Shown here piece by piece: positions 1 to 64,000 of a stretch of DNA of 64,000 nt. Source of the DNA: a virus; IMG/VR virus record IMGVR_UViG_3300021425_003021, positions 1 through 64,000 of that record. The stretch is one strand, 5' to 3'. The notes beneath the pieces were generated by a model. The model made no database searches. It was not told where the DNA came from and worked only from the letters and a program-made list of their open reading frames with translations. Every line of letters begins with the position of its first letter. The first letter of the stretch is position 1. Made by a program: the position numbers and the translations under genes.

Positions 1-692
1 ATTCTGCTAGTTGATGCATCGTCTTCAAAATCGAAAGTTTCAACTTTAGTTGGTGTTGTTTCACCAGATTGGATACCTTTTTGGAAATTTTGTGCATTAT
101 AGCCAACAACAAAATCTTCTAGTAACCTTGCAGTAACTAATGCATCATCATCATTTGGTAAAGTTAATTTAGTATTAGTACTCGGATTAGTTGTAATGCT
201 ACTGCCAGTATAATCATATACTTGCCTTTCATAATCAGTAGTACCTGTAACAGTTACTATTCCTGTACCTTCTGCTAATAAGGTTAGATTATTTGCACCG
301 GTGGTATCTGCTTTGATACTACTTGCATATAAGCCTTGTACAGCACCAGTTTGATCTTGTAAAATCCAACTTCCTTGACGACTGATGCCACCGCTGACAC
401 TGTTTAATCTTTCGTCGAAAAATACATATGCATCATTTGCAACTCCTCGATCAACAATTAAACCAGCTGTGTTTAATGTAACACCATTTCCTGTTTCACC
501 AGAATTGACTGTAATAGTATTATCTTCTACAAGAAGATCACTAGAACCAATCGATGTGCTTTCACCTTGAACTGCAAGGTCACCAGTGACTGTAACTGAG
601 CCACCAGGACCTACATCTAATTCAATACTGCCGCCGTCATCAACTCTAATTACATAAGAATCTGCACCGATTTTATTGATACGCTGAGCCAT
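1..692 (-). CDS. Virion structural / tail-fibre-like protein (partial, runs off window start)
   Basis: Not in the ORF track. ATG at 692 with AGGAG RBS; reads MAQRINKIGADSYVIRVDDGGSIELDVGPGGSVTVTGDLAVQGESTSIGSSDLLVEDNTITVNSGETGNGVTLNTAGLIVDRG and stays open to position 1. The VTGDLxVxG...VEDNxI pattern also occurs in fibre gene 44648-46543. Confidence 0.75.
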   Translation of the reverse strand, partial: MAQRINKIGADSYVIRVDDGGSIELDVGPGGSVTVTGDLAVQGESTSIGSSDLLVEDNTITVNSGETGNGVTLNTAGLIVDRGVANDAYVFFDERLNSVSGGISRQGSWILQDQTGAVQGLYASSIKADTTGANNLTLLAEGTGIVTVTGTTDYERQVYDYTGSSITTNPSTNTKLTLPNDDDALVTARLLEDFVVGYNAQNFQKGIQSGETTPTKVETFDFEDDASTSR

Positions 693-705
693 CTGTTATC
701 ACTCC

Positions 706-1071
706 TTAGATTGCAGTCAATCTTAGCAATGATTCTGTAGAGTCGTCTTCTGCTTCCCATGTATAACGATTGTTATCGTAGTCTACTGCTGTTCTGTTGA
801 ATAACTTTTTGATTGCAATTGGATCACCACCGCTTCCGATGCCAATTAGTTGACATTCTAGATTTGCGTTTGGTGCTGAACCGTCTGATGTAAGTCTGCA
901 TACTCTTGTGATTGTGTCACCATCGTTTGAACAGTTAAATTTATTTGTTCCTCTTTGTGAAAGAATATATCCTTCAATTAAACTTGATCCGTCGTGGAAT
1001 CTAATTGGCACCTTTGGTGTTGCGTCTACACCGGTTGCACCGAAGTTTCTTTTATTTACTGGACGTCCCAT
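706..1071 (-). CDS. Conserved small late (probable virion) protein, MGRPVNKRNFG N-terminus
   Basis: Start revised from 1149 to the ATG at 1071, which has a strong AAAAGGAG RBS. TAAATA late promoter at 1153-1158. Confidence 0.7.
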   Translation of the reverse strand: MGRPVNKRNFGATGVDATPKVPIRFHDGSSLIEGYILSQRGTNKFNCSNDGDTITRVCRLTSDGSAPNANLECQLIGIGSGGDPIAIKKLFNRTAVDYDNNRYTWEAEDDSTESLLRLTAI

Positions 1072-1148
1072 TGTTTTTCTCCTTTTTGACGTTCTAGGTC
1101 TACGCAGTGGGTACTGCATAAGTCCGCCTTGCGGCACACTATTTGACA
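1072..1148 (-). promoter_or_regulatory. Structured 5' leader RNA
   Basis: GC-rich leader with hairpins GCC-GCAA-GGC (GNRA loop) and UAUGCAGU-ACCC-ACUGCGUA between the late promoter and the RBS. Confidence 0.55.
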
Positions 1149-1152
1149 TATG

Positions 1153-1158
1153 TATTTA
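1153..1158 (-). promoter_or_regulatory. T4-type late promoter (TAAATA)
   Basis: TAAATA in the intergenic space upstream of the 706-1071 gene. The motif recurs before most structural genes. Confidence 0.7.
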
Positions 1159-1189
1159 TCAAAAAAGAAAAAATGGGTTATAATGTCGT

Positions 1190-1222
1190 AAAAAAAGGCC
1201 TGCTAAAATGTAGCAGACCTTT
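1190..1222 (-). terminator. Rho-independent terminator of the ncRNA
   Basis: AAAGGTCTGCTA...TAGCAGGCCTTTTTT stem-loop followed by a T-run on the minus strand. Confidence 0.8.
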
Positions 1223-1232
1223 CTCTAATAAT

Positions 1233-1447
1233 GTGATAGGTAGGACTAAGGATTACCTACAAGTGCCGTGACATATCCTGTCTACATAACTAGCACAACC
1301 TCACAATAGAATGGTTAGTTCTACTTTCTCTGCAATGCCTTGTCTCCAAGGTCTTACAGCGCCACCACAGCGTGTGAGTCAAGTTACTGCCTATGTGAAG
1401 CAGCGTTTCCTTGCACTATCTAACTAGGACCGTCGTCTTTGTTATGT
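1233..1447 (-). ncRNA. Stand-alone structured ncRNA (~215 nt), possibly manA-like
   Basis: No ORF; has its own sigma70 promoter and terminator. Helices ACAUAAC/GUUAUGU, GAUAG/CUAUC, GUGC/GCAC, CUCAC/GUGAG, CCUUG-GAGA-CAAGG, GUAGAA/UUCUAU, GUAGG/CCUAC. Confidence 0.7.
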
Positions 1448-1451
1448 ACTT

Positions 1452-1479
1452 AATATAGCATATACAAAACAAAAGTCAA
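1452..1479 (-). promoter_or_regulatory. sigma70-type promoter for the ncRNA
   Basis: TTGACT-16 bp-TATATT with an extended -10 (TGc). Confidence 0.65.
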
Positions 1480-1670
1480 CCTATTTTTTTAATATTTTTT
1501 GCATATCTTCTATTGTTTTTTGTTAATTGTTCGTATTCAACACGATCGCCTATTTTTAAAGATTCTTTGTTTTTATCAAACAATACATCAATGCGTGTTT
1601 GTCCAAAAGCATCTGGTCGTATTACACCCTTAATGCCAACAAATTTATAAACTTGTCCTGTGTATATCAT
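1476..1670 (-). CDS. Cold-shock-domain (OB-fold)-like small protein
   Basis: MIYTGQVYKF..KGVIRPD..G..DVLF....SLKIGDRVEYE.....RYAKNIK follows the CspA strand pattern. AGGAG RBS before the ATG at 1670; TAAATA at 1688-1693. Confidence 0.6.
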   Translation of the reverse strand: MIYTGQVYKFVGIKGVIRPDAFGQTRIDVLFDKNKESLKIGDRVEYEQLTKNNRRYAKNIKKIG

Positions 1671-1696
1671 TTGCACTCCTTGCAAATTATTTAATC

Positions 1697-1725
1697 AAAA
1701 AAATAGGCCCCGTAGGGCCTATTTT
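1697..1725 (-). terminator. Rho-independent terminator after major capsid gene
   Basis: AAAATAGGCCC-TACG-GGGCCTATTTTTTT, a cUACGg tetraloop hairpin with a T-run. Confidence 0.9.
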
Positions 1726-1742
1726 GACATTGTAAGTATAAC

Positions 1743-2915
1743 TTAGCTGAAGCTTAGGTTTGCTGCTGTTACTTCTACTTTTTCCAAGTAGTCAGCTGCG
1801 TTACCTAGCGACGATGCTGTGTTTGACAACTCAACATAACCATAACGAGTCATGAAGCTCACGACTGGCTCGAATGATGTTGGATCTAGTACAACACCGC
1901 TTGACATTAGTGGGATGTATGGGCAGTAGAACGCTGCTGCGTCTGACTCTGAAGTACCCTTATAACCTACTAGTACGTCATCATCTGCTGCGTATGTGTT
2001 TACGTAAATTTTCATTGCGCCATTCAATGTACCAACCATTTTTGTGTTTGTTGGTGCTTCAAATGTGCCTTCAGTTGTACGTGCAAACGCTGATGTTGTT
2101 GCTGATTGTAGTACTGTTAGGATCGCTGGAGAAACAACTGCCCAGTTACCTGCGCCTCTGCGTGTTCTTTGTGCGATACGGTTTGCTGCACGGTTAACCA
2201 ATACTGCCAATGCTGCGTGTTCGTCACCTACGAATGTAGCTGTACCTGAAACTGCTGCTTGGTTGTATGTGTCTGTACCTGTGCCTGCTAGTGTTGCAAG
2301 AGATGCAAGAATCTCTTGGTCGATTTCAGCAGTAATTTCTTGTGCAAGTGCTGCCATGATTTCTGCTTCTACATCGATACCGTGCTGTGACTGTGCATCC
2401 TGTGCTGCCTCAAATGTCCAACGTGCTGATAGCTTACGTGATTTAGCTTCAACAGTTTGCTTCAAGATCTGAATGCTTAGTTTGTTACCAGCTGCACCTT
2501 CTAGTGCCGCAGTTGCGTCAGCTTTTGCTGTTGTAGCATTACCTGAATATGCTTCTGCGATTTTAAATGGTGACAGTGCTTCTTCACCAGCTACTGCGCC
2601 TGCTGCGCCTGTACCTGCTGTGTCGCTGTAGCGTACACGTAGTGTGTGAATCTGACCAACTGGACCAGTCATTGGTTGTACACCAACAATCTCGTTTGCA
2701 ATGACAGTTGGCATCACACGTCTGATTACTGGTAGGATAACACGGTTAAGTGTTGCGATATTACCGGCAGAGGTAGCACCAGCAGTTGCAGTCTCAGCCA
2801 AATACTTGCGTGTATTTTCTAGCGTTGACGCCATTACTGCTTTCTTATTGCCTTGTAGGCCTTCAAGAAGTGCTGTTTTAGTCTCTTGCCAGCGACTTTC
2901 TAGTAGTTCTGACAT
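1743..2915 (-). CDS. gp23: Major capsid protein (T4 gp23-like)
   Basis: RRVMPTVIANEIVGVQPMTGPVGQI, KSRKLSARWTFEAAQD, AEIDQEIL, FYCPYIPL and FMTRYG motifs of gp23. Confidence 0.97.
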   Translation of the reverse strand: MSELLESRWQETKTALLEGLQGNKKAVMASTLENTRKYLAETATAGATSAGNIATLNRVILPVIRRVMPTVIANEIVGVQPMTGPVGQIHTLRVRYSDTAGTGAAGAVAGEEALSPFKIAEAYSGNATTAKADATAALEGAAGNKLSIQILKQTVEAKSRKLSARWTFEAAQDAQSQHGIDVEAEIMAALAQEITAEIDQEILASLATLAGTGTDTYNQAAVSGTATFVGDEHAALAVLVNRAANRIAQRTRRGAGNWAVVSPAILTVLQSATTSAFARTTEGTFEAPTNTKMVGTLNGAMKIYVNTYAADDDVLVGYKGTSESDAAAFYCPYIPLMSSGVVLDPTSFEPVVSFMTRYGYVELSNTASSLGNAADYLEKVEVTAANLSFS

Positions 2916-2925
2916 AGTTATCTCC

Positions 2926-4020
2926 TTAATTTAAACCAGCTAAACGCTTGATGTCAACCACATTATGGTCGGCGCTTGCTGTCATATCAGTATTTTTTGT
3001 TTCTCTATTGCCTGTTACTTCTTTTGCCTCTGCTAGTACTGCCTTCTTTGTTGGACTCTTGCCGTCGATAACTGCCGGTAAGTATTTTTCAAATTGATTT
3101 TGTAATTTATCAGTTTGAACTGATTCTAACAAGTCCATCATTATTTCTTTTTGGTCAATGCTCAAAGGAGCAATTAAACTATCAATCTTTGCTTTGCGTG
3201 ACACTGACTCAGTAAGTTTTTTGTTCTCATTAGCCTGTGATTCTGCAAGCTTAATTGCTTTTGCCGCTGCTACTTTTGCTTCTGCTAATTGTTTGTCTTT
3301 AGCACCAACAACTTTTAGAAGTTTTTGTGTTTCACTCTTCTCGTTTAGATATGAGTGTTGATATTCGTTAGCAAATGCTTCGAATAGTTTGCGACCAAAA
3401 TCGTTTTCACGTGCTGCTTCAATATCTTCTTTAAGTGCTGAAATTTCTTTTGTAAGTCCTTTTGACACTGTTTCTGATACCAAGGCTGCACTTTTCTTAA
3501 TAAAGTTTGATTTAACTGTATTAAGATGTTCTTTGGCTTCACGTACAATACGTACTTTTGTTTCAGCCAAGTCTTTTTTATCTTCGTAAAATTCTGCAAG
3601 TTCTTTAGCAAGTGATTCAACTACAAATTCTTCTAAAGCAACAAACTTGTCTGCCATTGCTTTTTGATCTGAATGTAGTTCTTTAATTTCTGTAGCAAGT
3701 TGCTCAGAAACGAAAGTCTTCATTAGTTCTGCATTTTTACGCTGAGCAACTGCAAATTTTGCTTTTGCTTCTGCTAGTTGCTTACGGTCTTCTTGGAATT
3801 CTGCAATTTCTTCTGCAAGTTTTTCAGATACAAGACTATCAATGGCTTCAACCATAGTTGATTTGTCGTGCTCATACTTTTTTGCAAATTCTTCACGTAA
3901 TTCAGCAGTAACCTCAAGGCGATTTTCTTTCACCTTAGCGTTCCATGCTTCTGCTAATTCAGAACGTACTTCTTCCGATAGTGCGTCATTTTCGAAGAGA
4001 TTTTTTAGTACATCTACCAT
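2926..4020 (-). CDS. gp22: Prohead core scaffold protein (gp22-like)
   Basis: Coiled-coil E/K/A-rich protein between the protease and capsid genes; FGRKLFEAF motif. Confidence 0.85.
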   Translation of the reverse strand: MVDVLKNLFENDALSEEVRSELAEAWNAKVKENRLEVTAELREEFAKKYEHDKSTMVEAIDSLVSEKLAEEIAEFQEDRKQLAEAKAKFAVAQRKNAELMKTFVSEQLATEIKELHSDQKAMADKFVALEEFVVESLAKELAEFYEDKKDLAETKVRIVREAKEHLNTVKSNFIKKSAALVSETVSKGLTKEISALKEDIEAARENDFGRKLFEAFANEYQHSYLNEKSETQKLLKVVGAKDKQLAEAKVAAAKAIKLAESQANENKKLTESVSRKAKIDSLIAPLSIDQKEIMMDLLESVQTDKLQNQFEKYLPAVIDGKSPTKKAVLAEAKEVTGNRETKNTDMTASADHNVVDIKRLAGLN

Positions 4021-4033
4021 TACTTTCTCCTCG

Positions 4034-4654
4034 TTATTGGAGTCTGCTTATTATGTTTAATAAGCTCTCTTTTAAATATTTTTGTGCCTTTTTGTCGCCT
4101 TGGACTTCTTTTGAAGTTAAAAATGCCTTGTATCCACCTCTTTCGTTCATTAAATGTTCGTAAATAGGTGTCGGATACGCACCGGGGGCGCTTGGTTGTG
4201 CCACAACGTCCACAGTAATTATTTCAAATCCGCCAACGTTTCCGCTGCCGTCAACCTCACCACTACCTCTCGATGAAACGCCTAGTTTGACGCTGCTTTC
4301 AAGCATTGTTTTAACTAATTGTCCCATCGGAGTCGGTAGTATTTTTAGTTTACCATAACCATTAGGTCCGTCCATCCACATTTCGTTAATCATATGGCTA
4401 ACACGGTCCAAGTTAATATTAAGTCCATCAGGATGATCTACTTCACCTAACACTGAGTAGCCGCCACTAATTTGTTCGTTGAGTGTGGTGACAGCCCTGC
4501 TAATCTCATTTACGGGATAAACACGCTGGTTGGCGTTTTTGACTCCGCCTTGAATACAAATTCCTTTCATATAAAGGTCTTTGCCGTCATTAGCAGACTC
4601 AACTACCATTCTAGCAGCATCAAAACTCAAATGTTCGTTCAGTATTTTCATCAA
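4034..4654 (-). CDS. gp21: Prohead protease (gp21-like)
   Basis: KNANQRVYP, LGEVDHP, TPMGQLV, LGVSSRGSG and DVVAQPSAPGAY motifs. Confidence 0.95.
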   Translation of the reverse strand: MMKILNEHLSFDAARMVVESANDGKDLYMKGICIQGGVKNANQRVYPVNEISRAVTTLNEQISGGYSVLGEVDHPDGLNINLDRVSHMINEMWMDGPNGYGKLKILPTPMGQLVKTMLESSVKLGVSSRGSGEVDGSGNVGGFEIITVDVVAQPSAPGAYPTPIYEHLMNERGGYKAFLTSKEVQGDKKAQKYLKESLLNIISRLQ

Positions 4655-4661
4655 TCAGTCC

Positions 4662-5606
4662 TTAAGCGCCAAGTGTTGATTTTGTATTAGCGCCGTTGTC
4701 TCCCTTTGCAGGGGCTTTTGCTGCGTTCATTTTTGCAGCTTTTCCACCAGGAACATTTACGTTACCAGCGGTATCTTGTTTTGGAGCACTTGCGCCTGTG
4801 CCTTTTTCATCTGCTGAACCGCCTTTTGCGATGTTTGCTGATGTACCACCCATATCATTTTTACCTGCTACTGGTGATTTTGCATTTGCGCCGTTGTCGC
4901 CCATTGTTGCTGACACTTTATCTGTGTACTCACGCATAATTTCTGTTTGTGACTTTGGTGCTTTTGACTCTTCTACTTCTTCGTCAGCTGCTTCTTCTAC
5001 TTCTTCGTCTTCAAAAGCAATTGCTTCTTCTTCAGCTTCTTCGTCATCGTCACCTTCTTCTGAATCCATATCCATTGGCATATCGTCGTCACCTGCTTCG
5101 TCGTCTGCTGGTGCTTCGTCGTCCATCATTGCTTCAAATTCAGCTTTTAGTGCTTCTAGTTCGTCTTCTAGATCCATTACACGATCTTCGATGTCACCGT
5201 CGTCATCCATACCCATATCGTCGTCGCCTGCGTCCATATCCATGTCGTCGCCTGCATCTGGCATTTCGATGTCGCCCATCATATCGTCTGTTGGGTCTGC
5301 TTCTGCTACGTCAAAGAAACTTTCGTCTACTTCTTCGTCAGTTGCTTCGTCTAGGTCTTCCTCTGACTCGTCTACTTCTTCGTCAGTTGCTTCGTCTAGA
5401 TCTTCTTCTGATTCATCTACTTCTTCATCAGTAGCTTCATCAACTTCTTCGTCAGTTGTTTCTTCTACTTCTTCATCTTCAAGTAGTGATTCGTAAATAT
5501 CTCTTGATTTTTCTACCACGATTTCGTGGAATAGTTCTGCTGCTTTTTCGCGATCTTCGTTAACAAGATGCTCAAGCATTTCTTCAAACTTGTTGCGGTC
5601 AGTCAT
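4662..5606 (-). CDS. Highly acidic prohead core / internal scaffold protein (gp67/68 position)
   Basis: D/E-rich repeats plus a G/A/K-rich C-terminus; lies between portal and protease; TAAATA at 5647-5652; AAGGAG RBS. Confidence 0.7.
   Translation of the reverse strand: MTDRNKFEEMLEHLVNEDREKAAELFHEIVVEKSRDIYESLLEDEEVEETTDEEVDEATDEEVDESEEDLDEATDEEVDESEEDLDEATDEEVDESFFDVAEADPTDDMMGDIEMPDAGDDMDMDAGDDDMGMDDDGDIEDRVMDLEDELEALKAEFEAMMDDEAPADDEAGDDDMPMDMDSEEGDDDEEAEEEAIAFEDEEVEEAADEEVEESKAPKSQTEIMREYTDKVSATMGDNGANAKSPVAGKNDMGGTSANIAKGGSADEKGTGASAPKQDTAGNVNVPGGKAAKMNAAKAPAKGDNGANTKSTLGA
5320..5480 (-). repeat. Coding tandem repeat (45-nt unit, EATDEEVDESEEDLD)
   Basis: TCGTCTACTTCTTCGTCAGTTGCTTCGTCTAG occurs twice with a 45-nt period, plus degenerate copies. 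Confidence 0.85.
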
Positions 5607-5699
5607 TGTTAATCTCCTTTAATTATCTTTACAAGGCTGTCTATTATATTTACACTTTTTAGAAAATATACGCTTAAAATGGGGTCAAAACAGCGTATT

Positions 5700-6314
5700 T
5701 TAAGATTTTAATGGTGTAATCCCAAAAAAATCAATAAAATTATTCATTGTAATGTGTGTTAAGTTTTTACAATCTCTTAAGTTATCTGGTATATAACTGT
5801 CCTCATTTTCTATTACTCTAACATATTTAGTTCTTTGAAACTGATTTATACAGGTCATTGTTTGTCTTTGCCAATTTCCAAAATATGTTGCCCTATCGTT
5901 CAAATTTTTGTAATTTTTTGTACCTGCATACACATTGTTTACTAATTCTTGTTTTTCCCCTAATCCAACATAATCAAACCCTAAAATGTAAATTTTAGCA
6001 TTATCATGAACACTTGCCATATGCAAAGCTGTAGGTCCGCTACTCCAACCTTTGTTTGGATTAAATTTATTAATATTAGGATCTTGTCTTGTTAATTTGT
6101 TAGGATTACTCCATACTTGATGATCATGATGATAGTTAGTTTTTTGAATTTCCATTATCATTTTTGTATCAACTGCTACAAGATAATCAGGAGCAAATGT
6201 TCTATACAGTGCATTGCACCCATACACTGTGCCATGTTGTTTCAAATCAATAGGATTAATTTTTTTACGACTTGTGCCATTACCTAGCACAAATGCAATA
6301 GATTTTTTTGACAT
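5700..6314 (-). CDS. Maf/MptE-like (DUF115-type) glycosyltransferase-fold protein
   Basis: AFVLGNGTSR...YGCNA...PDYLVAVD...WSSGPTALHMA...IYILGFD pattern. Confidence 0.6.
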   Translation of the reverse strand: MSKKSIAFVLGNGTSRKKINPIDLKQHGTVYGCNALYRTFAPDYLVAVDTKMIMEIQKTNYHHDHQVWSNPNKLTRQDPNINKFNPNKGWSSGPTALHMASVHDNAKIYILGFDYVGLGEKQELVNNVYAGTKNYKNLNDRATYFGNWQRQTMTCINQFQRTKYVRVIENEDSYIPDNLRDCKNLTHITMNNFIDFFGITPLKS

Positions 6315-6327
6315 TTTTTACCTTTTG

Positions 6328-6573
6328 TTAAACTTGTGCTGCTGCCTGTGCAGCCAGTCCATACATTTGTTTAACAAAATCTAATTCTTTTGAAGTCTCT
6401 TTTTGATGACTATCAGCAGCTTTACGAGCCTTATTAATATCTTTTAAAGAAAGCCTTGTTTTTCTAGAATTATCTATTTTCATCACACTTGTATCGTCCT
6501 TAGGACTGTATGTAAGGTCTTCGATTGGTTCTAAGTTTTCTTTGTCAAAGTAAAAAAGTTCTCGTAGTATCAT
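6328..6573 (-). CDS. Small head-module protein (hypothetical)
   Basis: 81-aa ORF directly after the portal; TATAAATA 5 nt upstream of the ATG. Confidence 0.7.
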   Translation of the reverse strand: MILRELFYFDKENLEPIEDLTYSPKDDTSVMKIDNSRKTRLSLKDINKARKAADSHQKETSKELDFVKQMYGLAAQAAAQV

Positions 6574-6581
6574 AGTATTAT

Positions 6582-8333
6582 TTATACAGTTTGGTCAGTT
6601 GGTTCTGCCTCTGCTCCTCCAAAATCATCTCCTGTGGCTGTTTCAGGAGGTGTGCCTTCGCCGCCTTCAATTGCTCCTGCACCGTCATCTAAGCCAGTTT
6701 CTAAGCCGCCAAAGTCGTCTGCAATGCCTGCACCTGATAACGATGCTGCGGCGCCACCCATTCCACCTTCTGGCTGCGCAAGTGCTGCATCAAGATTATC
6801 TTGGTTTTCTTCACGCCACAATCTTTCGTTCTCTGCAATTTCTTCATCGCTAAGTCCTAGGAAACGTTTTAATGCAAATCTATTTGACATAAACGGAACA
6901 GCTTGTATTGTACTAAATGTACTAATTCTATTATTATCAAGTTCAGCTTGTCTATATGCAGCAAAGTTTTGCGGAGGAGTTAATTCTAAATCAAACATTG
7001 AATAATCAACATTCACTCCTTTATTACGCAGGTATAATTTAAATTCTAAATTAAAAACTTCTTCAAGCATTCCTTGTAAACGTTCGCAATATTTGTTAAA
7101 GCGTAATTCTTGAATATATGCTGTGCCTACTCGTCCATCATTATACTGCGATGCGCCATCATCAGCTCCTGTGGGTAGGTAAGAACTAGGTATACGTAAG
7201 CCACGCACCAACTTGTTAGTAAAATACCTAAGATCATCAATTTCTCCTAAGTTAGTACCGCCTGGCAGTGTTTCAACTTTAGATCCACGCCCTTCAGCAG
7301 TTTGTGGAAAGAAGTAGTCTTCGTTGATTGACAGTGGGTTATATGAACTGTCTATAACATTTGTACCACCACCTGTCTTGGATGGGATTCGTCTTTGGTG
7401 TATTTCCGTTTTAACACGCTCCACAAACTGCATAGCAAGGTGTGAAGGCATATTGCCCACATCAACGTAGAATACTCTGCGCTCTGGCGCACGTTGGACA
7501 CGATAGATAATAATTGCATCTTCTAATAATTCTTTTTGTTTATAAACTTTAAAAATACTTTCTAGTAATGAATTACCAAAAGGATAGTTTTGATCTAATC
7601 CTTCGCTCATACTTAGGTGTACAACATGATTTGCATCTACAAAAGTTTCACTTTGATCAGTTTGCCATCTACTGGTGCCAGATGGTGGTGTAGCACTTCC
7701 AGTAGCAGCTTTTTGACTTACAGTTTGATAACCCGAAGTTCCACCTGGTCCATAACTATTTTGAGTATTCAATGGTGTTGCTTCTAATGCATCAAATGCA
7801 AAATTTAAATTTTTAACAACATATTGTTCAGGCTTTTTGCCTTCACTTTCGTTAACAATAATCTTAGTAACTTGGCTTGGATCAACATGAAACCATTTTT
7901 GTGTTTCAGGATCTCTAATAAAAAATTGATCACCATACTTAAACGCATTTCTAACAATTCTAAACATTCTTGTGTCAAATTGTTGAATTCTGCACCATTG
8001 TTTTAAGTATTCGCCTAAAATTTGTACTTCAGAATTGTTGGCAGATTTTTTAAAATTAATGTTAAAATGTGTATCGTTTTCTTTTGCTTTTTGAGAACAA
8101 AACTCAGCAAGAATATCTAGTGCAGCATTTACTTCACTATCACTATCCATAGTGTTATATTGATTATATCTTTCTATTCTATTTGGAGATCCAACATAAA
8201 CATCGGGCAAGTGTGAAGAATAGTTTGCCGCAGCAGGTCCTGGTCCGGCAGTGCCTCTTTGACTAAATGGGCTATAACTTCCATTTGGATTATTACCTGT
8301 TGGTACTGGTGTAAAATGTTTTTTCCAACTCAC
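6582..8333 (-). CDS. gp20: Portal vertex protein (gp20-like)
   Basis: LLEDAIIIYRVQRAPERRVFYVDVGNMP, EDYFFP, VETLPGG and LRIPSSYL motifs. GTG start overlaps the upstream stop (GTGA). Confidence 0.97.
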   Translation of the reverse strand: MSWKKHFTPVPTGNNPNGSYSPFSQRGTAGPGPAAANYSSHLPDVYVGSPNRIERYNQYNTMDSDSEVNAALDILAEFCSQKAKENDTHFNINFKKSANNSEVQILGEYLKQWCRIQQFDTRMFRIVRNAFKYGDQFFIRDPETQKWFHVDPSQVTKIIVNESEGKKPEQYVVKNLNFAFDALEATPLNTQNSYGPGGTSGYQTVSQKAATGSATPPSGTSRWQTDQSETFVDANHVVHLSMSEGLDQNYPFGNSLLESIFKVYKQKELLEDAIIIYRVQRAPERRVFYVDVGNMPSHLAMQFVERVKTEIHQRRIPSKTGGGTNVIDSSYNPLSINEDYFFPQTAEGRGSKVETLPGGTNLGEIDDLRYFTNKLVRGLRIPSSYLPTGADDGASQYNDGRVGTAYIQELRFNKYCERLQGMLEEVFNLEFKLYLRNKGVNVDYSMFDLELTPPQNFAAYRQAELDNNRISTFSTIQAVPFMSNRFALKRFLGLSDEEIAENERLWREENQDNLDAALAQPEGGMGGAAASLSGAGIADDFGGLETGLDDGAGAIEGGEGTPPETATGDDFGGAEAEPTDQTV

Positions 8334-10447
8334 GTGTTTATTCCTTTTAGCATATTGCCGCCTAACCCTTTTGTGGCTCTATATTGTCGTTTACCTGTAT
8401 CAGCTGCACCGCTTTCTACTCTAAGTAACTTTTCAAGTAAAGAATTTTGTACATTCAATTTACTTTCTAACATAGATACCATATTATCGCTTATACTATT
8501 ACTTATGGCATTACTGTCATTATTATACGATGTTGTGGTAGGATTGTCAATCTGTGCTCGTAAACCTTTCATCATGGTTAACAAGTTGCGGGTATTTTCA
8601 GTGCTAAGTACATTTCCCGGTCCGGTGATTAGTTCTGGGCCTAATTCTCCTGTAACTCCAACTTCGCCTGCTCTAATGTATCCACCACTGGCAAATCCTC
8701 TACGAGCATTTCCAGTTCTTTGAAAGTCTGCTATTCTACTTCTAGTAAATGCTTCTGCACTTCTTTGAATAGCAGTTGATAGTTCAACTTTCATTGCATC
8801 TATCTCAGATCCTATAGATGCAGCTTGTTCGGTTTGTCCTGCCATCAGTGCTTCACTTTGGCGCATTTGCAATGCAGATAATCTCTGTTCTGTATCTGCA
8901 ACTTCCGATCTAGCATTTTGTAGTTCATTAGATAGTTCTTCTGCAGTGGATGTTACAGTTTCATTGGTTGCTAATTCAGGAACTCCAAGATCATTTACTG
9001 TGAGATTTTCTGCACTGCCAACTTCCATATTGGTTAAGGCATCTGCAGCTAGTCTTCCATCTTCGTAAACTTTTGCAACTTGTTCACTGGCTCTAAACAA
9101 ATTATCAACTACTCCGCCTAAACTTGTTGTAATTTCTGCTGTACTTGGCATAGCGTTTTGTACTTTTTGCAGTGCAGAAACGCCCATTTCTTCTAAATTT
9201 TTCAGTGCAGTTTCTTGTGTAGCAAGCACCATATCACGTGTAGCTTCGTTTAATCTAATTGTTTCATCTATCAAATTACGAGGATCTTCGGCACCCATTT
9301 GAATTTCTTGCTGACGTTCGATTTCTGCTGTTATTCTCTGCAATTTAACCAGTGTGTCTTCAGCAGCAGCACCTGCTGCTTGTAATCTATTTGCAAAGGT
9401 ATACGAATCTTCACGTAACTGACCTTGAGCAGCACTGATGTCTGTTAAGCCACCTAGCATACCAATTTGTCTAGCTTCTTCTGTGTTCAGATAATCAGTA
9501 AAAGATGCTTGTGTTTGCATCATTGCTTGATCAAAACCACTGAAGTCACTTGTAGACATTCCGCTTCTAAAGGCATCTACTTGTGCTTGAAATTCGTCTG
9601 CACTGTCGCCTAATGCTACAAATGCATTTCTAGTTTGATCAGTAGTTGGTGCGCCTCTAATTAACAAATCTTTAAACAGTTCGGCATATTGAGGACCCAT
9701 AGTAGTTGAAATTTCAGTAAGCCCTTTTGTTAAAGCTTCACTTGCTTCTGCGCTTTGTCCTGTTAAAAATGCTTGCACATCGCCTTGACGTCTTGCTTCT
9801 TTCATTTGATCTGCGAGTTCGTCTCTTTGTTTGCCAGTGAGTTTACTTAGTGCATCTAATTCTTTTGCAAATTCCAATGCAGACGCATTTCTGTCTCTAC
9901 CAACACTGCGCTCAAGTTGATTGTCTTGTTCGGCAATTTCTGCATAAGTCAATAGATTTTCATTTATTTGTTCAACTGTAAATCCTAATCTACGCAGATT
10001 TGTTCCTGCATCACTAGACAATACACCGCTGCTAAATTGTCTAAAAGCACTGATTGCCTGATCAGTACTGCCGCCAAATGCACTCAACCCTTCTGCATTG
10101 TCTTTGAACATTTTTGTCATGTCTTCAACAGTTAAACCCAGTTCGGCAGCAGCAATTTTTATTTCTGTCATTTGTTTGCCAAAACTTGCACCTATACCTG
10201 TTAAACTTTGGTATTCAGATAAACTTTCTTCTGCAAACATAGTCAAAGCGTGAACAACTTTTCCTAATCTACCAAGTATTTTTGTATTTGTATCTAATGC
10301 TTTACTGTAATCAGACAGCTTCATACTGCCAGATAACAAGTTACCTGCTAGTCCTACAACAGCATTTCCTGCTCCTTTTGCTTCGTTTCCTAAAAACTTT
10401 AAAGCATTACTTGAACCAGAAACTATTTCATCTAAATCAGTAGCCAA
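8330..10447 (-). CDS. Tape measure protein-like
   Basis: Long helical A/Q/E-rich protein with the C-terminal FASGGY..GE.G.TGELGPELI motif typical of tape measure proteins; TTG start with AGGAG RBS. Confidence 0.7.
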   Translation of the reverse strand: MATDLDEIVSGSSNALKFLGNEAKGAGNAVVGLAGNLLSGSMKLSDYSKALDTNTKILGRLGKVVHALTMFAEESLSEYQSLTGIGASFGKQMTEIKIAAAELGLTVEDMTKMFKDNAEGLSAFGGSTDQAISAFRQFSSGVLSSDAGTNLRRLGFTVEQINENLLTYAEIAEQDNQLERSVGRDRNASALEFAKELDALSKLTGKQRDELADQMKEARRQGDVQAFLTGQSAEASEALTKGLTEISTTMGPQYAELFKDLLIRGAPTTDQTRNAFVALGDSADEFQAQVDAFRSGMSTSDFSGFDQAMMQTQASFTDYLNTEEARQIGMLGGLTDISAAQGQLREDSYTFANRLQAAGAAAEDTLVKLQRITAEIERQQEIQMGAEDPRNLIDETIRLNEATRDMVLATQETALKNLEEMGVSALQKVQNAMPSTAEITTSLGGVVDNLFRASEQVAKVYEDGRLAADALTNMEVGSAENLTVNDLGVPELATNETVTSTAEELSNELQNARSEVADTEQRLSALQMRQSEALMAGQTEQAASIGSEIDAMKVELSTAIQRSAEAFTRSRIADFQRTGNARRGFASGGYIRAGEVGVTGELGPELITGPGNVLSTENTRNLLTMMKGLRAQIDNPTTTSYNNDSNAISNSISDNMVSMLESKLNVQNSLLEKLLRVESGAADTGKRQYRATKGLGGNMLKGINT

Positions 10448-10473
10448 AAGACATACTCCTAAAAAATACGGTT

Positions 10474-10498
10474 TATAAATATTCTATACTAGTATTTA
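10474..10498. promoter_or_regulatory. Pair of opposed late promoters
   Basis: TATAAATA (+) at 10474-10481 and TAAATA (-) at 10493-10498, between the divergent tape measure and gp26-like genes. Confidence 0.65.
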
Positions 10499-10501
10499 CC
10501 T

Positions 10502-11350
10502 ATGGAAAAACTCATGGAAAACCAAAGCCCTCTCAAAAAATATGCAAGACAGCCAAAAATCTATATAGATTTGCCTAGCAAAGGAAAATATTATAATTCT
10601 GGTGTGTTGTATGAAGATTCGTATTCAAACTTAGCAGTATTCAGTATGACTGCTAACGACGAAATACTTTATAGAACACCAGATGCATTGATCAACGGTG
10701 AAGCAACAGCAAAAAACATTCAAAGTTGTATACCGTCAATTGTAAAGCCCTTTGACTTGGTTACATTAGATGTGGATGCACTGTTGCTGTCAATTAGAAT
10801 GGCAACATACGGTCCTAAAATGACAGTAGGACAAAGATGCAGAAAATGCAGCGAAGAAAACCAATACGAAATTGATATTACAAGATATATAGAATATTTA
10901 AACACACTACAATTTGAAGATAGTATGATGTATGAAAATTTTAAAATTAATTTTGTACCTTTGACATACACACAATACACCGATCTTCAAAAGGAATCTG
11001 TTGGATATCAAAGAGCATTGTCAATTCAACTTCCAAAAATTACCAACGATAACGAAAAAGACAAATTTCAAGACCAGATATTAACATCAATTGCAAAAAT
11101 GAATATGAAAACTATTTTACTATCTATACACAGTATAGAAGTTGATGGTGAAATAGAACAAGACAAAGGTGAAATTTACAACTGGATTGAAAGTTACGAT
11201 GTTGATTTATTCAGCAGCATAAAAAAACACATAGACACTCAGTATCAACGTTGGTTACTACCAGAAGAAAATGTGCAATGTGCTTCTTGCGAAGCAACAG
11301 ACAAAGTTCGTATTACAATTGATCAGACGGATTTTTTCGTAAAAGGCTAA
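10502..11350 (+). CDS. gp26: Baseplate hub / tail assembly chaperone (gp26-like)
   Basis: PKIYIDLPSKG, MTANDEI, DVDALLLSIRMATYG, two CxxC motifs and a DFF end. An alternative start exists at 10514. Confidence 0.75.
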   Translation: MEKLMENQSPLKKYARQPKIYIDLPSKGKYYNSGVLYEDSYSNLAVFSMTANDEILYRTPDALINGEATAKNIQSCIPSIVKPFDLVTLDVDALLLSIRMATYGPKMTVGQRCRKCSEENQYEIDITRYIEYLNTLQFEDSMMYENFKINFVPLTYTQYTDLQKESVGYQRALSIQLPKITNDNEKDKFQDQILTSIAKMNMKTILLSIHSIEVDGEIEQDKGEIYNWIESYDVDLFSSIKKHIDTQYQRWLLPEENVQCASCEATDKVRITIDQTDFFVKG

Positions 11351-11385
11351 TCTTGTTAGATGATAGTGCTGTACAAGATTTAGCC
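11332..11385 (+). promoter_or_regulatory. Programmed -1 ribosomal frameshift signal
   Basis: In-frame slippery heptamer T TTT TTC (11332-11338), 6-nt spacer, hairpin GGCTAATCTTGT / ACAAGA(T)TTAGCC. The -1 frame is open into the next ORF. Confidence 0.8.
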
Positions 11386-11571
11386 GAAGAATTTGAGAAC
11401 GATATAAAAAGAATAAAAGACACTATCTACAGACTCAGTTGGTATATGAGAGGCGGTATTTCAGTGGATACGTTGTTGTACGATACTGACATGGAAGACC
11501 AAGAAATTATTTCTAAAATAGTCAAAGATAATATTGAAAATACCAAAAACGCTAAAATGCCGTTGCTCTAA
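11353..11571 (+). CDS. gp51-like ORF, probably the C-terminal part of a frameshift fusion with the gp26-like protein
   Basis: LSWYMRGGIS..LL.....D.EII; only a TTG start; lies in the -1 frame relative to the upstream gene. Confidence 0.7.
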   Translation: MLDDSAVQDLAEEFENDIKRIKDTIYRLSWYMRGGISVDTLLYDTDMEDQEIISKIVKDNIENTKNAKMPLL

Positions 11572-13259
11572 CGTGCATTGTCTGCTGCTAGTGCATCAAG
11601 TGCATTTGTTTCGTCACCTGGTCTAACTGTACCTTGAACACCTCTAGGTCTACTACTACTCATTCTTCCAACAGGTTGTACAGGTGAATCACTTCTGCCA
11701 GTTGACGTGCCAATGCCTGCATCAGCTCTATCAATAGCAGCTTGAGCAATATCTACAATCGAATCTTGTGTTGCGTCTTGATCAGAGTCTCGTTCAATTT
11801 TTGCACCAGATCTAGTTAGCACACGATTATCTGGCATTGGAATAGGCTTACCACTGGCCAGTGCTTGAGGAGTAGGAGCAAGATAAAGTTCTTGATTACT
11901 ACCACCAGGTACTGCTCCCATTCTATCACTTATAACTATAATTTCGTGCGTATCTTTTAGTTGTTCAGCCATTTCTGGAGTGTATGTAAAAATATAGTCA
12001 CTCAACTGACCTGCTTGACCCGATGACATTGGTTTTGGATTTAAACTTTCTGCTGGGCGTTCACTTTGATCAATGTCCAATGCATCAAATATGGCATTGG
12101 TTCTGTCACCTAATATCAAATAAGGCACTTTGACTTTTTCCATGTCAGGAGGAAAAATCATATCCTGGAATGCAATTTTTGCCCATTCACTTGAAGAATA
12201 AGCAGTACCAGTTGGCATCTTTTTTACACCGCCTTCAAATGTTAATGCATCTCTTAATGTTGCTCCACCTAATGCTCCGTTGGTTATAGTATCAAGAGAC
12301 ATTGCTGCTATATCTGCTGCATTTCCAACAGTTTCAAAAATTGAAGAAGCAACACTATTTGCAATCCATTTTGCAAACATCATTTGTATACTTGGACGTG
12401 TAAACAAATATACTGCTCCCCAAAATGCTGCTTCAGTAACAATCATGCTGACCAATGCCGGAATAGTGCCTACTCCAGTGGCAGCAGCCCCTGCTTGTAT
12501 TGCTCTTATAGCACCTCTAATTCGACCAATAATTAATGCAGCTCTTACAGCTTTAAACGCCATTGCTAAAACCAATACAACTTGCGAAACAAAGAATCCT
12601 GTTATTACATCTAACAGTTCTTCTTTTTCTGCTGCTCCGCCATCAAATTCACTGTCTGGTGTATGTTTAACTGTATCGTAGTTGACAACAAAGCTTTTGT
12701 ACAACTCTACACTAACACCTAAAATTGCAAAAAGTTTTAACAAACCTTGGAATAAACTATTTGAAAAAATTCTTGTTAGTCTACCATTGCTATTTTTTAT
12801 TGCTGCATCTATTTCTGCAGGCTTCATAGAAGAACCAATTTTGTATTGACTCCACATTCCTCTACCAATTCTCTTGAAATCGGAATCAGAAAATATTCTA
12901 AGAGCTCTGTCTATACTTTGACCACCTCTTAATCTTGAAATAAACTTATCTGCATCAGTTTGTTTTGCAAAACTAAAAGATTCATCTGCTAAATTTACTA
13001 GCCACCTATCTCTTACTTGCACTGGAACGGTATCAGCAGCATCAAAAATTGCTTTGCCAGTGTTAAATGATTTAAATGTTTGTGTTAACCGTTGACCTAT
13101 ACTTCTAGGTGCAGTAGAATTATCAGTGGCTTTTACCCAGCTGTTTCCATTCCACTTGTAATCAACATCACCTAAAGATAATGTTGTCAGTTTAGGAATT
13201 TCAACTGCTTCTTCAGTAATAATAATTTTTTCTTCAGATAATAATTCAACTAATTTCAT
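11568..13259 (-). CDS. Hypothetical late protein with hydrophobic segments (candidate internal head / ejection protein)
   Basis: 563-aa ORF; TAAATA at 13285-13290; N-terminus MKLVELLSEEKIIITEE; three long hydrophobic stretches. Confidence 0.6.
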   Translation of the reverse strand: MKLVELLSEEKIIITEEAVEIPKLTTLSLGDVDYKWNGNSWVKATDNSTAPRSIGQRLTQTFKSFNTGKAIFDAADTVPVQVRDRWLVNLADESFSFAKQTDADKFISRLRGGQSIDRALRIFSDSDFKRIGRGMWSQYKIGSSMKPAEIDAAIKNSNGRLTRIFSNSLFQGLLKLFAILGVSVELYKSFVVNYDTVKHTPDSEFDGGAAEKEELLDVITGFFVSQVVLVLAMAFKAVRAALIIGRIRGAIRAIQAGAAATGVGTIPALVSMIVTEAAFWGAVYLFTRPSIQMMFAKWIANSVASSIFETVGNAADIAAMSLDTITNGALGGATLRDALTFEGGVKKMPTGTAYSSSEWAKIAFQDMIFPPDMEKVKVPYLILGDRTNAIFDALDIDQSERPAESLNPKPMSSGQAGQLSDYIFTYTPEMAEQLKDTHEIIVISDRMGAVPGGSNQELYLAPTPQALASGKPIPMPDNRVLTRSGAKIERDSDQDATQDSIVDIAQAAIDRADAGIGTSTGRSDSPVQPVGRMSSSRPRGVQGTVRPGDETNALDALAADNAR

Positions 13260-13299
13260 TCACAAGTGTTCCAGCTGTATAATGTATTTAGTTATTATA

Positions 13300-13397
13300 A
13301 GTTGAACTAACGTTCAACTGTGTTATCGCTATCGCTCAACACGTATTATTTGTTCTTGATTATAATACTAATAAGGCATATGCAAAGCATATGCTTT
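13300..13397. repeat. Cluster of inverted repeats in AT-rich DNA
   Basis: AGTTGAAC-taac-GTTCAACT; GTGTT-atcgctatcgctc-AACAC; GTATTA...TAATAC; AAGGCATATGC-aaa-GCATATGCTTT. Confidence 0.8.
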
Positions 13398-13401
13398 TAA
13401 T

Positions 13402-13770
13402 ATTATTCAGATTGTGAAGTCATAATTCGCCCGTTGCCGGGCGAAGGTAGCTTTGAAACATTATTCGAGTCGCTTCAGCCATCTTGTTAAAAGAGATTTT
13501 AATGTTATTTCAATATAACACTAAACAAGTTAATGTTACTTTGACTTAACATTAAGTGGAGGCGGTTGACCTGTATCCCCCTACTCTAGCTTCGTCATAT
13601 CAACGGAAGGCAGTTATTCCCTAACAAGCGAAAACACTTACCCTTGGGTTGCTTTTTCTCAGAGCCCATTCCTTTAAAGCCTATCGTATACTTCTTCACG
13701 TGAGCATTCCACACCACCGGCCACGAGCATTACCTCGGCTGGATCTTGGAGTTTAATTAGAGCTCAATAT
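13402..13770 (-). ncRNA. Large structured non-coding RNA downstream of the GIY-YIG gene
   Basis: ORF-free, locally GC-enriched, many helices including UUCGCCCG-GCAA-CGGGCGAA, long-range CAGCC/GGCUG and GUGAAG/CUUCAC, and an 8-bp pseudoknot CUUGUUAG/UUAACAAG. Confidence 0.65.
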
Positions 13771-13775
13771 ATAGC

Positions 13776-14201
13776 CTATTTGTGTTCTAGTAGTGCCTGG
13801 CGTAATTTATTTGAACCACCAACTCGTACATTGATGATACCGTTGTAGTATTCGTCTGTTTCTAATACACGCCTGTCAAATTGTTCTCGTGCTTCAATGT
13901 AAGACATCTCCGCTCTACTTTTGCAAAAGTAAAGTATTTCACGAGTAAAATTTTTTTCGCCTAAGTTTTTTACATCTTCGTTCAGTCTATCTGAACTTCC
14001 CCAGTATTCACGCCAATCGCTTTCTTTGTAGCCTCGACGTTTGTTTTTTTTGCCTTTTAATGGTGGCTTGGTTGTTTTAAACTTTGCTAGTTTTTTGCCT
14101 ACGTATTTTTGTTTTGTCTTTTTGTTTGTGATTAGATATACAAAGCCTTCGTATTCGTCAGGTATTGTTTCAACCTTTTTGCCTTTATATGTCCAACTCA
14201 T
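13776..14201 (-). CDS. GIY-YIG endonuclease (catalytic domain only; T4 EndoII/Seg-like)
   Basis: GFVYLITN-(x6)-YVGKK, WREYWGSS, catalytic-type Glu in MSYIEAREQ, YYN. Confidence 0.8.
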   Translation of the reverse strand: MSWTYKGKKVETIPDEYEGFVYLITNKKTKQKYVGKKLAKFKTTKPPLKGKKNKRRGYKESDWREYWGSSDRLNEDVKNLGEKNFTREILYFCKSRAEMSYIEAREQFDRRVLETDEYYNGIINVRVGGSNKLRQALLEHK

Positions 14202-14204
14202 ACA

Positions 14205-14480
14205 TTATGTATTATCGGAATTGCCTTCGTTTGCCTTTTTTGATTTTTTTGCTTTGCCTTTGTTTACTGCCCATTTTCCACTAGCTCTAATGTCATCAAG
14301 GACCACTGCATAGTGATTTTTAATTTCGTCTTGCCTTTGTTTTGCCAATGTAATCAATTTGCGTAGCTCTCTACGAGCAGCACGTTTTGTTCTTTCACTA
14401 GGACCTTGTTCAAATTTTTCATTTGCTTCAAAGTAATCCAAATATGTTTTTACCAATTGGTCGTGTGTATCGTCGTTCAT
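14205..14480 (-). CDS. Histone H1-like (Hc1-type) DNA-binding protein
   Basis: EKFEQG...TKRAARRELRKLITLAKQRQDEI resembles the Hc1 N-terminal helix; Lys-rich tail. Confidence 0.5.
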   Translation of the reverse strand: MNDDTHDQLVKTYLDYFEANEKFEQGPSERTKRAARRELRKLITLAKQRQDEIKNHYAVVLDDIRASGKWAVNKGKAKKSKKANEGNSDNT

Positions 14481-16252
14481 TCTACAATGTCAATATCGTT
14501 TTCGTATGATGTAAATCCGTTTTCTTTGATAACTTTCATAACATGATTCACTCTACCAATAAGTTCGTCTTTGTGTGAAATGAGGAAAACATTTTTTCTA
14601 CGTTCTCTACCCATCTTTTTAAGTACAGCAAGTGCATTTTCAACACCAGCAGTGTCCATACCCGAGTCGATAAGTTCGTCGATAAACAACAAGTTAACGC
14701 CTTGATACAATGATTCCCAAACATCACGGAATGCAAAACTCATTCCTAGTATTAGCCTGTTGCGTTCGCCTCGAGACAAGTTATCAAAGTCCAGGTCTTG
14801 TCCTAGTTGTGTAATCTCAACTGACAAATCGTTTTGGAATTCAACTTGATGTGGTAAGCCTAGTTTGTCTAAATAATATGTGAGCCTATTGTTCAAGTAC
14901 GCCAAGTTCTGATCAATGATCTTTTTGCGGATGAACGAGTCTTTGTTTGTCAAGAGTTTCAGTAGAAACTCTTGATGTTCTTTTAAACTGGTTAATTGAT
15001 TAACATTTTCCCAGTCAATTTCTTGCAATGCTGTGTTTGTTAAGTCGTCAATTTGTGCTTGATAAGGATCTTCATCTTGCTGTTTATTTACAAGATTTTG
15101 TCTTAAATTATCAACATTGTTTCTGTGTTCGTATGCTTCTTTAGCACTTTCATAAAATGTATTAGGACGCCCGTTAATGTGTCCAATTTCATCTAATAAC
15201 TTCATTGTTGCTTCAAGTTTGTTTGCAACTTCGGTTTGATATGCAAGTGCGTCACTTAATTCTTTTTGTTTTTTGTTTTCAATTTCTGCTTTTTTATCTG
15301 CGTGTAATTCTTGTCCACAAGTGTAACAAATAGCATCGTCAAGGTCTTTGATATCCTTTTCAGCTTTGTCAACACCCTTGGTTGCTCGCATCAATGCACT
15401 TTCCAGTGTGCTTTTTTCTTTGTTTAAACTTGTAATACGATTATTCAGTTCTGTCCAGTTTATAAGCTTGTCGTGTGCATCTAATTCGGCATCAATGTCT
15501 AATTTTTCTAGTTCTTCGATTGCTTTGTCAAGTTTTTCAATGTCTTGTTTTTGTTTTGCAAACCAAGCACGTTGTCTTCCAGCAAGAGTTTCGATACTTT
15601 GTTCAATTTTTTTGTTGCTTGCTTCGATAGCATTGATTTTTAGTGTTTCTTCTGTGATAAAATCTTTGGTTTGTTTGACTTTTTCTTTCAGCAAATCTGC
15701 TTTTTCGGTAAGAATAGTAATGCCAAGTAACTGTTCAATAACTGCACGTTGGTCATTTGCTCTCATACTGAGGAAAGGCTCTGTGTATGTGTTGAGTGCA
15801 ACAATATGTTTGAACATATCGTGGCTCATGTTTAGTAAACTGTCAATTTCTTTTTGTGTTTGACGACTATCGCCTTGAGATTCATCTAAATCTTCTTTTT
15901 GTTCGTGATCATTTATGTAAAACTTTAGTACATTTGGTGATCTGCCACGTTCAATTCTATATTTGTTATTGCCTTTTTCAAAATTTAATGTAACCAACAT
16001 ACCTTTACTATTGGTTTTGTTGATAAGATTGTTTCTTTTGATGTTGGTCAGTGCTTGACCGTACAGTGCGTATGACAATGCATTAATAATTGTAGTTTTA
16101 CCTGTACCGTTGCGTGATCCAGTGTCGTCACCTCCTTGGTCTAAGTTTTCACCAAGCACAAGAGTGAGTTGCTCCTTGTTAAAATCAACTGCTTGGGTAA
16201 CATTACCCACACTCATAAAGTTTTTTACGGTTAAATCTTTAATTTTTATCAT
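14477..16252 (-). CDS. gp46: Recombination exonuclease ATPase subunit (gp46 / Rad50 / SbcC-like)
   Basis: Walker A NGTGKTT, coiled coil with CYTC zinc hook, signature LSRGE, Walker B LLFIDE. Confidence 0.95.
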   Translation of the reverse strand: MIKIKDLTVKNFMSVGNVTQAVDFNKEQLTLVLGENLDQGGDDTGSRNGTGKTTIINALSYALYGQALTNIKRNNLINKTNSKGMLVTLNFEKGNNKYRIERGRSPNVLKFYINDHEQKEDLDESQGDSRQTQKEIDSLLNMSHDMFKHIVALNTYTEPFLSMRANDQRAVIEQLLGITILTEKADLLKEKVKQTKDFITEETLKINAIEASNKKIEQSIETLAGRQRAWFAKQKQDIEKLDKAIEELEKLDIDAELDAHDKLINWTELNNRITSLNKEKSTLESALMRATKGVDKAEKDIKDLDDAICYTCGQELHADKKAEIENKKQKELSDALAYQTEVANKLEATMKLLDEIGHINGRPNTFYESAKEAYEHRNNVDNLRQNLVNKQQDEDPYQAQIDDLTNTALQEIDWENVNQLTSLKEHQEFLLKLLTNKDSFIRKKIIDQNLAYLNNRLTYYLDKLGLPHQVEFQNDLSVEITQLGQDLDFDNLSRGERNRLILGMSFAFRDVWESLYQGVNLLFIDELIDSGMDTAGVENALAVLKKMGRERRKNVFLISHKDELIGRVNHVMKVIKENGFTSYENDIDIVE

Positions 16253-17262
16253 ACCAACTCGTTGTAAATGTCTAATAATAGTCTTTTGTTGAACTGTTCG
16301 CTATCAATTGCTTGGATCTCGTTGCTAACAATCTGATCTACACTCTCAAATTGTTCAATATCCAAGTCTGTGTTGATTTCCTCAATGTGTTTTTGTGGAA
16401 TAAGTGTTATTTCTCGGCATTTGTATTGATCCATGAATGTTTCTTTGATATAACTTGCTTCTTCGTAGCTGATATCAATGTCAAGTGTAACTCTTAGGTA
16501 CATACTTGGCTTGATAAGTGTGTCTTTCTCATCAATCAACTGTGATAACTTAACTGTACGGTACTTGGGACAGTCCGGCCAGTTAACATACTCTGGCTCT
16601 GCATTGTTTTCTCTGTCTAATATCATCATACCACGGTCATCATCCCAAGCATCTGCATAGTTGTGTGGGAAAGCATTGCCAATATAGTGGATCTTACCCT
16701 GCTTCTGCCGTTTGTGGAAGTGTCCGCTGAACACATACTCTTGATTCTTGAAGTGTTCCGACTTTAGTTCACCGTGATCTGGCATTTGTACCATAGCGTT
16801 CATATAAAAACTAGGTAATTCAAAGTGTCCAAACAAATATTTGGCTTGCAACTTCTCCATACGCCGCCATTCGTCGCCTACCAACCACGGAACCAGTGCT
16901 ACATCTTCGATAACTTGTATCTCATCTACCACTGTTACGTTGGGAATGTGCTTGGCAAACTCTGTTGACTTTACATCACGCTTGTCTTTGTAGTACAAGT
17001 CGTGGTTACCAGCAAACATATAGAACTTTTCAAAAGATTCACCTAGTTTCTCTAACAATCGTATGGTTGTATCCATAGTTGTGAGGTTTAAACTGTTCCT
17101 ATTATGGTGCCAGTCGCCGCAAAAGATGCCTGTTTCGCAATTATTTGCTTTTGCTGTTTCGATATACCAATCGATATAGTCCTCACAGTCCTGATTATGG
17201 ACACGTGAGTTGCCTTTCATACCTAAGTGTATGTCTGTAAAGACTGCTGCTTTTTTAAACAA
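16249..17262 (-). CDS. gp47: Recombination exonuclease nuclease subunit (gp47 / Mre11 / SbcD-like)
   Basis: Metallophosphoesterase motifs DIH, GDWHH, GNHD, GHFH; TTG start with GGAG RBS. Confidence 0.95.
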   Translation of the reverse strand: MFKKAAVFTDIHLGMKGNSRVHNQDCEDYIDWYIETAKANNCETGIFCGDWHHNRNSLNLTTMDTTIRLLEKLGESFEKFYMFAGNHDLYYKDKRDVKSTEFAKHIPNVTVVDEIQVIEDVALVPWLVGDEWRRMEKLQAKYLFGHFELPSFYMNAMVQMPDHGELKSEHFKNQEYVFSGHFHKRQKQGKIHYIGNAFPHNYADAWDDDRGMMILDRENNAEPEYVNWPDCPKYRTVKLSQLIDEKDTLIKPSMYLRVTLDIDISYEEASYIKETFMDQYKCREITLIPQKHIEEINTDLDIEQFESVDQIVSNEIQAIDSEQFNKRLLLDIYNELV

Positions 17263-17284
17263 TAGAATACTCCACTTCCTAACT

Positions 17285-17313
17285 AGTATAGTGTAGAAAA
17301 TTTAATAAATCAA
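17285..17313 (-). promoter_or_regulatory. sigma70-type promoter for the gp47-gp46 operon
   Basis: TTGATT-17 bp-TATACT. Confidence 0.65.
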
Positions 17314-18137
17314 CCTTTATTTAGGCCTTCTCTGCGTTGCGCTGCTTCCCATTCGCCTGCGTGTTGTCTAGTATGCGATGGATTTAAGTTATTCATTTCT
17401 AAAATATCGTCTCTAATGTTTTGATTACGCTTTTCCAAGTTGATAACACGTACAAAGCTATTTGTAACTGCTGCTGTGTAATAAGCAAACGGGTTATTTG
17501 ATTTTGATTCGTCAAATTGCAAGCCAATTTGCGATAATTGCAGTATTGCTTGACCTTTCATTTCGTCATTGTAAGTATAACCACGAACATTGCCTCTTGT
17601 GGCATAGCGATCTACCAGTTTCATCCACATACGAGCTAATTCGTTAGTGGCTGTACCGTGAACTTTAGAAAAATGTCCGTTTTCCATTCCGCCAACCCAA
17701 TGACTTTTGCCTACACATACTAATTCACCGTTTTCGTCAAACTTGTAGTGCTGAAAAGGCGGAAAATTTAGTTTTGTTTTTGTATCTGCTATGGTTTTTG
17801 GAGTTTTTTTACGACCCGGTTCGTCTGGAATATGATCAAACATCATTACTCTAAATATTAAATCAGTTTTTTCAATAGATCTATAATCAACTTCGAACTC
17901 GGCCATTTTTACTTTTTTATTAACTGCTTTGGCTGCTTCATATGCCTCGGTTGACATTTTTTTAGCACGGTTTCTTTTTGCTTCTGCTATAGTTCTAACA
18001 TTGATTTTGTCTTTACTAGGTAAGATAATATCATATGTTGCATATGCAGGATCAACGTAACTGCAAAATGTACTTTTGCTCTTGTGTATTTCCTTTAACA
18101 TATCTTTATTGTTTAGATAATTTACTCTTTTGGCCAT
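17310..18137 (-). CDS. gp55: Late-transcription sigma factor (gp55-like)
   Basis: NYLNNKDML, NVRGYTYNDEM, FDESKSNNPFAYYT...SFVRVINLEKRNQ; located next to gp47/gp46 as in T4. Confidence 0.88.
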   Translation of the reverse strand: MAKRVNYLNNKDMLKEIHKSKSTFCSYVDPAYATYDIILPSKDKINVRTIAEAKRNRAKKMSTEAYEAAKAVNKKVKMAEFEVDYRSIEKTDLIFRVMMFDHIPDEPGRKKTPKTIADTKTKLNFPPFQHYKFDENGELVCVGKSHWVGGMENGHFSKVHGTATNELARMWMKLVDRYATRGNVRGYTYNDEMKGQAILQLSQIGLQFDESKSNNPFAYYTAAVTNSFVRVINLEKRNQNIRDDILEMNNLNPSHTRQHAGEWEAAQRREGLNKG

Positions 18138-18159
18138 ATTTGTTCCTTTGTTCTATTCT

Positions 18160-18188
18160 ATTATAAACTACGCATATATTTTTGTCAA
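18160..18188 (-). promoter_or_regulatory. Perfect sigma70 promoter for gp55
   Basis: TTGACA-17 bp-TATAAT. Confidence 0.88.
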
Positions 18189-18189
18189 C

Positions 18190-18195
18190 TAAATA
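18190..18195 (+). promoter_or_regulatory. Late promoter for the baseplate operon
   Basis: TAAATA upstream of the AGGAG RBS of the gene at 18214. Confidence 0.75.
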
Positions 18196-18213
18196 CAGTA
18201 TAGGAGTATCACC

Positions 18214-19029
18214 ATGGCAATCGATCCAATTACAGGCATTGACAGCAACATTGGCAGTGAAAATAACATACAAAATAAACAAAGTGTATCTGATTTTTTA
18301 AACAATGTTAATCAATTTATGAGTAATCTGCGTAGACGCAATTTGTCTCCGGGTGCAGAACCTCAAAGTGCTAACTTTGCAACAGCAACATTCAAACCAA
18401 GCAACGATACAGTTGGCGAAGACTGGCGTGTCAGAATTAGTGTACCTGATATCAGCACATTCAGATCTAGTCCGTTATTATCTCCTTTGGTGAATACTGG
18501 TAATAATGTTGTTTTTCCTCTTGTGCCTAATATTAGTTTCCAACATACTGCAAATTATAGTTTAAGTGCTCCTACACATAATAATTATCCCTTTCCTGTA
18601 TATGAAAATAGTAGTGTTGAACCTTTTGTTATTGCTGGAGAATTTCCAGTACAAACAGAAGAAGATGGAAAATACTGGGTAGCTGCTGTGCATTTCTTTA
18701 AAAGTATTACAAAAATGGCATTTGGCGACACTAGTAATAAAGGATCGCCACCGCCGTTGGTTAAAGTCAACGGATATGGACAATATGTGCTAAACAATGT
18801 GCCTTGTGTTGTAACAAACTTCAATTATAGTTTAGAAAACGGTGTAGATTACATACGAGTTCCGGTTATTACAGGTCAATCTAATCAACAAATAGAGGAA
18901 TACACTTGGGTACCTACTTTATCAACAATGAGTGTTACATTACAACCTACTTACAGTAGAGCAAAAGCAAGTTCGTTTAGTTTAGATAGATTTGTAAACG
19001 GTGATTTAAAAAATGAAGGGTTCTTATAA
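18214..19029 (+). CDS. Baseplate tail-tube initiator / cap-like protein (gp48/gp54-like)
   Basis: VVFPLVPNIS...PPPLVKVNGYG..VLNNVPCVVTNFNYSL tube-fold pattern; precedes the gp53-like gene. Confidence 0.6.
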   Translation: MAIDPITGIDSNIGSENNIQNKQSVSDFLNNVNQFMSNLRRRNLSPGAEPQSANFATATFKPSNDTVGEDWRVRISVPDISTFRSSPLLSPLVNTGNNVVFPLVPNISFQHTANYSLSAPTHNNYPFPVYENSSVEPFVIAGEFPVQTEEDGKYWVAAVHFFKSITKMAFGDTSNKGSPPPLVKVNGYGQYVLNNVPCVVTNFNYSLENGVDYIRVPVITGQSNQQIEEYTWVPTLSTMSVTLQPTYSRAKASSFSLDRFVNGDLKNEGFL

Positions 19030-19334
19030 TGTCTGTAAGTTATGCAAAAACCAGTCCTTGGAATAAAACAACTGTTACACAATCTGGCGAATTAGGAATA
19101 TTGCAAATTGTACCTATTCCGGCAGAAGATGATGATATTTTGTACACAATTGAGCCACAGTACAATTTTAGACCTGATTTATTAGCATATGACTTATACG
19201 GCACACCTAAACTTTGGTGGGTTTTTGCACAAAGAAATATGGATATTGTAAAAGATCCGGTGTTTGACATTAAGTCTGGAACAAAAATATTTTTACCAAA
19301 GCAGAGTAATCTCAAAGACGAATTAGGATTATAA
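19029..19334 (+). CDS. gp53: Baseplate wedge subunit, LysM-like (gp53-like)
   Basis: YTIE...RPDLLAYDLYGTPKLWWVFAQRN...G.KIFLP. Confidence 0.85.
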   Translation: MSVSYAKTSPWNKTTVTQSGELGILQIVPIPAEDDDILYTIEPQYNFRPDLLAYDLYGTPKLWWVFAQRNMDIVKDPVFDIKSGTKIFLPKQSNLKDELGL

Positions 19335-21662
19335 ATGGCAAAAGAAATCAATCCATTACACATTTATTCTAGCTATAATTGTATTTTTACTTTTGCTGTA
19401 CTGACAAAAGATGAAATCAATTATCCTGATGAAACGTATGCTAATGGACCTGCTCAGTTGGAAATTTTTAGATCTGGTGGTAAAAGTGAAAGTCATGTAT
19501 CGACAGTTTTTGAAGAACAAATAGGTGGAAAATTAGAATATTTTATTGAAGATGTTAATATTGAAGCAATAGTTGTTCCAAATACAAGGACAAGACTTAC
19601 AAATGTTACAAATATAAATTTTCAAGTAATTGAACCTTATAGTATGGGTTTATTTTTACAAACTTTACAAATTGCAGCATTGCAAGCTGGATATACAAAT
19701 TATATTCAAGCGCCTTTTTTGCTGACTATTGAATTTGTAGGTTATGACGATGACGGCAATCCAGTTACTGTTGATACAAAAAATTTGCAACGTAAAATAC
19801 CATTGAAACTTGCAAATGTTGAGTTTAATATTGGAAATAATGGAACTACATATGATGTAACTGCTATTCCTTGGAATGAACAAGCATTAATTGATCAGAT
19901 TGATAGAACATATTCGGATATTACTGTTACAGGAAAAAATGTTGTTGAAATATTACAAACAGGTCCTGAAAGTTTAACTACAATTATCAATGGCAGATAT
20001 GAAGAATTACGAGCAGAAGGCAATTTTCCAGTTGCAGATGAAATTGTAATAAGTTTTCCTAATGATATTACAACTAATGTTAGTAATACAGCAAATAGAA
20101 ATACTGTTGACAAAGGTGCTACTATTGCACCAAAAAAATCTCGCAATCCTCTGTTTGGTAATATTGCTAAAGGTGTAATAGGAGGTGTTGTATCTGGTGC
20201 GCTTGCCGGAGAAAAGAATTTAGGTAAAGCTGCACTAGGAGGTGGTTTAGCAGGTGCTCTAGGAGGTGCGTTTGGCGGCGCTAATTTTGGTGCTCTAAAC
20301 GGAGTATTAAACGCATTTAGATCAGGTGATATAAACAGTGTGTTTCAAAGCATAACAGGGTTTTTAGGAGCACAAGCACCGCAAGATTTTGATGCGTTTT
20401 TAAGCAGTGTTACTGGATTAATTTTCAGTAAAAGCAGTATCAGCGATGGATTGATTAAAATTGCACAGGATGCCGGCTCAGTAAACATTATAGGTAATGC
20501 AGATATTGCCAAAAGCTATAATGACAGTGGAAAAATTCCAATGGGCAAAAGCGGACAGCAATATGACAAAAAAAATAAAGTATATACTAGAGGAAAAAAT
20601 GTAGTAGACCCTGTGCAACGTAGTTTTACATTTGACAGTGATACAAAAATTACAAGAATGATCGAAGAAGTTGTAACAACTAGCAGTTGGGCAAAACAAT
20701 TAAAAGATAAACCTGCAGACGAAAATGGAATGATTGAATGGTTTAGGATAGACACACAAACTTTTATCAAAGAAGGCTCCAGTAGAGAACAGCAAGACGG
20801 TGTTACTGCTAAAACTTATCATTACAGAGTGGTTCCATACAAAGTACATAGCAGTGCTTTACAAAAACCTTCCGATCCTGGATTGAGTTACGCACAATTG
20901 CGTGAATTGGCAAAAAGAGAATACAATTATATATACACAGGACAAAATGTTGATATTTTAAATTTTGATATTCAAATTAATGCTGCATTTTTCAAATCGA
21001 TTATGTCTGATGCAGGACAAAACAACCTAGAAAGAAAAGGTGGCGGCCTTCAGCAAAATATTACACAACAAGAAACCGATGCTTACATTATTAATCAAGG
21101 TACAAACAGTGTAAGCGGTACTGGATTTAGTCAACAAATAGCTGTTTCTAATGCAAGTTTGCAAGGCGGCGGTGGTGCTGCCATAGATGACAGCAAAATA
21201 CGTATTGCAAAAATGTTCAATGATAATATTATCAACAGTTTTACCGATTTGGTAATGTTGGATTTAGAAATTGTAGGCGATCCTTATTATCTATTTGACA
21301 GTGGAATGGGAAATTTCACTGCTCCAATTATTGATCAAAATGAAACTGACAATGGATCATTGGAATATCAAAGAAGTGAAGTTGATGTTATAGTTAATTT
21401 TAGAACACCGATTGACTACAATGAAGATGCTGGAAATATGATATTTCCTGAAGAAACAATTCCTGTAGACAGCTTTAGCGGATTATATAGAGTAACTACA
21501 TTGACTAATATTTTTGATCAAGGACAGTTTAGACAAAGATTAAAACTTATGCGTAGACCTAATCAACCAGAAGACAGTAGACAAACAGGAACCGGTGATC
21601 AAAAAAATAAAATTCAAGACGCAAATCCGTCACAAAGAAGTTATAACCAATATGAGAAATAA
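19335..21662 (+). CDS. Baseplate hub protein (gp27/gpD-like)
   Basis: Position between gp53 and the spike gene; LEIVGDPYY and FSGLYRVTTLTNIF..GQFRQRLKL hub motifs. Confidence 0.7.
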   Translation: MAKEINPLHIYSSYNCIFTFAVLTKDEINYPDETYANGPAQLEIFRSGGKSESHVSTVFEEQIGGKLEYFIEDVNIEAIVVPNTRTRLTNVTNINFQVIEPYSMGLFLQTLQIAALQAGYTNYIQAPFLLTIEFVGYDDDGNPVTVDTKNLQRKIPLKLANVEFNIGNNGTTYDVTAIPWNEQALIDQIDRTYSDITVTGKNVVEILQTGPESLTTIINGRYEELRAEGNFPVADEIVISFPNDITTNVSNTANRNTVDKGATIAPKKSRNPLFGNIAKGVIGGVVSGALAGEKNLGKAALGGGLAGALGGAFGGANFGALNGVLNAFRSGDINSVFQSITGFLGAQAPQDFDAFLSSVTGLIFSKSSISDGLIKIAQDAGSVNIIGNADIAKSYNDSGKIPMGKSGQQYDKKNKVYTRGKNVVDPVQRSFTFDSDTKITRMIEEVVTTSSWAKQLKDKPADENGMIEWFRIDTQTFIKEGSSREQQDGVTAKTYHYRVVPYKVHSSALQKPSDPGLSYAQLRELAKREYNYIYTGQNVDILNFDIQINAAFFKSIMSDAGQNNLERKGGGLQQNITQQETDAYIINQGTNSVSGTGFSQQIAVSNASLQGGGGAAIDDSKIRIAKMFNDNIINSFTDLVMLDLEIVGDPYYLFDSGMGNFTAPIIDQNETDNGSLEYQRSEVDVIVNFRTPIDYNEDAGNMIFPEETIPVDSFSGLYRVTTLTNIFDQGQFRQRLKLMRRPNQPEDSRQTGTGDQKNKIQDANPSQRSYNQYEK

Positions 21663-21664
21663 CA

Positions 21665-23173
21665 ATGAATGATATACCAAATAAAAATGAAGTAACACGT
21701 AGTGTAGATACTGGGGTAACATCAAGAAATCCTGGACCATACATTGCAAGAGTAATCGAACATTTGGATAGTTTATATCTTGGAGGGTTGCGTGTTGAAC
21801 TTTTAAAAACCACCGAAGCTGGAAATATAGGCGAAACTTTAGGTCAAACTGTTGAAGTATATTATGCTAGTCCTTTTTATGGTGTTACAAACAGTCAAAA
21901 TGGTCCAAGAAAAAACGATGACTATGCAAGTACACAAAAGAGTTACGGATGGTGGGGTGTTCCGCCTGATCCTGGCAGTTTAGTATTGGTAACATTTGTA
22001 GAAGGCAGTAGAGATTTTGGATACTGGTTTGCTTGCATTCCTGAAAGAGGTATGACATTTATGTTACCGGGTGGACAACCAGCAACAGAACAACTAAGCG
22101 GTCCTGTACCCGGTGATTTAAAAGGAAAAAGACTACCTGCTGGAGAATATAATAAAGCAATTACAAAGCCTAATACAAATAATGTGTTGAAATACAAAAG
22201 ACCTGTAAATGATGAGTTTGTTAATCAACTGGTTGAGCAAGGATTGGTAGAAGATGACATAAGAGGTGTTACAAGTAGCAGTGCTCAACGTGAAACACCT
22301 AGTGCAGTTGTTGGATTTAGCAGTCCTGGGCCATTAGACAAACGTGGAGGAAAGCCAACTGCTCCTGTTGGATTAAAAGAATCTAAAGCAAATATTCCTG
22401 TAAGCAGACTAGGCAGTAGTAGTATTGTAATTGACGACGGCGATGATAAGCTAATTCGAGACGGATCTCCCAAAGAAAAACCTTACAAGTATATTAACAA
22501 AGAAGCAAGCGAAAGCGGCGGCGATGTAACCAAGCCTCATAATGAATTAATACGTTTGAGAACAAGAACAGGCGCACAAATATTAATGCACACCAGCGAA
22601 GATTTGATTTATATTAACAACAGCAGTGGATCTTGTTGGATAGAAATGAGTGCTAACGGTAAATTAGACGTGTATGCACAAGATAGTATAAGTTTTCACA
22701 CAGAAAACGATATGAATTTTACAGCTGATAGAGATATAAATTTTGAAGCTGGTAGAAACATTAATATGATTGTTAATGAAAGTATATTCCAAAGTGCAGC
22801 ATTAAACTTAGAAGTAAAAGTAGGCGCAAATGGCAATATAACAGCAGGTGCAGAAATTAATATGAAAAGCGTTGGTGCATATAAAAATACAGCAGGCGGC
22901 GACTTTTCTATTGGTGCAGCAAATACAACAATTAGTGGCGGCGATATCAATTTAAACGGCCCAGTAGCAGAAGAAGCTACAGAATCAATTAAAGCAAAAT
23001 TTCCACAGCGTGTTCCGCAACACGAACCTTGGTCAGGGCACGAAAATTGGAATCCTGTTGAAACTACGCCTGATAAAACAGAAGCAGTTGATACAGAAAG
23101 CCAAGACAAACACTTTGAGAATAGAACTGTTCAAACTGACAGAACACCTATGAACGATTTGGGCAAGGAGTAA
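21665..23173 (+). CDS. gp5: Baseplate central spike (gp5/gpV-like, no lysozyme domain)
   Basis: OB-fold GPYIARV...GGLRV, WGVPPDPGSLVLVTFVEG; RLRTRTGAQILM; beta-helix repeats; terminal PQHEPWSGHE. Confidence 0.8.
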   Translation: MNDIPNKNEVTRSVDTGVTSRNPGPYIARVIEHLDSLYLGGLRVELLKTTEAGNIGETLGQTVEVYYASPFYGVTNSQNGPRKNDDYASTQKSYGWWGVPPDPGSLVLVTFVEGSRDFGYWFACIPERGMTFMLPGGQPATEQLSGPVPGDLKGKRLPAGEYNKAITKPNTNNVLKYKRPVNDEFVNQLVEQGLVEDDIRGVTSSSAQRETPSAVVGFSSPGPLDKRGGKPTAPVGLKESKANIPVSRLGSSSIVIDDGDDKLIRDGSPKEKPYKYINKEASESGGDVTKPHNELIRLRTRTGAQILMHTSEDLIYINNSSGSCWIEMSANGKLDVYAQDSISFHTENDMNFTADRDINFEAGRNINMIVNESIFQSAALNLEVKVGANGNITAGAEINMKSVGAYKNTAGGDFSIGAANTTISGGDINLNGPVAEEATESIKAKFPQRVPQHEPWSGHENWNPVETTPDKTEAVDTESQDKHFENRTVQTDRTPMNDLGKE

Positions 23174-23176
23174 AAA

Positions 23177-24271
23177 ATGGCAGATACATGGCCTGTAAAT
23201 AATGGTGCTGTAGGGCAAAAAGGCAGCACCAATCGTTTAAGTAGTAGATTAGATACTAAAGGTGCAACACCTACAGCACAGCCTAGTGCAGATCCTTTAG
23301 ATGCCTTTGGAGGTGCAGGCGCACCTGTTGGTAGCACAACTCCAGAACCCGTTGCACCTAACAATAATCAATCAGCAAAAACATATTCTGGCACTGAACC
23401 AGCTCCTAAAGAAAATTTCTTAACTGGTCGTACTAGCATAGAAGATTTATTGCAAGGTATAGTACAACAAACTGCTGATAGTTTTTTACAAGGACTACCA
23501 GGCTCTTTAAGTTCGATCATAGGTGGAGCAGTAGAAGGTTTATTAAGTCAATTACCAGGAGTAATGAACAATTTATTAAGTACTACTGGTTTGACCAGTG
23601 TATTTGGAAATGTTATAGATAGTGTAAGTGCAGGAATAGGTAGTGCTATTAACGGAATGGCAGGAGCATTAGCTGACGCTGGTAAAGCATTGTTTACAGA
23701 TTTAGGAAATGTTATAAGTGATATTCCTGGATTAGGCCCTGTGATACAAGATTTTTCCGGAGCAGTAAAGGGTTTAGGAGATACCCTGTCTGCAGGCTAT
23801 AAAGGTTTAGAGCCAGGATTAAAAGCAGTAGTAGATGGAGCAATTGGTGCTACTGGTGCAAAATTATTAGATAAAGCAGGCTTACCCAGTATAGATCCAA
23901 CCACAGCAGGCTTGATTGCAGGCAGTATAAGTTTTGCAACAAATCCTGTGAATAATATCAAAGCAGTTGCAGGAACAGCTAGATCTATGGATGGAAAAAT
24001 ATTTCCAAAAACAGGAAATAATATTTTTGGAGATCTTGCAGCTAAAGCAGAAATTGCAGCACAAGAGTTTGATAAAATTTTAACTACACAAGATGGAAAT
24101 ATTTTTTCATTGACTAATTCGCCTATAAATTTATCAAATGAAGTAAGAAATGTTACAAATCGAGTAATTAATGATATTGTTCCTGAAGGTGCAAGATTAT
24201 TTGATGGTATAATCTTTGGAAACGAAAGAGTAAAATTTATCAACGGTAAGACGTATGTTGTACCAAGATAA
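23177..24271 (+). CDS. Gly/Ala-rich amphipathic baseplate-associated protein (hypothetical)
   Basis: 364-aa ORF with AAGGAG RBS, between the spike and gp25 genes. Confidence 0.6.
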   Translation: MADTWPVNNGAVGQKGSTNRLSSRLDTKGATPTAQPSADPLDAFGGAGAPVGSTTPEPVAPNNNQSAKTYSGTEPAPKENFLTGRTSIEDLLQGIVQQTADSFLQGLPGSLSSIIGGAVEGLLSQLPGVMNNLLSTTGLTSVFGNVIDSVSAGIGSAINGMAGALADAGKALFTDLGNVISDIPGLGPVIQDFSGAVKGLGDTLSAGYKGLEPGLKAVVDGAIGATGAKLLDKAGLPSIDPTTAGLIAGSISFATNPVNNIKAVAGTARSMDGKIFPKTGNNIFGDLAAKAEIAAQEFDKILTTQDGNIFSLTNSPINLSNEVRNVTNRVINDIVPEGARLFDGIIFGNERVKFINGKTYVVPR

Positions 24272-24288
24272 TAGGAAATAAATACATT

Positions 24289-24729
24289 ATGTCAGTAAAT
24301 GAGAAACCTTTATACAAAAACATTACAGTAGGTTCAAAATCTAGCAGTAATCCTGTGGCCTCTAAAAAATATAGAGGTATAAGCACTGTAAATAATAATA
24401 CCAATAATTTTGTGAAATATGATTTAGCTCTTATAAAACAAGATATAATTAATCATTTTCATATTCGTCAAGGTGAAAAATTAGAAAATCCTGAGTTTGG
24501 AACAATTATATGGGATGTATTGTTTGAACCACTTACTGACGGACTTAAAGAAGCAATTATAAAAAATGTTACTGATATAATAAATTATGATCCTAGAGTT
24601 AGTGTTAACAATGTTACAATTCAGTCTCTAGAAAGTGGCATACAAATTGAATGTAATTTGTCATATTTGCCATATAATATATCAGAAAGTTTGCGTTTAA
24701 CATTTGATGAAAACGCAGGTTTAATTTAA
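24289..24729 (+). CDS. gp25: Baseplate wedge / sheath initiator (gp25-like)
   Basis: IKQDIINHFHIRQGEKLENPEFGTIIWDVLFEP...IINYDPRV. Confidence 0.92.
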   Translation: MSVNEKPLYKNITVGSKSSSNPVASKKYRGISTVNNNTNNFVKYDLALIKQDIINHFHIRQGEKLENPEFGTIIWDVLFEPLTDGLKEAIIKNVTDIINYDPRVSVNNVTIQSLESGIQIECNLSYLPYNISESLRLTFDENAGLI

Positions 24730-24757
24730 AGTGCGCACTTTATTTTCCAGATAAATA
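24727..24757 (+). promoter_or_regulatory. 16-bp palindrome plus late promoter upstream of gp6
   Basis: Perfect palindrome TAAAGTGCGCACTTTA (24727-24742) and TAAATA (24752-24757). Confidence 0.6.
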
Positions 24758-24780
24758 TTATATAAATTAAGGAATGGCAA

Positions 24781-27700
24781 ATGTCAAGTACAGAACGTCA
24801 AAATAGACTTCTATTAGCAGAAGATTGGAAGACAGTTTATCAAAGCTTCAAGTACGCAGATTTCCAAAGTTATGACTTTGACAATCTTCGTAGAACGATG
24901 ATCAATTACATCAGACAAAATTACCCAGAAGATTTCAATGACTATATTGAGAGCAGTGAATATCTTGCATTGATTGATTTGATTGCATTTTTAGGACAAA
25001 ACCTTGCCTTCCGTACTGATTTAAATGCTAGAGAAAATTATCTAGAAACTGCTGAACGCAGAGAAAGTGTATTACGTTTAGCAAGACTAGTTAGCTATAA
25101 TCCTAAAAGAAATCAATCTGCAAATGGTTTGTTAAAGTTTGAAACTGTTAGTACATCAGAAGATGTAATTGACAGTAATGGAACAAATTTAAGCGGTCAA
25201 ACAATATTTTGGAATGATCAAACAAATGCAGATTGGTATGAACAATTTATTAAAATATTAAATGCAGCATTGCCAACAGATTCAAAATTTGGAAAAAGTA
25301 TTAAAAAAGAAACAATTGACAGTGTTTTAACTGAACAATATAGATTTAATGCAACTTCTGGTAACGGATTGCCCATTTACAGTTTTACAAAAAACATTGA
25401 CAGCTTAACAACACAATTTGAAATTGTTAGCACAGGGATTGACAATGAAAAAATTTATGAAGAAGAACCTTTAGCAGGAAATAGACTGGCTTTTGTGTAT
25501 AGAGATGACGGCCAAGGTGCAGGGTCAAACAACAGCGGATTCTTTTTGCATTTTAGACAAGGTACTTTAGAAAACAACACTTTTACAGTGAACAATCCAA
25601 CACCTAATACTACCATTAACATTGATACTGATAATATCAATAATAGTGATATATGGTTATACAAACTAGATAGTAATAACTTAGAATCAGAATTATGGAC
25701 AAAAGTAGATAACATTGAAGGTAACAATATTATCTACAATAGTGTAAGCAAAAATATAAGAAACATATACGGTGTACTAAGCCGTATCCAAGATAGAATA
25801 AGTCTTATCTTCAGTGACGGTACTTTTGGAACATTACCAAAAGGATCCTTTAAAGTATACTATCGTACTAGTAATGCTAGAGACTTTAAAATTGTTCCAT
25901 CTGATTTAACCGGCGTTACAATTAGTATTCCATATACAAGTTCTGCAGGAAAAGTTGAAACACTTTCAATTACCATGGAATTAAAAACGGTAGTTGAAAA
26001 CAGTTCGCCAACCGAGTCAAATGCATCAATTAAAACAAATGCTCCTAGTACTTATTATACACAAAATCGTTTGATCACAGGCGAAGACTATAACGTTGGT
26101 ACGCTCGGCATTAATCAAAATATTATTAAAACAAAAGCAGTTAATCGCACCAGTAGCGGTATCAGCAGATATTTTGATTTACGTGATGCAAGTGGAAAAT
26201 ATAGCAACACTTTGTTGTATAGTGATGACGGTATTTTGTATACAGAAGATTTGAATAACAAATACAGTTTTGATTTTGTAACTAGAAATGATATAGAATC
26301 TGCAATAAACAATATTGTCATTCCTGCTATCAAAGATACAAAACTTTTAAATTATTATTACAAAAACTTTCCAAGAAATGCAACTGTAAAAAATCTTAAT
26401 TTTTCTTGGAACGCTGAAACATTCGATACAAATCGTGCCACAGGATATTTTACAGATACTAATGCAATTGCAATTGCAGTATCTTCATTTACTAAAAGCA
26501 TAATGAGATTTGTTACACCTGGAGCATTATTAAAATTTGAAGCACCTACTAATTACTATTTTGACAAAAATGGAGATTTGGTATTAGGTACTGCTAGTAA
26601 TTCTGGCGATGTAACATACAAGTGGGTAAAAGTTATCAGCATTGATGAAAACGGAACTGTTGTAAATGAGGACACTGGATTAGGTCCAATTGTACTCAAC
26701 GATAAAATACCTACCAATAGTGTATTAGCAGAAATCATTCCAGTATTAGATACAAGTATATCAGATCCTGTTAAAACACAAATTATTGATCAAGCATTTG
26801 CATACAAAACTTTTGGTTTGAGATATGATTTTGAAAACAGCGAATGGCGTGTGATTATTGCAAATAATTTAGATACTTCAAATGATTTTAGCTTAGGTAA
26901 AACAGGCGATAGTACTAACACACAAAGTGATAACAGCTGGATGTTGTTGTTTGAAACTGATGGACAAAAATACACAATTACTTCTAGAGGACGTAGATAT
27001 GTATTTGAAAGTAACGATCAGTTGAGATTTTTCTTTGATAGTACAAACAGAATATATGATAGCAAAACAGGAAATATTGTTTCTGACATAATCAAGGTTT
27101 TGAGTATTAATACAAAACCAGATGCTCTTACACCATTTACAGTGGATTGGCCATGGCAAATTGTTAAAGAATATAAAAACGAAGCTGGATATGTCAACAG
27201 TAAGAAAATTGAAATTAGTTTTTATGATAGCGACAATGATGGCGTTGTAGATGATCCTGATTTATTTGAACATATTGTAGCACCTGAAACTAATAGTAAT
27301 TCTAAGTATGTTTATCAAAAGAAAACAGTTGTTAATAAAACAGAAACATTTAATTACGTAGATGCAAGTAAGGAACCTATATACACAAAAACTAGTCAAG
27401 GTGCAGTAGGTGCATTGAGTCAATACAACGACGGTGATGTATTTTATTTGATTGACAGAGATGTTTTCTTAAAATATAACAAATCAAAAAATGCTTTAGA
27501 ATTTACATCTGATTATTTGGCATTTGTTGGAAGAATTGATATTAAATTTGAATACTCACACGCTGCCGACGAACAGGCTAGAATAGATCCTAGCAGTAGT
27601 AATATTATCGATGTCTATATGCTAACTAAATCTTATGACAATTCGTATAGAGATTATCTCAAAGGAAACATTGATACTAAACCATTACCACCAAGCAGTG

Positions 27701-28233
27701 ATAATTTGTTTTTAAATTACAGTGCAGATGTAAATGCAATTAAAAGTATAAGTGATGATGTAATATATCATCCAGTAAAATATAAACCTATATTTGGTAG
27801 TAAAAGTGATGTAGATTTGCAAGCAACAATTAAAATTGTAAAAAATAATGAAAGAGTTGTAAACGATAACGATGTAAAAAGTCGTGTAATTGATGCAGTG
27901 AACAGTTTTTTTGCACTTGAAAATTGGAACTTTGGCGAAACATTTTATTTCAGTGAATTAGCAACTTACATAATCAATCAATTATCGCCAGATGTTGTAA
28001 GTGTTGTTCTTGTTCCCAAACAAGAAACTCAAAGTTTCGGCAGCTTATATGAAATAAAAAGTGAAAATGATGAAATTTTAATCAGCAGTGCAACAGTTGA
28101 TGATATTGAAATAATAGATGCAATAACACAATCTAGACTAAAAGCATCTGGTTTGGTAGTAACCAGTGACGATATACTTAATGTTGGAGTGCAAAGCTCT
28201 GATGTCAGTTCTAGCGGAGGCGTAAATTACTAA
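24781..28233 (+). CDS. gp6: Baseplate wedge subunit (gp6-like)
   Basis: DFDNLRRTMINYIR..FNDY.ESS..LIDLIA..ENYLETAERRESVLRLA..SYNPKR; ESNASIKTNAP..YTQNRLITGEDY. Confidence 0.9.
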   Translation: MSSTERQNRLLLAEDWKTVYQSFKYADFQSYDFDNLRRTMINYIRQNYPEDFNDYIESSEYLALIDLIAFLGQNLAFRTDLNARENYLETAERRESVLRLARLVSYNPKRNQSANGLLKFETVSTSEDVIDSNGTNLSGQTIFWNDQTNADWYEQFIKILNAALPTDSKFGKSIKKETIDSVLTEQYRFNATSGNGLPIYSFTKNIDSLTTQFEIVSTGIDNEKIYEEEPLAGNRLAFVYRDDGQGAGSNNSGFFLHFRQGTLENNTFTVNNPTPNTTINIDTDNINNSDIWLYKLDSNNLESELWTKVDNIEGNNIIYNSVSKNIRNIYGVLSRIQDRISLIFSDGTFGTLPKGSFKVYYRTSNARDFKIVPSDLTGVTISIPYTSSAGKVETLSITMELKTVVENSSPTESNASIKTNAPSTYYTQNRLITGEDYNVGTLGINQNIIKTKAVNRTSSGISRYFDLRDASGKYSNTLLYSDDGILYTEDLNNKYSFDFVTRNDIESAINNIVIPAIKDTKLLNYYYKNFPRNATVKNLNFSWNAETFDTNRATGYFTDTNAIAIAVSSFTKSIMRFVTPGALLKFEAPTNYYFDKNGDLVLGTASNSGDVTYKWVKVISIDENGTVVNEDTGLGPIVLNDKIPTNSVLAEIIPVLDTSISDPVKTQIIDQAFAYKTFGLRYDFENSEWRVIIANNLDTSNDFSLGKTGDSTNTQSDNSWMLLFETDGQKYTITSRGRRYVFESNDQLRFFFDSTNRIYDSKTGNIVSDIIKVLSINTKPDALTPFTVDWPWQIVKEYKNEAGYVNSKKIEISFYDSDNDGVVDDPDLFEHIVAPETNSNSKYVYQKKTVVNKTETFNYVDASKEPIYTKTSQGAVGALSQYNDGDVFYLIDRDVFLKYNKSKNALEFTSDYLAFVGRIDIKFEYSHAADEQARIDPSSSNIIDVYMLTKSYDNSYRDYLKGNIDTKPLPPSSDNLFLNYSADVNAIKSISDDVIYHPVKYKPIFGSKSDVDLQATIKIVKNNERVVNDNDVKSRVIDAVNSFFALENWNFGETFYFSELATYIINQLSPDVVSVVLVPKQETQSFGSLYEIKSENDEILISSATVDDIEIIDAITQSRLKASGLVVTSDDILNVGVQSSDVSSSGGVNY

Positions 28234-31200
28234 TGGCTTACAATGACGATCAAAACGAATATCCATTGCCAGCAGGAAACAATAAAAAAAGAACTAGTGT
28301 AGAACAATTACCTAGATTTTTTCGAACTCCTCAAAACAAGAAGTTTTTATCAAGTACATTAGATCAATTAACAAATCCTGGTGTAATTGAAAAAATCAAC
28401 GGATTCGTCGGCAAACGTGAAGCAAAAGCTGTTTCTGTTTTAGACAACTACTTAGACGATGTAACCAAAGAAAGACAAGACTATCAGTTTGAGCCAGTAA
28501 GTGTATATGAAGATTTTTTAGGATCTACAAAGTATTACGCAGATTACAATGATTATATAGGTTTGCTGAAAACATATAATGCAAATACAAATAACCACAG
28601 TGCATTAAATGAACAAGAGTATTATGCGTGGAACCCTAATATTAATCTTGATAAGTTTGTAAATTTTAGAGAATATTATTGGTTACCAAACGGTCCGCAA
28701 GAAGTTGCAGTGCCAGGACAAAGCAACCAAGTTGTAAGCACTTACAGAGTAGAAGTTCTTGAACAAGATAATGATATTTCTCTAGTATTTTATCCTGATG
28801 GATTAACCAAAAATCCTAATTTAAATTTATATAGAGGACAAACATATCGTTTTGAAATAAATTCGCCAAATAACCCATTGACTATTGCGCTGTATAGAGG
28901 AGTTGATCCTAACGAAAGACTTGATGATAGTTCAATTTTAAATCAAACTTATACAGAAGGTGTAACATTAATTCCTGATCCAGATGATACTCTTTTAAAC
29001 CAACAAGATTTTGTATCTGACGATTATATTGAAAAAGGCGTTTTAGAATTTACTATTCCTGAGAATGCACCAGATACACTTTATTTTGTCAGCCAGTATG
29101 ATTTGAATATTAGCACAAGATTGATTATTGCTGATATAAGTGAAAATAGTTCTATTGATGTAGAAAATGAAATTATTGGTAAAAAAACATATACCACATC
29201 TGATGGTTGGAAATTCAGTAACGGAATGAAAGTGTATTTTACCGGAAATGTTGTTCCTGAAAAATATGCAAGTGGTATTTACTATGTTGACGGCGTCGGT
29301 GACGAAATCAAATTAATTTCTACAGAAGATTTACAGGTTCCTGCCATTTTTACAAATGATTCAAAAATTCCATTTGATGCTAATGGATTTGATCGTGTGC
29401 CGTTTAGTGATGCAAAAAGTTTTGCAGGAACAAAAGATTATATTGTTGTTAATAAAGCAAGTGCTGATAGAAATCCTTGGGCAAGATATAACAGATGGTT
29501 CCATAAAGATGTCATTACAAAAAGTGCAGACCTTAACAATCAACCTGCTGTCTTAGACGAAAGTCAAAGAGCAAAACGTCCTATTATTGAATTTGACAAA
29601 GGATTAAAATTATTTAATTTTGGATCTAAAGCAAAAACTAACATTGATTTGATTGATACTTACACAAATGATGTAAAATCAAAAATTGAAGGACAGCCTG
29701 GATATAGTATCGACGGCGTAGAGCTTGCTGAAGGAATGAGAGTCATGTTCACTGCTGATGCTGATTCTTTTGTTTATGGTAAGATTTTTCAGGTTAAGTT
29801 TTTTGAATTCAAAGGCAATTCACAAATTAGTTTAGTAGAGACAGACGATACAATTCCTTACGAAAATGAAACTGTATTGATTACTTCTGGTAATAATAAT
29901 GCAGGAAATATGTACTGGTATGATGGATCACAATGGAAACTAGGTCAGGCTAAGACAGGAATAAATCAAGCACCTAAATTTGATTTATGTGACGAAGATG
30001 GAAATAGCTTCAGTGATGATATTATATATCCTAACACCGATTTTACCGGTAACAGAGTTTTTGATTATAGATTAGGAGAAGGCATAAACGATAGCGAATT
30101 GGGATTTCCTTTAACATATAAAAATATCAATAACACAGGTGATATATTATTCAATTTTAGTTTGCTATCTGAAGATTTTACATATGAAGTATTGAATACT
30201 GTAATCACAAAAAAGACATCAACTGGATTTTTAAAGAAATATGACATTGACGGTAACAATTTTGAATACATAAATGGTTGGATAAAAGCACCTATGTTGA
30301 GTAAACAGTATGTAATTAGAAAGTATACTGGACAAGAAAGAACAAATGGTTTTAAAGTTGATGTTTTTGATCAAAGTGCTTTGCTAGATGATTTAAAAGT
30401 TGTTGTGTATGTAAATAACTTGCTTAAATCAAACGGAGTTGATTATTCTTTAGCAGCAGACAGTAATAACAATCGTATAATTAATTTTGGGAATGATCTT
30501 AATGTAGATGACGTTTTAGTAATCAAGGCACATTCAAAAGCATCAAAAAATTCTAAAGGGTATTACGAAACAGCTCACAACTTTGAAAGAAATCCATTAA
30601 ATCATGATATTACAGAATTTACATTAGGCGAAGTTACTGATCATTTAGATAGTGCAGTAATCGAAATAGAAAGTTTTCAAGGAAATCAACCTGGATCTAA
30701 CAACTTAAGAGATCTTGGAGATATTAAACCATTTGGTAGAAAATTTGTTCAACATTCTGGTCCTATTAATTTACCACTGTTTTGTATTTCTAACAAGGAA
30801 AATAATCTTGTTGCATCATTGAACTTTGCTAAAAATGAATACAGCAAATTTAAAAGAGCATTTATTCAAGAAGCAGAAAATATAGATATTTCTGGTAGCG
30901 TTAAAGAGCAAGTTGATCAAGTATTGTTATCATTGGCAAAAGATAAAAAATCAACAATGCCGTTTTATAAATCGGATATGTTAGGCATAGGTGCGTCAAA
31001 AAAGATTGAGCATATTGTATTAGATCCTGATTTAAAGTTTTATGCACTTAGTAATGTTTTTACATTGACTACTTTAAGCGAAAAAGCAGTTAGTGTTTAT
31101 GTTAATGATACACAGGTTTGTCATGGTTTGGATTATACTTTTACTAATGAAGGTTTTATACAATTTGTCGACACATTCAATTTGCAAGAAGATGATCGAA

Positions 31201-34200
31201 TTGACATTTTTGAATATGAAACTACAAATGGTAGTTACATTCCTCAAACTCCAACAAAGCTAGGACTTTATCCAGCATATAAACCTGAAATCTTTGTTGA
31301 TACGACTTATAAAACAAATCAAACTGTTATCAGAGGTCACGACGGAAGTATTGTAATTGCTTATGAAGATTATAGAGACGAATTGTTGCTAGAATTGGAA
31401 AAAAGATTTTACAATAATATTAAAGTTTCTTACGATACTAGTGTGTTTGACATATATGACTACATTAGCGGCGAATATAGAAATAGTAAAGTTTCTAAAC
31501 AAGATCTAAATAGAATTTTAATTGGAGATTTTATAAAATGGGCGTCTAAAGCTGGCAATCCTGATTATACCGATAATAGTTTTGTACAAGAAACACAAAC
31601 ATTTACATATAACTATGGATTTGGAAGTAGTAAAAATAACAAACCGTTATCTGGATTCTGGCGTGGAATTTATATGGATGCATATGACACTGACAGTCCT
31701 AATTTACGTCCTTGGGAAATGCTTGGATTTAGTGTTAAACCTAGTTGGTGGGAATCCAAGTATGGTCCTGCACCTTATACAAAAGACAATTTAGTTTTAT
31801 GGAATGATTTAGAAAAAGGTATAATCAGATCTTCAGACACATTACGTACAGATAAAAGATTTATTCGTCCGGGTTTGACAAAACATATTCCTGTTGACAG
31901 TAGTGGAAATATTGTAAGTCCATTAAACAGTGGTTATGTAAATGAATTTAGTTTTGCAATTCAAAATGGTAAATCATTTAAATTTGGTGATCATACGCCG
32001 GCAGAAACTGCTTGGAGACGTAGTAGTGAATATCCATTTGCATTGTTAAAAGCAATTATGCTGAATCGTCCGGCGCAAGTTGTTGGAGTTGCATTTGATA
32101 AATCAAGAATCAAAAGGAACATTAATGGACAGATTGTTTATCAAGGTGACGAAAGTAGAAGATTAAAATTATCAAATCTCAAATTTGTCAATAGCGACAC
32201 AAGAAACAATGTCCTTACTGGCGGATTAGTAAATTACATTTATGATTATATGTCTAGCGATGTAACAACTCAGTACGAAAATTTTACAACAAAATTAACA
32301 AATCTAAAACAAAAAATTGCATTTAAACTAGGCGGATTTGCCGACAAAGAAAAACTTAAATTAGTCCTTGATAGTAAAAATCCTAGCAATAAAGGAAATG
32401 TATTTGTTCCATTTGAAAACTATAAAATTGACCTAATTGAAAGTTCTCCTCTACAAACTATTACGTACAGTGGAGTTATTATAGAAAAACAAACAAACGG
32501 TTTTAAAATATCAGGATACGACAGAGAAAATCCTGTGTTTACATACAGTACTCCTATTGTTTCAAACAACGATATTAGTATAAATGTAGGCGGTATCAGC
32601 GAAAGTTTCTTATTTTGGTCTGAGAATAAGCAATATGTTGCTGGAAAAATTGTTAGATACCAAAACAACTATTATAGAGTGAATATTAATCATACTACCG
32701 CAGATGTGTTTGATCCAAGTTTTTATACTCCTTTAAAAGAGCTGCCTGTAATAGGCGGTGCTACTGGAACTTTGAGAAAAAATTTCAGTAATGTTACAGC
32801 TACATTAGATTATGGAACAGTTTTATCAACAAAACAAGAAGTAGTAGATTTTATTCAAGGATACGATCATTATTTAAAATCGCAAGGCTTTGTTTTTGAT
32901 TATTTTAATAGAGAAACAGAAGCTGTTGAAAATTGGGTTTTGAGTGTTAAAGAATTTTTATTTTATACTACACAAAACTGGGCAGTGGGCACAATTATTG
33001 CATTAAGTCCTGCTGCAAATAGTTTGAACTTCTTCAAAGAATATTATGTAATTGATAATGTAAAAGAAAATATTTTTAATTATAAAATTTTAAATTTAGA
33101 TGGAACAGCAATCAAGGATATTAATATTTCTATCAATAGAGACTCTGGTAACGCTGTGGAAATTTTGCCAGCTACTGCTGAGGATGGAATTTATTTTTGC
33201 AAGTTAGGATTGGTTCAAAAAGATCATTCTGTAATTTTAGACAACACCACAGTATTCAATGATACGATATACAGTCCGTCTAGTGGATATAGACAAGAGC
33301 GTATAAAAGTTGTAGGTTATAGAACAGACGAGTGGAATGGTAATCTCAATATTCCAGGATTTATTTACGATCAAGCCGATGTTACAGAATGGGAACAGTG
33401 GAAAGATTATGCACTAGGTGATTTAGTAAAGTATAAAGAATTTTATTATAGTGCAAACACATTTGTCAGTGGTTCTGCAGATTTTGAAATCAATAATTGG
33501 AATAGACTTGATGAGAAACCAGAAAGCGGATTAAAAACCAACTTTGATTACAAAGCCAATCAATTTGCTGATTTTTATGATTTGGATACTGATAACTTTG
33601 ATAGCGAGCAACAAAGACTTGCCCAGCACTTAATTGGATATCAAAAACGTGAGTATTTAAATAATATTATAGAAGATGATATAAGTCAATACAAATTTTA
33701 TCAAGGGTTTATACAAGAAAAAGGCACACTCAATTCTTTAACAAAATTGTTTGATAAACTAGGCAGCGCAGATAAAGAAAGTTTAGAATTTTACGAAGAA
33801 TGGGCAATTAGAAATGCACAGTATGGTGCTACTGATGTGTTTGACGAATTGGAATACAAATTAGATGAAACTAAATTCCGTATTGAACCTCAAATTATAG
33901 AATTAGTAAACACTGTCAATAACAATAGAACTGATTTGGTTTACGAAATTCCAGAATCAAAAGTTTATATCAAACCTGAAAATTATTCAACAACTCCTTT
34001 CCCTCAAAAATGGAGCACAGAAGAATATACAAAGACAGCAGGGTATGTTAGTTTAGATCAGGTTGATTTTATTGCAAAAACTCCTACTGATATTCTTGCC
34101 TTAGATATTAACAATGTGCGTATTGATGATATTATTTGGGTAACATCTGAAAAGAACAGTTGGAATGTGTATCAACACATTTTAGTACCAAACAGAGTTT

Positions 34201-37200
34201 TGAGTTTTACAAAAACTGATACAGGGTTTGATTTACAGTTTGATTCTATCCCTGAAATTGAAGCTGGTGAAATATTTGGTTTAAAATTTGTTGATGACGG
34301 AGTAGATGGTTTTTACAAAGCAGCGACAGTTTCAAGCACTGTCGTATCTGTAACAGCTGATGTGACTAGTGAAGATTTTTACGATTTAAGTGACAGTACT
34401 AATGGTGCTATTACTAAATTATTATCAAAACGTTATGATACTCCTGATGGTGTAAACAATGACCTAAACACTTATGGATTAAACAAAAATAATAAAATTT
34501 GGATAGACAATGTATCAGATAATAAATTTGGTGTATTTGAAAACAACAAAATTTTTGACGGAAAAGACGAAATTATAAATCGTGAAGCAGGCGACAGTGA
34601 CTTTGGCAGTTCTTTTGCAGTAAATGACGTTAACAGTATTTTTGCTGTAGGCAAGCCAGAAGATCAAAAAATTTACATTTACACTAGATCTAGCGAATCT
34701 TTGCGTTTGAACTTTATTCAAGAAATCGAAATGCCAGTGGGTTATCATGACAATGCTAGTGGATTTGGACAAAAAATTAAGTTTTCATACGATGGACAAT
34801 TTATGTTTGTTGCAGCACCATTGGCAAGCAATGTAAAAACAAAATACAAAGGCGAAGCAGAATCTGCATTTCCAATTCTAGCAGGCGATATTGTCAGTGA
34901 TAGAGGAACATTGTGGCAAGCAAAAGTTGATACCGAAGATGATAGTAGTAGTATAAATGTTAACAGCCAAGATTGGAAACAAGTTTATAAAATTCCAGCA
35001 GATGTAGACGGATCGTCTAGTGGTTTATCTAATCAAGGGGTTGTTTATGTCTACAAAAAACAATTAGACAATTCTTATTATTTACTAGAACAGTTTGTAT
35101 CAAACGAACCTACAGCAAATGAAAAGTTTGGTATAGGTTTGGAAACAGCATTTACTACAGACGAAATATACAAATTATATGTACGCAGTGAAGGAAATAA
35201 TGGCAGAGTTTACATATATGATACAACATACTTGAATCTATCTTTTGAAGGAACAGTGGATCCGCTATTTAGAGGATCGCACGATAATTTTCATTCTTAT
35301 GTAAAAAATGAAATAGTTCAATTCCAAAATTCATTATTTAGAGCATTGGTAGACATTCCATCAGGCGGGAACGATCCAACTGATATTACACTATGGATAG
35401 AAATAGAAGCAAACATTGACAGATTTGGGTTCTTGCCTTATAGCAACACTATTGAAGGTGACAACGATAGTACTGCATTTAACAACACAAATCAAGCAGG
35501 TAAAAATATTGATGTAAGTTCCAATGGAGAAGTGTTAACTTTTACTGCTTATAATACTGTAACAGAAGAATACCAGGTAAATGTATACAGAATAGAAGAA
35601 GGTAGGTATGCATTTTATGAAGTTATTACTGCGCCACAGACTGATATATTATGGGGCGAAAGTTTAGCAATTAGTGATGATGGAAAATATATTGCAGTAG
35701 GTGCAAATTCTGCCGATGTATCAAGTGATAGAAATACAGGAATTGACAAAGGTTTAGTTTACATTTACAAATACAATGATACTTCACTCAGTTTTGTTAA
35801 TACACAAACTTTACAAGCACCTAACTCTACAAAAAATGAAAGATTTGGTTATAAGCTAGATTTTAGCGATGACAAACTTTGTGTTATTGGCATAAATGGC
35901 TTAAACGTAGGAAGCACACTATTTGATAACGATGAAACAATCTTTGATAATAGATCAACTCAATTATTTGATTTTTCAACTAAGCGTCCACAAGCATACA
36001 CTTATGAATTATTAAATGACATTTATACAGTCTCTGAAGTTTTAGATTATGAATCTTACTATGAAGATCCGGTTACACTTCAGAAATTAGAAAGAGACTT
36101 GTCTTTAGCAGATGATGTAGAACTTGTGTATCAAAAAAATCATCTTTATTTAGGATTTAAAGGTTTAGATACAGGCGATAATAAAACTGGACTAATTTTT
36201 GATTTAAGAGCAGACAGAGATGTTACTAATTGGAATACTTTAGGTGCAGCAACTGATTTTCTTGATTATGAAAAAATGCGTGGTGCATTTTTATATGACA
36301 ATGTAACCAGCGACTTAATAACATACATCGACTTTATAGATCCTATACAAGGAAAAATTGCAAATGCTGCTGAACGAGAATTAAAATACAAACTGTATTA
36401 TGATCCGGCTGTATATAACATAGGTAGTACTTCGACAGGTTTGGTAAATCCATGGGGTAGCGAAAGTGTTGGAGATTTGTTATGGGATTTAAGTGCTGTA
36501 AAGTGGTATAATCCTTATCAGAAAAATAGTGAATATAGTGCAAATACTTGGAATAAAATAATTCCAGGATATAGTGTTGACATTTACGAGTGGGTTGAAA
36601 GCGATTTGCTACCAGAAGAATGGGACGAAATTGCAGATACAACAGAAGGTCTTGCACAAGGTGTTAGCGGACTTTCAAGATATGGAAATACACGGTATGT
36701 AAGAAAGAATGTTTACGATCCGATATCTGGATTATTTTCTGCAAAGTATTACTATTGGGTTAAAAATTCTAAAGTCTTGCCTGCTATTGAAACAAGAAAT
36801 CTTTCAGCATCTGCTGTTTCATCGCTAATAGAAGATCCAGCAGGCAACGGATATAGATTCCTTGCAATGTTTGGATCAGATAATTTTGCAATTTATAATT
36901 GTAGAAGTTTAATTAAAGACGAAGATACAATTTTACATTTTGAATATTATAAAACAGAAGAAGTAAAAATAAACAATTTGCATAGAGAATATAATCTTTT
37001 AACAGAAGGTTTAGCAACAAGTCAACCAAATGATAGATTGGTAAACAAATGGATTGATAGTTTAGTTGGTTACGATGAACAAAAAACATTACTACCAGTT
37101 ACAACACTAAGTCCGGCTAGAAGATATGGCATACTTGACCAGCCTTTGCAAACTATGTTTGTCAATAGAACCGAAGCACTAAAACAAGTTATTGAAAGAA

Positions 37201-40200
37201 TTAATTTAGTTTTAGCAAAAAATCTTATTGTTGACGAATATGATATTAGTAAATTAAGCAGTAAAGATCCTGTTCCTAATACTGTGTCTCGAGAATACGA
37301 TACTATTGTTGAAAACGAAACACTATTACGTTTTGTTGGAACATCTAAAATAAAACAAGCAGTGTTGGATGTAGAAATTACCGATGGCAGATTAACTAAC
37401 GTTGAGATTACTGAGCCTGGTAGAGGATATATTGACCCTGCATTTGATAGTACAAAAGATACAAAACGCAGAGGTCCTAAAGTAACAATTCAAGGTACAG
37501 GCACAGGTGCTAAAATAGAAACATTTATAAACAATCTTGGACAAGTTATTGAAGCAAATATTGTAAATGCAGGTAAAAATTATAGTAATACTACTGTGAT
37601 TACAGTCAGACCGTTTACTGCACTTATACAAACTGATACTACATTACTAGGTTTCTGGTCAACATATATTTGGAATACTACAGAAAAAGAATGGGTACGA
37701 GTAAACAACCAAGGATATGATGCAAGTTTATATTGGCAATATATCGATTGGTATGCCGAAGGTTATAGTTCAGAAACTGCAATTGATTATCTTGTTCCTG
37801 GTAGTTATGCACTTGGCGGACTAGAAGATAACTTAGGCGATATTGTAAAAATAGAAAGCATAGGCACAGGCGGTTGGTTACTGTTGCGTAAAATTGACAA
37901 TCAATTAGAAGTTGATTACACAGTTAACTATGAAACTATTGGTAGACAAAACGGTACGTTAGAATTTAGTCGTTTATTATACAGCAACGAAAAGTTTGGC
38001 TTTGATAAAGCAGTTTATGACAGTGCTTTGTATGATAGAGATGCTGGCGAAGAAGTGCGTATAATTTTGAATGCAATTCAAGACGATATTTTTGTTGATG
38101 AATTAGCAGTTGAATGGAACAAGTTGTTCTTTAGTAGTGTGAGATATGCACTTAGCGAACAACCTAATATAGATTGGATATTTAAAACTGCATTTATCAA
38201 AGCAAAACACAATGTTGGCGCTCTTGAACAAAAAACAACATATAAGAGTGATAGTTTAGAAAGTTACAATGAGTATGTTAACGAGGTCAAACCCTACAGC
38301 ACTAAATTAAGAGAATTTGTAAGTGCTTATGAAAATATAGATCCTACACAAACTGTAGTTAGTGATTTTGATTTACCTCCTCGTTATGATGTAAACGCTG
38401 CTAAAATTATTTCTGAAAATCCGCAGGTGATTGACAGCGAAATTAGGAACTACAGTTCTTTTGTAACCACATATCCACAACGTAACTGGTTTGATAATGT
38501 TGGTTTTGAAATTACAGATATTAAAATTATTTCAGGTGGATCAGGATGGACTTCTTCACCTAAAGTAACAATCAGCGGCGGTGGCGGTCCTACTATTACA
38601 GGTAGGACTACATTGAGCGGTGATAAAATCACAGGTATTGTTGTAGATACAAGTAAAGCCAAATACATAACAACTCCTGATATTACATTTAGTGGAGACC
38701 AAACTGACGGCACTGATGCTAGAGCAATTGCTTACTTAGGAAATTCACCTGTAAGATCAACACATATGTTGATCAAGTTTGACAGAATTACAGGATCGTA
38801 TTTTGTGACAGATCTTGATGTCACAGAAAACTTTGTCGGAACAGGATCAAAAATTGAATTTGTTTTAAAGTGGCCAATGAATTTAACACCTTCTAAGACA
38901 AAAATACTTGTTAATGGAGTTGAACAATTATCAAATGCCTATTCTGTAGAAAATGTATTAGATGACACAGTCAATTACACAAGATACTATGGTAAAATTG
39001 TGTTTACTGTTGCACCAGAAAATAATGCAGTTATCGTAGTTGAATATGACAAAGATGTCAACTATTTAAGTGCAGCTGATAGAATTAATTTCTTCTACAA
39101 TCCGGAAACAGGGCAATTTGGTAAAGAACTAGCACAACTTATGGACGGTGTAGACTATGGTGGTGTACAAATAGACACAGCATTCTTTGGAGGAAAAACA
39201 GGTTTTGACAACGGTGACTTGTTTGGTTCAACTGAATTTGATGTATTCAATGGCAACGCAGAAGATGAAATTTTCCTACTAGATGGAAGCACCAAAACAA
39301 TTACAGTAAGTGAACCTTTTGAATCTGGTGTTGAGTATAACATTTATTATAAATCTGCTACTGCCGGATTAAATGATAATCCGATAAGGATAGACGATCC
39401 GGATTACGGTCAACCTTCATTACAAAACGACGATGCTATCATGGTTACTATTGTAGGTGATGGAATAACCAGCACTTTTGAAATTGATGAAGATCAGTTA
39501 GTAACTAAAGATGGCGATACTATTATAGTTAGAAAAGCAACTAGTGATGGATCGGTTACACCATCTGGTGTAGTATTTGACACACAATTAACAGGTGGCG
39601 ATTTAACCAACATAGCTGGTAAATTTTCAACTGCAACTGGTATAGATTCGGGCGATATTGTAATTGACGGTGATGACTTTGTTTCTGCTGCTTCAAATCG
39701 TGGCCCTGAAGAAAATGTTCCAGGACAAATTTTAGATACAGTTGATATACAGGTTTTTGAACGTGTGAACAAAGGACAGGGTGCTATTACTGTACAAAAT
39801 TTCAGAACCGATGGTATAAGTGCAGAATATACTGTAGAAAATTTACCTGCAACACAAGACAGTGTTATTGTAAAATTAGACAATGTTGTTTTAGATCCAT
39901 CGCAGTATGAAATTGATTATGTAGAAAAAGTTTTAAGAATTAGTGATAGTTCTTTATTACCAGTTGGTAAACATTTATCATTGTTAACAATAGGTACAAA
40001 CGGATCTAATATCATAGAAAGTGATACATTTACAGGTGATGGTAGAACTGATACATTTATTACATATTACAAATTTGAACAAAATATAACAGCAGTTGTT
40101 GCTATAGACGGAGTAGTGACTACAAACTTTGCTTTAGACAAGTCAGGACCAGAATACGGAGATAATGCTAACAAAGTAATGATTATGTTAGGAGATCCTC

Positions 40201-41999
40201 CTGCACAAAACAGTATTATTACATATACATTGTACAACGGATCGGGTCAACAGTATAGTCAACTTGCAATTGATGATACATTTGATACCACTGTATCAAC
40301 TAATAGATCTCATACATTTGGTGTTAATGGTGCAGTAGCATTGCCATTTAATAAGAAACCATATAGTCATAATATACTTGTTAAGCAAGGTGATAGATTC
40401 TTAGATGCAGGGCATAGTATTAAACATACCATGACATCAGAAAGAGTATATGCAGTCGATAACTGGCAGTTTGAAGATCAGACTTCTATTAGACAAAATG
40501 ATGTATTAGTTTATATTAACGATAAAAAAATTGATCCTGTAAATTATGTTTACAGCACAATTGATGCTAGATTGGAATTAACAACAAGAGCAGTAGGTAA
40601 ACCTGGCGATATCTTAAAAATATATTTTATTAATAATGCAGAATATTTCTTTGTAGATACAGAGGTAAAATTGTCTAATGCAGGAACATTAGTTGATTAC
40701 GAACCTTTAGATCAAATTAATTTTGAACTTGGTGATAGTACAGGTGTTATTGCTACAGTGCAAGAATACAACAAAGTTAATAATGATGTTACTATTAAAT
40801 TACAAGGTTACGTAAGAGATTTGTTTATACTTGCAGACAAAGACGATCAACCTACTTTGTATTTCGATGATAGCACTAATTTTAAAATTGATAGTGTAAA
40901 AGTTGTAGAGAGTGATCGTTTGAGTCTCAAAGAAATACCCGACGAAGATGTTAAAATCTATGTATTCTCAAATCACGATACAAATGAGTTTGAAAGATTA
41001 AGTTTAAGAGTAAGATACAGTGATGCAAATGCACCAGTTGGTTCTGACAATTATATTGCAAAAAATCTATTATCAAGAGGCGAAATTCAATTAAACACAA
41101 AAATACCAGGTCCAGAATACGCCTGGGTATTTGTAAATGGCAAATTCTTAACTTCACAAAGTGATTACATTTTATCTGATAACAGAGAAATTATAATCCT
41201 AAGTGAACAACCAAATGAAAATGATTTAATTGAAGTATTGTACTTTACAGCAGATGTAAGTAATAAGAAATTTGCATTTAGAATATTCAAAGACTTGTTA
41301 AACAGATATCATTACAAACGAATAAACAGCAACAGAGAATATGAACTAGCAGCCGATCTTAATTGGTTTGATCTAAGTATTGTTTTAAAAGATTCTGAAG
41401 GTTTAGATGAACCAAACAAAGAACTTGCAATACCTGGCATTATTTTTGTAAATGGTGAAAGAATTGAATATTTTGTAAAACAAGGAAATGTCCTAAGACA
41501 ATTACGTAGAGGTACATTAGGAACAGGAATTAAAGAAGTACACGCAAAGAATAGCAGAGTATTCCATCAAGGAGTTAGCGAAACTATTCCGTATCAGGAT
41601 ACAACTTATACGCAACAATTTACAGGTGACGGTACACAAACAACATTTAATTTAAATTGGACACCTGCAAGTGTAAATGAGTTTGATGTATTTGTTGCAG
41701 GTACTAGATTGAGAAAAGCAACGCCAGTTGATCCAAATAATACAACAGCTGATTATAATTATTATGAATATAATCAAACATTAGATCAAGATAGTCCAGG
41801 CGGCGACGAAATAATAGCTGCCGAATTTACAGTTGAAAACAATGTTTTAACTTTAAATACAGCACCATTGGACAACACTGAAATAAAAGTTATTAGAAAA
41901 ACTGGAAAAATTTGGAATGACGATGGAGTAAGTTTAGCAAGTAGCAAAAATACCATTGCTAAATTCCTAACAGATAGCACATATAAGCTCGCCCGATAA
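28233..41999 (+). CDS. Giant baseplate wedge / virion protein (gp7-like, 4588 aa, multidomain)
   Basis: Follows gp6; starts LPRFFRT..NKKFL. Contains FG-GAP/propeller-like, CBM5/12-like and FTGDG Ig-like repeats; YVNEVKPYSTKLR. Confidence 0.75.
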   Translation: MAYNDDQNEYPLPAGNNKKRTSVEQLPRFFRTPQNKKFLSSTLDQLTNPGVIEKINGFVGKREAKAVSVLDNYLDDVTKERQDYQFEPVSVYEDFLGSTKYYADYNDYIGLLKTYNANTNNHSALNEQEYYAWNPNINLDKFVNFREYYWLPNGPQEVAVPGQSNQVVSTYRVEVLEQDNDISLVFYPDGLTKNPNLNLYRGQTYRFEINSPNNPLTIALYRGVDPNERLDDSSILNQTYTEGVTLIPDPDDTLLNQQDFVSDDYIEKGVLEFTIPENAPDTLYFVSQYDLNISTRLIIADISENSSIDVENEIIGKKTYTTSDGWKFSNGMKVYFTGNVVPEKYASGIYYVDGVGDEIKLISTEDLQVPAIFTNDSKIPFDANGFDRVPFSDAKSFAGTKDYIVVNKASADRNPWARYNRWFHKDVITKSADLNNQPAVLDESQRAKRPIIEFDKGLKLFNFGSKAKTNIDLIDTYTNDVKSKIEGQPGYSIDGVELAEGMRVMFTADADSFVYGKIFQVKFFEFKGNSQISLVETDDTIPYENETVLITSGNNNAGNMYWYDGSQWKLGQAKTGINQAPKFDLCDEDGNSFSDDIIYPNTDFTGNRVFDYRLGEGINDSELGFPLTYKNINNTGDILFNFSLLSEDFTYEVLNTVITKKTSTGFLKKYDIDGNNFEYINGWIKAPMLSKQYVIRKYTGQERTNGFKVDVFDQSALLDDLKVVVYVNNLLKSNGVDYSLAADSNNNRIINFGNDLNVDDVLVIKAHSKASKNSKGYYETAHNFERNPLNHDITEFTLGEVTDHLDSAVIEIESFQGNQPGSNNLRDLGDIKPFGRKFVQHSGPINLPLFCISNKENNLVASLNFAKNEYSKFKRAFIQEAENIDISGSVKEQVDQVLLSLAKDKKSTMPFYKSDMLGIGASKKIEHIVLDPDLKFYALSNVFTLTTLSEKAVSVYVNDTQVCHGLDYTFTNEGFIQFVDTFNLQEDDRIDIFEYETTNGSYIPQTPTKLGLYPAYKPEIFVDTTYKTNQTVIRGHDGSIVIAYEDYRDELLLELEKRFYNNIKVSYDTSVFDIYDYISGEYRNSKVSKQDLNRILIGDFIKWASKAGNPDYTDNSFVQETQTFTYNYGFGSSKNNKPLSGFWRGIYMDAYDTDSPNLRPWEMLGFSVKPSWWESKYGPAPYTKDNLVLWNDLEKGIIRSSDTLRTDKRFIRPGLTKHIPVDSSGNIVSPLNSGYVNEFSFAIQNGKSFKFGDHTPAETAWRRSSEYPFALLKAIMLNRPAQVVGVAFDKSRIKRNINGQIVYQGDESRRLKLSNLKFVNSDTRNNVLTGGLVNYIYDYMSSDVTTQYENFTTKLTNLKQKIAFKLGGFADKEKLKLVLDSKNPSNKGNVFVPFENYKIDLIESSPLQTITYSGVIIEKQTNGFKISGYDRENPVFTYSTPIVSNNDISINVGGISESFLFWSENKQYVAGKIVRYQNNYYRVNINHTTADVFDPSFYTPLKELPVIGGATGTLRKNFSNVTATLDYGTVLSTKQEVVDFIQGYDHYLKSQGFVFDYFNRETEAVENWVLSVKEFLFYTTQNWAVGTIIALSPAANSLNFFKEYYVIDNVKENIFNYKILNLDGTAIKDINISINRDSGNAVEILPATAEDGIYFCKLGLVQKDHSVILDNTTVFNDTIYSPSSGYRQERIKVVGYRTDEWNGNLNIPGFIYDQADVTEWEQWKDYALGDLVKYKEFYYSANTFVSGSADFEINNWNRLDEKPESGLKTNFDYKANQFADFYDLDTDNFDSEQQRLAQHLIGYQKREYLNNIIEDDISQYKFYQGFIQEKGTLNSLTKLFDKLGSADKESLEFYEEWAIRNAQYGATDVFDELEYKLDETKFRIEPQIIELVNTVNNNRTDLVYEIPESKVYIKPENYSTTPFPQKWSTEEYTKTAGYVSLDQVDFIAKTPTDILALDINNVRIDDIIWVTSEKNSWNVYQHILVPNRVLSFTKTDTGFDLQFDSIPEIEAGEIFGLKFVDDGVDGFYKAATVSSTVVSVTADVTSEDFYDLSDSTNGAITKLLSKRYDTPDGVNNDLNTYGLNKNNKIWIDNVSDNKFGVFENNKIFDGKDEIINREAGDSDFGSSFAVNDVNSIFAVGKPEDQKIYIYTRSSESLRLNFIQEIEMPVGYHDNASGFGQKIKFSYDGQFMFVAAPLASNVKTKYKGEAESAFPILAGDIVSDRGTLWQAKVDTEDDSSSINVNSQDWKQVYKIPADVDGSSSGLSNQGVVYVYKKQLDNSYYLLEQFVSNEPTANEKFGIGLETAFTTDEIYKLYVRSEGNNGRVYIYDTTYLNLSFEGTVDPLFRGSHDNFHSYVKNEIVQFQNSLFRALVDIPSGGNDPTDITLWIEIEANIDRFGFLPYSNTIEGDNDSTAFNNTNQAGKNIDVSSNGEVLTFTAYNTVTEEYQVNVYRIEEGRYAFYEVITAPQTDILWGESLAISDDGKYIAVGANSADVSSDRNTGIDKGLVYIYKYNDTSLSFVNTQTLQAPNSTKNERFGYKLDFSDDKLCVIGINGLNVGSTLFDNDETIFDNRSTQLFDFSTKRPQAYTYELLNDIYTVSEVLDYESYYEDPVTLQKLERDLSLADDVELVYQKNHLYLGFKGLDTGDNKTGLIFDLRADRDVTNWNTLGAATDFLDYEKMRGAFLYDNVTSDLITYIDFIDPIQGKIANAAERELKYKLYYDPAVYNIGSTSTGLVNPWGSESVGDLLWDLSAVKWYNPYQKNSEYSANTWNKIIPGYSVDIYEWVESDLLPEEWDEIADTTEGLAQGVSGLSRYGNTRYVRKNVYDPISGLFSAKYYYWVKNSKVLPAIETRNLSASAVSSLIEDPAGNGYRFLAMFGSDNFAIYNCRSLIKDEDTILHFEYYKTEEVKINNLHREYNLLTEGLATSQPNDRLVNKWIDSLVGYDEQKTLLPVTTLSPARRYGILDQPLQTMFVNRTEALKQVIERINLVLAKNLIVDEYDISKLSSKDPVPNTVSREYDTIVENETLLRFVGTSKIKQAVLDVEITDGRLTNVEITEPGRGYIDPAFDSTKDTKRRGPKVTIQGTGTGAKIETFINNLGQVIEANIVNAGKNYSNTTVITVRPFTALIQTDTTLLGFWSTYIWNTTEKEWVRVNNQGYDASLYWQYIDWYAEGYSSETAIDYLVPGSYALGGLEDNLGDIVKIESIGTGGWLLLRKIDNQLEVDYTVNYETIGRQNGTLEFSRLLYSNEKFGFDKAVYDSALYDRDAGEEVRIILNAIQDDIFVDELAVEWNKLFFSSVRYALSEQPNIDWIFKTAFIKAKHNVGALEQKTTYKSDSLESYNEYVNEVKPYSTKLREFVSAYENIDPTQTVVSDFDLPPRYDVNAAKIISENPQVIDSEIRNYSSFVTTYPQRNWFDNVGFEITDIKIISGGSGWTSSPKVTISGGGGPTITGRTTLSGDKITGIVVDTSKAKYITTPDITFSGDQTDGTDARAIAYLGNSPVRSTHMLIKFDRITGSYFVTDLDVTENFVGTGSKIEFVLKWPMNLTPSKTKILVNGVEQLSNAYSVENVLDDTVNYTRYYGKIVFTVAPENNAVIVVEYDKDVNYLSAADRINFFYNPETGQFGKELAQLMDGVDYGGVQIDTAFFGGKTGFDNGDLFGSTEFDVFNGNAEDEIFLLDGSTKTITVSEPFESGVEYNIYYKSATAGLNDNPIRIDDPDYGQPSLQNDDAIMVTIVGDGITSTFEIDEDQLVTKDGDTIIVRKATSDGSVTPSGVVFDTQLTGGDLTNIAGKFSTATGIDSGDIVIDGDDFVSAASNRGPEENVPGQILDTVDIQVFERVNKGQGAITVQNFRTDGISAEYTVENLPATQDSVIVKLDNVVLDPSQYEIDYVEKVLRISDSSLLPVGKHLSLLTIGTNGSNIIESDTFTGDGRTDTFITYYKFEQNITAVVAIDGVVTTNFALDKSGPEYGDNANKVMIMLGDPPAQNSIITYTLYNGSGQQYSQLAIDDTFDTTVSTNRSHTFGVNGAVALPFNKKPYSHNILVKQGDRFLDAGHSIKHTMTSERVYAVDNWQFEDQTSIRQNDVLVYINDKKIDPVNYVYSTIDARLELTTRAVGKPGDILKIYFINNAEYFFVDTEVKLSNAGTLVDYEPLDQINFELGDSTGVIATVQEYNKVNNDVTIKLQGYVRDLFILADKDDQPTLYFDDSTNFKIDSVKVVESDRLSLKEIPDEDVKIYVFSNHDTNEFERLSLRVRYSDANAPVGSDNYIAKNLLSRGEIQLNTKIPGPEYAWVFVNGKFLTSQSDYILSDNREIIILSEQPNENDLIEVLYFTADVSNKKFAFRIFKDLLNRYHYKRINSNREYELAADLNWFDLSIVLKDSEGLDEPNKELAIPGIIFVNGERIEYFVKQGNVLRQLRRGTLGTGIKEVHAKNSRVFHQGVSETIPYQDTTYTQQFTGDGTQTTFNLNWTPASVNEFDVFVAGTRLRKATPVDPNNTTADYNYYEYNQTLDQDSPGGDEIIAAEFTVENNVLTLNTAPLDNTEIKVIRKTGKIWNDDGVSLASSKNTIAKFLTDSTYKLAR

Positions 42000-42018
42000 A
42001 TACAATAAGGATAGTATT

Positions 42019-42624
42019 ATGATAGAAAAAGAACAAAACGGTGTACATATAGAGGGTCATATTAAAATATTCAACCCTGAATCAGGATTTGTGTTTGTTG
42101 ATAAACGCAATGCAATTCACTATGAAAACATGAGTATTAGTTTAGCAGAAAGTCTAGGCAATATTGGACAAGGTTTTATCAGTGAAATGAGTTTTGGTAA
42201 TGGTGGAACCATTGTTGACCCAACTGGAATTATAACCTATTTGACACCTAATAGCACTGGAACAAATGCTAGTCTTTACAATCAAACTTATACAAAAGTT
42301 GTTGACAATAACAACGTTAATAATACTGATCCTACAAGAAATAAAATCGAAACTCGTCACGTAAGTGGTACAAACTACACCGATATTGTTATAAGTTGCT
42401 TGTTAGACTACGGTGAGCCTGATGGACAGGATGCATTTGATACTGCCGCAGACACTGAACAACAGTATGTATTTGATGAATTGGGATTAAGAGCTTATTC
42501 ACCAAGTGGTGCAGGTAGACTAATTACACACGTTATTTTCCATCCGGTACAAAAAAGTTTGAATAGGTTAATTCAAATTGATTATACTGTGAGAGTTCAA
42601 AGCCTTAGTGGAGGAAATAGTTAA
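42019..42624 (+). CDS. Baseplate / fibre-attachment protein
   Basis: GHIKI...KRNAIH..MSFGNGG...FDELGL....LITHVIFHPVQKS; TAAATA at 41997-42002. Confidence 0.6.
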   Translation: MIEKEQNGVHIEGHIKIFNPESGFVFVDKRNAIHYENMSISLAESLGNIGQGFISEMSFGNGGTIVDPTGIITYLTPNSTGTNASLYNQTYTKVVDNNNVNNTDPTRNKIETRHVSGTNYTDIVISCLLDYGEPDGQDAFDTAADTEQQYVFDELGLRAYSPSGAGRLITHVIFHPVQKSLNRLIQIDYTVRVQSLSGGNS

Positions 42625-44651
42625 TGGCATATGAAATTCCATTTACAGACGAAGCCAATAAAGGCACAATTACAGTTGAAGATAGTAGCATAAACACAGA
42701 TACAAGTGTGCAATTAATCGGTAGAAATTTAGCCGACTATGGTAGTAGTTTGAACACTAATTTCTTGCATATGCTAGAAAACTTTGCAGATGCAAATCCA
42801 CCTGCAAATCCTGTTGAAGGGCAGTTATGGTACGATACTACTGCTGGCATCGACCAGTTGAAAATTTATGATGGTACGCAATGGGTAGCTGCCGGAGGTG
42901 TAAAAAAGTCAGCAGTGCAACCTGCAATAGACAACAGTGTGGTTGGAGATATTTGGGTTGATACTGAAAATAGTCAAATGTACATTTACACGGGTAGTGG
43001 TTATGTTTTAGTAGGACCGCAATATAGTTCTGCAGAAATTACTGGTGCAATATCTCTTGAAGTTGATAGGGCAGATGATGGTCCTAAGAAAAAAGTAACA
43101 GCAATATACAGTGAAAACGTAATTGTTGCTATTGTAAGCGACGAAGATTTTGCACCAAAAAGTAATGTTGCTGGTTACACTTCAACCTATCCTTTTAAAA
43201 TCGGTATCAATTTAAATAGGTCGCTAACTTCTATTTTAAACGGCACAGCAGATCGAGCAAATAACATGGTTATTAACAATTTGCCAGTGCCTGGTACAAG
43301 TTTTGTAAGAAATGATGCAGAAGCTGGCAAACAAACTCTTAATGTTCCTTTAAGAATCAGCGACAATAGAGGCATTGAATTTGGGTCTACTAAGAATCTT
43401 AGTATATTTGTAGAAGATGCAGATAGTGTTATTGAACATTTTGGAACTGGTACACTAGATTTAAGAACAAATGTAACGGCTGTTCCGGCTATTAGAGTAA
43501 AGCAACAAGAAAGTTCAAATGTAACCGGTATTAATAATCCAAGCCCTACTGAGGCTTTAGACGTTACAGGAAATTTACTTACTAGCGGTACAATTAAAAC
43601 ATCGGACACAACTAATTCAACTAGCAGTATAACCGGTTCAATAACAACACCGGGAGGTCTTGGTGTTGCTCGTGATGTACACGTTGGCGGAACTCTTACC
43701 GTTGCAAGCAATATTACAGCTGAAAATATTTTACCAGAAAATAATAATCAACAAAACATTGGTAGTAGTGCGTTATACTACGATAATTTGTATGCCAATA
43801 GAATTAACACAACATCAATTCAACCAAAAGCAGGTAGTAGTTTAAGCATTACAGGAACATTAACTGGTACAGCTACTAGTGCTGGAAAATTAAACAGCCA
43901 AACTACTTTTAGATTATCAGGCGAAGTTACAGCTGATAGTTTTACATTTGATGGACAAACAGGTGGACTAACCAAAACACTTGCAAACAGTGTAATTGAT
44001 CCTTCTTTTGTAACAAATAAAGATGAAATACCAAGCGATATTGTAGGCACAGACGAATTCTTAATTGCTAGAGGTAGTAGTTTATACAAAGCAACACATA
44101 CAGATGTTATTGGAAGTATACAAACTATTCCAATTGGAACTGTAAATGCATATGCAGGAACTACTGCACCTCCGGGTTGGTTAATATGTAACGGTGATCC
44201 GTATCAGCAAAACGAATATAATTTATTGTTTCTTCGTATAGGTACAACATATGGCGATGCAGGCCCAGGCACATTTAGAGTACCAGACTTAGCAGGTAGA
44301 CATCCAGTTGGTTTACTAGGATCACCTTCTAATAATAACAATAGAATTACATCAGGCACAGGTACTATCGGTAGTGTAAGCGGTAATCCTACAAGCACTA
44401 TTACTGAAGCTAATCTACCAGATCACGAACACGTTTTAGAAAGCGACACAGGAGATCAGTTTTATGCTACAAGTACAGTTGCAAGTTTGACAGGAACTGG
44501 AACTAGTGCAGGCGGCGCACCAGATACTGGTGCAAGTGGAACTAAAATCACTAATACAGGTGGATTACCAGCTGAAACCAATACACCGTTGGATACTACT
44601 GATCCGTTTGTTGCAATGAATTATATTATATACACGGGGCAAATAGTATGA
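42624..44651 (+). CDS. Tail fibre with tail-collar domain (gp10/gp12-like)
   Basis: N-terminal NFLHMLENFA..P..PVEGQLWYD; C-terminal IPIGTVNAYAGTTAPPGWLICNG...FRVPDLAGR...NLPDHEH...MNYIIY. Confidence 0.85.
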   Translation: MAYEIPFTDEANKGTITVEDSSINTDTSVQLIGRNLADYGSSLNTNFLHMLENFADANPPANPVEGQLWYDTTAGIDQLKIYDGTQWVAAGGVKKSAVQPAIDNSVVGDIWVDTENSQMYIYTGSGYVLVGPQYSSAEITGAISLEVDRADDGPKKKVTAIYSENVIVAIVSDEDFAPKSNVAGYTSTYPFKIGINLNRSLTSILNGTADRANNMVINNLPVPGTSFVRNDAEAGKQTLNVPLRISDNRGIEFGSTKNLSIFVEDADSVIEHFGTGTLDLRTNVTAVPAIRVKQQESSNVTGINNPSPTEALDVTGNLLTSGTIKTSDTTNSTSSITGSITTPGGLGVARDVHVGGTLTVASNITAENILPENNNQQNIGSSALYYDNLYANRINTTSIQPKAGSSLSITGTLTGTATSAGKLNSQTTFRLSGEVTADSFTFDGQTGGLTKTLANSVIDPSFVTNKDEIPSDIVGTDEFLIARGSSLYKATHTDVIGSIQTIPIGTVNAYAGTTAPPGWLICNGDPYQQNEYNLLFLRIGTTYGDAGPGTFRVPDLAGRHPVGLLGSPSNNNNRITSGTGTIGSVSGNPTSTITEANLPDHEHVLESDTGDQFYATSTVASLTGTGTSAGGAPDTGASGTKITNTGGLPAETNTPLDTTDPFVAMNYIIYTGQIV

Positions 44652-46543
44652 GTTATAGATTAAACAAAACTGACGGTACACTGTTAACTGAACTAATTGA
44701 TGGAAAGATTGATAACACAAGCACCGATTTAACGTTTATTGGAAAAAACTATCAAGGATTTGGCGAATTTTTAAATGAAAATTTTATTAAATTATTAGAA
44801 AATTTTGCCAATGTTTCTGCTCCATCAAAACCTATCAAAGGCCAGGTTTGGTTTGATACAACAGTTGATAGACTAAAAGTTTATGACGGATCTACATTCA
44901 GAAGTACAGATAGTAGTGTAATCAGTGGTTCTGCACCACTTGAACCTGTTACAGGTGACATATGGATAGATAGTACTAAAAACCAAATTTATTTTTGGGA
45001 CGGAACTGACTGGATTTTAATAGGACCAGTATATGATAAAACTCAAGGTCTTAGTGGACTAAAAGTTGAAACTGTAAAAGATACATTTGGTTTAAACAAA
45101 GTTATTGTAAAAGTTTTCGTTGGTGGTACACCATTGATGATTATAGCTAGAGAGTCTTTTACTCCAGCACCAGAAATTGCAGGGTTTGGCAGTTTACGTT
45201 TAGGAATAAATGTAAACAATCAGTACAGCACATTTGTATTTGATGGAATTGCAGATAAAGCATTAGCAATTACAGATGAACTTGGAACCGAATTTAGAAT
45301 AAATGATTTTGTCAGCGCAACCGACGAAGACGGTGACGATATGGCTGGTAGATTACGTATCAATACAAATGCTGGATTGATATTTGGTTCAAATACAAAT
45401 CATCAATTAAAAGTTACTGGTTCAAATGTTCAATTTGTAAACAACAATCGTGATGATAATTTAGAAATTAAATTAAAAAATATCAGTGGAGAATATACTG
45501 GACAGTTTTTTGATGGTGAAAATCGCAGAATTGGTATATTAAATAATTCACCTGCTTATACTCTTGATGTTACAGGCGATCAACGTATTACAGGTGACTT
45601 AAGAATTGAAGGCGATTTAACAGTAGGAACTATTGTTAATGAAGATGTTACTAGTTTAAGAGTTGCTGATAAAAATATACAATTAGCTATTCCTGACGAT
45701 AGTTCGTTGTTAGATAGTACAAGCGAGTTTATCGACGATGCTGGCTTACTAATCGAGACTACAGGTGGTAGTATTAAATGGACTTACAGAGTAGAAACAG
45801 CATCTTGGACAACTGAAGATAATATCAATATTGATGATCCAAATGGTGCTTATTTGCTAGACGGCACAGTTTTGATTGATCGTACAAGTATTGCATCTAC
45901 TGTCACTTCTGCACCAGGGCTTGTAAATATTGGTAGCCTAAGTTCTCTTACAGTTGATAACATAACAATTGATGGTAATCGTATTACTAACAGCACTGCT
46001 GATTTAGAACTTTCTTCAAATGGTCCTATAACAGTTGTAGGTGTATCACAAGAAATCAAAGGTGTAAAAACACCAATCAGCGGTAGAGCAGTTGTAGAAA
46101 ATCCATCATTAACAGAATCAGATGATGATGCAGTTGCAACAAAAGGATATGTGGATACTGAAATTGGCGCAAAGACACTGGTATTTGGAATAGATGTTAC
46201 AGGCTTGACTGTGAGCATTGGTACCGGAGCAAGTATAAATGCTGATGTAAAAGATATTTTAACAAGTTTAGTAGATCCAACTACTGTTCCGGGTAATACT
46301 CAAGCTGCTATCCACGGTACTTCGATTGCAGCAAGTGGCACCGATACAGCAGATGTAAACAGTGAAGTAAGTAAAAGCAGTATTGCAGTTGACAGTGCAG
46401 GTACACAAAACGTTAGTGTTTTACAAGATTTTACTATTGCTGATGTATCTATTGTTCCTACATTTACAGTTACAAGGTACACTATTAAATTTAAAACTGT
46501 TGCAGGAGTTTGGACACACGTTGAAACAACCGCATATACATAA
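44648..46543 (+). CDS. Tail fibre / baseplate fibre protein
   Basis: Same N-terminal module (IGKNYQGFGEFLNENFIKLLENFA..GQVWFD); DAVATKGYVD fibre motif. Confidence 0.8.
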   Translation: MSYRLNKTDGTLLTELIDGKIDNTSTDLTFIGKNYQGFGEFLNENFIKLLENFANVSAPSKPIKGQVWFDTTVDRLKVYDGSTFRSTDSSVISGSAPLEPVTGDIWIDSTKNQIYFWDGTDWILIGPVYDKTQGLSGLKVETVKDTFGLNKVIVKVFVGGTPLMIIARESFTPAPEIAGFGSLRLGINVNNQYSTFVFDGIADKALAITDELGTEFRINDFVSATDEDGDDMAGRLRINTNAGLIFGSNTNHQLKVTGSNVQFVNNNRDDNLEIKLKNISGEYTGQFFDGENRRIGILNNSPAYTLDVTGDQRITGDLRIEGDLTVGTIVNEDVTSLRVADKNIQLAIPDDSSLLDSTSEFIDDAGLLIETTGGSIKWTYRVETASWTTEDNINIDDPNGAYLLDGTVLIDRTSIASTVTSAPGLVNIGSLSSLTVDNITIDGNRITNSTADLELSSNGPITVVGVSQEIKGVKTPISGRAVVENPSLTESDDDAVATKGYVDTEIGAKTLVFGIDVTGLTVSIGTGASINADVKDILTSLVDPTTVPGNTQAAIHGTSIAASGTDTADVNSEVSKSSIAVDSAGTQNVSVLQDFTIADVSIVPTFTVTRYTIKFKTVAGVWTHVETTAYT

Positions 46544-46579
46544 AACAAATAAATACTAATAATAAACTGAGGAATATCA

Positions 46580-48088
46580 ATGGCATACATAATTAACAGA
46601 TTTAGCGGAGAACAATTGTTGTCTCTCGAAGACGGAACAGTTGATAATACAACTGATTTGAAATTAATTGGCAAAAACTATAGCGGATACGGCGAAGCTC
46701 AGAACGAAAACTTTTTGTTTTTATTAGAAAGTTTTGCAGGATCTACTAGTCCGTCTAAAGCATTAAGTGGACAGGTTTGGTTTGATAGTTCTGTAAATAA
46801 ATTGAAATATTATACAGGAACAAGTTGGAAAACAGCAGGCGGCGCCGAAGTATCTAGTGTACAACCAGCAGGACTTGTTGAAGGAGACCTTTGGTATAAC
46901 AGCAATACAAATCAGTTGTTTGCTAGAACAAGTGCTAATGAATTTATTTTGGTAGGACCTCAGGCTGCCGGTTCGGGCACAACACAATTGTTAAGTACCA
47001 ATGTTGCTTCTACTCCGTCAGATGTAACAATTCCTGTAATCATTGCATTGATAGACAATAGTCCAGTATATATGATAAGTGATGTAAGTTTTACTCCTAG
47101 TAGTAACCAACCTGCAACATTAGATGATTATGATATACCAGGACATTTTCCTACAGTGAAAAAAGGTTTAACATTAATTAGAACGCCTTCAACAGGTATC
47201 ACAGGCGTAGACGACGATGCAGCTACAGCTAATTTTTGGGGTACAGCCAGCAATGCATTAAAATTAAATGGTTTAGAATCTAGTAATTTTATTACCAGTG
47301 CAGCAGCAGGTCAACCTGTGCAAATTTCAGATGATGCTGGCATGAAATTCGGCGACAGTTTAGATTTTCAAGTACACGTTACTAATGGTAATGAAGCAAC
47401 ACTATCAAACACCATAGGTGATGAAATCAAATTTCAAACATATACATCTGGCACAGGATTAATTGAAATTGCAAGAATTCAAAACGGTGCCGACACAGGT
47501 TTTTTACCTAATATTGACAATGCATACAATATAGGATCTTTAACAAAAAGATGGAATACAGTTCACGCAACAACATTCTCTGGTACTGCAACTAAAGCAG
47601 ACAGTTTAGTTGTTGATAGTATTGACTATGCAGGGTCATTAACAAGCACTGCAAGCACTGTAGCAATAAGAGATGGAAACGGAAATTTAGTTGCAAATGT
47701 ATTTACTGGAACAGCTACTCGTGCTAGATATGCCGATTTAGCAGAAAAATACACAACTGGTGAAACAGAATTGCCAGCAGGAACCGCAGTAGCAGTTGGT
47801 GCAGATGATTGTTGTGAAGTAGTTCCTGCAAAAGCCAGTGATATGTGCATAGGTGTTGTTTCAACTGATCCTGCATATATGATGAACAGTGAAGCTGATG
47901 GACAATATATAGGTTTAAAAGGACGCTTACCTGTGCGTGTAAAAGGTGCAGTTAAAAAAGGACAACCAGTATATGCGTGGGAAGAAGGTGTGTGCAGCAC
48001 TGTGCAAACCAGTGCATTAGTTGGTGTAGCACTTGAGTCAAACGATAGCGAAGAAGAGAAATTAGTCGAGTGTGTCTTAAAGACATAA
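46580..48088 (+). CDS. Tail fibre with C-terminal autocleaving chaperone-like domain
   Basis: Same N-terminal module; YADLAEKY...IGVVSTDPAYMMN...IGLKGRLPVRVKG (peptidase G2/IMC-like); TAAATA at 46550-46555. Confidence 0.75.
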   Translation: MAYIINRFSGEQLLSLEDGTVDNTTDLKLIGKNYSGYGEAQNENFLFLLESFAGSTSPSKALSGQVWFDSSVNKLKYYTGTSWKTAGGAEVSSVQPAGLVEGDLWYNSNTNQLFARTSANEFILVGPQAAGSGTTQLLSTNVASTPSDVTIPVIIALIDNSPVYMISDVSFTPSSNQPATLDDYDIPGHFPTVKKGLTLIRTPSTGITGVDDDAATANFWGTASNALKLNGLESSNFITSAAAGQPVQISDDAGMKFGDSLDFQVHVTNGNEATLSNTIGDEIKFQTYTSGTGLIEIARIQNGADTGFLPNIDNAYNIGSLTKRWNTVHATTFSGTATKADSLVVDSIDYAGSLTSTASTVAIRDGNGNLVANVFTGTATRARYADLAEKYTTGETELPAGTAVAVGADDCCEVVPAKASDMCIGVVSTDPAYMMNSEADGQYIGLKGRLPVRVKGAVKKGQPVYAWEEGVCSTVQTSALVGVALESNDSEEEKLVECVLKT

Positions 48089-48109
48089 GTATATAAAAGG
48101 TGAACATAT

Positions 48110-49291
48110 ATGGTAAATCAAATAATTTCTGCTGCTCGATACAATGTGCTACAATCTAGAATTGGAAATATTTTAGGAGTAGGTGTTAATGACACCGGTT
48201 ATAATCAAACAATATCTTCATCCCAAGTACCAAAAGACAGTGTAGTTACTGCTGTAGAAATGAATCATTTATATTCTGATTTAATTAAAATCAGAGCTCA
48301 TCAAATTGGTTCTGAACCATTAAGTTTAATTAAACAAGTTTACGATAATTCTGATCAAGTTAGTATAGCAAATGCTATAATTAACACCGGTAACAATAAC
48401 GTAGTAACTATTACAACAAATGAAAATCATTTATTACTTGATGGCTTATGGGTTGATCAATTTGTCGGTGTAACCGGTATGACACAATTAAACGGTGTAT
48501 CTGGATATGCTAAAGTTTTGTCTGCAACTGAATTTGAACTATATCAAAACTATGATAGAACACAACCTAATCCATTTACACAACCAATTGGTGATGTAAC
48601 CTGGGGCGGTTATGTATCAGGCGGCGCATTCAATCATACCATAGGTGAAGAGTCATACATATCATATGAAAATTTAACCAGCACTTGCGAAAACGCAAGA
48701 TTTAATGTAGATGCTACACAAGCAGATCCTGCGGTAAAAAGCACTGTTACAAGATCTGATTTATGGGGAGGTGTATCTACACCACAAATTGTTTCTCATG
48801 AATTCCAAGTCACATTTACAAGTGCAAATGCTCGCAGAGGTTTTTTCAATGCCGGCGGAGAATTGAGATTTAGTGCAAATTTAAGTAACATTCCTGCTTT
48901 AGGAGCAGACAATTATCAAAAATCGGCAGACTGGCAAGCAATGTTAACCAATATGGGTACAATTAAATTTAATTATCAAGAAACTGTTAGTGCTCTTTCA
49001 AACGGTGTAGGATCAGCTATTGGTAATTATGACTTGACAAACACATATCAGGTTGTGTATACTAAAACTGGAAGTGCAGTTTATGTTGAAAATGAGTACA
49101 CAGTAAAAATTAAAGAAAACAACAATAAACAAATACAGGTTTTGATAGAGTTTACTGATGATGCAAATGGTAACGGTGGCGCAGATGAAAGAGTTGAAGG
49201 CGACTTAGAAAGTGTCTTAACAGAGTATCGTGCAACCGGACCTTATGTAGAATCTGAATCACCTACAATTTCTATATTACAAAGTTTATAA
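48110..49291 (+). CDS. Virion structural protein (paralog of next gene)
   Basis: VTFTSANARRGFFNAGGELRFSA...SADWQAMLTNMGTIKF, shared with 49301-50386. Confidence 0.7.
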   Translation: MVNQIISAARYNVLQSRIGNILGVGVNDTGYNQTISSSQVPKDSVVTAVEMNHLYSDLIKIRAHQIGSEPLSLIKQVYDNSDQVSIANAIINTGNNNVVTITTNENHLLLDGLWVDQFVGVTGMTQLNGVSGYAKVLSATEFELYQNYDRTQPNPFTQPIGDVTWGGYVSGGAFNHTIGEESYISYENLTSTCENARFNVDATQADPAVKSTVTRSDLWGGVSTPQIVSHEFQVTFTSANARRGFFNAGGELRFSANLSNIPALGADNYQKSADWQAMLTNMGTIKFNYQETVSALSNGVGSAIGNYDLTNTYQVVYTKTGSAVYVENEYTVKIKENNNKQIQVLIEFTDDANGNGGADERVEGDLESVLTEYRATGPYVESESPTISILQSL

Positions 49292-49300
49292 GGATTAAAG

Positions 49301-50386
49301 ATGACAGCTGGAACACCGATAGTAGCTTCAGATTACAATGGAATATACAACCTAATGTCTCCTGTAATAGGTCCAGTTTCTTCAAATGTAGACATTGGGT
49401 TTGGCAGATCGTTATTGAGTAGTACAGTGGTTGGTGGAGGTACTCCTGGTGTTAGTGACGAAATTACAGCATTACAGCAAAATAATTTATGGAAAGATTT
49501 ACAAGCAGGATATATACACCAGTATGGTACTCCAAATACGAGGGTAGATGTAAATGATATAGAAATTGGTGATATAGTGTACTATGCTAACATTACTGAT
49601 TTTACAAATTTTGCAAATGATGTTTTAGCGTTTGATAGAAATGTTACAGAGTTTCCTGTAGCAAATTTTGACGAATCTGGTATGCTTACAACAAGTTCAA
49701 CTAGTGTTACTAGCACACGTTCTACTGCGTGGGGTACAGGTGCAAACTATAGAATAGGACATAGAGTCACAGTTACTTGGGCTAGTGCAAATGCTCGTAA
49801 TCATTATTTTAATGCTGGTGGCCAAATTAGATTTGATGCTAGTCTTACAGGCGGTACTAGTAGCACTGCTAATACAAAAGATTGGGATTGGGCTAGAATT
49901 TTATCTGAAATGGGAAAAATACGTTTTTGGAAAAAATCTACTGATTATTTTTGTGAATCGTTAGGAACAGGCGGCACAGGCAGTCAAAATGCAATAAGCG
50001 CATTTAGTAATAATACAGCTACTAGTGGCGGATTTTTTAATAGTGCAACACGAATCTATACAAAACAAGGCGGCGGAGTTACTGGAGGTAATCCTGGCGC
50101 TATTCCTGTTACTCAAATTTACGACGACAATGAATATCAAATTAATATTGTTGTGCCTAACACAAGTCAAATGATATTTGAAATTATTTTTGATGATAGC
50201 GACACTGGTACTGGATTTCAGCAAGAAGTAGGTGAACAAGGTACTCTTGAAGATGAACAAGTTACAGGAACTGTAACAAGTAACTTGTATACATTTACTC
50301 CTAATAGTACATTTGACATTGGCGCAAGTACTTTCGATGCAATAGTGCAAACTCCTCCAACGGGTGCAGTTGACAGTTCACTTTAA
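49301..50386 (+). CDS. Virion structural protein (paralog of previous gene)
   Basis: VTWASANARNHYFNAGGQIRFDA...DWARILSEMGKIRF. Confidence 0.7.
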   Translation: MTAGTPIVASDYNGIYNLMSPVIGPVSSNVDIGFGRSLLSSTVVGGGTPGVSDEITALQQNNLWKDLQAGYIHQYGTPNTRVDVNDIEIGDIVYYANITDFTNFANDVLAFDRNVTEFPVANFDESGMLTTSSTSVTSTRSTAWGTGANYRIGHRVTVTWASANARNHYFNAGGQIRFDASLTGGTSSTANTKDWDWARILSEMGKIRFWKKSTDYFCESLGTGGTGSQNAISAFSNNTATSGGFFNSATRIYTKQGGGVTGGNPGAIPVTQIYDDNEYQINIVVPNTSQMIFEIIFDDSDTGTGFQQEVGEQGTLEDEQVTGTVTSNLYTFTPNSTFDIGASTFDAIVQTPPTGAVDSSL

Positions 50387-50389
50387 CCT

Positions 50390-50418
50390 TTGACAATTAT
50401 CTAAATTTGTTATATACT
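50390..50418 (+). promoter_or_regulatory. sigma70-type promoter of the glycosyltransferase operon
   Basis: TTGACA-17 bp-TATACT. Confidence 0.8.
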
Positions 50419-50444
50419 AGTGACTATTATATATGGAGATATCT

Positions 50445-50792
50445 ATGGACGAACGTCTTGAAAAAGCACTTGATATAAGCAATTACATGGTAACATTAAA
50501 CAATCAAACAAGATTGTTAAAAGAACAATATCAAGAAAATTTAATTCATTATTTCAACGGTGGACAATTTACAATTACGCAACAGTTGGTAAGTTTTTGT
50601 CAAAGTTTACTCACGTTACATCAGACGAATACAATTCTTATCGACGATAATGGTATACCTATTGAAATTGAAGAATTAGAAGAATTTACCACTGAAGTTG
50701 TTAGTAAATATTTTGAGGCTTCTAATAGATTTCTAATGGAATACAATAAATTAAAAGTAAATAGATCAGTTGAAAGTATTATGGATTTATGA
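50445..50792 (+). CDS. Hypothetical protein (first gene of the GT operon)
   Basis: Start revised to MDERLEK at 50445, which has a GGAG RBS; overlaps the next gene (ATGA). Confidence 0.7.
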   Translation: MDERLEKALDISNYMVTLNNQTRLLKEQYQENLIHYFNGGQFTITQQLVSFCQSLLTLHQTNTILIDDNGIPIEIEELEEFTTEVVSKYFEASNRFLMEYNKLKVNRSVESIMDL

Positions 50793-51616
50793 GCAAAGGT
50801 GTACTGTTATTTGCATTCAATAACGAAAGTATAAATTATATTAAACAAGCAATATTTTGTGCTAAACGTGTAAACAAATATTTAGGTTTACCTGTATCTT
50901 TGGTTACCGATGTTGAATTATCAGATAGTCAATCTAAACAGTTTGATAATATCATAAAAATTAAAAATTCTTTGTCAAACAAAAAAGCATATAGAGATGG
51001 ATCGTTAAGTAAAAGAGTTTTAAGTTTTAATAATTACGGTCGAGAATGTAGTTATGAACTGTCACCATATGACGAAACAATTGTTATGGATACTGACTAT
51101 ATTGTAGCAAATGACAAATTGTTAAATTGCTTTGCACAGCAAAAAGATCTTTTGCTATACAAAGATGCAACACATTTAGGAATATACAACGGAACACCGG
51201 AATTCAAATCAATAAGTGATGGCGGAGTTGATTTTTATTGGGCCACTGTAATTTATTTTAGAAAAAATAATATTACTGAAGCATATTTTAATTTGGTAAA
51301 ACATATAAAAGACAACTATATGCATTATAGAGGAGTTTACCAATTTAAAAATACGGTGTACAGGAATGATTTTGCTTTTAGTATTGCAGTTCACATTTTA
51401 TCAGGTTATACCAAAAATAACTTTGTTGGAGTCATTCCGGGTAAAAAGTTTTATACAATTGATAGAGATATTTTATTATCTATTAAAGATGACGAATTTA
51501 AAGTGTTGGTCGAAAAGCAAGACAGGCTTGGAGAATATACTCCAGTAAACTTTAAAGGTAGTAATTTACACGTAATGAATAAATTTAGTTTAGAAAGAGT
51601 TATTAATGAGCAATAA
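50789..51616 (+). CDS. Glycosyltransferase, GT-A fold (GT8-like)
   Basis: GVLLFA...LVTD...YELSPYDETIVMDTDY (DxD). Confidence 0.75.
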   Translation: MSKGVLLFAFNNESINYIKQAIFCAKRVNKYLGLPVSLVTDVELSDSQSKQFDNIIKIKNSLSNKKAYRDGSLSKRVLSFNNYGRECSYELSPYDETIVMDTDYIVANDKLLNCFAQQKDLLLYKDATHLGIYNGTPEFKSISDGGVDFYWATVIYFRKNNITEAYFNLVKHIKDNYMHYRGVYQFKNTVYRNDFAFSIAVHILSGYTKNNFVGVIPGKKFYTIDRDILLSIKDDEFKVLVEKQDRLGEYTPVNFKGSNLHVMNKFSLERVINEQ

Positions 51617-52448
51617 TTTTACTATGTTGGCGCAAAATACAGATATTGATTACGTCCAACAAGCCTATGTAAATGCTATGAGTATACGTTCTACAAATGA
51701 CGATGTAAAAATTTGTTTAGTAACTAATGACAATGTTCCAGACAAATATAAACAAGTATTTGATGATATTGTGGAGATTCCTTGGGGAGATCATGCCAAA
51801 GAATCAGATTGGAAAATTGAAAATAGATGGAAAATTTATCACGCAACTCCGTATGACGAAACAGTTGTAATGGATACGGATATGTTGGTATTACAGGATA
51901 TAAGTAGTTGGTTTGATTTTTTAAGAAATTATGATTTGTTTTTTACAAGTAATGTGTATACATATAGAAACGAATTAGTTACCAATAATTATTACAGACA
52001 TAGTTTTGTAAAAAACACTTTACCTAGTTTGTACAGTGGATTTCATTATTTTAAAAAATCAGATATTCCTCACGAATTTTATTCATGGTTAGAAATGATT
52101 ACAAACAATTGGCAAAAATTTTATAGACAACACGCAGGCGGAAGATTATATCAAAAAAAATGCAGTATAGATTTATCTGCTGCAATATCTATAAAAATTA
52201 TGAACGTAGAAAATCAAGTGACAAATCCAAGAGTTAAATATCCAAGTTTTGTGCATATGAAACCAAGAATACAAAACTGGACTAACAGTGTTGTTGACAG
52301 ATGGCAAGATCGTGTAGGAACATATTTAGGCGAAGACCTGCAACTAAAAATAGGAAATTTTACACAGAATGGAATATTTCATTATACGGAAGATGATTTT
52401 GTGTCTGACAGAATAATTAAAATTTATGAAAAGCATTTAGGAATATGA
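51606..52448 (+). CDS. Glycosyltransferase, GT-A fold (GT8-like), paralog
   Basis: ICLVTND...IYHATPYDETVVMDTDML...YSGFHYF...FVHMK. Confidence 0.78.
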   Translation: MSNNFTMLAQNTDIDYVQQAYVNAMSIRSTNDDVKICLVTNDNVPDKYKQVFDDIVEIPWGDHAKESDWKIENRWKIYHATPYDETVVMDTDMLVLQDISSWFDFLRNYDLFFTSNVYTYRNELVTNNYYRHSFVKNTLPSLYSGFHYFKKSDIPHEFYSWLEMITNNWQKFYRQHAGGRLYQKKCSIDLSAAISIKIMNVENQVTNPRVKYPSFVHMKPRIQNWTNSVVDRWQDRVGTYLGEDLQLKIGNFTQNGIFHYTEDDFVSDRIIKIYEKHLGI

Positions 52449-53005
52449 TAAAAGTAACACTTAACACTGATAGATATATTTGTTTTGATGAAAATGGCGA
52501 TATTGATAAAATTGCTCGCAAACCAGATGAAAACTTTGAAAATCTTTTAGTAGATTTTGAAGAAGTACGGAAGTTTGCTGAAGGAAAAGAAACATTACGT
52601 GACTATAAAGTTGAATATGATTTTATAGAAAAAAAATATGTGTTTAAAAGTAAACAACAATATCATGATAGTTTTAACACACAAAACTTTGTGTATGAAA
52701 TACCTCAAGATCAAGAATCTTTTGAAGTAAAAATTAAACAAAACAATATCGATAAATGTTGGGAACTAGAACTAGACAACGAGTTTGAAAATTACATCAA
52801 ATCACAAAATATTTCAATTAATCCTAGTCATCAAGTATACAGTGTAACAAAACTTTATGATCCGAATGTTTTGTATAAAACTTTAGACTTTACTAATAAA
52901 AATAAAATACCTTTTGATAGTAAGTTTGAATTTGACAAAGTTAATGTTAGCCTTTATACTATAAGAAAGTTTTCTACATATTATCATGAGGTTGTAAATG
53001 GCTAA
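52445..53005 (+). CDS. Hypothetical protein
   Basis: 186-aa ORF overlapping both neighbours within the operon. Confidence 0.65.
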   Translation: MIKVTLNTDRYICFDENGDIDKIARKPDENFENLLVDFEEVRKFAEGKETLRDYKVEYDFIEKKYVFKSKQQYHDSFNTQNFVYEIPQDQESFEVKIKQNNIDKCWELELDNEFENYIKSQNISINPSHQVYSVTKLYDPNVLYKTLDFTNKNKIPFDSKFEFDKVNVSLYTIRKFSTYYHEVVNG

Positions 53006-53912
53006 TACATTCCGTGTTATTGACTATGATATTGTATATCTTAGTTATGACGAACCAAACGCAGAAAAAAATTACGCAGATCTGTGTAAAAAAGTTCCTT
53101 GGGCAAAGCGTGTACACGGTGTAGAAGGTAGTGACAGCGCACATAAAGCCTGTGCTGAACTGAGCGAAACTGACAGATTTATCACAGTTGATGGCGATAA
53201 TTGCATACGTGATGACTTTTTATCACAGTCGATAAATTTTGAGGAAAATTTAGATTTAACAGATAAAGTGATTAGTTGGACTGCAATGAATCAAATTAAT
53301 GGCCTAACATACGGAAACGGTGGCATTAAATGCTGGCCTAAAGAATACGTGTTGAATATGCGTACACACGAAAATGCTCCAGTAGACAATCCACACGCAC
53401 AAGTAGACTTTTGTTGGAACACCGAATACGTACAAATGGAAGGTACTTTTAGTGATATTTATAACAATGCTACTCCGCATCAAGCGTGGCGTGCTGGTTT
53501 CCGCGAAGGTGTTAAAATGGCACTAGACAGAGGCGAGCGTGTAAGCATCGAAGACTTTAATAAAAATCATTGGAAGAACCTGCATCGTTTGTATATCTGG
53601 TTAATGGTAGGTGCTGATGTAGAAAACGGACGCTGGGCAATACACGGTGCAAGAGAAGGTTTATACAAAACAATGTGTACAGACTGGGACTTTGTTAACG
53701 TAAGAGATTTTGAATGGTTAAACAATTATTGGGATAATAAAGATATTGCTGATATTGACGAACAAACAGAAGATCTAGGAGATAAGTTAATAAATGAATT
53801 AAATCTGCCAATAGCAGTCGAATGTTTAAATGCTGATCAAAGTGCATTTTTTAAAAGTGTATATAGAAATCCAGTAAGAGATAACAGTAAACAATTTTTA
53901 GCTAGAGAGTAA
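52998..53912 (+). CDS. Glycosyltransferase-like protein (GT-A fold)
   Basis: DIVYLSYDEPNA...RVHGVEG...FITVDGDN (DxD)...YGNGGIKCWP...AWRAGFREG. Confidence 0.7.
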   Translation: MANTFRVIDYDIVYLSYDEPNAEKNYADLCKKVPWAKRVHGVEGSDSAHKACAELSETDRFITVDGDNCIRDDFLSQSINFEENLDLTDKVISWTAMNQINGLTYGNGGIKCWPKEYVLNMRTHENAPVDNPHAQVDFCWNTEYVQMEGTFSDIYNNATPHQAWRAGFREGVKMALDRGERVSIEDFNKNHWKNLHRLYIWLMVGADVENGRWAIHGAREGLYKTMCTDWDFVNVRDFEWLNNYWDNKDIADIDEQTEDLGDKLINELNLPIAVECLNADQSAFFKSVYRNPVRDNSKQFLARE

Positions 53913-53913
53913 A

Positions 53914-55287
53914 ATGGAACGTAGCGAAAGCGAAGAAATTAAACGTATTGATACTATTACACAGGAAATATCTCCTACGTTTTGTTTTGCAAAGTGGTAT
54001 CACGCAAATATATATTTTCAAACAGGCGAAACACATAGTTGTTATCATCCTGCACCGCACAAGATTGATACAGCACCCTTGTTAGAAAACCCAAGTGCTA
54101 TACATAATACAGCACAAAAGAAACAAGAACGTGCTGCTATGATGCGTGGTGAACAACCTGCTGGTTGCAACTACTGCTGGAAAATTGAAGCAATGGGCAA
54201 AGATTATGTTAGTGATCGCAAACAACGTAATCAAACTATTTTCTTTAAACACAGATTGGCAGCAGTAAAAGAAGGCGGTGCAGAGTTTGACGTAAATCCA
54301 GAATACTTGGAAGTATCATTTGGCAACGAATGTAACTTTAGATGCGGATATTGTCATCCAAAAGCCAGTAGTAGATATTATCAAGAAATTAAACAGCATG
54401 GTCCGTACACAAACGTAAAAAATCATAGATGCGATATTGACTGGTTTCAAATATTTGAAGAAGAAAACAATCCTTATTTAGATGCATTTTGGCGTTGGTG
54501 GCCTGAGCTTAGTAAAGAGCTACACATACTGCGTATTACAGGCGGTGAGCCTACAATACAAAAAAGTACATACAAACTGTTTGATATGTTGGACGCAGAT
54601 CCAAAGCCAGAACTAGAATTAAACTGTAATAGTAACTTAGGTGGCAAACCAAAGCAGTTGGAAAAGTTTACTAATCGTGTAAATGACTTGTTAACAAACA
54701 ATAAGATTAGACGCTTTAAAATGTTTACAAGTATTGATACTTGGGGTAAACGTGCAGAATATATCCGTGATGGATTAGACATTGAAACTTTTGAACGCAA
54801 TTTGGATTACTTTATGCGTAATTGCGAAGCACCTATGGTGTTGATGATTACATTTAATATTTTTAGTGTTACAACATTCCGTACATTGTTAGAAAAAATC
54901 TTAGAATGGCGTGCCAAGTACAATGATGTAGAAACACATAGATGGCAGCGTTTGGGTTTTGATACACCACACCTTAAAGAGCCGCTACAATACGATATGA
55001 ATATTCTTCCAAAAGAATATATGAGTTATATGCACGATCACTTACAGTTTATAAAAGAAAACGTAGATGATAATCGCAAAGATGCATTCAGCACTATTGA
55101 GTATGAAAAGTTTAGACGTGTTGTTGATTATATGGAAACTACAGAATATCCATTAGAAAAAGTAATCCAAGGTAGGCAAGATTTTCACAACTTTTTTGCA
55201 GAACAAGGCCGCCGTCGTGGAGTTAATCACGAAGAAGTTTTTCCTGAAATGACAGATTTTTTTGATTTATGTAAAAAATATGTTTGA
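53914..55287 (+). CDS. Radical SAM protein with N-terminal twitch/SPASM-like Cys cluster
   Basis: CNFRCGYC (CxxxCxxC), ITGGEP; extra cysteines FCFAKW, SCYH, GCNYCW. Confidence 0.9.
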   Translation: MERSESEEIKRIDTITQEISPTFCFAKWYHANIYFQTGETHSCYHPAPHKIDTAPLLENPSAIHNTAQKKQERAAMMRGEQPAGCNYCWKIEAMGKDYVSDRKQRNQTIFFKHRLAAVKEGGAEFDVNPEYLEVSFGNECNFRCGYCHPKASSRYYQEIKQHGPYTNVKNHRCDIDWFQIFEEENNPYLDAFWRWWPELSKELHILRITGGEPTIQKSTYKLFDMLDADPKPELELNCNSNLGGKPKQLEKFTNRVNDLLTNNKIRRFKMFTSIDTWGKRAEYIRDGLDIETFERNLDYFMRNCEAPMVLMITFNIFSVTTFRTLLEKILEWRAKYNDVETHRWQRLGFDTPHLKEPLQYDMNILPKEYMSYMHDHLQFIKENVDDNRKDAFSTIEYEKFRRVVDYMETTEYPLEKVIQGRQDFHNFFAEQGRRRGVNHEEVFPEMTDFFDLCKKYV

Positions 55288-55873
55288 ATTAAAATTATAC
55301 AATAACGATATAGATTTATCTGATTTTTACAAAGAAGCAGAAAAGAAAAAATTTTACAATAATAGTAGTCAAGAAATGCTTATCGATTACATCAGTAAAT
55401 ATGAAGATGCTAAACTATGGTTATTATTATATGATAAAAAGGTAGTAGGCACTGTTGTTGCACACAGGTTGCGTGAATTAGGAATACTAGGAAAAGATGC
55501 ATATAGAATAGGTGCTAGGACCTGTGTCCTCACTCATTTAATCGGCAAACAAAGAGTAAAGAGTTTAAAAGGAAAAACTGATATTCATTATTCTCACGCA
55601 TCTCAATTTTTATTACCTGCTTGTATTGAAGGCGTTGGCAAAGACAAACCTTTATATCTTAGTACACATACAGGAAATATAGGTAGCCAAAATAAAGTGC
55701 ATAATTTTTGGGCAAAACATTTTCATATTGCAGGAGTGCTCGAAAATCCTATAGAACTCGAATACAGGGGCAGTTTTCAAACATTTTGGAAAGTTAATGT
55801 TGACAAATTTTATGAGACATTAAGACTATCTAGATGGTCTGAAGCAGAAGATGTTATACCAATTTTAGTTTAA
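55280..55873 (+). CDS. Hypothetical protein, possible GNAT fold
   Basis: Likely start MFELKLY overlapping the radical SAM stop; LWLLLYDKKVVGTVVAH...YRIGARTCV. Confidence 0.45.
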   Translation: MFELKLYNNDIDLSDFYKEAEKKKFYNNSSQEMLIDYISKYEDAKLWLLLYDKKVVGTVVAHRLRELGILGKDAYRIGARTCVLTHLIGKQRVKSLKGKTDIHYSHASQFLLPACIEGVGKDKPLYLSTHTGNIGSQNKVHNFWAKHFHIAGVLENPIELEYRGSFQTFWKVNVDKFYETLRLSRWSEAEDVIPILV

Positions 55874-57310
55874 ATTTACCCAGTTACTACCGTCATAACC
55901 TTGGAATTTTCTTGTAGAAGTGTTAAAAATAATCATTCCTTCTTCGGCAGAAACGTCGGTTAAATCTGCTTCGGTATGTCCTTTTGCTTTAAATATAGGA
56001 ACAGATAATACGCCTGCACCGTTGAAATTTAAGCCTGTTGGATTATCCCAAAATGCACTAGGTAGGTTTCTGCCGTCGCTTAGAGTAATTGCAAAGTCTG
56101 TTGGATAAATTTCTAAATCTGGATCTGGTTCAATTTCTGTATTAGCATAGAATCCCATACCGCCACCAATCTTATATGCAATACCGTCATATGCGTGAGT
56201 AGTAAATACTGCCATATGATCGCCAGGATTAAGAGGTAGTTTATTTTCGTGATCGCCGTTAAATGCAAAATAATTAATCTGTCCAAGATTTGATGTGTTA
56301 ACCGGATTTGATTGTAATTTAAAACTTATGTTATCTGCATAAACTTCTAGTGTTTCGGTTGCATTGTATCCAATATTAATTTCACCAGTTGCACCACCTT
56401 CTAATCTTACCTGACCTTCGTTTACAGTCAGCACAGGTTGGTCTTCACCGGCAAACACTTCGCCTATTACGTTACCCATAAATGTTGCAAGTACACTAGG
56501 TTTGTCTGTGCCTTCCCATCTAGATAGTTCTAGTACAGGTGTGGCATCAAAATATTCAATGTTTCCTCTGAAACTTGTTTCTTGGTCATTGTTTGTAAAT
56601 TTTAGTATAGGTGCATGAGAATCTGGATGTTCTATACCTGATCTAAACACGTGATGTTCTAGTGTTTCATTCCAAGTAAGCACAGGTTCGTTATTGTCTG
56701 GTCTAACTATACTACCTTTTAAATCGCCGTGTAAAACACCGCTACTACCTTCTAAAATCATATCGCCATTTTCGGTGACAATATCTCCTGTTAAATTACC
56801 AACAACATTGCCTTGTACATTTCCTAAATGTAATCCTGTACTGTTACCAGTCAGATCTCCTGCAAAACTACCTGTGATAGTTCCTACTAAGTTTACTTCG
56901 CCGTTGTGTGTACCATACACATCACCTACAATTCGATCTACAATTAGTGTGCTTGTTCCTGCATCGTAAATTATGTCACCTACACTGTTTACAATATTGC
57001 CTTCTAAATTGCCTTTTAATAAACTACGATTTACATCTACTATTACATTGTTATTAGTGTCCTTAACATTACCTACAACATCCATATGTACTGTTCTACT
57101 ATCAGAATTGAACAAAATGTCGCCTTCGTCGTTTTCAATATTACCTATAAGTGGCCCGTATAGCTTTCCAAATGTAGTATCAACTTGAATAACACCATCT
57201 CTGTTTACAACATTTGCTTTAATTTGGCTAAGCCAACTATCTATAATAAGTGTGCTATCAGCACCAACAATATCAATGCGATACGAATCACCTGGTATAA
57301 AATCAGTCAT
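55865..57310 (-). CDS. Fibre/spike-like virion protein with GxxxG beta-helix repeats
   Basis: GDLTGNSTG.HLGNVQGNVVGNLTGDI repeats; C-terminal AEEGMIIFNTSTRKFQGYDGSNW; AGGAG RBS; TAAATA at 57329-57334. Confidence 0.7.
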   Translation of the reverse strand: MTDFIPGDSYRIDIVGADSTLIIDSWLSQIKANVVNRDGVIQVDTTFGKLYGPLIGNIENDEGDILFNSDSRTVHMDVVGNVKDTNNNVIVDVNRSLLKGNLEGNIVNSVGDIIYDAGTSTLIVDRIVGDVYGTHNGEVNLVGTITGSFAGDLTGNSTGLHLGNVQGNVVGNLTGDIVTENGDMILEGSSGVLHGDLKGSIVRPDNNEPVLTWNETLEHHVFRSGIEHPDSHAPILKFTNNDQETSFRGNIEYFDATPVLELSRWEGTDKPSVLATFMGNVIGEVFAGEDQPVLTVNEGQVRLEGGATGEINIGYNATETLEVYADNISFKLQSNPVNTSNLGQINYFAFNGDHENKLPLNPGDHMAVFTTHAYDGIAYKIGGGMGFYANTEIEPDPDLEIYPTDFAITLSDGRNLPSAFWDNPTGLNFNGAGVLSVPIFKAKGHTEADLTDVSAEEGMIIFNTSTRKFQGYDGSNWVNLN

Positions 57311-57342
57311 ACTTTTTCTCCTACAGAGTATTTATTCTAATA

Positions 57343-57371
57343 TTGACATAACTGCTAGTATTTAGTATAAT
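57343..57371 (+). promoter_or_regulatory. Perfect sigma70 promoter (probably yielding a leaderless mRNA)
   Basis: TTGACA-17 bp-TATAAT; the ATG at 57378 lies 6 nt after the -10 element. Confidence 0.85.
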
Positions 57372-57377
57372 TACTGT

Positions 57378-59321
57378 ATGTATGATGTTTACTTAATTGC
57401 CAACAAAGATGTGTATTCACAAGAATACAAGGATCTTAAATCTAAAATACCGATGCTCAAGTGTGTTGATTCAATTGATCAAGCACAAAAAAGTTGTATT
57501 ACTAAATTCTTTTGGGCAGTGTATCCAGACTTAGACATTTGTGAAGATTTCAATTTTGATTATGTACCTGATGATTGGAGTCAAGATTATGTTCACGTAT
57601 TTCTAAATGATAAAGAATATGACGGTATTAGTCTTATACCAAAAAAAGCAAAAATATCTCAAAAAGAAATTGATTATAGATTTTTTGTAAATAAAAAATT
57701 TATTGAAATTGTAGCCAGTAATCCAAAACCTTATGATTATTTTGAAATAGATAACTATGAACAATACTGCGATGCATTAGAAAAAACAAAAACTCAAATG
57801 TTTTGGATGAGCAGTCCTAACATAAAAGTTAACGAAGTTGTTGATACTTTTTATATTTCTCACCACGAATCCTCTTTGAGACAACAAAATCATGCTTTCA
57901 TTCACAGGGTGGATGATGAAGATTATTATAATGGGTTGTTTTTATGCAGTAAAGATATGCCACTTACAGAAAAAGAAGTTGAACACAGATTTCCTGTTGC
58001 AAGGAAAGAATGGGATATTGTAGCAAGTGGTCCTTGTAAGTATGATATATTTGAAATTAGTACATTTGAACAATATACAAAAGCTCTTGAAAATACTAAA
58101 ACTGAAATGTTTTGGATGAGTAGTGCAAATATAGATGCAACAATACCCAATATTTACTTTACACACGATCAGAAATACAATAGACTGCGTAATCACGCAT
58201 TTATACACAGAGTAAAAGGCGAAGATCATTACAACGGCTTGTTTTTATGTAGTAAATTAAAACCGTTATCAAAAAAAGAAGTTGATTACAGACACCCTGT
58301 TGATAGAAAAGAATGGGATATTGTAGGATCTACAGAAGCTAAATATCAAATATATTTTGTAGATTCGTATCAAGCATATTTAGATGCGTATGACAGAGCT
58401 GATACAGAAATGTTTTATGTTGTTCCTGGACACGTAGATCTTTTAGATGACTTTGCATTTGACGATTATTACAATCACGAAAATGAATATGATAGAAAAA
58501 TTAATCACGTATTTTTAAATGGAGAATTCCACGATGGTGTAGTTTTGTGTAGTAAGCACAGTAAAATTAGTGCTAGAGAATGGCAGTTTATGTTTATTCA
58601 ACATAAAAAAGAACACAACAAATTAGTAAGTACTCCTAAACCGTACGATATGGTTTTCATAAGTTACGAAGAAACTAACGCTGATGAAAACTACGAACTT
58701 ATTTTACAAAGGTATCCACATTGTAAAAGAGTACACGGGGTAAAAGGAATTCATCAAGCTCATATAGAAGCTGCTAAACAATGTTCTACTCCTATGTTTT
58801 GGATTATCGATGGCGATGCACAAATCGAAGATGATTTTAATTTTGAATATCAGGTACCTGTATGGCAATGGGATCACGTACACGTTTGGCGCAGCAGAAA
58901 TCCAGTAAATGGACTTGTATATGGCTATGGTGGTGTAAAGCTATTTCCTAGAGAATTAACCATTAATATGGATACAAACAAACCAGATATGACTACAAGT
59001 ATTAGCTCTAAGTTTAGGGCAGTACAAAAAGTTAGTAATGTTACAGCCTTTAATGTTGGTGAATTTGAAACCTGGAAAAGTGCTTTTAGAGAATGTTGTA
59101 AGTTAAGCAGTAAAGTAATTGACAGACAAAAAGATGTCGAAACTGATAGAAGATTGAAAATATGGTCATCTATTGGACGTGATAAACCGTTTGGAGAGTT
59201 TGCGATCAGAGGTGCTAAAGAAGGCACTATGTACGGCACTGCTAATAAAGGAAATATCGAGGCTTTGAAAAAAATAAATGATTTTGATTGGTTAAAGGAA
59301 GTTTACAATGGAAATCTATAA
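57378..59321 (+). CDS. Multi-repeat glycosyltransferase-like protein
   Basis: Four ~100-aa N-terminal repeats, then a C-terminal domain paralogous to 52998-53912 (FWIIDGDA, YGYGGVKLFP, WKSAFREC). Confidence 0.72.
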   Translation: MYDVYLIANKDVYSQEYKDLKSKIPMLKCVDSIDQAQKSCITKFFWAVYPDLDICEDFNFDYVPDDWSQDYVHVFLNDKEYDGISLIPKKAKISQKEIDYRFFVNKKFIEIVASNPKPYDYFEIDNYEQYCDALEKTKTQMFWMSSPNIKVNEVVDTFYISHHESSLRQQNHAFIHRVDDEDYYNGLFLCSKDMPLTEKEVEHRFPVARKEWDIVASGPCKYDIFEISTFEQYTKALENTKTEMFWMSSANIDATIPNIYFTHDQKYNRLRNHAFIHRVKGEDHYNGLFLCSKLKPLSKKEVDYRHPVDRKEWDIVGSTEAKYQIYFVDSYQAYLDAYDRADTEMFYVVPGHVDLLDDFAFDDYYNHENEYDRKINHVFLNGEFHDGVVLCSKHSKISAREWQFMFIQHKKEHNKLVSTPKPYDMVFISYEETNADENYELILQRYPHCKRVHGVKGIHQAHIEAAKQCSTPMFWIIDGDAQIEDDFNFEYQVPVWQWDHVHVWRSRNPVNGLVYGYGGVKLFPRELTINMDTNKPDMTTSISSKFRAVQKVSNVTAFNVGEFETWKSAFRECCKLSSKVIDRQKDVETDRRLKIWSSIGRDKPFGEFAIRGAKEGTMYGTANKGNIEALKKINDFDWLKEVYNGNL

Positions 59322-60354
59322 ACTGCTAGATAGGTTTGAGTTATTATATAAAAATGATGATCAATTAGCTGATTTACGCAGAGCATATATAGATCAAGAT
59401 TTGACAAGCATATTTAAATTGTCAAATAGTAGCGAAGATCTACGTAAAGCAATTATGGAAGAAAATTGGCACAGTATTTTCCGTATTATTGACAATAAAA
59501 GAATTATTGGAGAAATTGACGATTTACGAAAAGCAATACTTGAAGAAAACTTGCATAGTCTTTTTAGACTTTTACCAGGTACTGACGATTTAAGAAAAGC
59601 TGTGCTTGATAAAAACATCCACAGTATTTTTAGATTAGTTGATAACAAAGATCTCAAAGGTTTAGTTTTAAACGACAATTATTACGACTTATGGAGAATA
59701 TTAGACAAGTATACTCAAAGCCATTTTGTATATGCATTTAAAACACTGTTAGAAAACGAAATCGAATTTGACGAAGATTGTTTTAGTAGAGGGCAATTAG
59801 AAAGTAAACTTTGGTTAATAGAAGAACTTAAAAAAACAAGTATGAGTTTAGGAACAGTGTTTTTGTGTGCAGGGTGGTACGGAACACTTGCTACAATGAT
59901 GTTTGAAAACAATTTAGATGTTATTAAAATTAGAAGTTTTGATGTTGATAAAACTTGTCCAACTATTGCAGAAATATTCAATAAAAAATGGGTAGTAGAT
60001 GATTGGAAATTTAAAGCAAGTGTACAAGATATACATGATATAAATTTCAATGAAGAACACGTTTATCGTGTATATAAATCTAATGGCGAAGAAGAACTAT
60101 TATGGGATTCGCCGGACACTATTATTAATACCAGTTCGGAGCACATACATAATTTTACAGAATGGTATAATAAAATACCCGATGGTAAATTAGTTGTTAT
60201 ACAAGGCAACAATTATTTTGAAATTGAAGAACACGTAAATTGCAGTAAAGATTTAAAAGAGTTTAGCGATAAATCTCCAATGACAACAGTATTATATGAA
60301 GGCGAATTAGAATTGCCAAAGTACAAAAGGTTTATGAAAATTGGATTTAAGTAA
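59308..60354 (+). CDS. Class I SAM-dependent methyltransferase-like protein with N-terminal helical repeats
   Basis: VFLCAGWYG (motif I), IRSFDVD, DTIINTSSEH; DLRKA..EEN.HSIFR repeats. Confidence 0.72.
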   Translation: MEIYKLLDRFELLYKNDDQLADLRRAYIDQDLTSIFKLSNSSEDLRKAIMEENWHSIFRIIDNKRIIGEIDDLRKAILEENLHSLFRLLPGTDDLRKAVLDKNIHSIFRLVDNKDLKGLVLNDNYYDLWRILDKYTQSHFVYAFKTLLENEIEFDEDCFSRGQLESKLWLIEELKKTSMSLGTVFLCAGWYGTLATMMFENNLDVIKIRSFDVDKTCPTIAEIFNKKWVVDDWKFKASVQDIHDINFNEEHVYRVYKSNGEEELLWDSPDTIINTSSEHIHNFTEWYNKIPDGKLVVIQGNNYFEIEEHVNCSKDLKEFSDKSPMTTVLYEGELELPKYKRFMKIGFK

Positions 60355-60565
60355 TTTAACTTTGAGAGAAATGCAAAAAGAAAGTGCTAGAGCGTTGAGT
60401 ACTATGCAAGCAACCAACAACAACATTTGGCAATTTAATAAAAAAGCTCATCACAATAGTCAAAAATGGTATCTTGCCGTAATCGAATGGTACATAGAAC
60501 AATATGGTGATTTACCTAGTAAAGCAGGTCCTGGCAAGGATGTTGAATTAGTTTATGATAGATAA
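60341..60565 (+). CDS. Hypothetical protein
   Basis: 74-aa ORF overlapping both neighbours. Confidence 0.6.
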   Translation: MDLSNLTLREMQKESARALSTMQATNNNIWQFNKKAHHNSQKWYLAVIEWYIEQYGDLPSKAGPGKDVELVYDR

Positions 60566-61634
60566 AAATATAGTATTGTTGTTTGATGATGTGCAAACGA
60601 AATACGGCAAATTAAATTTTGGTAATGAACATATAGACGAGCTGTATACTCAAATTGTATACAGCAAAAGGGATGACCCGGATCCTAAAATTATTCCTAT
60701 TTTTTACACACACCGGGAAGAAGAAAAATATGTAAACGAATGGATTGCAGATGTAATAAATTTTTTTAACAGGCATAAAGATTTTATAGAGCTAACTAAC
60801 AACAAAATTGTTGTATGCGATTTGTTAGAATCTAATAGAACACTTGCAAAGTCTGTTGAAATTGTATCAAACTACGTCCAGAAAATAATTTATGTAGTAA
60901 CACCTAACTACAAAGTTATATCAACTAATAAAGTAAAATTCTTACACAATCCTACATTTTACAAATTTTTATGGCCGATAAAAAATACCCTAAAGTACAA
61001 ACCAAAAAAATTATATATAAATTTAAATAGGGCATATAGATATCATAGAGCTTTGCTCATAGATAATTTGTATGAACACAATTTATTAAAATGTGGATAT
61101 ACAACATTTGGAGATGCTTATAATGATATAAATCAATATATAGAAGAAAATCCTAATAGCAATCTTGACAAAATTAAATTTGACATCTTAGACGAACCTG
61201 ATTTAAAAAATGTAAATCCTGTTTACAAATATCCAGCCGAGTGTAAAAAAAGTTTTTTATTTCTCAACACAGAAACGTGGGTTGATAATGACAGATTATT
61301 TTTAACTGAAAAATCTTTTAAGCCGGCAGGGATAGGTATGCCTTTTATAAATTTAGGAAACCCTGGTACATTAGCAAAAATGCGAGAGCTAGGTTTCTAC
61401 ACATTTAGCCCTTGGATAGACGAATCTTACGATTTAGATTTGCCATTACAACAAAGAATCGATATTGTAATTGAAAATTTAAAACGTCTAAGTCAACATA
61501 CTGATAAAGAATTAATAAAAATTAGAAACCAAATGAATTATAGAATACAACATAACCACAGATTATATAATATTTTTTATAACAAAAATTTTACAAACGA
61601 AAACTTTCAACTTATTGTAAATGGAGCAGTATAA
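60555..61634 (+). CDS. Putative glycosyltransferase (GT-B/GT10-like TEK motif)
   Basis: YINLNR..RYHR...FLNTET....FLTEKSFKP....PFINLG...LGFYTF. Confidence 0.55.
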   Translation: MIDKNIVLLFDDVQTKYGKLNFGNEHIDELYTQIVYSKRDDPDPKIIPIFYTHREEEKYVNEWIADVINFFNRHKDFIELTNNKIVVCDLLESNRTLAKSVEIVSNYVQKIIYVVTPNYKVISTNKVKFLHNPTFYKFLWPIKNTLKYKPKKLYINLNRAYRYHRALLIDNLYEHNLLKCGYTTFGDAYNDINQYIEENPNSNLDKIKFDILDEPDLKNVNPVYKYPAECKKSFLFLNTETWVDNDRLFLTEKSFKPAGIGMPFINLGNPGTLAKMRELGFYTFSPWIDESYDLDLPLQQRIDIVIENLKRLSQHTDKELIKIRNQMNYRIQHNHRLYNIFYNKNFTNENFQLIVNGAV

Positions 61635-62725
61635 TGTCTATCGCCTGGATCGGATTAGGAAAACTTGGATTGCCTTGTGCTGAAATTATTGCAAGCAAAG
61701 GAATCGATGTTAATGGATATGATATCAAAAAAAGTAAAACCGAGCGTGTTTTAGGATTTCCTAATCTAGCCGGTGCAGTTTCAACTGCAAGTATGGTCTT
61801 TGTAGCAGTACCTACACCGCATCACTCTGATTATGACGGAAGTATGCCTATCAGTCATTTGCCTCCTAAAGACTTTGATTATGACATATTGTACGATGTT
61901 GTTTTACAATGCGATAGAAATATGACAAAAGGAAAAATACTTGTAATTATTTCTACTGTGTTACCTGGAACTATTAGAAAGCTTAAACAAAAAGTAAAAA
62001 ATGCAATTATTGTTTACAATCCTTATCTTATAGCCATGGGTACAGTTGCGCACGATATGGTAAATCCAGAAATGGTTATGATTGGAACAGAAAATGGAAA
62101 AACAACGGCTGAAGCACAAGCGTTGATTGATTTTTATAAAAAAATAATGGAAAACAATCCACGTTACATAGTAGGAACTTGGGAAGAGTGTGAATGCATT
62201 AAAGTTTTTTATAATACATTTATAAGCACAAAACTTGCACTTGTAAATATGATACAAGATGTTGCTGTTAAAAATGGTAATGTAAATGTTGATGTAGTTA
62301 CAAAGGCTTTAGCAGATTCTACTCAAAGAATAACAGGTAGTGCCTATATGAAGGCAGGAATGGGCGACGGCGGTCCTTGTCATCCAAGAGACAACATTGC
62401 TTTGCGTAAGTTATCTCAAGACCTGAATTTAGGGTATGATATATTTGGATGCATTGTTGAAGCTAGAGAAAAACAAGCTGAAAACATGGCCATAGAAATT
62501 TTAAAATATGGAAACAAAGTAAAATTTAGCAGTAACAGCTACAAACCTGATACAGATTTAATCGACGGAAGTTATAGTTTATTAGTGCAATATTATGTTA
62601 AAAAGCACGGTGGTTGGTTAGTTGATGAAAAACCAACAGTTTATGTTTTAGTGCATCCAGAAGACAAACCAATGGAAAATGTTTACAATTTTGATCCTTG
62701 GCATAATTATGGAAACAACAAATGA
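61634..62725 (+). CDS. ugd: UDP-glucose/GDP-mannose dehydrogenase family
   Basis: GLGKLG Rossmann motif, FVAVPTP, ISTVLPGT, KVFYNTF, GMGDGGPCHPRD catalytic Cys, SYKPDTD. Confidence 0.88.
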   Translation: MSIAWIGLGKLGLPCAEIIASKGIDVNGYDIKKSKTERVLGFPNLAGAVSTASMVFVAVPTPHHSDYDGSMPISHLPPKDFDYDILYDVVLQCDRNMTKGKILVIISTVLPGTIRKLKQKVKNAIIVYNPYLIAMGTVAHDMVNPEMVMIGTENGKTTAEAQALIDFYKKIMENNPRYIVGTWEECECIKVFYNTFISTKLALVNMIQDVAVKNGNVNVDVVTKALADSTQRITGSAYMKAGMGDGGPCHPRDNIALRKLSQDLNLGYDIFGCIVEAREKQAENMAIEILKYGNKVKFSSNSYKPDTDLIDGSYSLLVQYYVKKHGGWLVDEKPTVYVLVHPEDKPMENVYNFDPWHNYGNNK

Positions 62726-63156
62726 AAAGTGCATTTATTATTATAGATCCTTGGTTATATTGCGAAAACGAGGATATAAAACATTTTCCTCAAATACAAA
62801 ATCAGTGTAATACGTTTGGTCATTACTTGCATTCTATGTTATCCGATATTGAAAAATATGCAGATATTTTTGTAGATGCATCTGATAGAAAAGTAATGAA
62901 TTGGTTTAGTCGTTATCCGACCTGTTGTGTTACAGAATTAAATTACAAAAATATATATATTGGTGGATTTCATTTTGGTAGATGTATACACAACAAAGCA
63001 AAAAAAGTTCTTGACAAAAACGTAGGAATAGTTAATAATTTAAGTATAGTATTTCCTGCAGATAAATTTACCGGTTTTACAAATGAACTTGCATTGTTCA
63101 AAAACTATTATTTTACTCCAGCAGGCGGTTTTGAGAAAATAAAAATTGGGTGTTGA
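62722..63156 (+). CDS. Isochorismatase / cysteine-hydrolase-like protein
   Basis: AFIIIDPW ... IYIGGFHFGRCI pattern. Confidence 0.45.
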   Translation: MKSAFIIIDPWLYCENEDIKHFPQIQNQCNTFGHYLHSMLSDIEKYADIFVDASDRKVMNWFSRYPTCCVTELNYKNIYIGGFHFGRCIHNKAKKVLDKNVGIVNNLSIVFPADKFTGFTNELALFKNYYFTPAGGFEKIKIGC

Positions 63157-63862
63157 AATATTTTGTATAGGTTGTAGTTTTACAGCTGGTAGGTATCCTA
63201 CACAGTTTGATAAGTCTTGGCCAGAATTATTAGCAGAAAAAGTGGAGCATCAGGTCTGGAATCTTGGAATATTTAGTAATAGTATTCACAATCAATTAGT
63301 GCAATTAAAGCATTATTTGCAAAAAGATCCAAACTTTGTTATTTTGCAATGGACCACGTATCCAAGAATAACTTATGTGAAACATATGCCAACCTATATG
63401 AATAATTTAGATGATTATATTATACAAAAAAGTGACAATTATTTTGAACTAGAAAACACTCCTACATATGGAGAATTTTCTAATCTAGGTATTTTAAATC
63501 TAAATCCAGGTAAATTAGATTCAATGTCTCCTAAGGACATTTATAGAAGAACATACGAAACACTGTGTACTCAATCGGTAAGTGAATTTCACACTTATGG
63601 CTTAGATAATTTTTTTAATGGTATATTAAAACAATATGGTAAAAAAATGTTAGTAGACAAAGGTATTCCGCATTTGATTTTTGATTTTAAAAAACACGAT
63701 GACGATCCTACAGATACTGGAGTTGATTATTGTATAGAAACAGATATGGAAAATTTTTTAGAATACACAGTAGATGACGGTTACCATTTGTCCACCAAAG
63801 GAAATGAACAAATAGTAAATAAAATGATAATGCCATACATAGAAAGGTTTTTGAATGTATAA
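63146..63862 (+). CDS. SGNH/GDSL hydrolase-like protein
   Basis: IGCSFT, SWPELLA, VWNLG..SNS, VILQWT, DGYHLS..GNEQI (DxxH). Confidence 0.7.
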   Translation: MGVEIFCIGCSFTAGRYPTQFDKSWPELLAEKVEHQVWNLGIFSNSIHNQLVQLKHYLQKDPNFVILQWTTYPRITYVKHMPTYMNNLDDYIIQKSDNYFELENTPTYGEFSNLGILNLNPGKLDSMSPKDIYRRTYETLCTQSVSEFHTYGLDNFFNGILKQYGKKMLVDKGIPHLIFDFKKHDDDPTDTGVDYCIETDMENFLEYTVDDGYHLSTKGNEQIVNKMIMPYIERFLNV

Positions 63863-64000
63863 GTACGAAGATATTAGAGAAGTTCATTTAGAGGTAACAC
63901 AACGTTGTCAGGCAGCGTGTCCTATGTGTGATAGAAATATGAACGGCGGAGATGATAATCCTCATTTAACAGATGCAGAAATTACATTACAAAAAGCCAA
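63855..64000 (+). CDS. Radical SAM protein (partial, runs off window end)
   Basis: Not in the ORF track. MYKYEDIREVHLEVTQRCQAACPMCDR contains CxxxCxxC. Confidence 0.85.
   Translation, partial: MYKYEDIREVHLEVTQRCQAACPMCDRNMNGGDDNPHLTDAEITLQKA

Follow-up and report, generated by a model that had tools for sequence, protein, structure and literature searches.

A divergent manA RNA in an uncultured marine Rak2/PA5oct-like jumbo phage is organised as a free-standing gene

The window analysed in this study is a 64,000-nucleotide stretch (positions 1 to 64,000) of IMG/VR record IMGVR_UViG_3300021425_003021, a 105-kb fragment with an estimated completeness of 29% that carries a single manA copy. Its capsid protein is 64-70% identical to those of the cultured jumbo myoviruses Vibrio phage 2.275.O, PA5oct, GAP32 and CBB, and is not of cyanophage type; the carrier is an uncultured marine Rak2/PA5oct-like jumbo myovirus. 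All features of the locus lie on the minus strand. A strong terminator (1725-1700) follows the gp23-type major capsid gene (2915-1743; Pfam Gp23, 6e-100), and next comes ORF64 (1670-1476), which has 64 codons and encodes a small, basic protein with a weak, below-threshold match to the cold-shock domain (CSD; E 0.005). The manA unit comes next, between the capsid gene and the late gene ORF121 (1071-706), the next gene downstream. No terminator was found between ORF64 and manA, so late read-through transcripts may carry manA too. Beyond the manA terminator lie a conserved box, CATTATAACCCATTTT (1170..1185), and, outside the manA unit, the T4-type box GATAAATAC (1152..1160), which is the late promoter box of the following gene, and a freshwater-2 RNA motif (RF02980; 1069..1138), which forms the 5′ leader of ORF121 and ends on its start codon. 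The CATTATAACCCATTTT box was present in most loci that carry the manA subtype of the window and absent from several others. ORF121 and ORF230 had no Pfam or PHROG matches, and Atlas returned viral hypothetical proteins only. A literature search on "freshwater-2" found nothing relevant.

The Rfam model RF01745 (manA) matched positions 1440-1230 (minus strand) with 59.0 bits, relative to a gathering score of 55.2. The match spanned the full model (positions 1-192), with an E value of 1.7e-12 for the whole window. The resemblance to manA that an earlier note on this DNA had suggested was thus borne out by a direct comparison with Rfam. All 4227 Rfam families were scanned; neither ROOL nor GOLLD gave a sequence or model match, and a partial Thr_leader match was rejected because it covers the terminator hairpin only. 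A homologue search with nhmmer revealed manA in 39 related IMG/VR loci, at the position expected from synteny. Most of these homologues scored below the Rfam gathering score; the slot of other relatives contained stronger manA copies, with scores of up to 85 bits. A lineage model, R1, was then built from 31 distinct copies, aligned and annotated with the Rfam structure. This model found 42 instances, seven of them outside the training set, and gave the window copy 209.6 bits. It also recognised manA copies of cultured phages: Mosig, P-HM2 and S-CREM1, all accepted members, scored 91.9, 48.4 and 42.0 bits, respectively, and the manA of P-SSM4, P-HM1 and P-SSM2 scored 33-38 bits. Membership is therefore reciprocal, and the flagged RNA is a genuine but divergent manA copy.

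The window copy has the helices of RF01745, its conserved loops L5 (GUGGUG) and L7 (UAACCA) and, on the 3′ side, its conserved GGUAAUCC...CC segment. It is phage-borne and marine and, like the copies in cultured cyanophages, has a sigma70 promoter abutting the motif. It differs in its score (59 bits, vs 120-186 for the scanned cyanophage copies), in a longer P6 capped by a GNRA tetraloop, in a P8 arm remodelled with two pairing sites, in its carriage by a Rak2/PA5oct-like jumbo phage rather than a cyanophage, and in that it is clearly not a 5′ UTR. The manA family is already known; the window adds to it a divergent copy from a phage group new to the family.

The manA region folded with an MFE of -81.8 (z -3.66), a value matched by 0 of 200 shuffles. 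Covariation was tested on a set of 42 homologues. When the Rfam fold was imposed on their alignment, 79.5% of cells were paired, vs 34-47% with partners slid, and both-side changes were present in 52 of the 64 pairs; the observed values were reached by 0 of 500 shuffles on any measure. The RNA thus has a nine-helix manA fold that covaries strongly among homologues. The earlier note had paired nine helices by hand. Seven of them match the Rfam model and covary: GAUAG/CUAUC, CUGC/GCAG, CUCACA/UGUGAG, GUAGAA/UUCUAU, GUGC/GCAC, GUAGG/CCUAC, and CUGUAA/UUGCAG with its CCUUG-GAGA-CAAGG cap. The other two, ACAUAAC/GUUAUGU and GUCCU/AGGAU, were 40% paired, which equals the level of the slid controls, and were rejected.

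Within the core (1230..1440), which was defined by RF01745, R1 and covariation, the P1 5′ hairpin (1425..1440; GACG loop) is partly paired in the window copy, and this helix had 77% of cells paired across homologues. P3 (1387..1403) carries loop L3, whose ACAUA (1396-1392) complements UAUGU in the P8 arm. P5 (1360..1372) presents L5, of which UGGU (1367-1364) pairs with ACCA (1315-1312) in L7, the loop of P7 (1306..1324). P6 (1330..1359) is a long hairpin, longer than the Rfam consensus, that ends in the GNRA tetraloop GAGA (1346-1343); all 11 of its pairs changed on both sides across homologues, and a GNRA loop was present in 37 of 39. The P8 arm (1263..1296) has an apical AGGAU (1279-1275), the partner of L9, followed just 3′ by UAUGU, the partner of L3. 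The inner P8 helix of the Rfam model is weak in this lineage (47-59% paired). P9 (1240..1260) was 100% paired, and AUCCU (1253-1249) in its loop L9 pairs with L8.

An all-against-all loop test singled out three complementarities, L5-L7, L8-L9 and L3-L8; L3-L5 and L5-L9 also passed, with small effects. L5-L7 was 93.6% paired, with the variants UGGU/ACCA, UAGU/ACUA and GGUA/UACC, and its variable pair was A-U in 20 sequences and G-C in 15. L8-L9 (A8-L9) occurred as AGGAU/AUCCU, CUGAU/AUCAG, CAGAA/UUCUG and AAUGAUC/GAUCAUU, and own partners scored 4.40 vs 3.71 for permuted ones, which was reached in 1 of 2000 permutations. The corresponding values for L3-L8 (L3-A8) were 4.57 and 3.42 (0 of 2000), with more than 10 compensatory variants. 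Two loop-loop pairings had been proposed earlier. The UGGU/ACCA pairing is supported by these data; AAGGA/UCCUU was paired in 62.7% of cases vs 63.0% in shuffles and was rejected as a pseudoknot, the UCCU of that loop pairing instead with AGGAU in the P8 arm. The description of the RNA as "multi-pseudoknot" needs correction, as the loop-loop contacts may be intermolecular and not pseudoknots. Covariation reads the same for kissing loops between molecules as for pseudoknots within one, and on sequence data it cannot tell them apart.

Upstream of the core lies a promoter of the form TTGACT-16-TATATT (1479-1452, minus strand), with 10 of 12 consensus positions and a TG extension. The TGA stop of ORF64 (1478-1476) falls inside the -35 hexamer TTGACT (1474..1479), and the extended -10 element TGCTATATT (1452..1460) predicts a transcription start at ~1445. 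These elements were conserved in 41 distinct upstream regions. TTGAC(T/C/A) was present in 39 and TTGATT in one more; a TATAxT-type -10 was present in 40, with a TGn extension in 30 of those 40, and ended 7 nt before the model start in 26 of the 40. The spacer sequence was only 54% conserved. Because the elements are kept while the spacer drifts, they are evidently under selection of their own. Overall, more than 100 related contigs had a near-consensus sigma70 promoter that ended ~7 nt 5′ of manA. In an independent metagenome set 53 of 60 copies had the promoter as well, and so did six of seven cultured-phage copies, where it had the form TTGACA-N17-TATAAT and ended 5-14 nt 5′ of the motif.

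An intrinsic terminator with a 12-bp stem, a 5-nt loop and U7 (1222-1190, minus strand; -22 kcal/mol, z -7.97) lies 4 nt past the end of the model. A simple scanner missed it because the stem absorbs part of the U run. A terminator lay within 20 nt of manA in 31 of 37 distinct IMG/VR copies and in 36 of 65 distinct copies of the independent metagenome set, and the terminator stems of relatives vary in sequence yet stay paired. No ORF of more than 42 codons overlaps the RNA. The complete, ORF-free transcription unit described in the earlier note is therefore upheld, its promoter and terminator being conserved across relatives. Its transcript, put there at ~215 nt (~1447 to 1233), needs correction: the predicted RNA is ~250 nt including the terminator hairpin, from ~1445 to ~1192. 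Metagenome contigs screened for transcript size were all of DNA length, so they are mute on the ends of the RNA. Judged by this gene structure, manA is a free-standing RNA gene.

In the T4 scheme, sigma70-type promoters serve pre-late transcription and TATAAATA-type promoters serve late transcription. ATAAATA occurred nine times in the window, vs 36 ± 6 expected (a 4-fold depletion), and eight of the nine sites lay 3-24 nt upstream of an ORF. A gene for a gp55-type late sigma factor (18137-17310; 275 aa; phrog_12791, 9e-82) stands behind a GTTGAC-N18-TATAAT promoter. From its sequence distribution, the ATAAATA pattern reads as a clean T4-type late-promoter signature in a Rak2/PA5oct-like phage. 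The sigma70-type promoter of manA places it in the pre-late class under this scheme; the early expression suggested previously fits with this, late genes using ATAAATA and a gp55-type sigma, and we infer pre-late timing for manA. ATAAATA was found 15-17 nt 5′ of the freshwater-2 leader in 49 of 50 distinct loci, with manA present or absent, and relatives that have no manA keep both the leader and ORF121. The downstream gene is thus independent of manA, because it has its own ATAAATA promoter and leader either way. Freshwater-2 was found in 67 related loci and has a much wider distribution among these phages than manA.

Marine and estuarine metagenomes commonly contain the lineage: its 19-nt core occurred in at least 120 contigs, some of them 200-290 kb long. 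Both manA and freshwater-2 were absent from 2.275.O, PA5oct and GAP32, the nearest cultured jumbo phages. Cultured phages had no DNA similarity to the manA unit; when more canonical manA copies served as queries, blastn retrieved nothing beyond Mosig or the query, and the method is therefore too insensitive for this RNA. A pattern scan for the lineage core in 185,579 cellular genomes gave chance matches only and hence no clue to the host. Under R1, 80 retrieved cellular loci contained no convincing manA, the best being one truncated 18-bit match.

Among close relatives manA is dispensable, and the slot 3′ of gp23 is a hot spot of accessory RNA modules, occupied in PA5oct by a homing endonuclease. 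Relatives carry at least three subtypes of manA in this slot. Locus L023 (2681-2854) has a shorter variant, with 43 bits in Rfam and missed by R1, that retains the same promoter and terminator. In L034 (2862-2946) manA is absent and an apparent 3′ half of the manA terminator (agcgggctttttt) lies directly 3′ of the capsid terminator, a sequence arrangement that suggests loss of manA by deletion. Glutamine riboswitch aptamers (RF01739; 48-56 bits) occupied the capsid-downstream slot in L008 (2214-2264), L079 (4234-4281), L048 (2733-2781) and L043 (2660-2707). The L048 aptamer fronts a small ORF of its own, ~28 codons long, behind a TAAATA box, and the idea that the glutamine aptamer is an interchangeable replacement for manA was rejected on this ground.

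The sequence 3′ of manA varies. In P-HM1 the order is that of the window: gp23, promoter, manA, a hairpin with U6, and a TAAATA box. In L085 and L092 a tRNA-Gly gene comes directly after manA, and in S-SSM7 manA abuts tRNA-Gly; in S-CREM1 it is flush between tRNA-Leu and tRNA-Asn. It lies 16-44 nt ahead of a CDS in P-SSM2 (purL), Mosig (rubrerythrin) and P-HM2 (gp32), and some close relatives have a micro-ORF, an ORF or additional RNA modules 3′ of manA and ahead of any terminator; elsewhere in the family manA may therefore act as a leader. In a sizeable minority of the metagenome set, ORF-free conserved modules, a ~20-codon micro-ORF or an ORF lay between manA and the first terminator. manA is nearly always the first element of its transcript, with the exception of S-CREM1, where it is internal to the tRNA cluster; the downstream content varies.

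Several of these arrangements recur. In eight loci (L279, L294, L326, L327, L339, L341, L291 and L312), manA is followed, with no terminator between, by a second conserved ORF-free module, closed by the long stem GUGUUUUAAUAUACACAC...GUGUGUAUAUUAAAGC. A third module often follows the second and also stands directly 3′ of manA in L288 and L318. These arrays are multi-module RNA genes that have no Rfam family. L302, L321, L273 and L344 share a conserved ~20-codon micro-ORF that has an AAGGA ribosome-binding site and separates manA from a strong terminator; its product has the conserved pattern M-x-K-T...I-I-x-W-P...W-G-M. In the RefSeq genomes of P-HM1, P-SSM4, P-HM2 and S-SSM7 (L149-L152), small hypothetical CDSs (PHM1_121, PSSM4_169.1, PHM2_011/012 and SSSM7_180) are annotated over manA; these are probably annotation artefacts.

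ROOL, GOLLD and similar RNAs are phage or prophage ncRNAs encoded by free-standing genes, often beside tRNA genes, and form symmetric RNA-only assemblies. manA resembles them as a free-standing phage RNA gene that lies beside tRNAs in several phages and, in other members, gives RNA-only multimers in vitro; it is 2-4 times smaller and has a different fold. A cryo-EM preprint describes pentamer-based assemblies of manA RNAs, namely octamers, decamers and a 60-mer cage of 430 Å (10.64898/2026.07.01.735769). It names two contact classes, A0F1 and pho34: one class uses L5-L7′ and L8-L9′ kissing loops, and the other uses L5-L7′, L3-L8′ and an L6 GNRA-receptor contact. It describes assembly in vitro only, after annealing of ~3 mg/mL RNA with 10 mM Mg2+, and still terms manA putatively cis-regulatory (10.64898/2026.07.01.735769). 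We mapped the loop numbers of the preprint to the window by helix order and by taking L6 as the GNRA loop (GAGA). With this inferred numbering, the window lineage has complementary L8-L9 and L3-L8 loops and a GNRA L6. It thus belongs to the same family as the cage-forming RNAs and keeps the L5-L7, L8-L9 and L3-L8 complementarity together with the GNRA loop. The window copy, whose assembly is predicted, differs in sequence from every construct of the preprint and appears to combine the contacts of the two classes. Of the functions guessed in the earlier note, "scaffold" comes nearest to what the cryo-EM work suggests; "ribozyme-like" found no support.

A self-associating particle is not the only way to read these loops. 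The same free-standing gene evidence would apply to a monomeric RNA that acts in trans as a protein or metabolite decoy, a sponge or a catalyst, whose loop pairings are intramolecular pseudoknots that lock it in a compact shape and which forms no oligomers in vivo. In Weinberg et al. 2010 (PMC2864571), L5-L7 is shown as a possible pseudoknot; P3, P8 and P9 radiate from one junction, which would make intramolecular contacts sterically plausible; and the assembly conditions of the preprint are far from physiological. However, in every manA structure reported in the preprint the named loop contacts are intermolecular, and several variants form defined oligomers. We consider the monomer unlikely. 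That manA might instead be the 3′ tail of the ORF64 message, or the RNA partner of the weakly cold-shock-like ORF64 protein, is suggested by the lack of a terminator between the two, by the ORF64 stop inside the -35 hexamer, by the CSD match (E 0.005, below cut-off) and by the adjacency of ORF64 homologues to manA in many loci. This connection is very improbable: manA occurs with its full promoter and no ORF64 in L010, L015, L035 and L087, ORF64 occurs with no manA in L066 and L090, and the promoter elements are under selection of their own. ORF64 as an obligatory partner was rejected, since each occurs without the other.

The long-standing alternative is a riboswitch or attenuator leader in which ligand sensing controls read-through of the terminator into ORF121 and the following genes early in infection. 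manA is classed as cis-regulatory in Rfam and was rated a likely riboswitch in 2010 (PMC2864571), some members lie 16-44 nt before a CDS, and the order of promoter, aptamer, terminator and gene is the classic layout, shared with terminating riboswitches such as that for glutamine (RF01739). In those relatives that carry it, however, the glutamine aptamer fronts its own small ORF, unlike manA here, and the manA domain neither overlaps nor competes with its terminator as in a terminating riboswitch. The terminator does not overlap the closing helix. All 32 MFE folds contained both the terminator and manA, base pairs between the 5′ half of the terminator and manA covered 0-11 nt with no pattern, and these folds of manA relatives revealed no conserved antiterminator or expression platform. 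In 49 of 50 loci ORF121 is preceded by a late promoter and a leader of its own, whether manA is there or not; some relatives have nothing in place of manA, and in others tRNA genes or different RNA modules come after it; and no ligand has been reported in 16 years. The location in a 5′ UTR that the Rfam label "Cis-reg" implies does not apply to the window copy, which has its own terminator and a next gene with its own promoter and leader; this mismatch concerns the functional label and not the homology. A riboswitch at this locus is accordingly improbable.

Taken together, the fold, the gene structure and the loop contacts make action in trans as a self-associating particle the most likely reading. 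We propose that manA in the window is probably a free-standing pre-late gene whose product forms an abundant particle of self-associating RNA rather than a riboswitch of ORF121. Host sigma70 RNA polymerase would start at ~1445, at the near-consensus extended -10 promoter and ahead of the late programme, transcribe the 211-nt manA core and stop at the strong intrinsic terminator, to release a discrete RNA of ~250 nt. This RNA would adopt the nine-helix manA fold with its three covarying loop-loop complementarities and the P6 GNRA tetraloop. The loop contacts would then join manA subunits into pentamers, decamers and a 60-mer cage, as named in the structures of other members. That the window copy itself assembles, including in cells, would follow by analogy with those members.

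A more tentative extension, which we regard as possible but rather doubtful, is that the kissing-loop sequences are lineage-specific assembly codes of an early-made RNA nanoparticle that carries downstream tRNAs, RNA modules or a micro-ORF as cargo. Fast-covarying loops such as AGGAU/AUCCU, CUGAU/AUCAG and CAGAA/UUCUG would let the RNA of each phage assemble only with itself, and the cargo reading is suggested by the position of manA, nearly always at the 5′ end of its transcript.

By itself, the locus is one more member of a catalogued family. It adds Rak2/PA5oct-like jumbo phages to the cyanophages and pelagiphages as carriers of manA. Since 2010 manA has counted as an orphan riboswitch candidate, and the RNA-only cages obtained in vitro in 2026 came without biological context. 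The window locus and its more than 100 relatives supply that context from sequence. In them manA behaves as its own gene, driven by a strong host-type promoter and in most cases closed by a terminator of its own, or is co-transcribed with tRNAs, and its inter-subunit loop contacts are under compensatory selection. The same layout exists in cultured phages, namely P-HM1 of Prochlorococcus MED4 and Mosig of Pelagibacter.

What the first reader, a model, noticed from the sequence alone, without database searches (positions are those of the whole stretch)
13402..14201. Minimal GIY-YIG nuclease followed by a ~370-nt pseudoknotted ncRNA: candidate new nuclease-RNA system
Seen: immediately after the nuclease stop codon is the largest ORF-free gap in the window. 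On the same strand it folds extensively: closing helix CAGCC(13741-13737)/GGCUG(13480-13476); CCGAG-GUAAUG-CUCGUGG; UGGG...CCCA around a CUGAGAAAA loop; a long hairpin AAGGGUAAGUGUUUUC/GGGAAUAACUGCCUU whose loop CUUGUUAG (13628-13621) pairs with UUAACAAG (13490-13483); CGUU/GACG; AGAG/CUCU enclosing GGGGG/CCUCC and two AU-rich hairpins that look like variable insertions; UGAAGC/GUUUCA; UUCGCCCG-GCAA-CGGGCGAA; long-range GUGAAG(13699-13694)/CUUCAC(13419-13414); and GAAUAAU twice near the 3' end. The GNRA loop and G-U pairs indicate the minus strand. No separate promoter is visible, so it is probably co-transcribed with gp47-gp46-Hc1-GIY-YIG. The 141-aa nuclease has only the catalytic domain, without the NUMOD/HTH specificity domains of homing GIY-YIGs, plus a very basic insert (KTTKPPLKGKKNKRRGYK). 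I do not recognise group I/II intron, RNase P, tmRNA or 6S signatures. Inference: a ribonucleoprotein in which the RNA scaffolds, guides or regulates the nuclease, or a primer RNA for replication/recombination initiation together with gp46/47.
Basis: partly seen in the sequence, partly recalled or inferred. Interest (0 to 1): 0.88.

Follow-up and report, generated by a model that had tools for sequence, protein, structure and literature searches.

The report
Twin-box structured RNA behind phage nuclease
The gene-free stretch behind a small nuclease gene of this uncultured aquatic giant T4-like phage encodes a real, knotted RNA of about 400 bases that carries the same short word twice. The RNA matches no Rfam family, its job is unknown, and nothing shows that it guides the nuclease.

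Summary
Window 13260-13775 is a 516-nt ORF-free gap, and its minus strand encodes a conserved, pseudoknotted non-coding RNA. The RNA runs from about 13775 to a terminator-like hairpin at 13394-13376.

- **Structure:** on 20 relatives, a 71-pair structure is 93% paired. It has 13 pairs with compensatory changes, which 0 of 500 shuffles reach.
Three helices are not: the two long-range ones and the CGUU/GACG hairpin.
- **Twin boxes:** the GAAUAAU repeat is the key feature. ACUC+word (13470-13460) and AUCU+word (13412-13402) stay identical across more than 200 relatives while the word itself changes (15 variants). No complementary partner was found in cis or in six phage genomes.
- **Catalogue status:** Rfam has no match here. 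In sister lineages the 5' domain is the orphan motif RF01718.
- **Earlier sightings:** this scan has met the same family many times on other phage DNA, under the name "twin-box RNA".
- **Link to the nuclease:** the link is conserved gene order, not shown partnership. The nuclease family occurs without the RNA in four cultured phages. In some relatives an unrelated PD-(D/E)xK nuclease or an unknown ORF holds the upstream place.

My best guess is a scaffold that shows two identical words to an outside nucleic acid. The function remains open.

The parts
13370..13775 (-). Twin-box non-coding RNA, about 400 nt. It runs from just after the nuclease stop codon to the tail of the terminator-like hairpin. 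The ends are inferred, not mapped.
   Evidence: Conserved at 80-97% in 17 or more close relatives. A 71-pair structure has 13 compensatory pairs, reached by 0 of 500 shuffles. Model R1 scores 90 bits at 13397-13501.
13701..13766 (-). 5' domain. Helix 13766-13762 / 13705-13701 encloses helix 13750-13747 / 13711-13708 and hairpin 13737-13734 / 13727-13724.
   Evidence: Three of five pairs of the outer helix show double changes (GAGC/GCUC, GGAC/GUCC, UGAC/GUCA). UCCA/UGGA changes to UUCA/UGAA in two relatives.
13607..13644 (-). Long hairpin. Its loop (13628-13622) forms pseudoknot 1 with 13489-13483.
   Evidence: The hairpin is 96.9% paired with three double-change pairs. The pseudoknot is 99.3% paired with one compensatory pair plus G-U variants. 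In the wider set, 7 of 7 pairs change on both sides.
13565..13604 (-). Pseudoknot 2: GUUG (13604-13601) pairs with CAAC (13568-13565) in the loop of the G-rich hairpin (13581-13577 / 13562-13558).
   Evidence: Paired in 61 of 61 sequences, with UA to CG in 9 and GC to AU or GU in 10. The competing local hairpin is not kept.
13492..13587 (-). Helix AGAG/CUCU, closing the G-rich hairpin and a variable AU-rich insert (13557-13499).
   Evidence: Two of four pairs are compensatory within family A and four of four in the wider set. The insert varies from about 10 to 60 nt.
13460..13470 (-). Box 1: ACUC plus the word GAAUAAU, in the 12-nt loop of hairpin 13480-13472 / 13459-13449.
   Evidence: The stem varies (76.7% paired).
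13426..13445 (-). 8-bp hairpin with a GCAA loop between the boxes, followed by UGAC (13422-13419).
   Evidence: 99.4% paired. UGAC is invariant in 23 diverse members.
13402..13412 (-). Box 2: AUCU plus the same word GAAUAAU, single-stranded, 8 nt before the terminator-like hairpin.
   Evidence: Both boxes change together in relatives.
13376..13394 (-). Terminator-like hairpin (8 bp, 3-nt loop, U-rich tail). It reads as a terminator on both strands.
   Evidence: Conserved in family A.
13776..14201 (-). 141-aa GIY-YIG nuclease with the catalytic domain only. A conserved upstream neighbour.
   Evidence: PF19835 at E 8e-33 and phrog_447. It sits directly upstream of the RNA in 73 of 90 type-B loci and in most type-A/C loci.
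13260..13375 (-). Spacer with two more hairpins and a TAAATA late-promoter-like box, ahead of the hypervariable gene 11568-13259.
   Evidence: TAAATA is invariant in alignment A1. The downstream gene is 233-563 aa long and 28-65% identical among relatives.

Best explanation
This is a genuine non-coding RNA gene of the 'twin-box' family of aquatic giant (about 360 kb) T4-like phages.

**Shown**
- The RNA lies on the minus strand.
- It has a core with at least two pseudoknots that is conserved through compensatory changes.
- It ends in two tandem pseudo-repeat modules (RUGRC, a few bases, A-YYY, then the word) that flank a GNRA-capped hairpin.
- The 6-8-nt word of the two modules is kept identical while it drifts between phages.

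**Inferred**
- The RNA is made as the 3' end of the gp55-gp47-gp46-orf-nuclease transcript and stopped by the hairpin at 13394-13376.
- The core is a scaffold that holds the two words single-stranded. One word sits in a hairpin loop and the other in the linker before the terminator.
- The words base-pair with two copies of one complementary sequence on an outside nucleic acid. The partner could be two molecules, a tandem site, or the two strands of an inverted repeat.
- The nuclease is a syntenic neighbour whose partnership with the RNA is unproven.
For: - **Reality and strand:**. The structure is 93.2% paired, has 13 double-change pairs reached by 0 of 500 shuffles, and slid controls give 1-5 such pairs. 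One-sided changes give G-U only on this strand.
- **Twin words:**
  - 107 of 119 type-A/C loci have identical 7-mers, and the other 12 agree in 6 of 7 positions.
  - 113 of 114 unique type-B RNAs are identical over 6 nt.
  - 15 different words were seen.
  - In L070/L074 and in L028, the two box columns are the only RNA columns that changed.
- **Words kept free:**
  - No complement within 3 kb.
  - The complement is depleted in the 160 nt downstream, 10 loci against 23.5 expected.
  - It is not enriched in the RNA body, 31 against 23.8.
- **Pseudo-repeat modules:**
- **Copy number:** a single strong match per genome in five relatives' records, including two complete genomes.
- **Terminator-like hairpin:**
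Against: - No partner was found. Of 747 word or complement sites in six phage genomes, 151 were alignable and none covaries with the word. A phage-encoded partner would have to lie in unalignable DNA, or the partner is host-encoded.
- Identity of the words could have a cause other than pairing.
- The ends of the RNA are inferred only.
Confidence: 0.4

Rival explanations
1. One reading: the RNA and the upstream small nuclease form a ribonucleoprotein. The RNA scaffolds the enzyme or guides it through its two identical words, for example to the two strands of an inverted repeat.
For: - A nuclease gene lies directly upstream in about 83% of the type-B loci with enough upstream DNA, and within 2.5 kb in 94%.
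- Two unrelated nuclease folds, GIY-YIG and PF24608 PD-(D/E)xK, hold the same place.
- The nuclease has no DNA-binding domain.
- The words behave like programmable guides.
Against: - The whole block is vertically inherited synteny.
- GIY-YIG homologues occur without the RNA in four cultured phages.
- Radical-SAM genes and other ORFs are inserted between nuclease and RNA in several lineages.
- Five loci have no recognisable nuclease.
- A 6-nt guide is very short.
- No binding was tested.
Confidence: 0.08
2. The words must be identical because their complement is made afresh. A polymerase copying one box re-anneals its nascent strand on the other box (copy-choice or reiterative copying of the roughly 58-nt unit). 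This would resemble coronavirus TRS cores, retroviral R regions or the repeat-bounded template of DRT2 ncRNA.
For: - Identity without any encoded complement in cis or trans.
- The word length of 6-8 nt is typical of microhomology.
- A stable hairpin lies between the repeats.
Against: - No reverse transcriptase or RNA-dependent polymerase gene turned up among the neighbouring genes that I scanned.
- The unit length varies from 54 to 67 nt and is not held to multiples of three. The window's own unit carries stop codons on both strands by eye, so it gives no repeat-encoded ORF.
- The idea is pure inference.
Confidence: 0.07
3. The two pseudo-repeat modules are alternative or paired docking elements. 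They either compete for one receptor in the core (a two-state switch) or bind the two halves of a protein dimer.
For: - The modules share RUGAC, the spacing, the A-YYY prefix and the word.
- In type B one core segment (GUAGGU) could pair with the prefix of either module or with a third look-alike segment.
Against: - A cis receptor that reads the word by pairing should covary with it, and none does.
- A protein would have to change specificity 15 times.
Confidence: 0.15
4. The RNA has no trans role. It is a structured 3' UTR or insulator that stabilises the early operon transcript and separates it from the late gene downstream.
For: - It lies between an early or middle operon and a late promoter.
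- A bidirectional terminator-like hairpin follows it.
Against: About 400 nt of pseudoknotted structure and co-evolving twin words are far more than a stabiliser needs. The core is conserved from 51% to 100% nuclease identity.
Confidence: 0.1
5. The words are codon-like displays (three bases followed by an invariant A, as in a T-box specifier loop) that bind the anticodon loops of two tRNAs.
For: - Position 6 of the word is A in every variant, and positions 3-5 read AUG, AUA, GUG, AUC, AGA, AGG or CGA.
- Relatives carry about 32 tRNA genes, a tmRNA and a suppressor-like tRNA.
Against: - Near-complete tRNA sets make any match uninformative.
- Switching between AUG and AUA would change the tRNA species.
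- No platform for the tRNA elbow or the acceptor end was identified.
Confidence: 0.05

Closest known systems
Polynucleobacter-1 RNA motif (Rfam RF01718; Weinberg et al. 2010, PMC2864571)
   Same: In 11 of 15 divergent twin-box loci tested at Rfam's gathering score, plus L080, the first 140 nt or so of the RNA is a full-length RF01718 match at 62-117 bits. It lies in the same place behind the nuclease gene. RF01718 is likewise an orphan motif from fresh and estuarine water.
   Different: The window's RNA and type B give no RF01718 hit, even at E up to 10 for the window and up to 1 for type B. RF01718 covers only a 5' domain. The twin-box 3' domain and the pseudoknotted core are not in Rfam. The only paper found that names the motif is the 2010 survey.
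Large ornate orphan RNAs: GOLLD (RF01998), ROOL (RF03087), OLE
   Same: Several hundred nucleotides, many helices and pseudoknots, often phage-borne, found by comparative analysis, function unknown.
   Different: No sequence or model match. None of those is known to me to carry two co-evolving identical words; this rests on my own knowledge.
T4 endonuclease II (DenA) and Seg-type GIY-YIG endonucleases, for the protein
   Same: A GIY-YIG catalytic domain of about 140 aa with no DNA-binding domain, as in T4 EndoII (my own knowledge). In phage Melnitz the homologue lies just after the small ribonucleotide reductase gene; from memory, unchecked, T4 denA lies near its nrd genes.
   Different: The best Pfam match is the SegE-type domain. 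No solved relative was found by sequence. Unlike mobile Seg genes, this gene is vertically inherited at a fixed place.
Repeat-bounded templates and matched sites: coronavirus TRS cores, DRT2 ncRNA, T4 gene 60 take-off and landing codons
   Same: Two short identical sequences are required although no complement is encoded.
   Different: This is an analogy only. No polymerase or reading frame is associated here, and the region between the boxes is not coding.

Membership tests
Twin-box RNA (informal family of this scan, unpublished) | Two identical 6-8-nt words, the first after ACUC and the second after AUCU, 43-56 nt apart | tested here: met
   The window has GAAUAAU at 13466-13460 and at 13408-13402. 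The rule holds in 107 of 119 and 113 of 114 relatives.
Twin-box RNA (informal family of this scan, unpublished) | A GNRA-capped hairpin and an invariant UGAC between the boxes, and a match to a model of the 3' domain | tested here: met
   Alignment A5. Model R1 scores 90 bits in the window, which is a training member. It scores 63-91 bits in four genomes outside the training set.
Twin-box RNA (informal family of this scan, unpublished) | A pseudoknotted core supported by covariation | tested here: met
Polynucleobacter-1 RNA (RF01718) | Covariance-model score at or above the gathering score of 37 bits | tested here: not met
   No hit in the window at the gathering score or at E up to 10. The feature is met only by the 5' domains of sister lineages.
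tmRNA (one-piece or two-piece) | A tRNA-like domain and a tag reading frame, found by ARAGORN or Rfam | tested here: not met
   ARAGORN finds nothing in the window, and there is no Rfam hit. The complete relative G006 has a separate permuted tmRNA elsewhere.
Group I/II intron, RNase P RNA, 6S RNA, known riboswitches and ribozymes | A match to the Rfam model | tested here: not met
   Only chance-level hits, such as U2 and snoRNAs at E 0.1-8.
GIY-YIG nuclease, SegE-type domain (PF19835) | A Pfam match above the cut-off across the whole domain | tested here: met
   113.7 bits against a cut-off of 25, covering profile positions 1-123 of 123.
Mobile (homing) Seg-type endonuclease | An added DNA-binding domain and a patchy, mobile distribution | tested here: not met
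   The protein has only the catalytic domain. It keeps a fixed place in a conserved gene order, down to 51% identity.
RNA-guided nuclease systems (OMEGA/TnpB/IscB, CRISPR) | A RuvC or HNH effector with an adjacent guide RNA whose variable guide matches targets | tested here: not met
   The protein is a 141-aa GIY-YIG domain. No target was found for the words. Binding cannot be tested with these tools.
Intrinsic terminator | A G+C-containing hairpin followed by a U-rich tail | tested here: inconclusive
   There is a consensus hit at 13394-13376 with the tail CUUAUUAGUA. The 3' end has not been mapped.

The most novel reading that the evidence does not exclude
The RNA is the programmable half of a phage RNA-guided nuclease. 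Its scaffold shows two identical 6-8-nt guides that pair with the two strands of an inverted repeat (or with two copies of a target) and brings in the small domain-only nuclease encoded just upstream. That nuclease can be a GIY-YIG or, in other lineages, a PD-(D/E)xK enzyme.
Probability: 0.06. Interest if true: 0.95.

Novelty: new variant of a known kind. Interest (0 to 1): 0.6.

Why it matters
This is a widespread RNA, present in hundreds of contigs, as a single strong match in each of the five relatives' records searched, including two complete genomes of about 364 kb. It is about 400 nt long, intricately folded, and of unknown function. That puts it in the small class of large orphan RNAs such as GOLLD, ROOL and OLE.

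Its twin words give an unusual evolutionary signal: identity is conserved while sequence is not, and no complement is encoded. That signal points either to an outside nucleic-acid partner or to a copying mechanism, and either can be tested directly.

The work also shows that the Rfam motif RF01718 is only the 5' domain of a much larger RNA. The replacement of one nuclease family by another in front of the RNA is a new clue that keeps a nuclease link open.

Tried and rejected
- **Rfam and ARAGORN:** no family matches.
- **Single-sequence folding:** not significant.
- **Search of cultured phages:** blastn with RNA types A, B and C found no match.
- **Scan of 185,579 prokaryote genomes** with the type-A/C 3' motif: six hits, all chance matches in GC-rich MAGs with no twin words.
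- **Partner for the words:** nothing was found. I looked in the RNA, within 3 kb, downstream and in the RNA body, and at homologous places in four and then six phage genomes.
- **Stop-codon idea:** positions 4-6 read UAA or UGA in the first words seen. The words GACGAA, ACAUCA, ACAGGA and ACAGAA rule this out.
- **A small ORF from box 1 to UGAC:** rejected, because the spacing varies by one or two bases.
- **Pairing of CAGGU in the G-hairpin loop with the box-2 prefix:** no covariation, and one break.
- **Fold of the Cys-rich ORF upstream of five loci:** mean pLDDT 39.9, unusable, so no fold search was run.
- **Solved structures for the nuclease:** nothing of use.
- **Final tally scripts:** one used a faulty non-overlapping pattern. 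The last one stopped with an error because at least one of the two Melnitz loci held no stretch fitting even the loose module pattern.

Full report
**What is there**

The window belongs to a 105-kb fragment that CheckV rates 29% complete. Complete relatives are 364 kb, so this is an uncultured giant T4-like phage. On the minus strand the genes run in this order:

| Window position | Feature |
|---|---|
| 17310-18137 | gp55 |
| 16249-17262 | gp47 |
| 14477-16252 | gp46 |
| 14205-14480 | 91-aa ORF |
| 13776-14201 | 141-aa GIY-YIG protein (only PF19835, E 8e-33) |
| 13260-13775 | 516-nt gap with no ORF |
| 11568-13259 | 563-aa gene with no family |

**Is the gap an RNA?**

Folding of the single sequence is unremarkable: z -1.5 on the minus strand and -2.5 on the plus strand. 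Rfam and ARAGORN find nothing there. The evidence is therefore comparative.

A search of IMG/VR with the nuclease gave 80 loci, and almost all have a gap of 470-870 nt behind the gene. The gaps fall into three groups:
- family A, which includes the window (80-97% identical);
- family B (67-92% identical among themselves);
- a single locus, L080.

All three show blocks of strict conservation, a variable hairpin insert, and many compensatory changes.

On a 20-sequence alignment of family A I tested a 71-pair structure:
- 93.2% of cells pair.
- 13 pairs change on both sides, which 0 of 500 shuffles reach.
- Versions with the 3' partner slid by one to three columns give 1-5 such pairs.

One-sided changes give G-U pairs on the minus strand, for example opposite the invariant hairpin loop at 13628-13622. 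So the RNA has the sense of the nuclease gene.

| Helix | Verdict | Evidence |
|---|---|---|
| Long hairpin | Confirmed | |
| Its loop pairing with the 3' side (pseudoknot) | Confirmed; true U-A to G-C swap in L135/L198 | |
| AGAG/CUCU | Confirmed | |
| G-rich hairpin | Confirmed | |
| GCAA-capped hairpin | Confirmed | |
| UGGG/CCCA | Confirmed by eye only | |
| Closing helix CAGCC/GGCUG | Not supported; changes only break it | |
| GUGAAG/CUUCAC | Not supported; changes only break it | |
| CGUU/GACG hairpin | Not supported; replaced by a second pseudoknot | |

The second pseudoknot pairs 13604-13601 with 13568-13565. It is paired in 61 of 61 sequences and shows compensatory changes.

**The twin boxes**

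- Box 1 is ACUC plus a word, in a hairpin loop.
- Box 2 is AUCU plus the same word, after a GNRA-capped hairpin and an invariant UGAC.
- The window has GAAUAAU at 13466-13460 and at 13408-13402.

Two motif scans that did not depend on the nuclease gave 119 and 120 more loci.
- 107 of 119 type-A/C loci have identical 7-mers, and the other 12 agree in 6 of 7 positions.
- 113 of 114 unique type-B RNAs are identical over six bases.
- 15 different words occur, and only position 6 (A) is constant.
- Where close relatives differ in the word, the two box columns are the only RNA columns that changed.
- The boxes belong to longer tandem pseudo-repeats: RUGRC, a few bases, A-YYY, then the word.

**Search for a partner**

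- There is no complement in the RNA or within 3 kb.
- The complement is depleted downstream, 10 loci against 23.5 expected.
- It is at chance level in the RNA body.
- I then took six phage genomes with five different words, one of them complete and one 70% complete. Of 747 word or complement sites, 151 could be aligned to a genome with another word, and none changes with the word.

A phage-encoded partner in conserved DNA is therefore unlikely. A host partner, a partner in fast-evolving DNA, or a reason other than pairing all remain possible.

**Relation to the nuclease**

The block gp55-gp47-gp46-orf-nuclease-RNA-variable gene is conserved down to 51% nuclease identity. That is vertical inheritance, not a mobile cassette.

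Among 90 type-B loci with enough upstream DNA:

| Upstream of the RNA | Loci |
|---|---|
| GIY-YIG gene directly upstream | 73 |
| GIY-YIG with other genes in between | 9 |
| PF24608 PD-(D/E)xK nuclease (2 adjacent, 1 with a gene between) | 3 |
| Neither within 2.5 kb | 5 |

- In the type-A/C set, L215, L216, L120 and L156 also have the PD-(D/E)xK gene directly in front of the RNA, and radical-SAM genes are inserted in L133 and L156.
- The five loci with neither nuclease carry small ORFs with no family match just upstream of the RNA. In three of them it is a shared Cys-rich ORF of about 155 aa. Its predicted fold was unusable.
- The GIY-YIG family also occurs in phages Melnitz, S-SRM01, phiN3 and P-HM1 with only 0-150 nt behind the gene.
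- A covariance model of the 3' domain (R1) finds nothing in those four genomes. The same model finds the RNA as the one strong match in each of five relatives' records; four of these are outside its training set.

So the nuclease does not need the RNA. The RNA keeps a nuclease-type neighbour in most lineages but not all. I did not see the swap of nuclease family in the earlier notes of this scan that I retrieved. It fits either a functional tie or a plain nuclease slot in the recombination operon.

**Known families**

- RF01718 (Polynucleobacter-1) hits the first 140 nt or so of the RNA in L080 and in 11 of 15 divergent loci. It does not hit the window or type B.
- RF01718 is therefore a fragment of a larger RNA, and the window holds a diverged variant.
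- The only paper found that names the motif is the 2010 survey.
- The 2023 catalogue of viral structured RNAs lists only elements of 29-151 nt.
- No type-A/C 3' module occurs in 185,579 prokaryote genomes.
- No cultured phage matches by blastn.

**Transcription**

A terminator-like hairpin follows box 2 at 13394-13376. Further on lies an invariant TAAATA late-promoter-like box ahead of the variable gene. The RNA is therefore most likely the 3' end of the upstream operon and not the leader of the next gene. Expression could not be checked.

**Earlier notes of this scan**

The same family was found many times on other phage DNA. My tests agree with those notes on the reality of the RNA, on the twin boxes and on RF01718. 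I found no support for one note's statement that the family is also bacterial.

**Verdict**

This is a real, unusual orphan RNA. The nuclease-RNA system is unproven, and I put it at 6-8%. My leading reading, at about 40%, is a scaffold that shows two identical words to an outside nucleic acid.

Noticed in passing
window 1230-1440 (-) and 1069-1138 (-): Rfam finds a manA RNA (59 bits) and a freshwater-2 RNA (53.9 bits) at the gathering score. These probably correspond to two other first-stage notes on this window.
   Followed up: no
window 11568-13259 (-): The gene after the RNA is hypervariable among close relatives: 233-563 aa long and 28-65% identical, with no Pfam or PHROG family. It sits behind a late-promoter-like TAAATA box and faces a gp26-like baseplate hub gene. 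It may be a host-recognition protein.
   Followed up: partly
G006 (L238, L241, L243, L244) and G007 (L249, L250): Complete or near-complete relatives carry about 32 tRNA genes, a permuted two-piece tmRNA (tag ANDNVYALAA), and a tRNA with anticodon CUA that could read amber codons.
   Followed up: no
L215:3333-3899, L216:9296-9811, L120:12262-12774, L156:6572-7087: In these relatives a PF24608 PD-(D/E)xK endonuclease (phrog_244, annotated as RusA-like resolvase) takes the place of the GIY-YIG gene directly in front of the RNA.
   Followed up: yes
L133:8054-9025 and L156:7140-8072: Radical-SAM genes (with a weak, sub-threshold SPASM match in L133) are inserted next to the nuclease gene. In L133 the insert lies between the nuclease and the RNA; in L156 it lies upstream of the nuclease.
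   Followed up: no
L303:12803-13282, L318:4509-5003, L371:1084-1542: A Cys-rich ORF family of about 155 aa (two CxxC pairs), with no Pfam or PHROG match, lies upstream of the RNA where no known nuclease is present. The AlphaFold model was too poor to use.
   Followed up: partly
G007:C1:60976-61078 (+): There is a weak second match to the twin-box 3'-domain model (33.9 bits, E 5e-4). It could be a degenerate second copy or chance.
   Followed up: no
window 14205-14480 (-): A 91-aa ORF between gp46 and the nuclease is conserved in relatives (29-81% identity) but has no family match.
   Followed up: no
L001 (Melnitz MZ577097.1, 30449-30889): The closest cultured homologue of the nuclease (68% identity) lies two genes after the small ribonucleotide reductase subunit gene. 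From memory, T4 denA also lies near nrd genes, so it may be an endonuclease II counterpart.
   Followed up: partly
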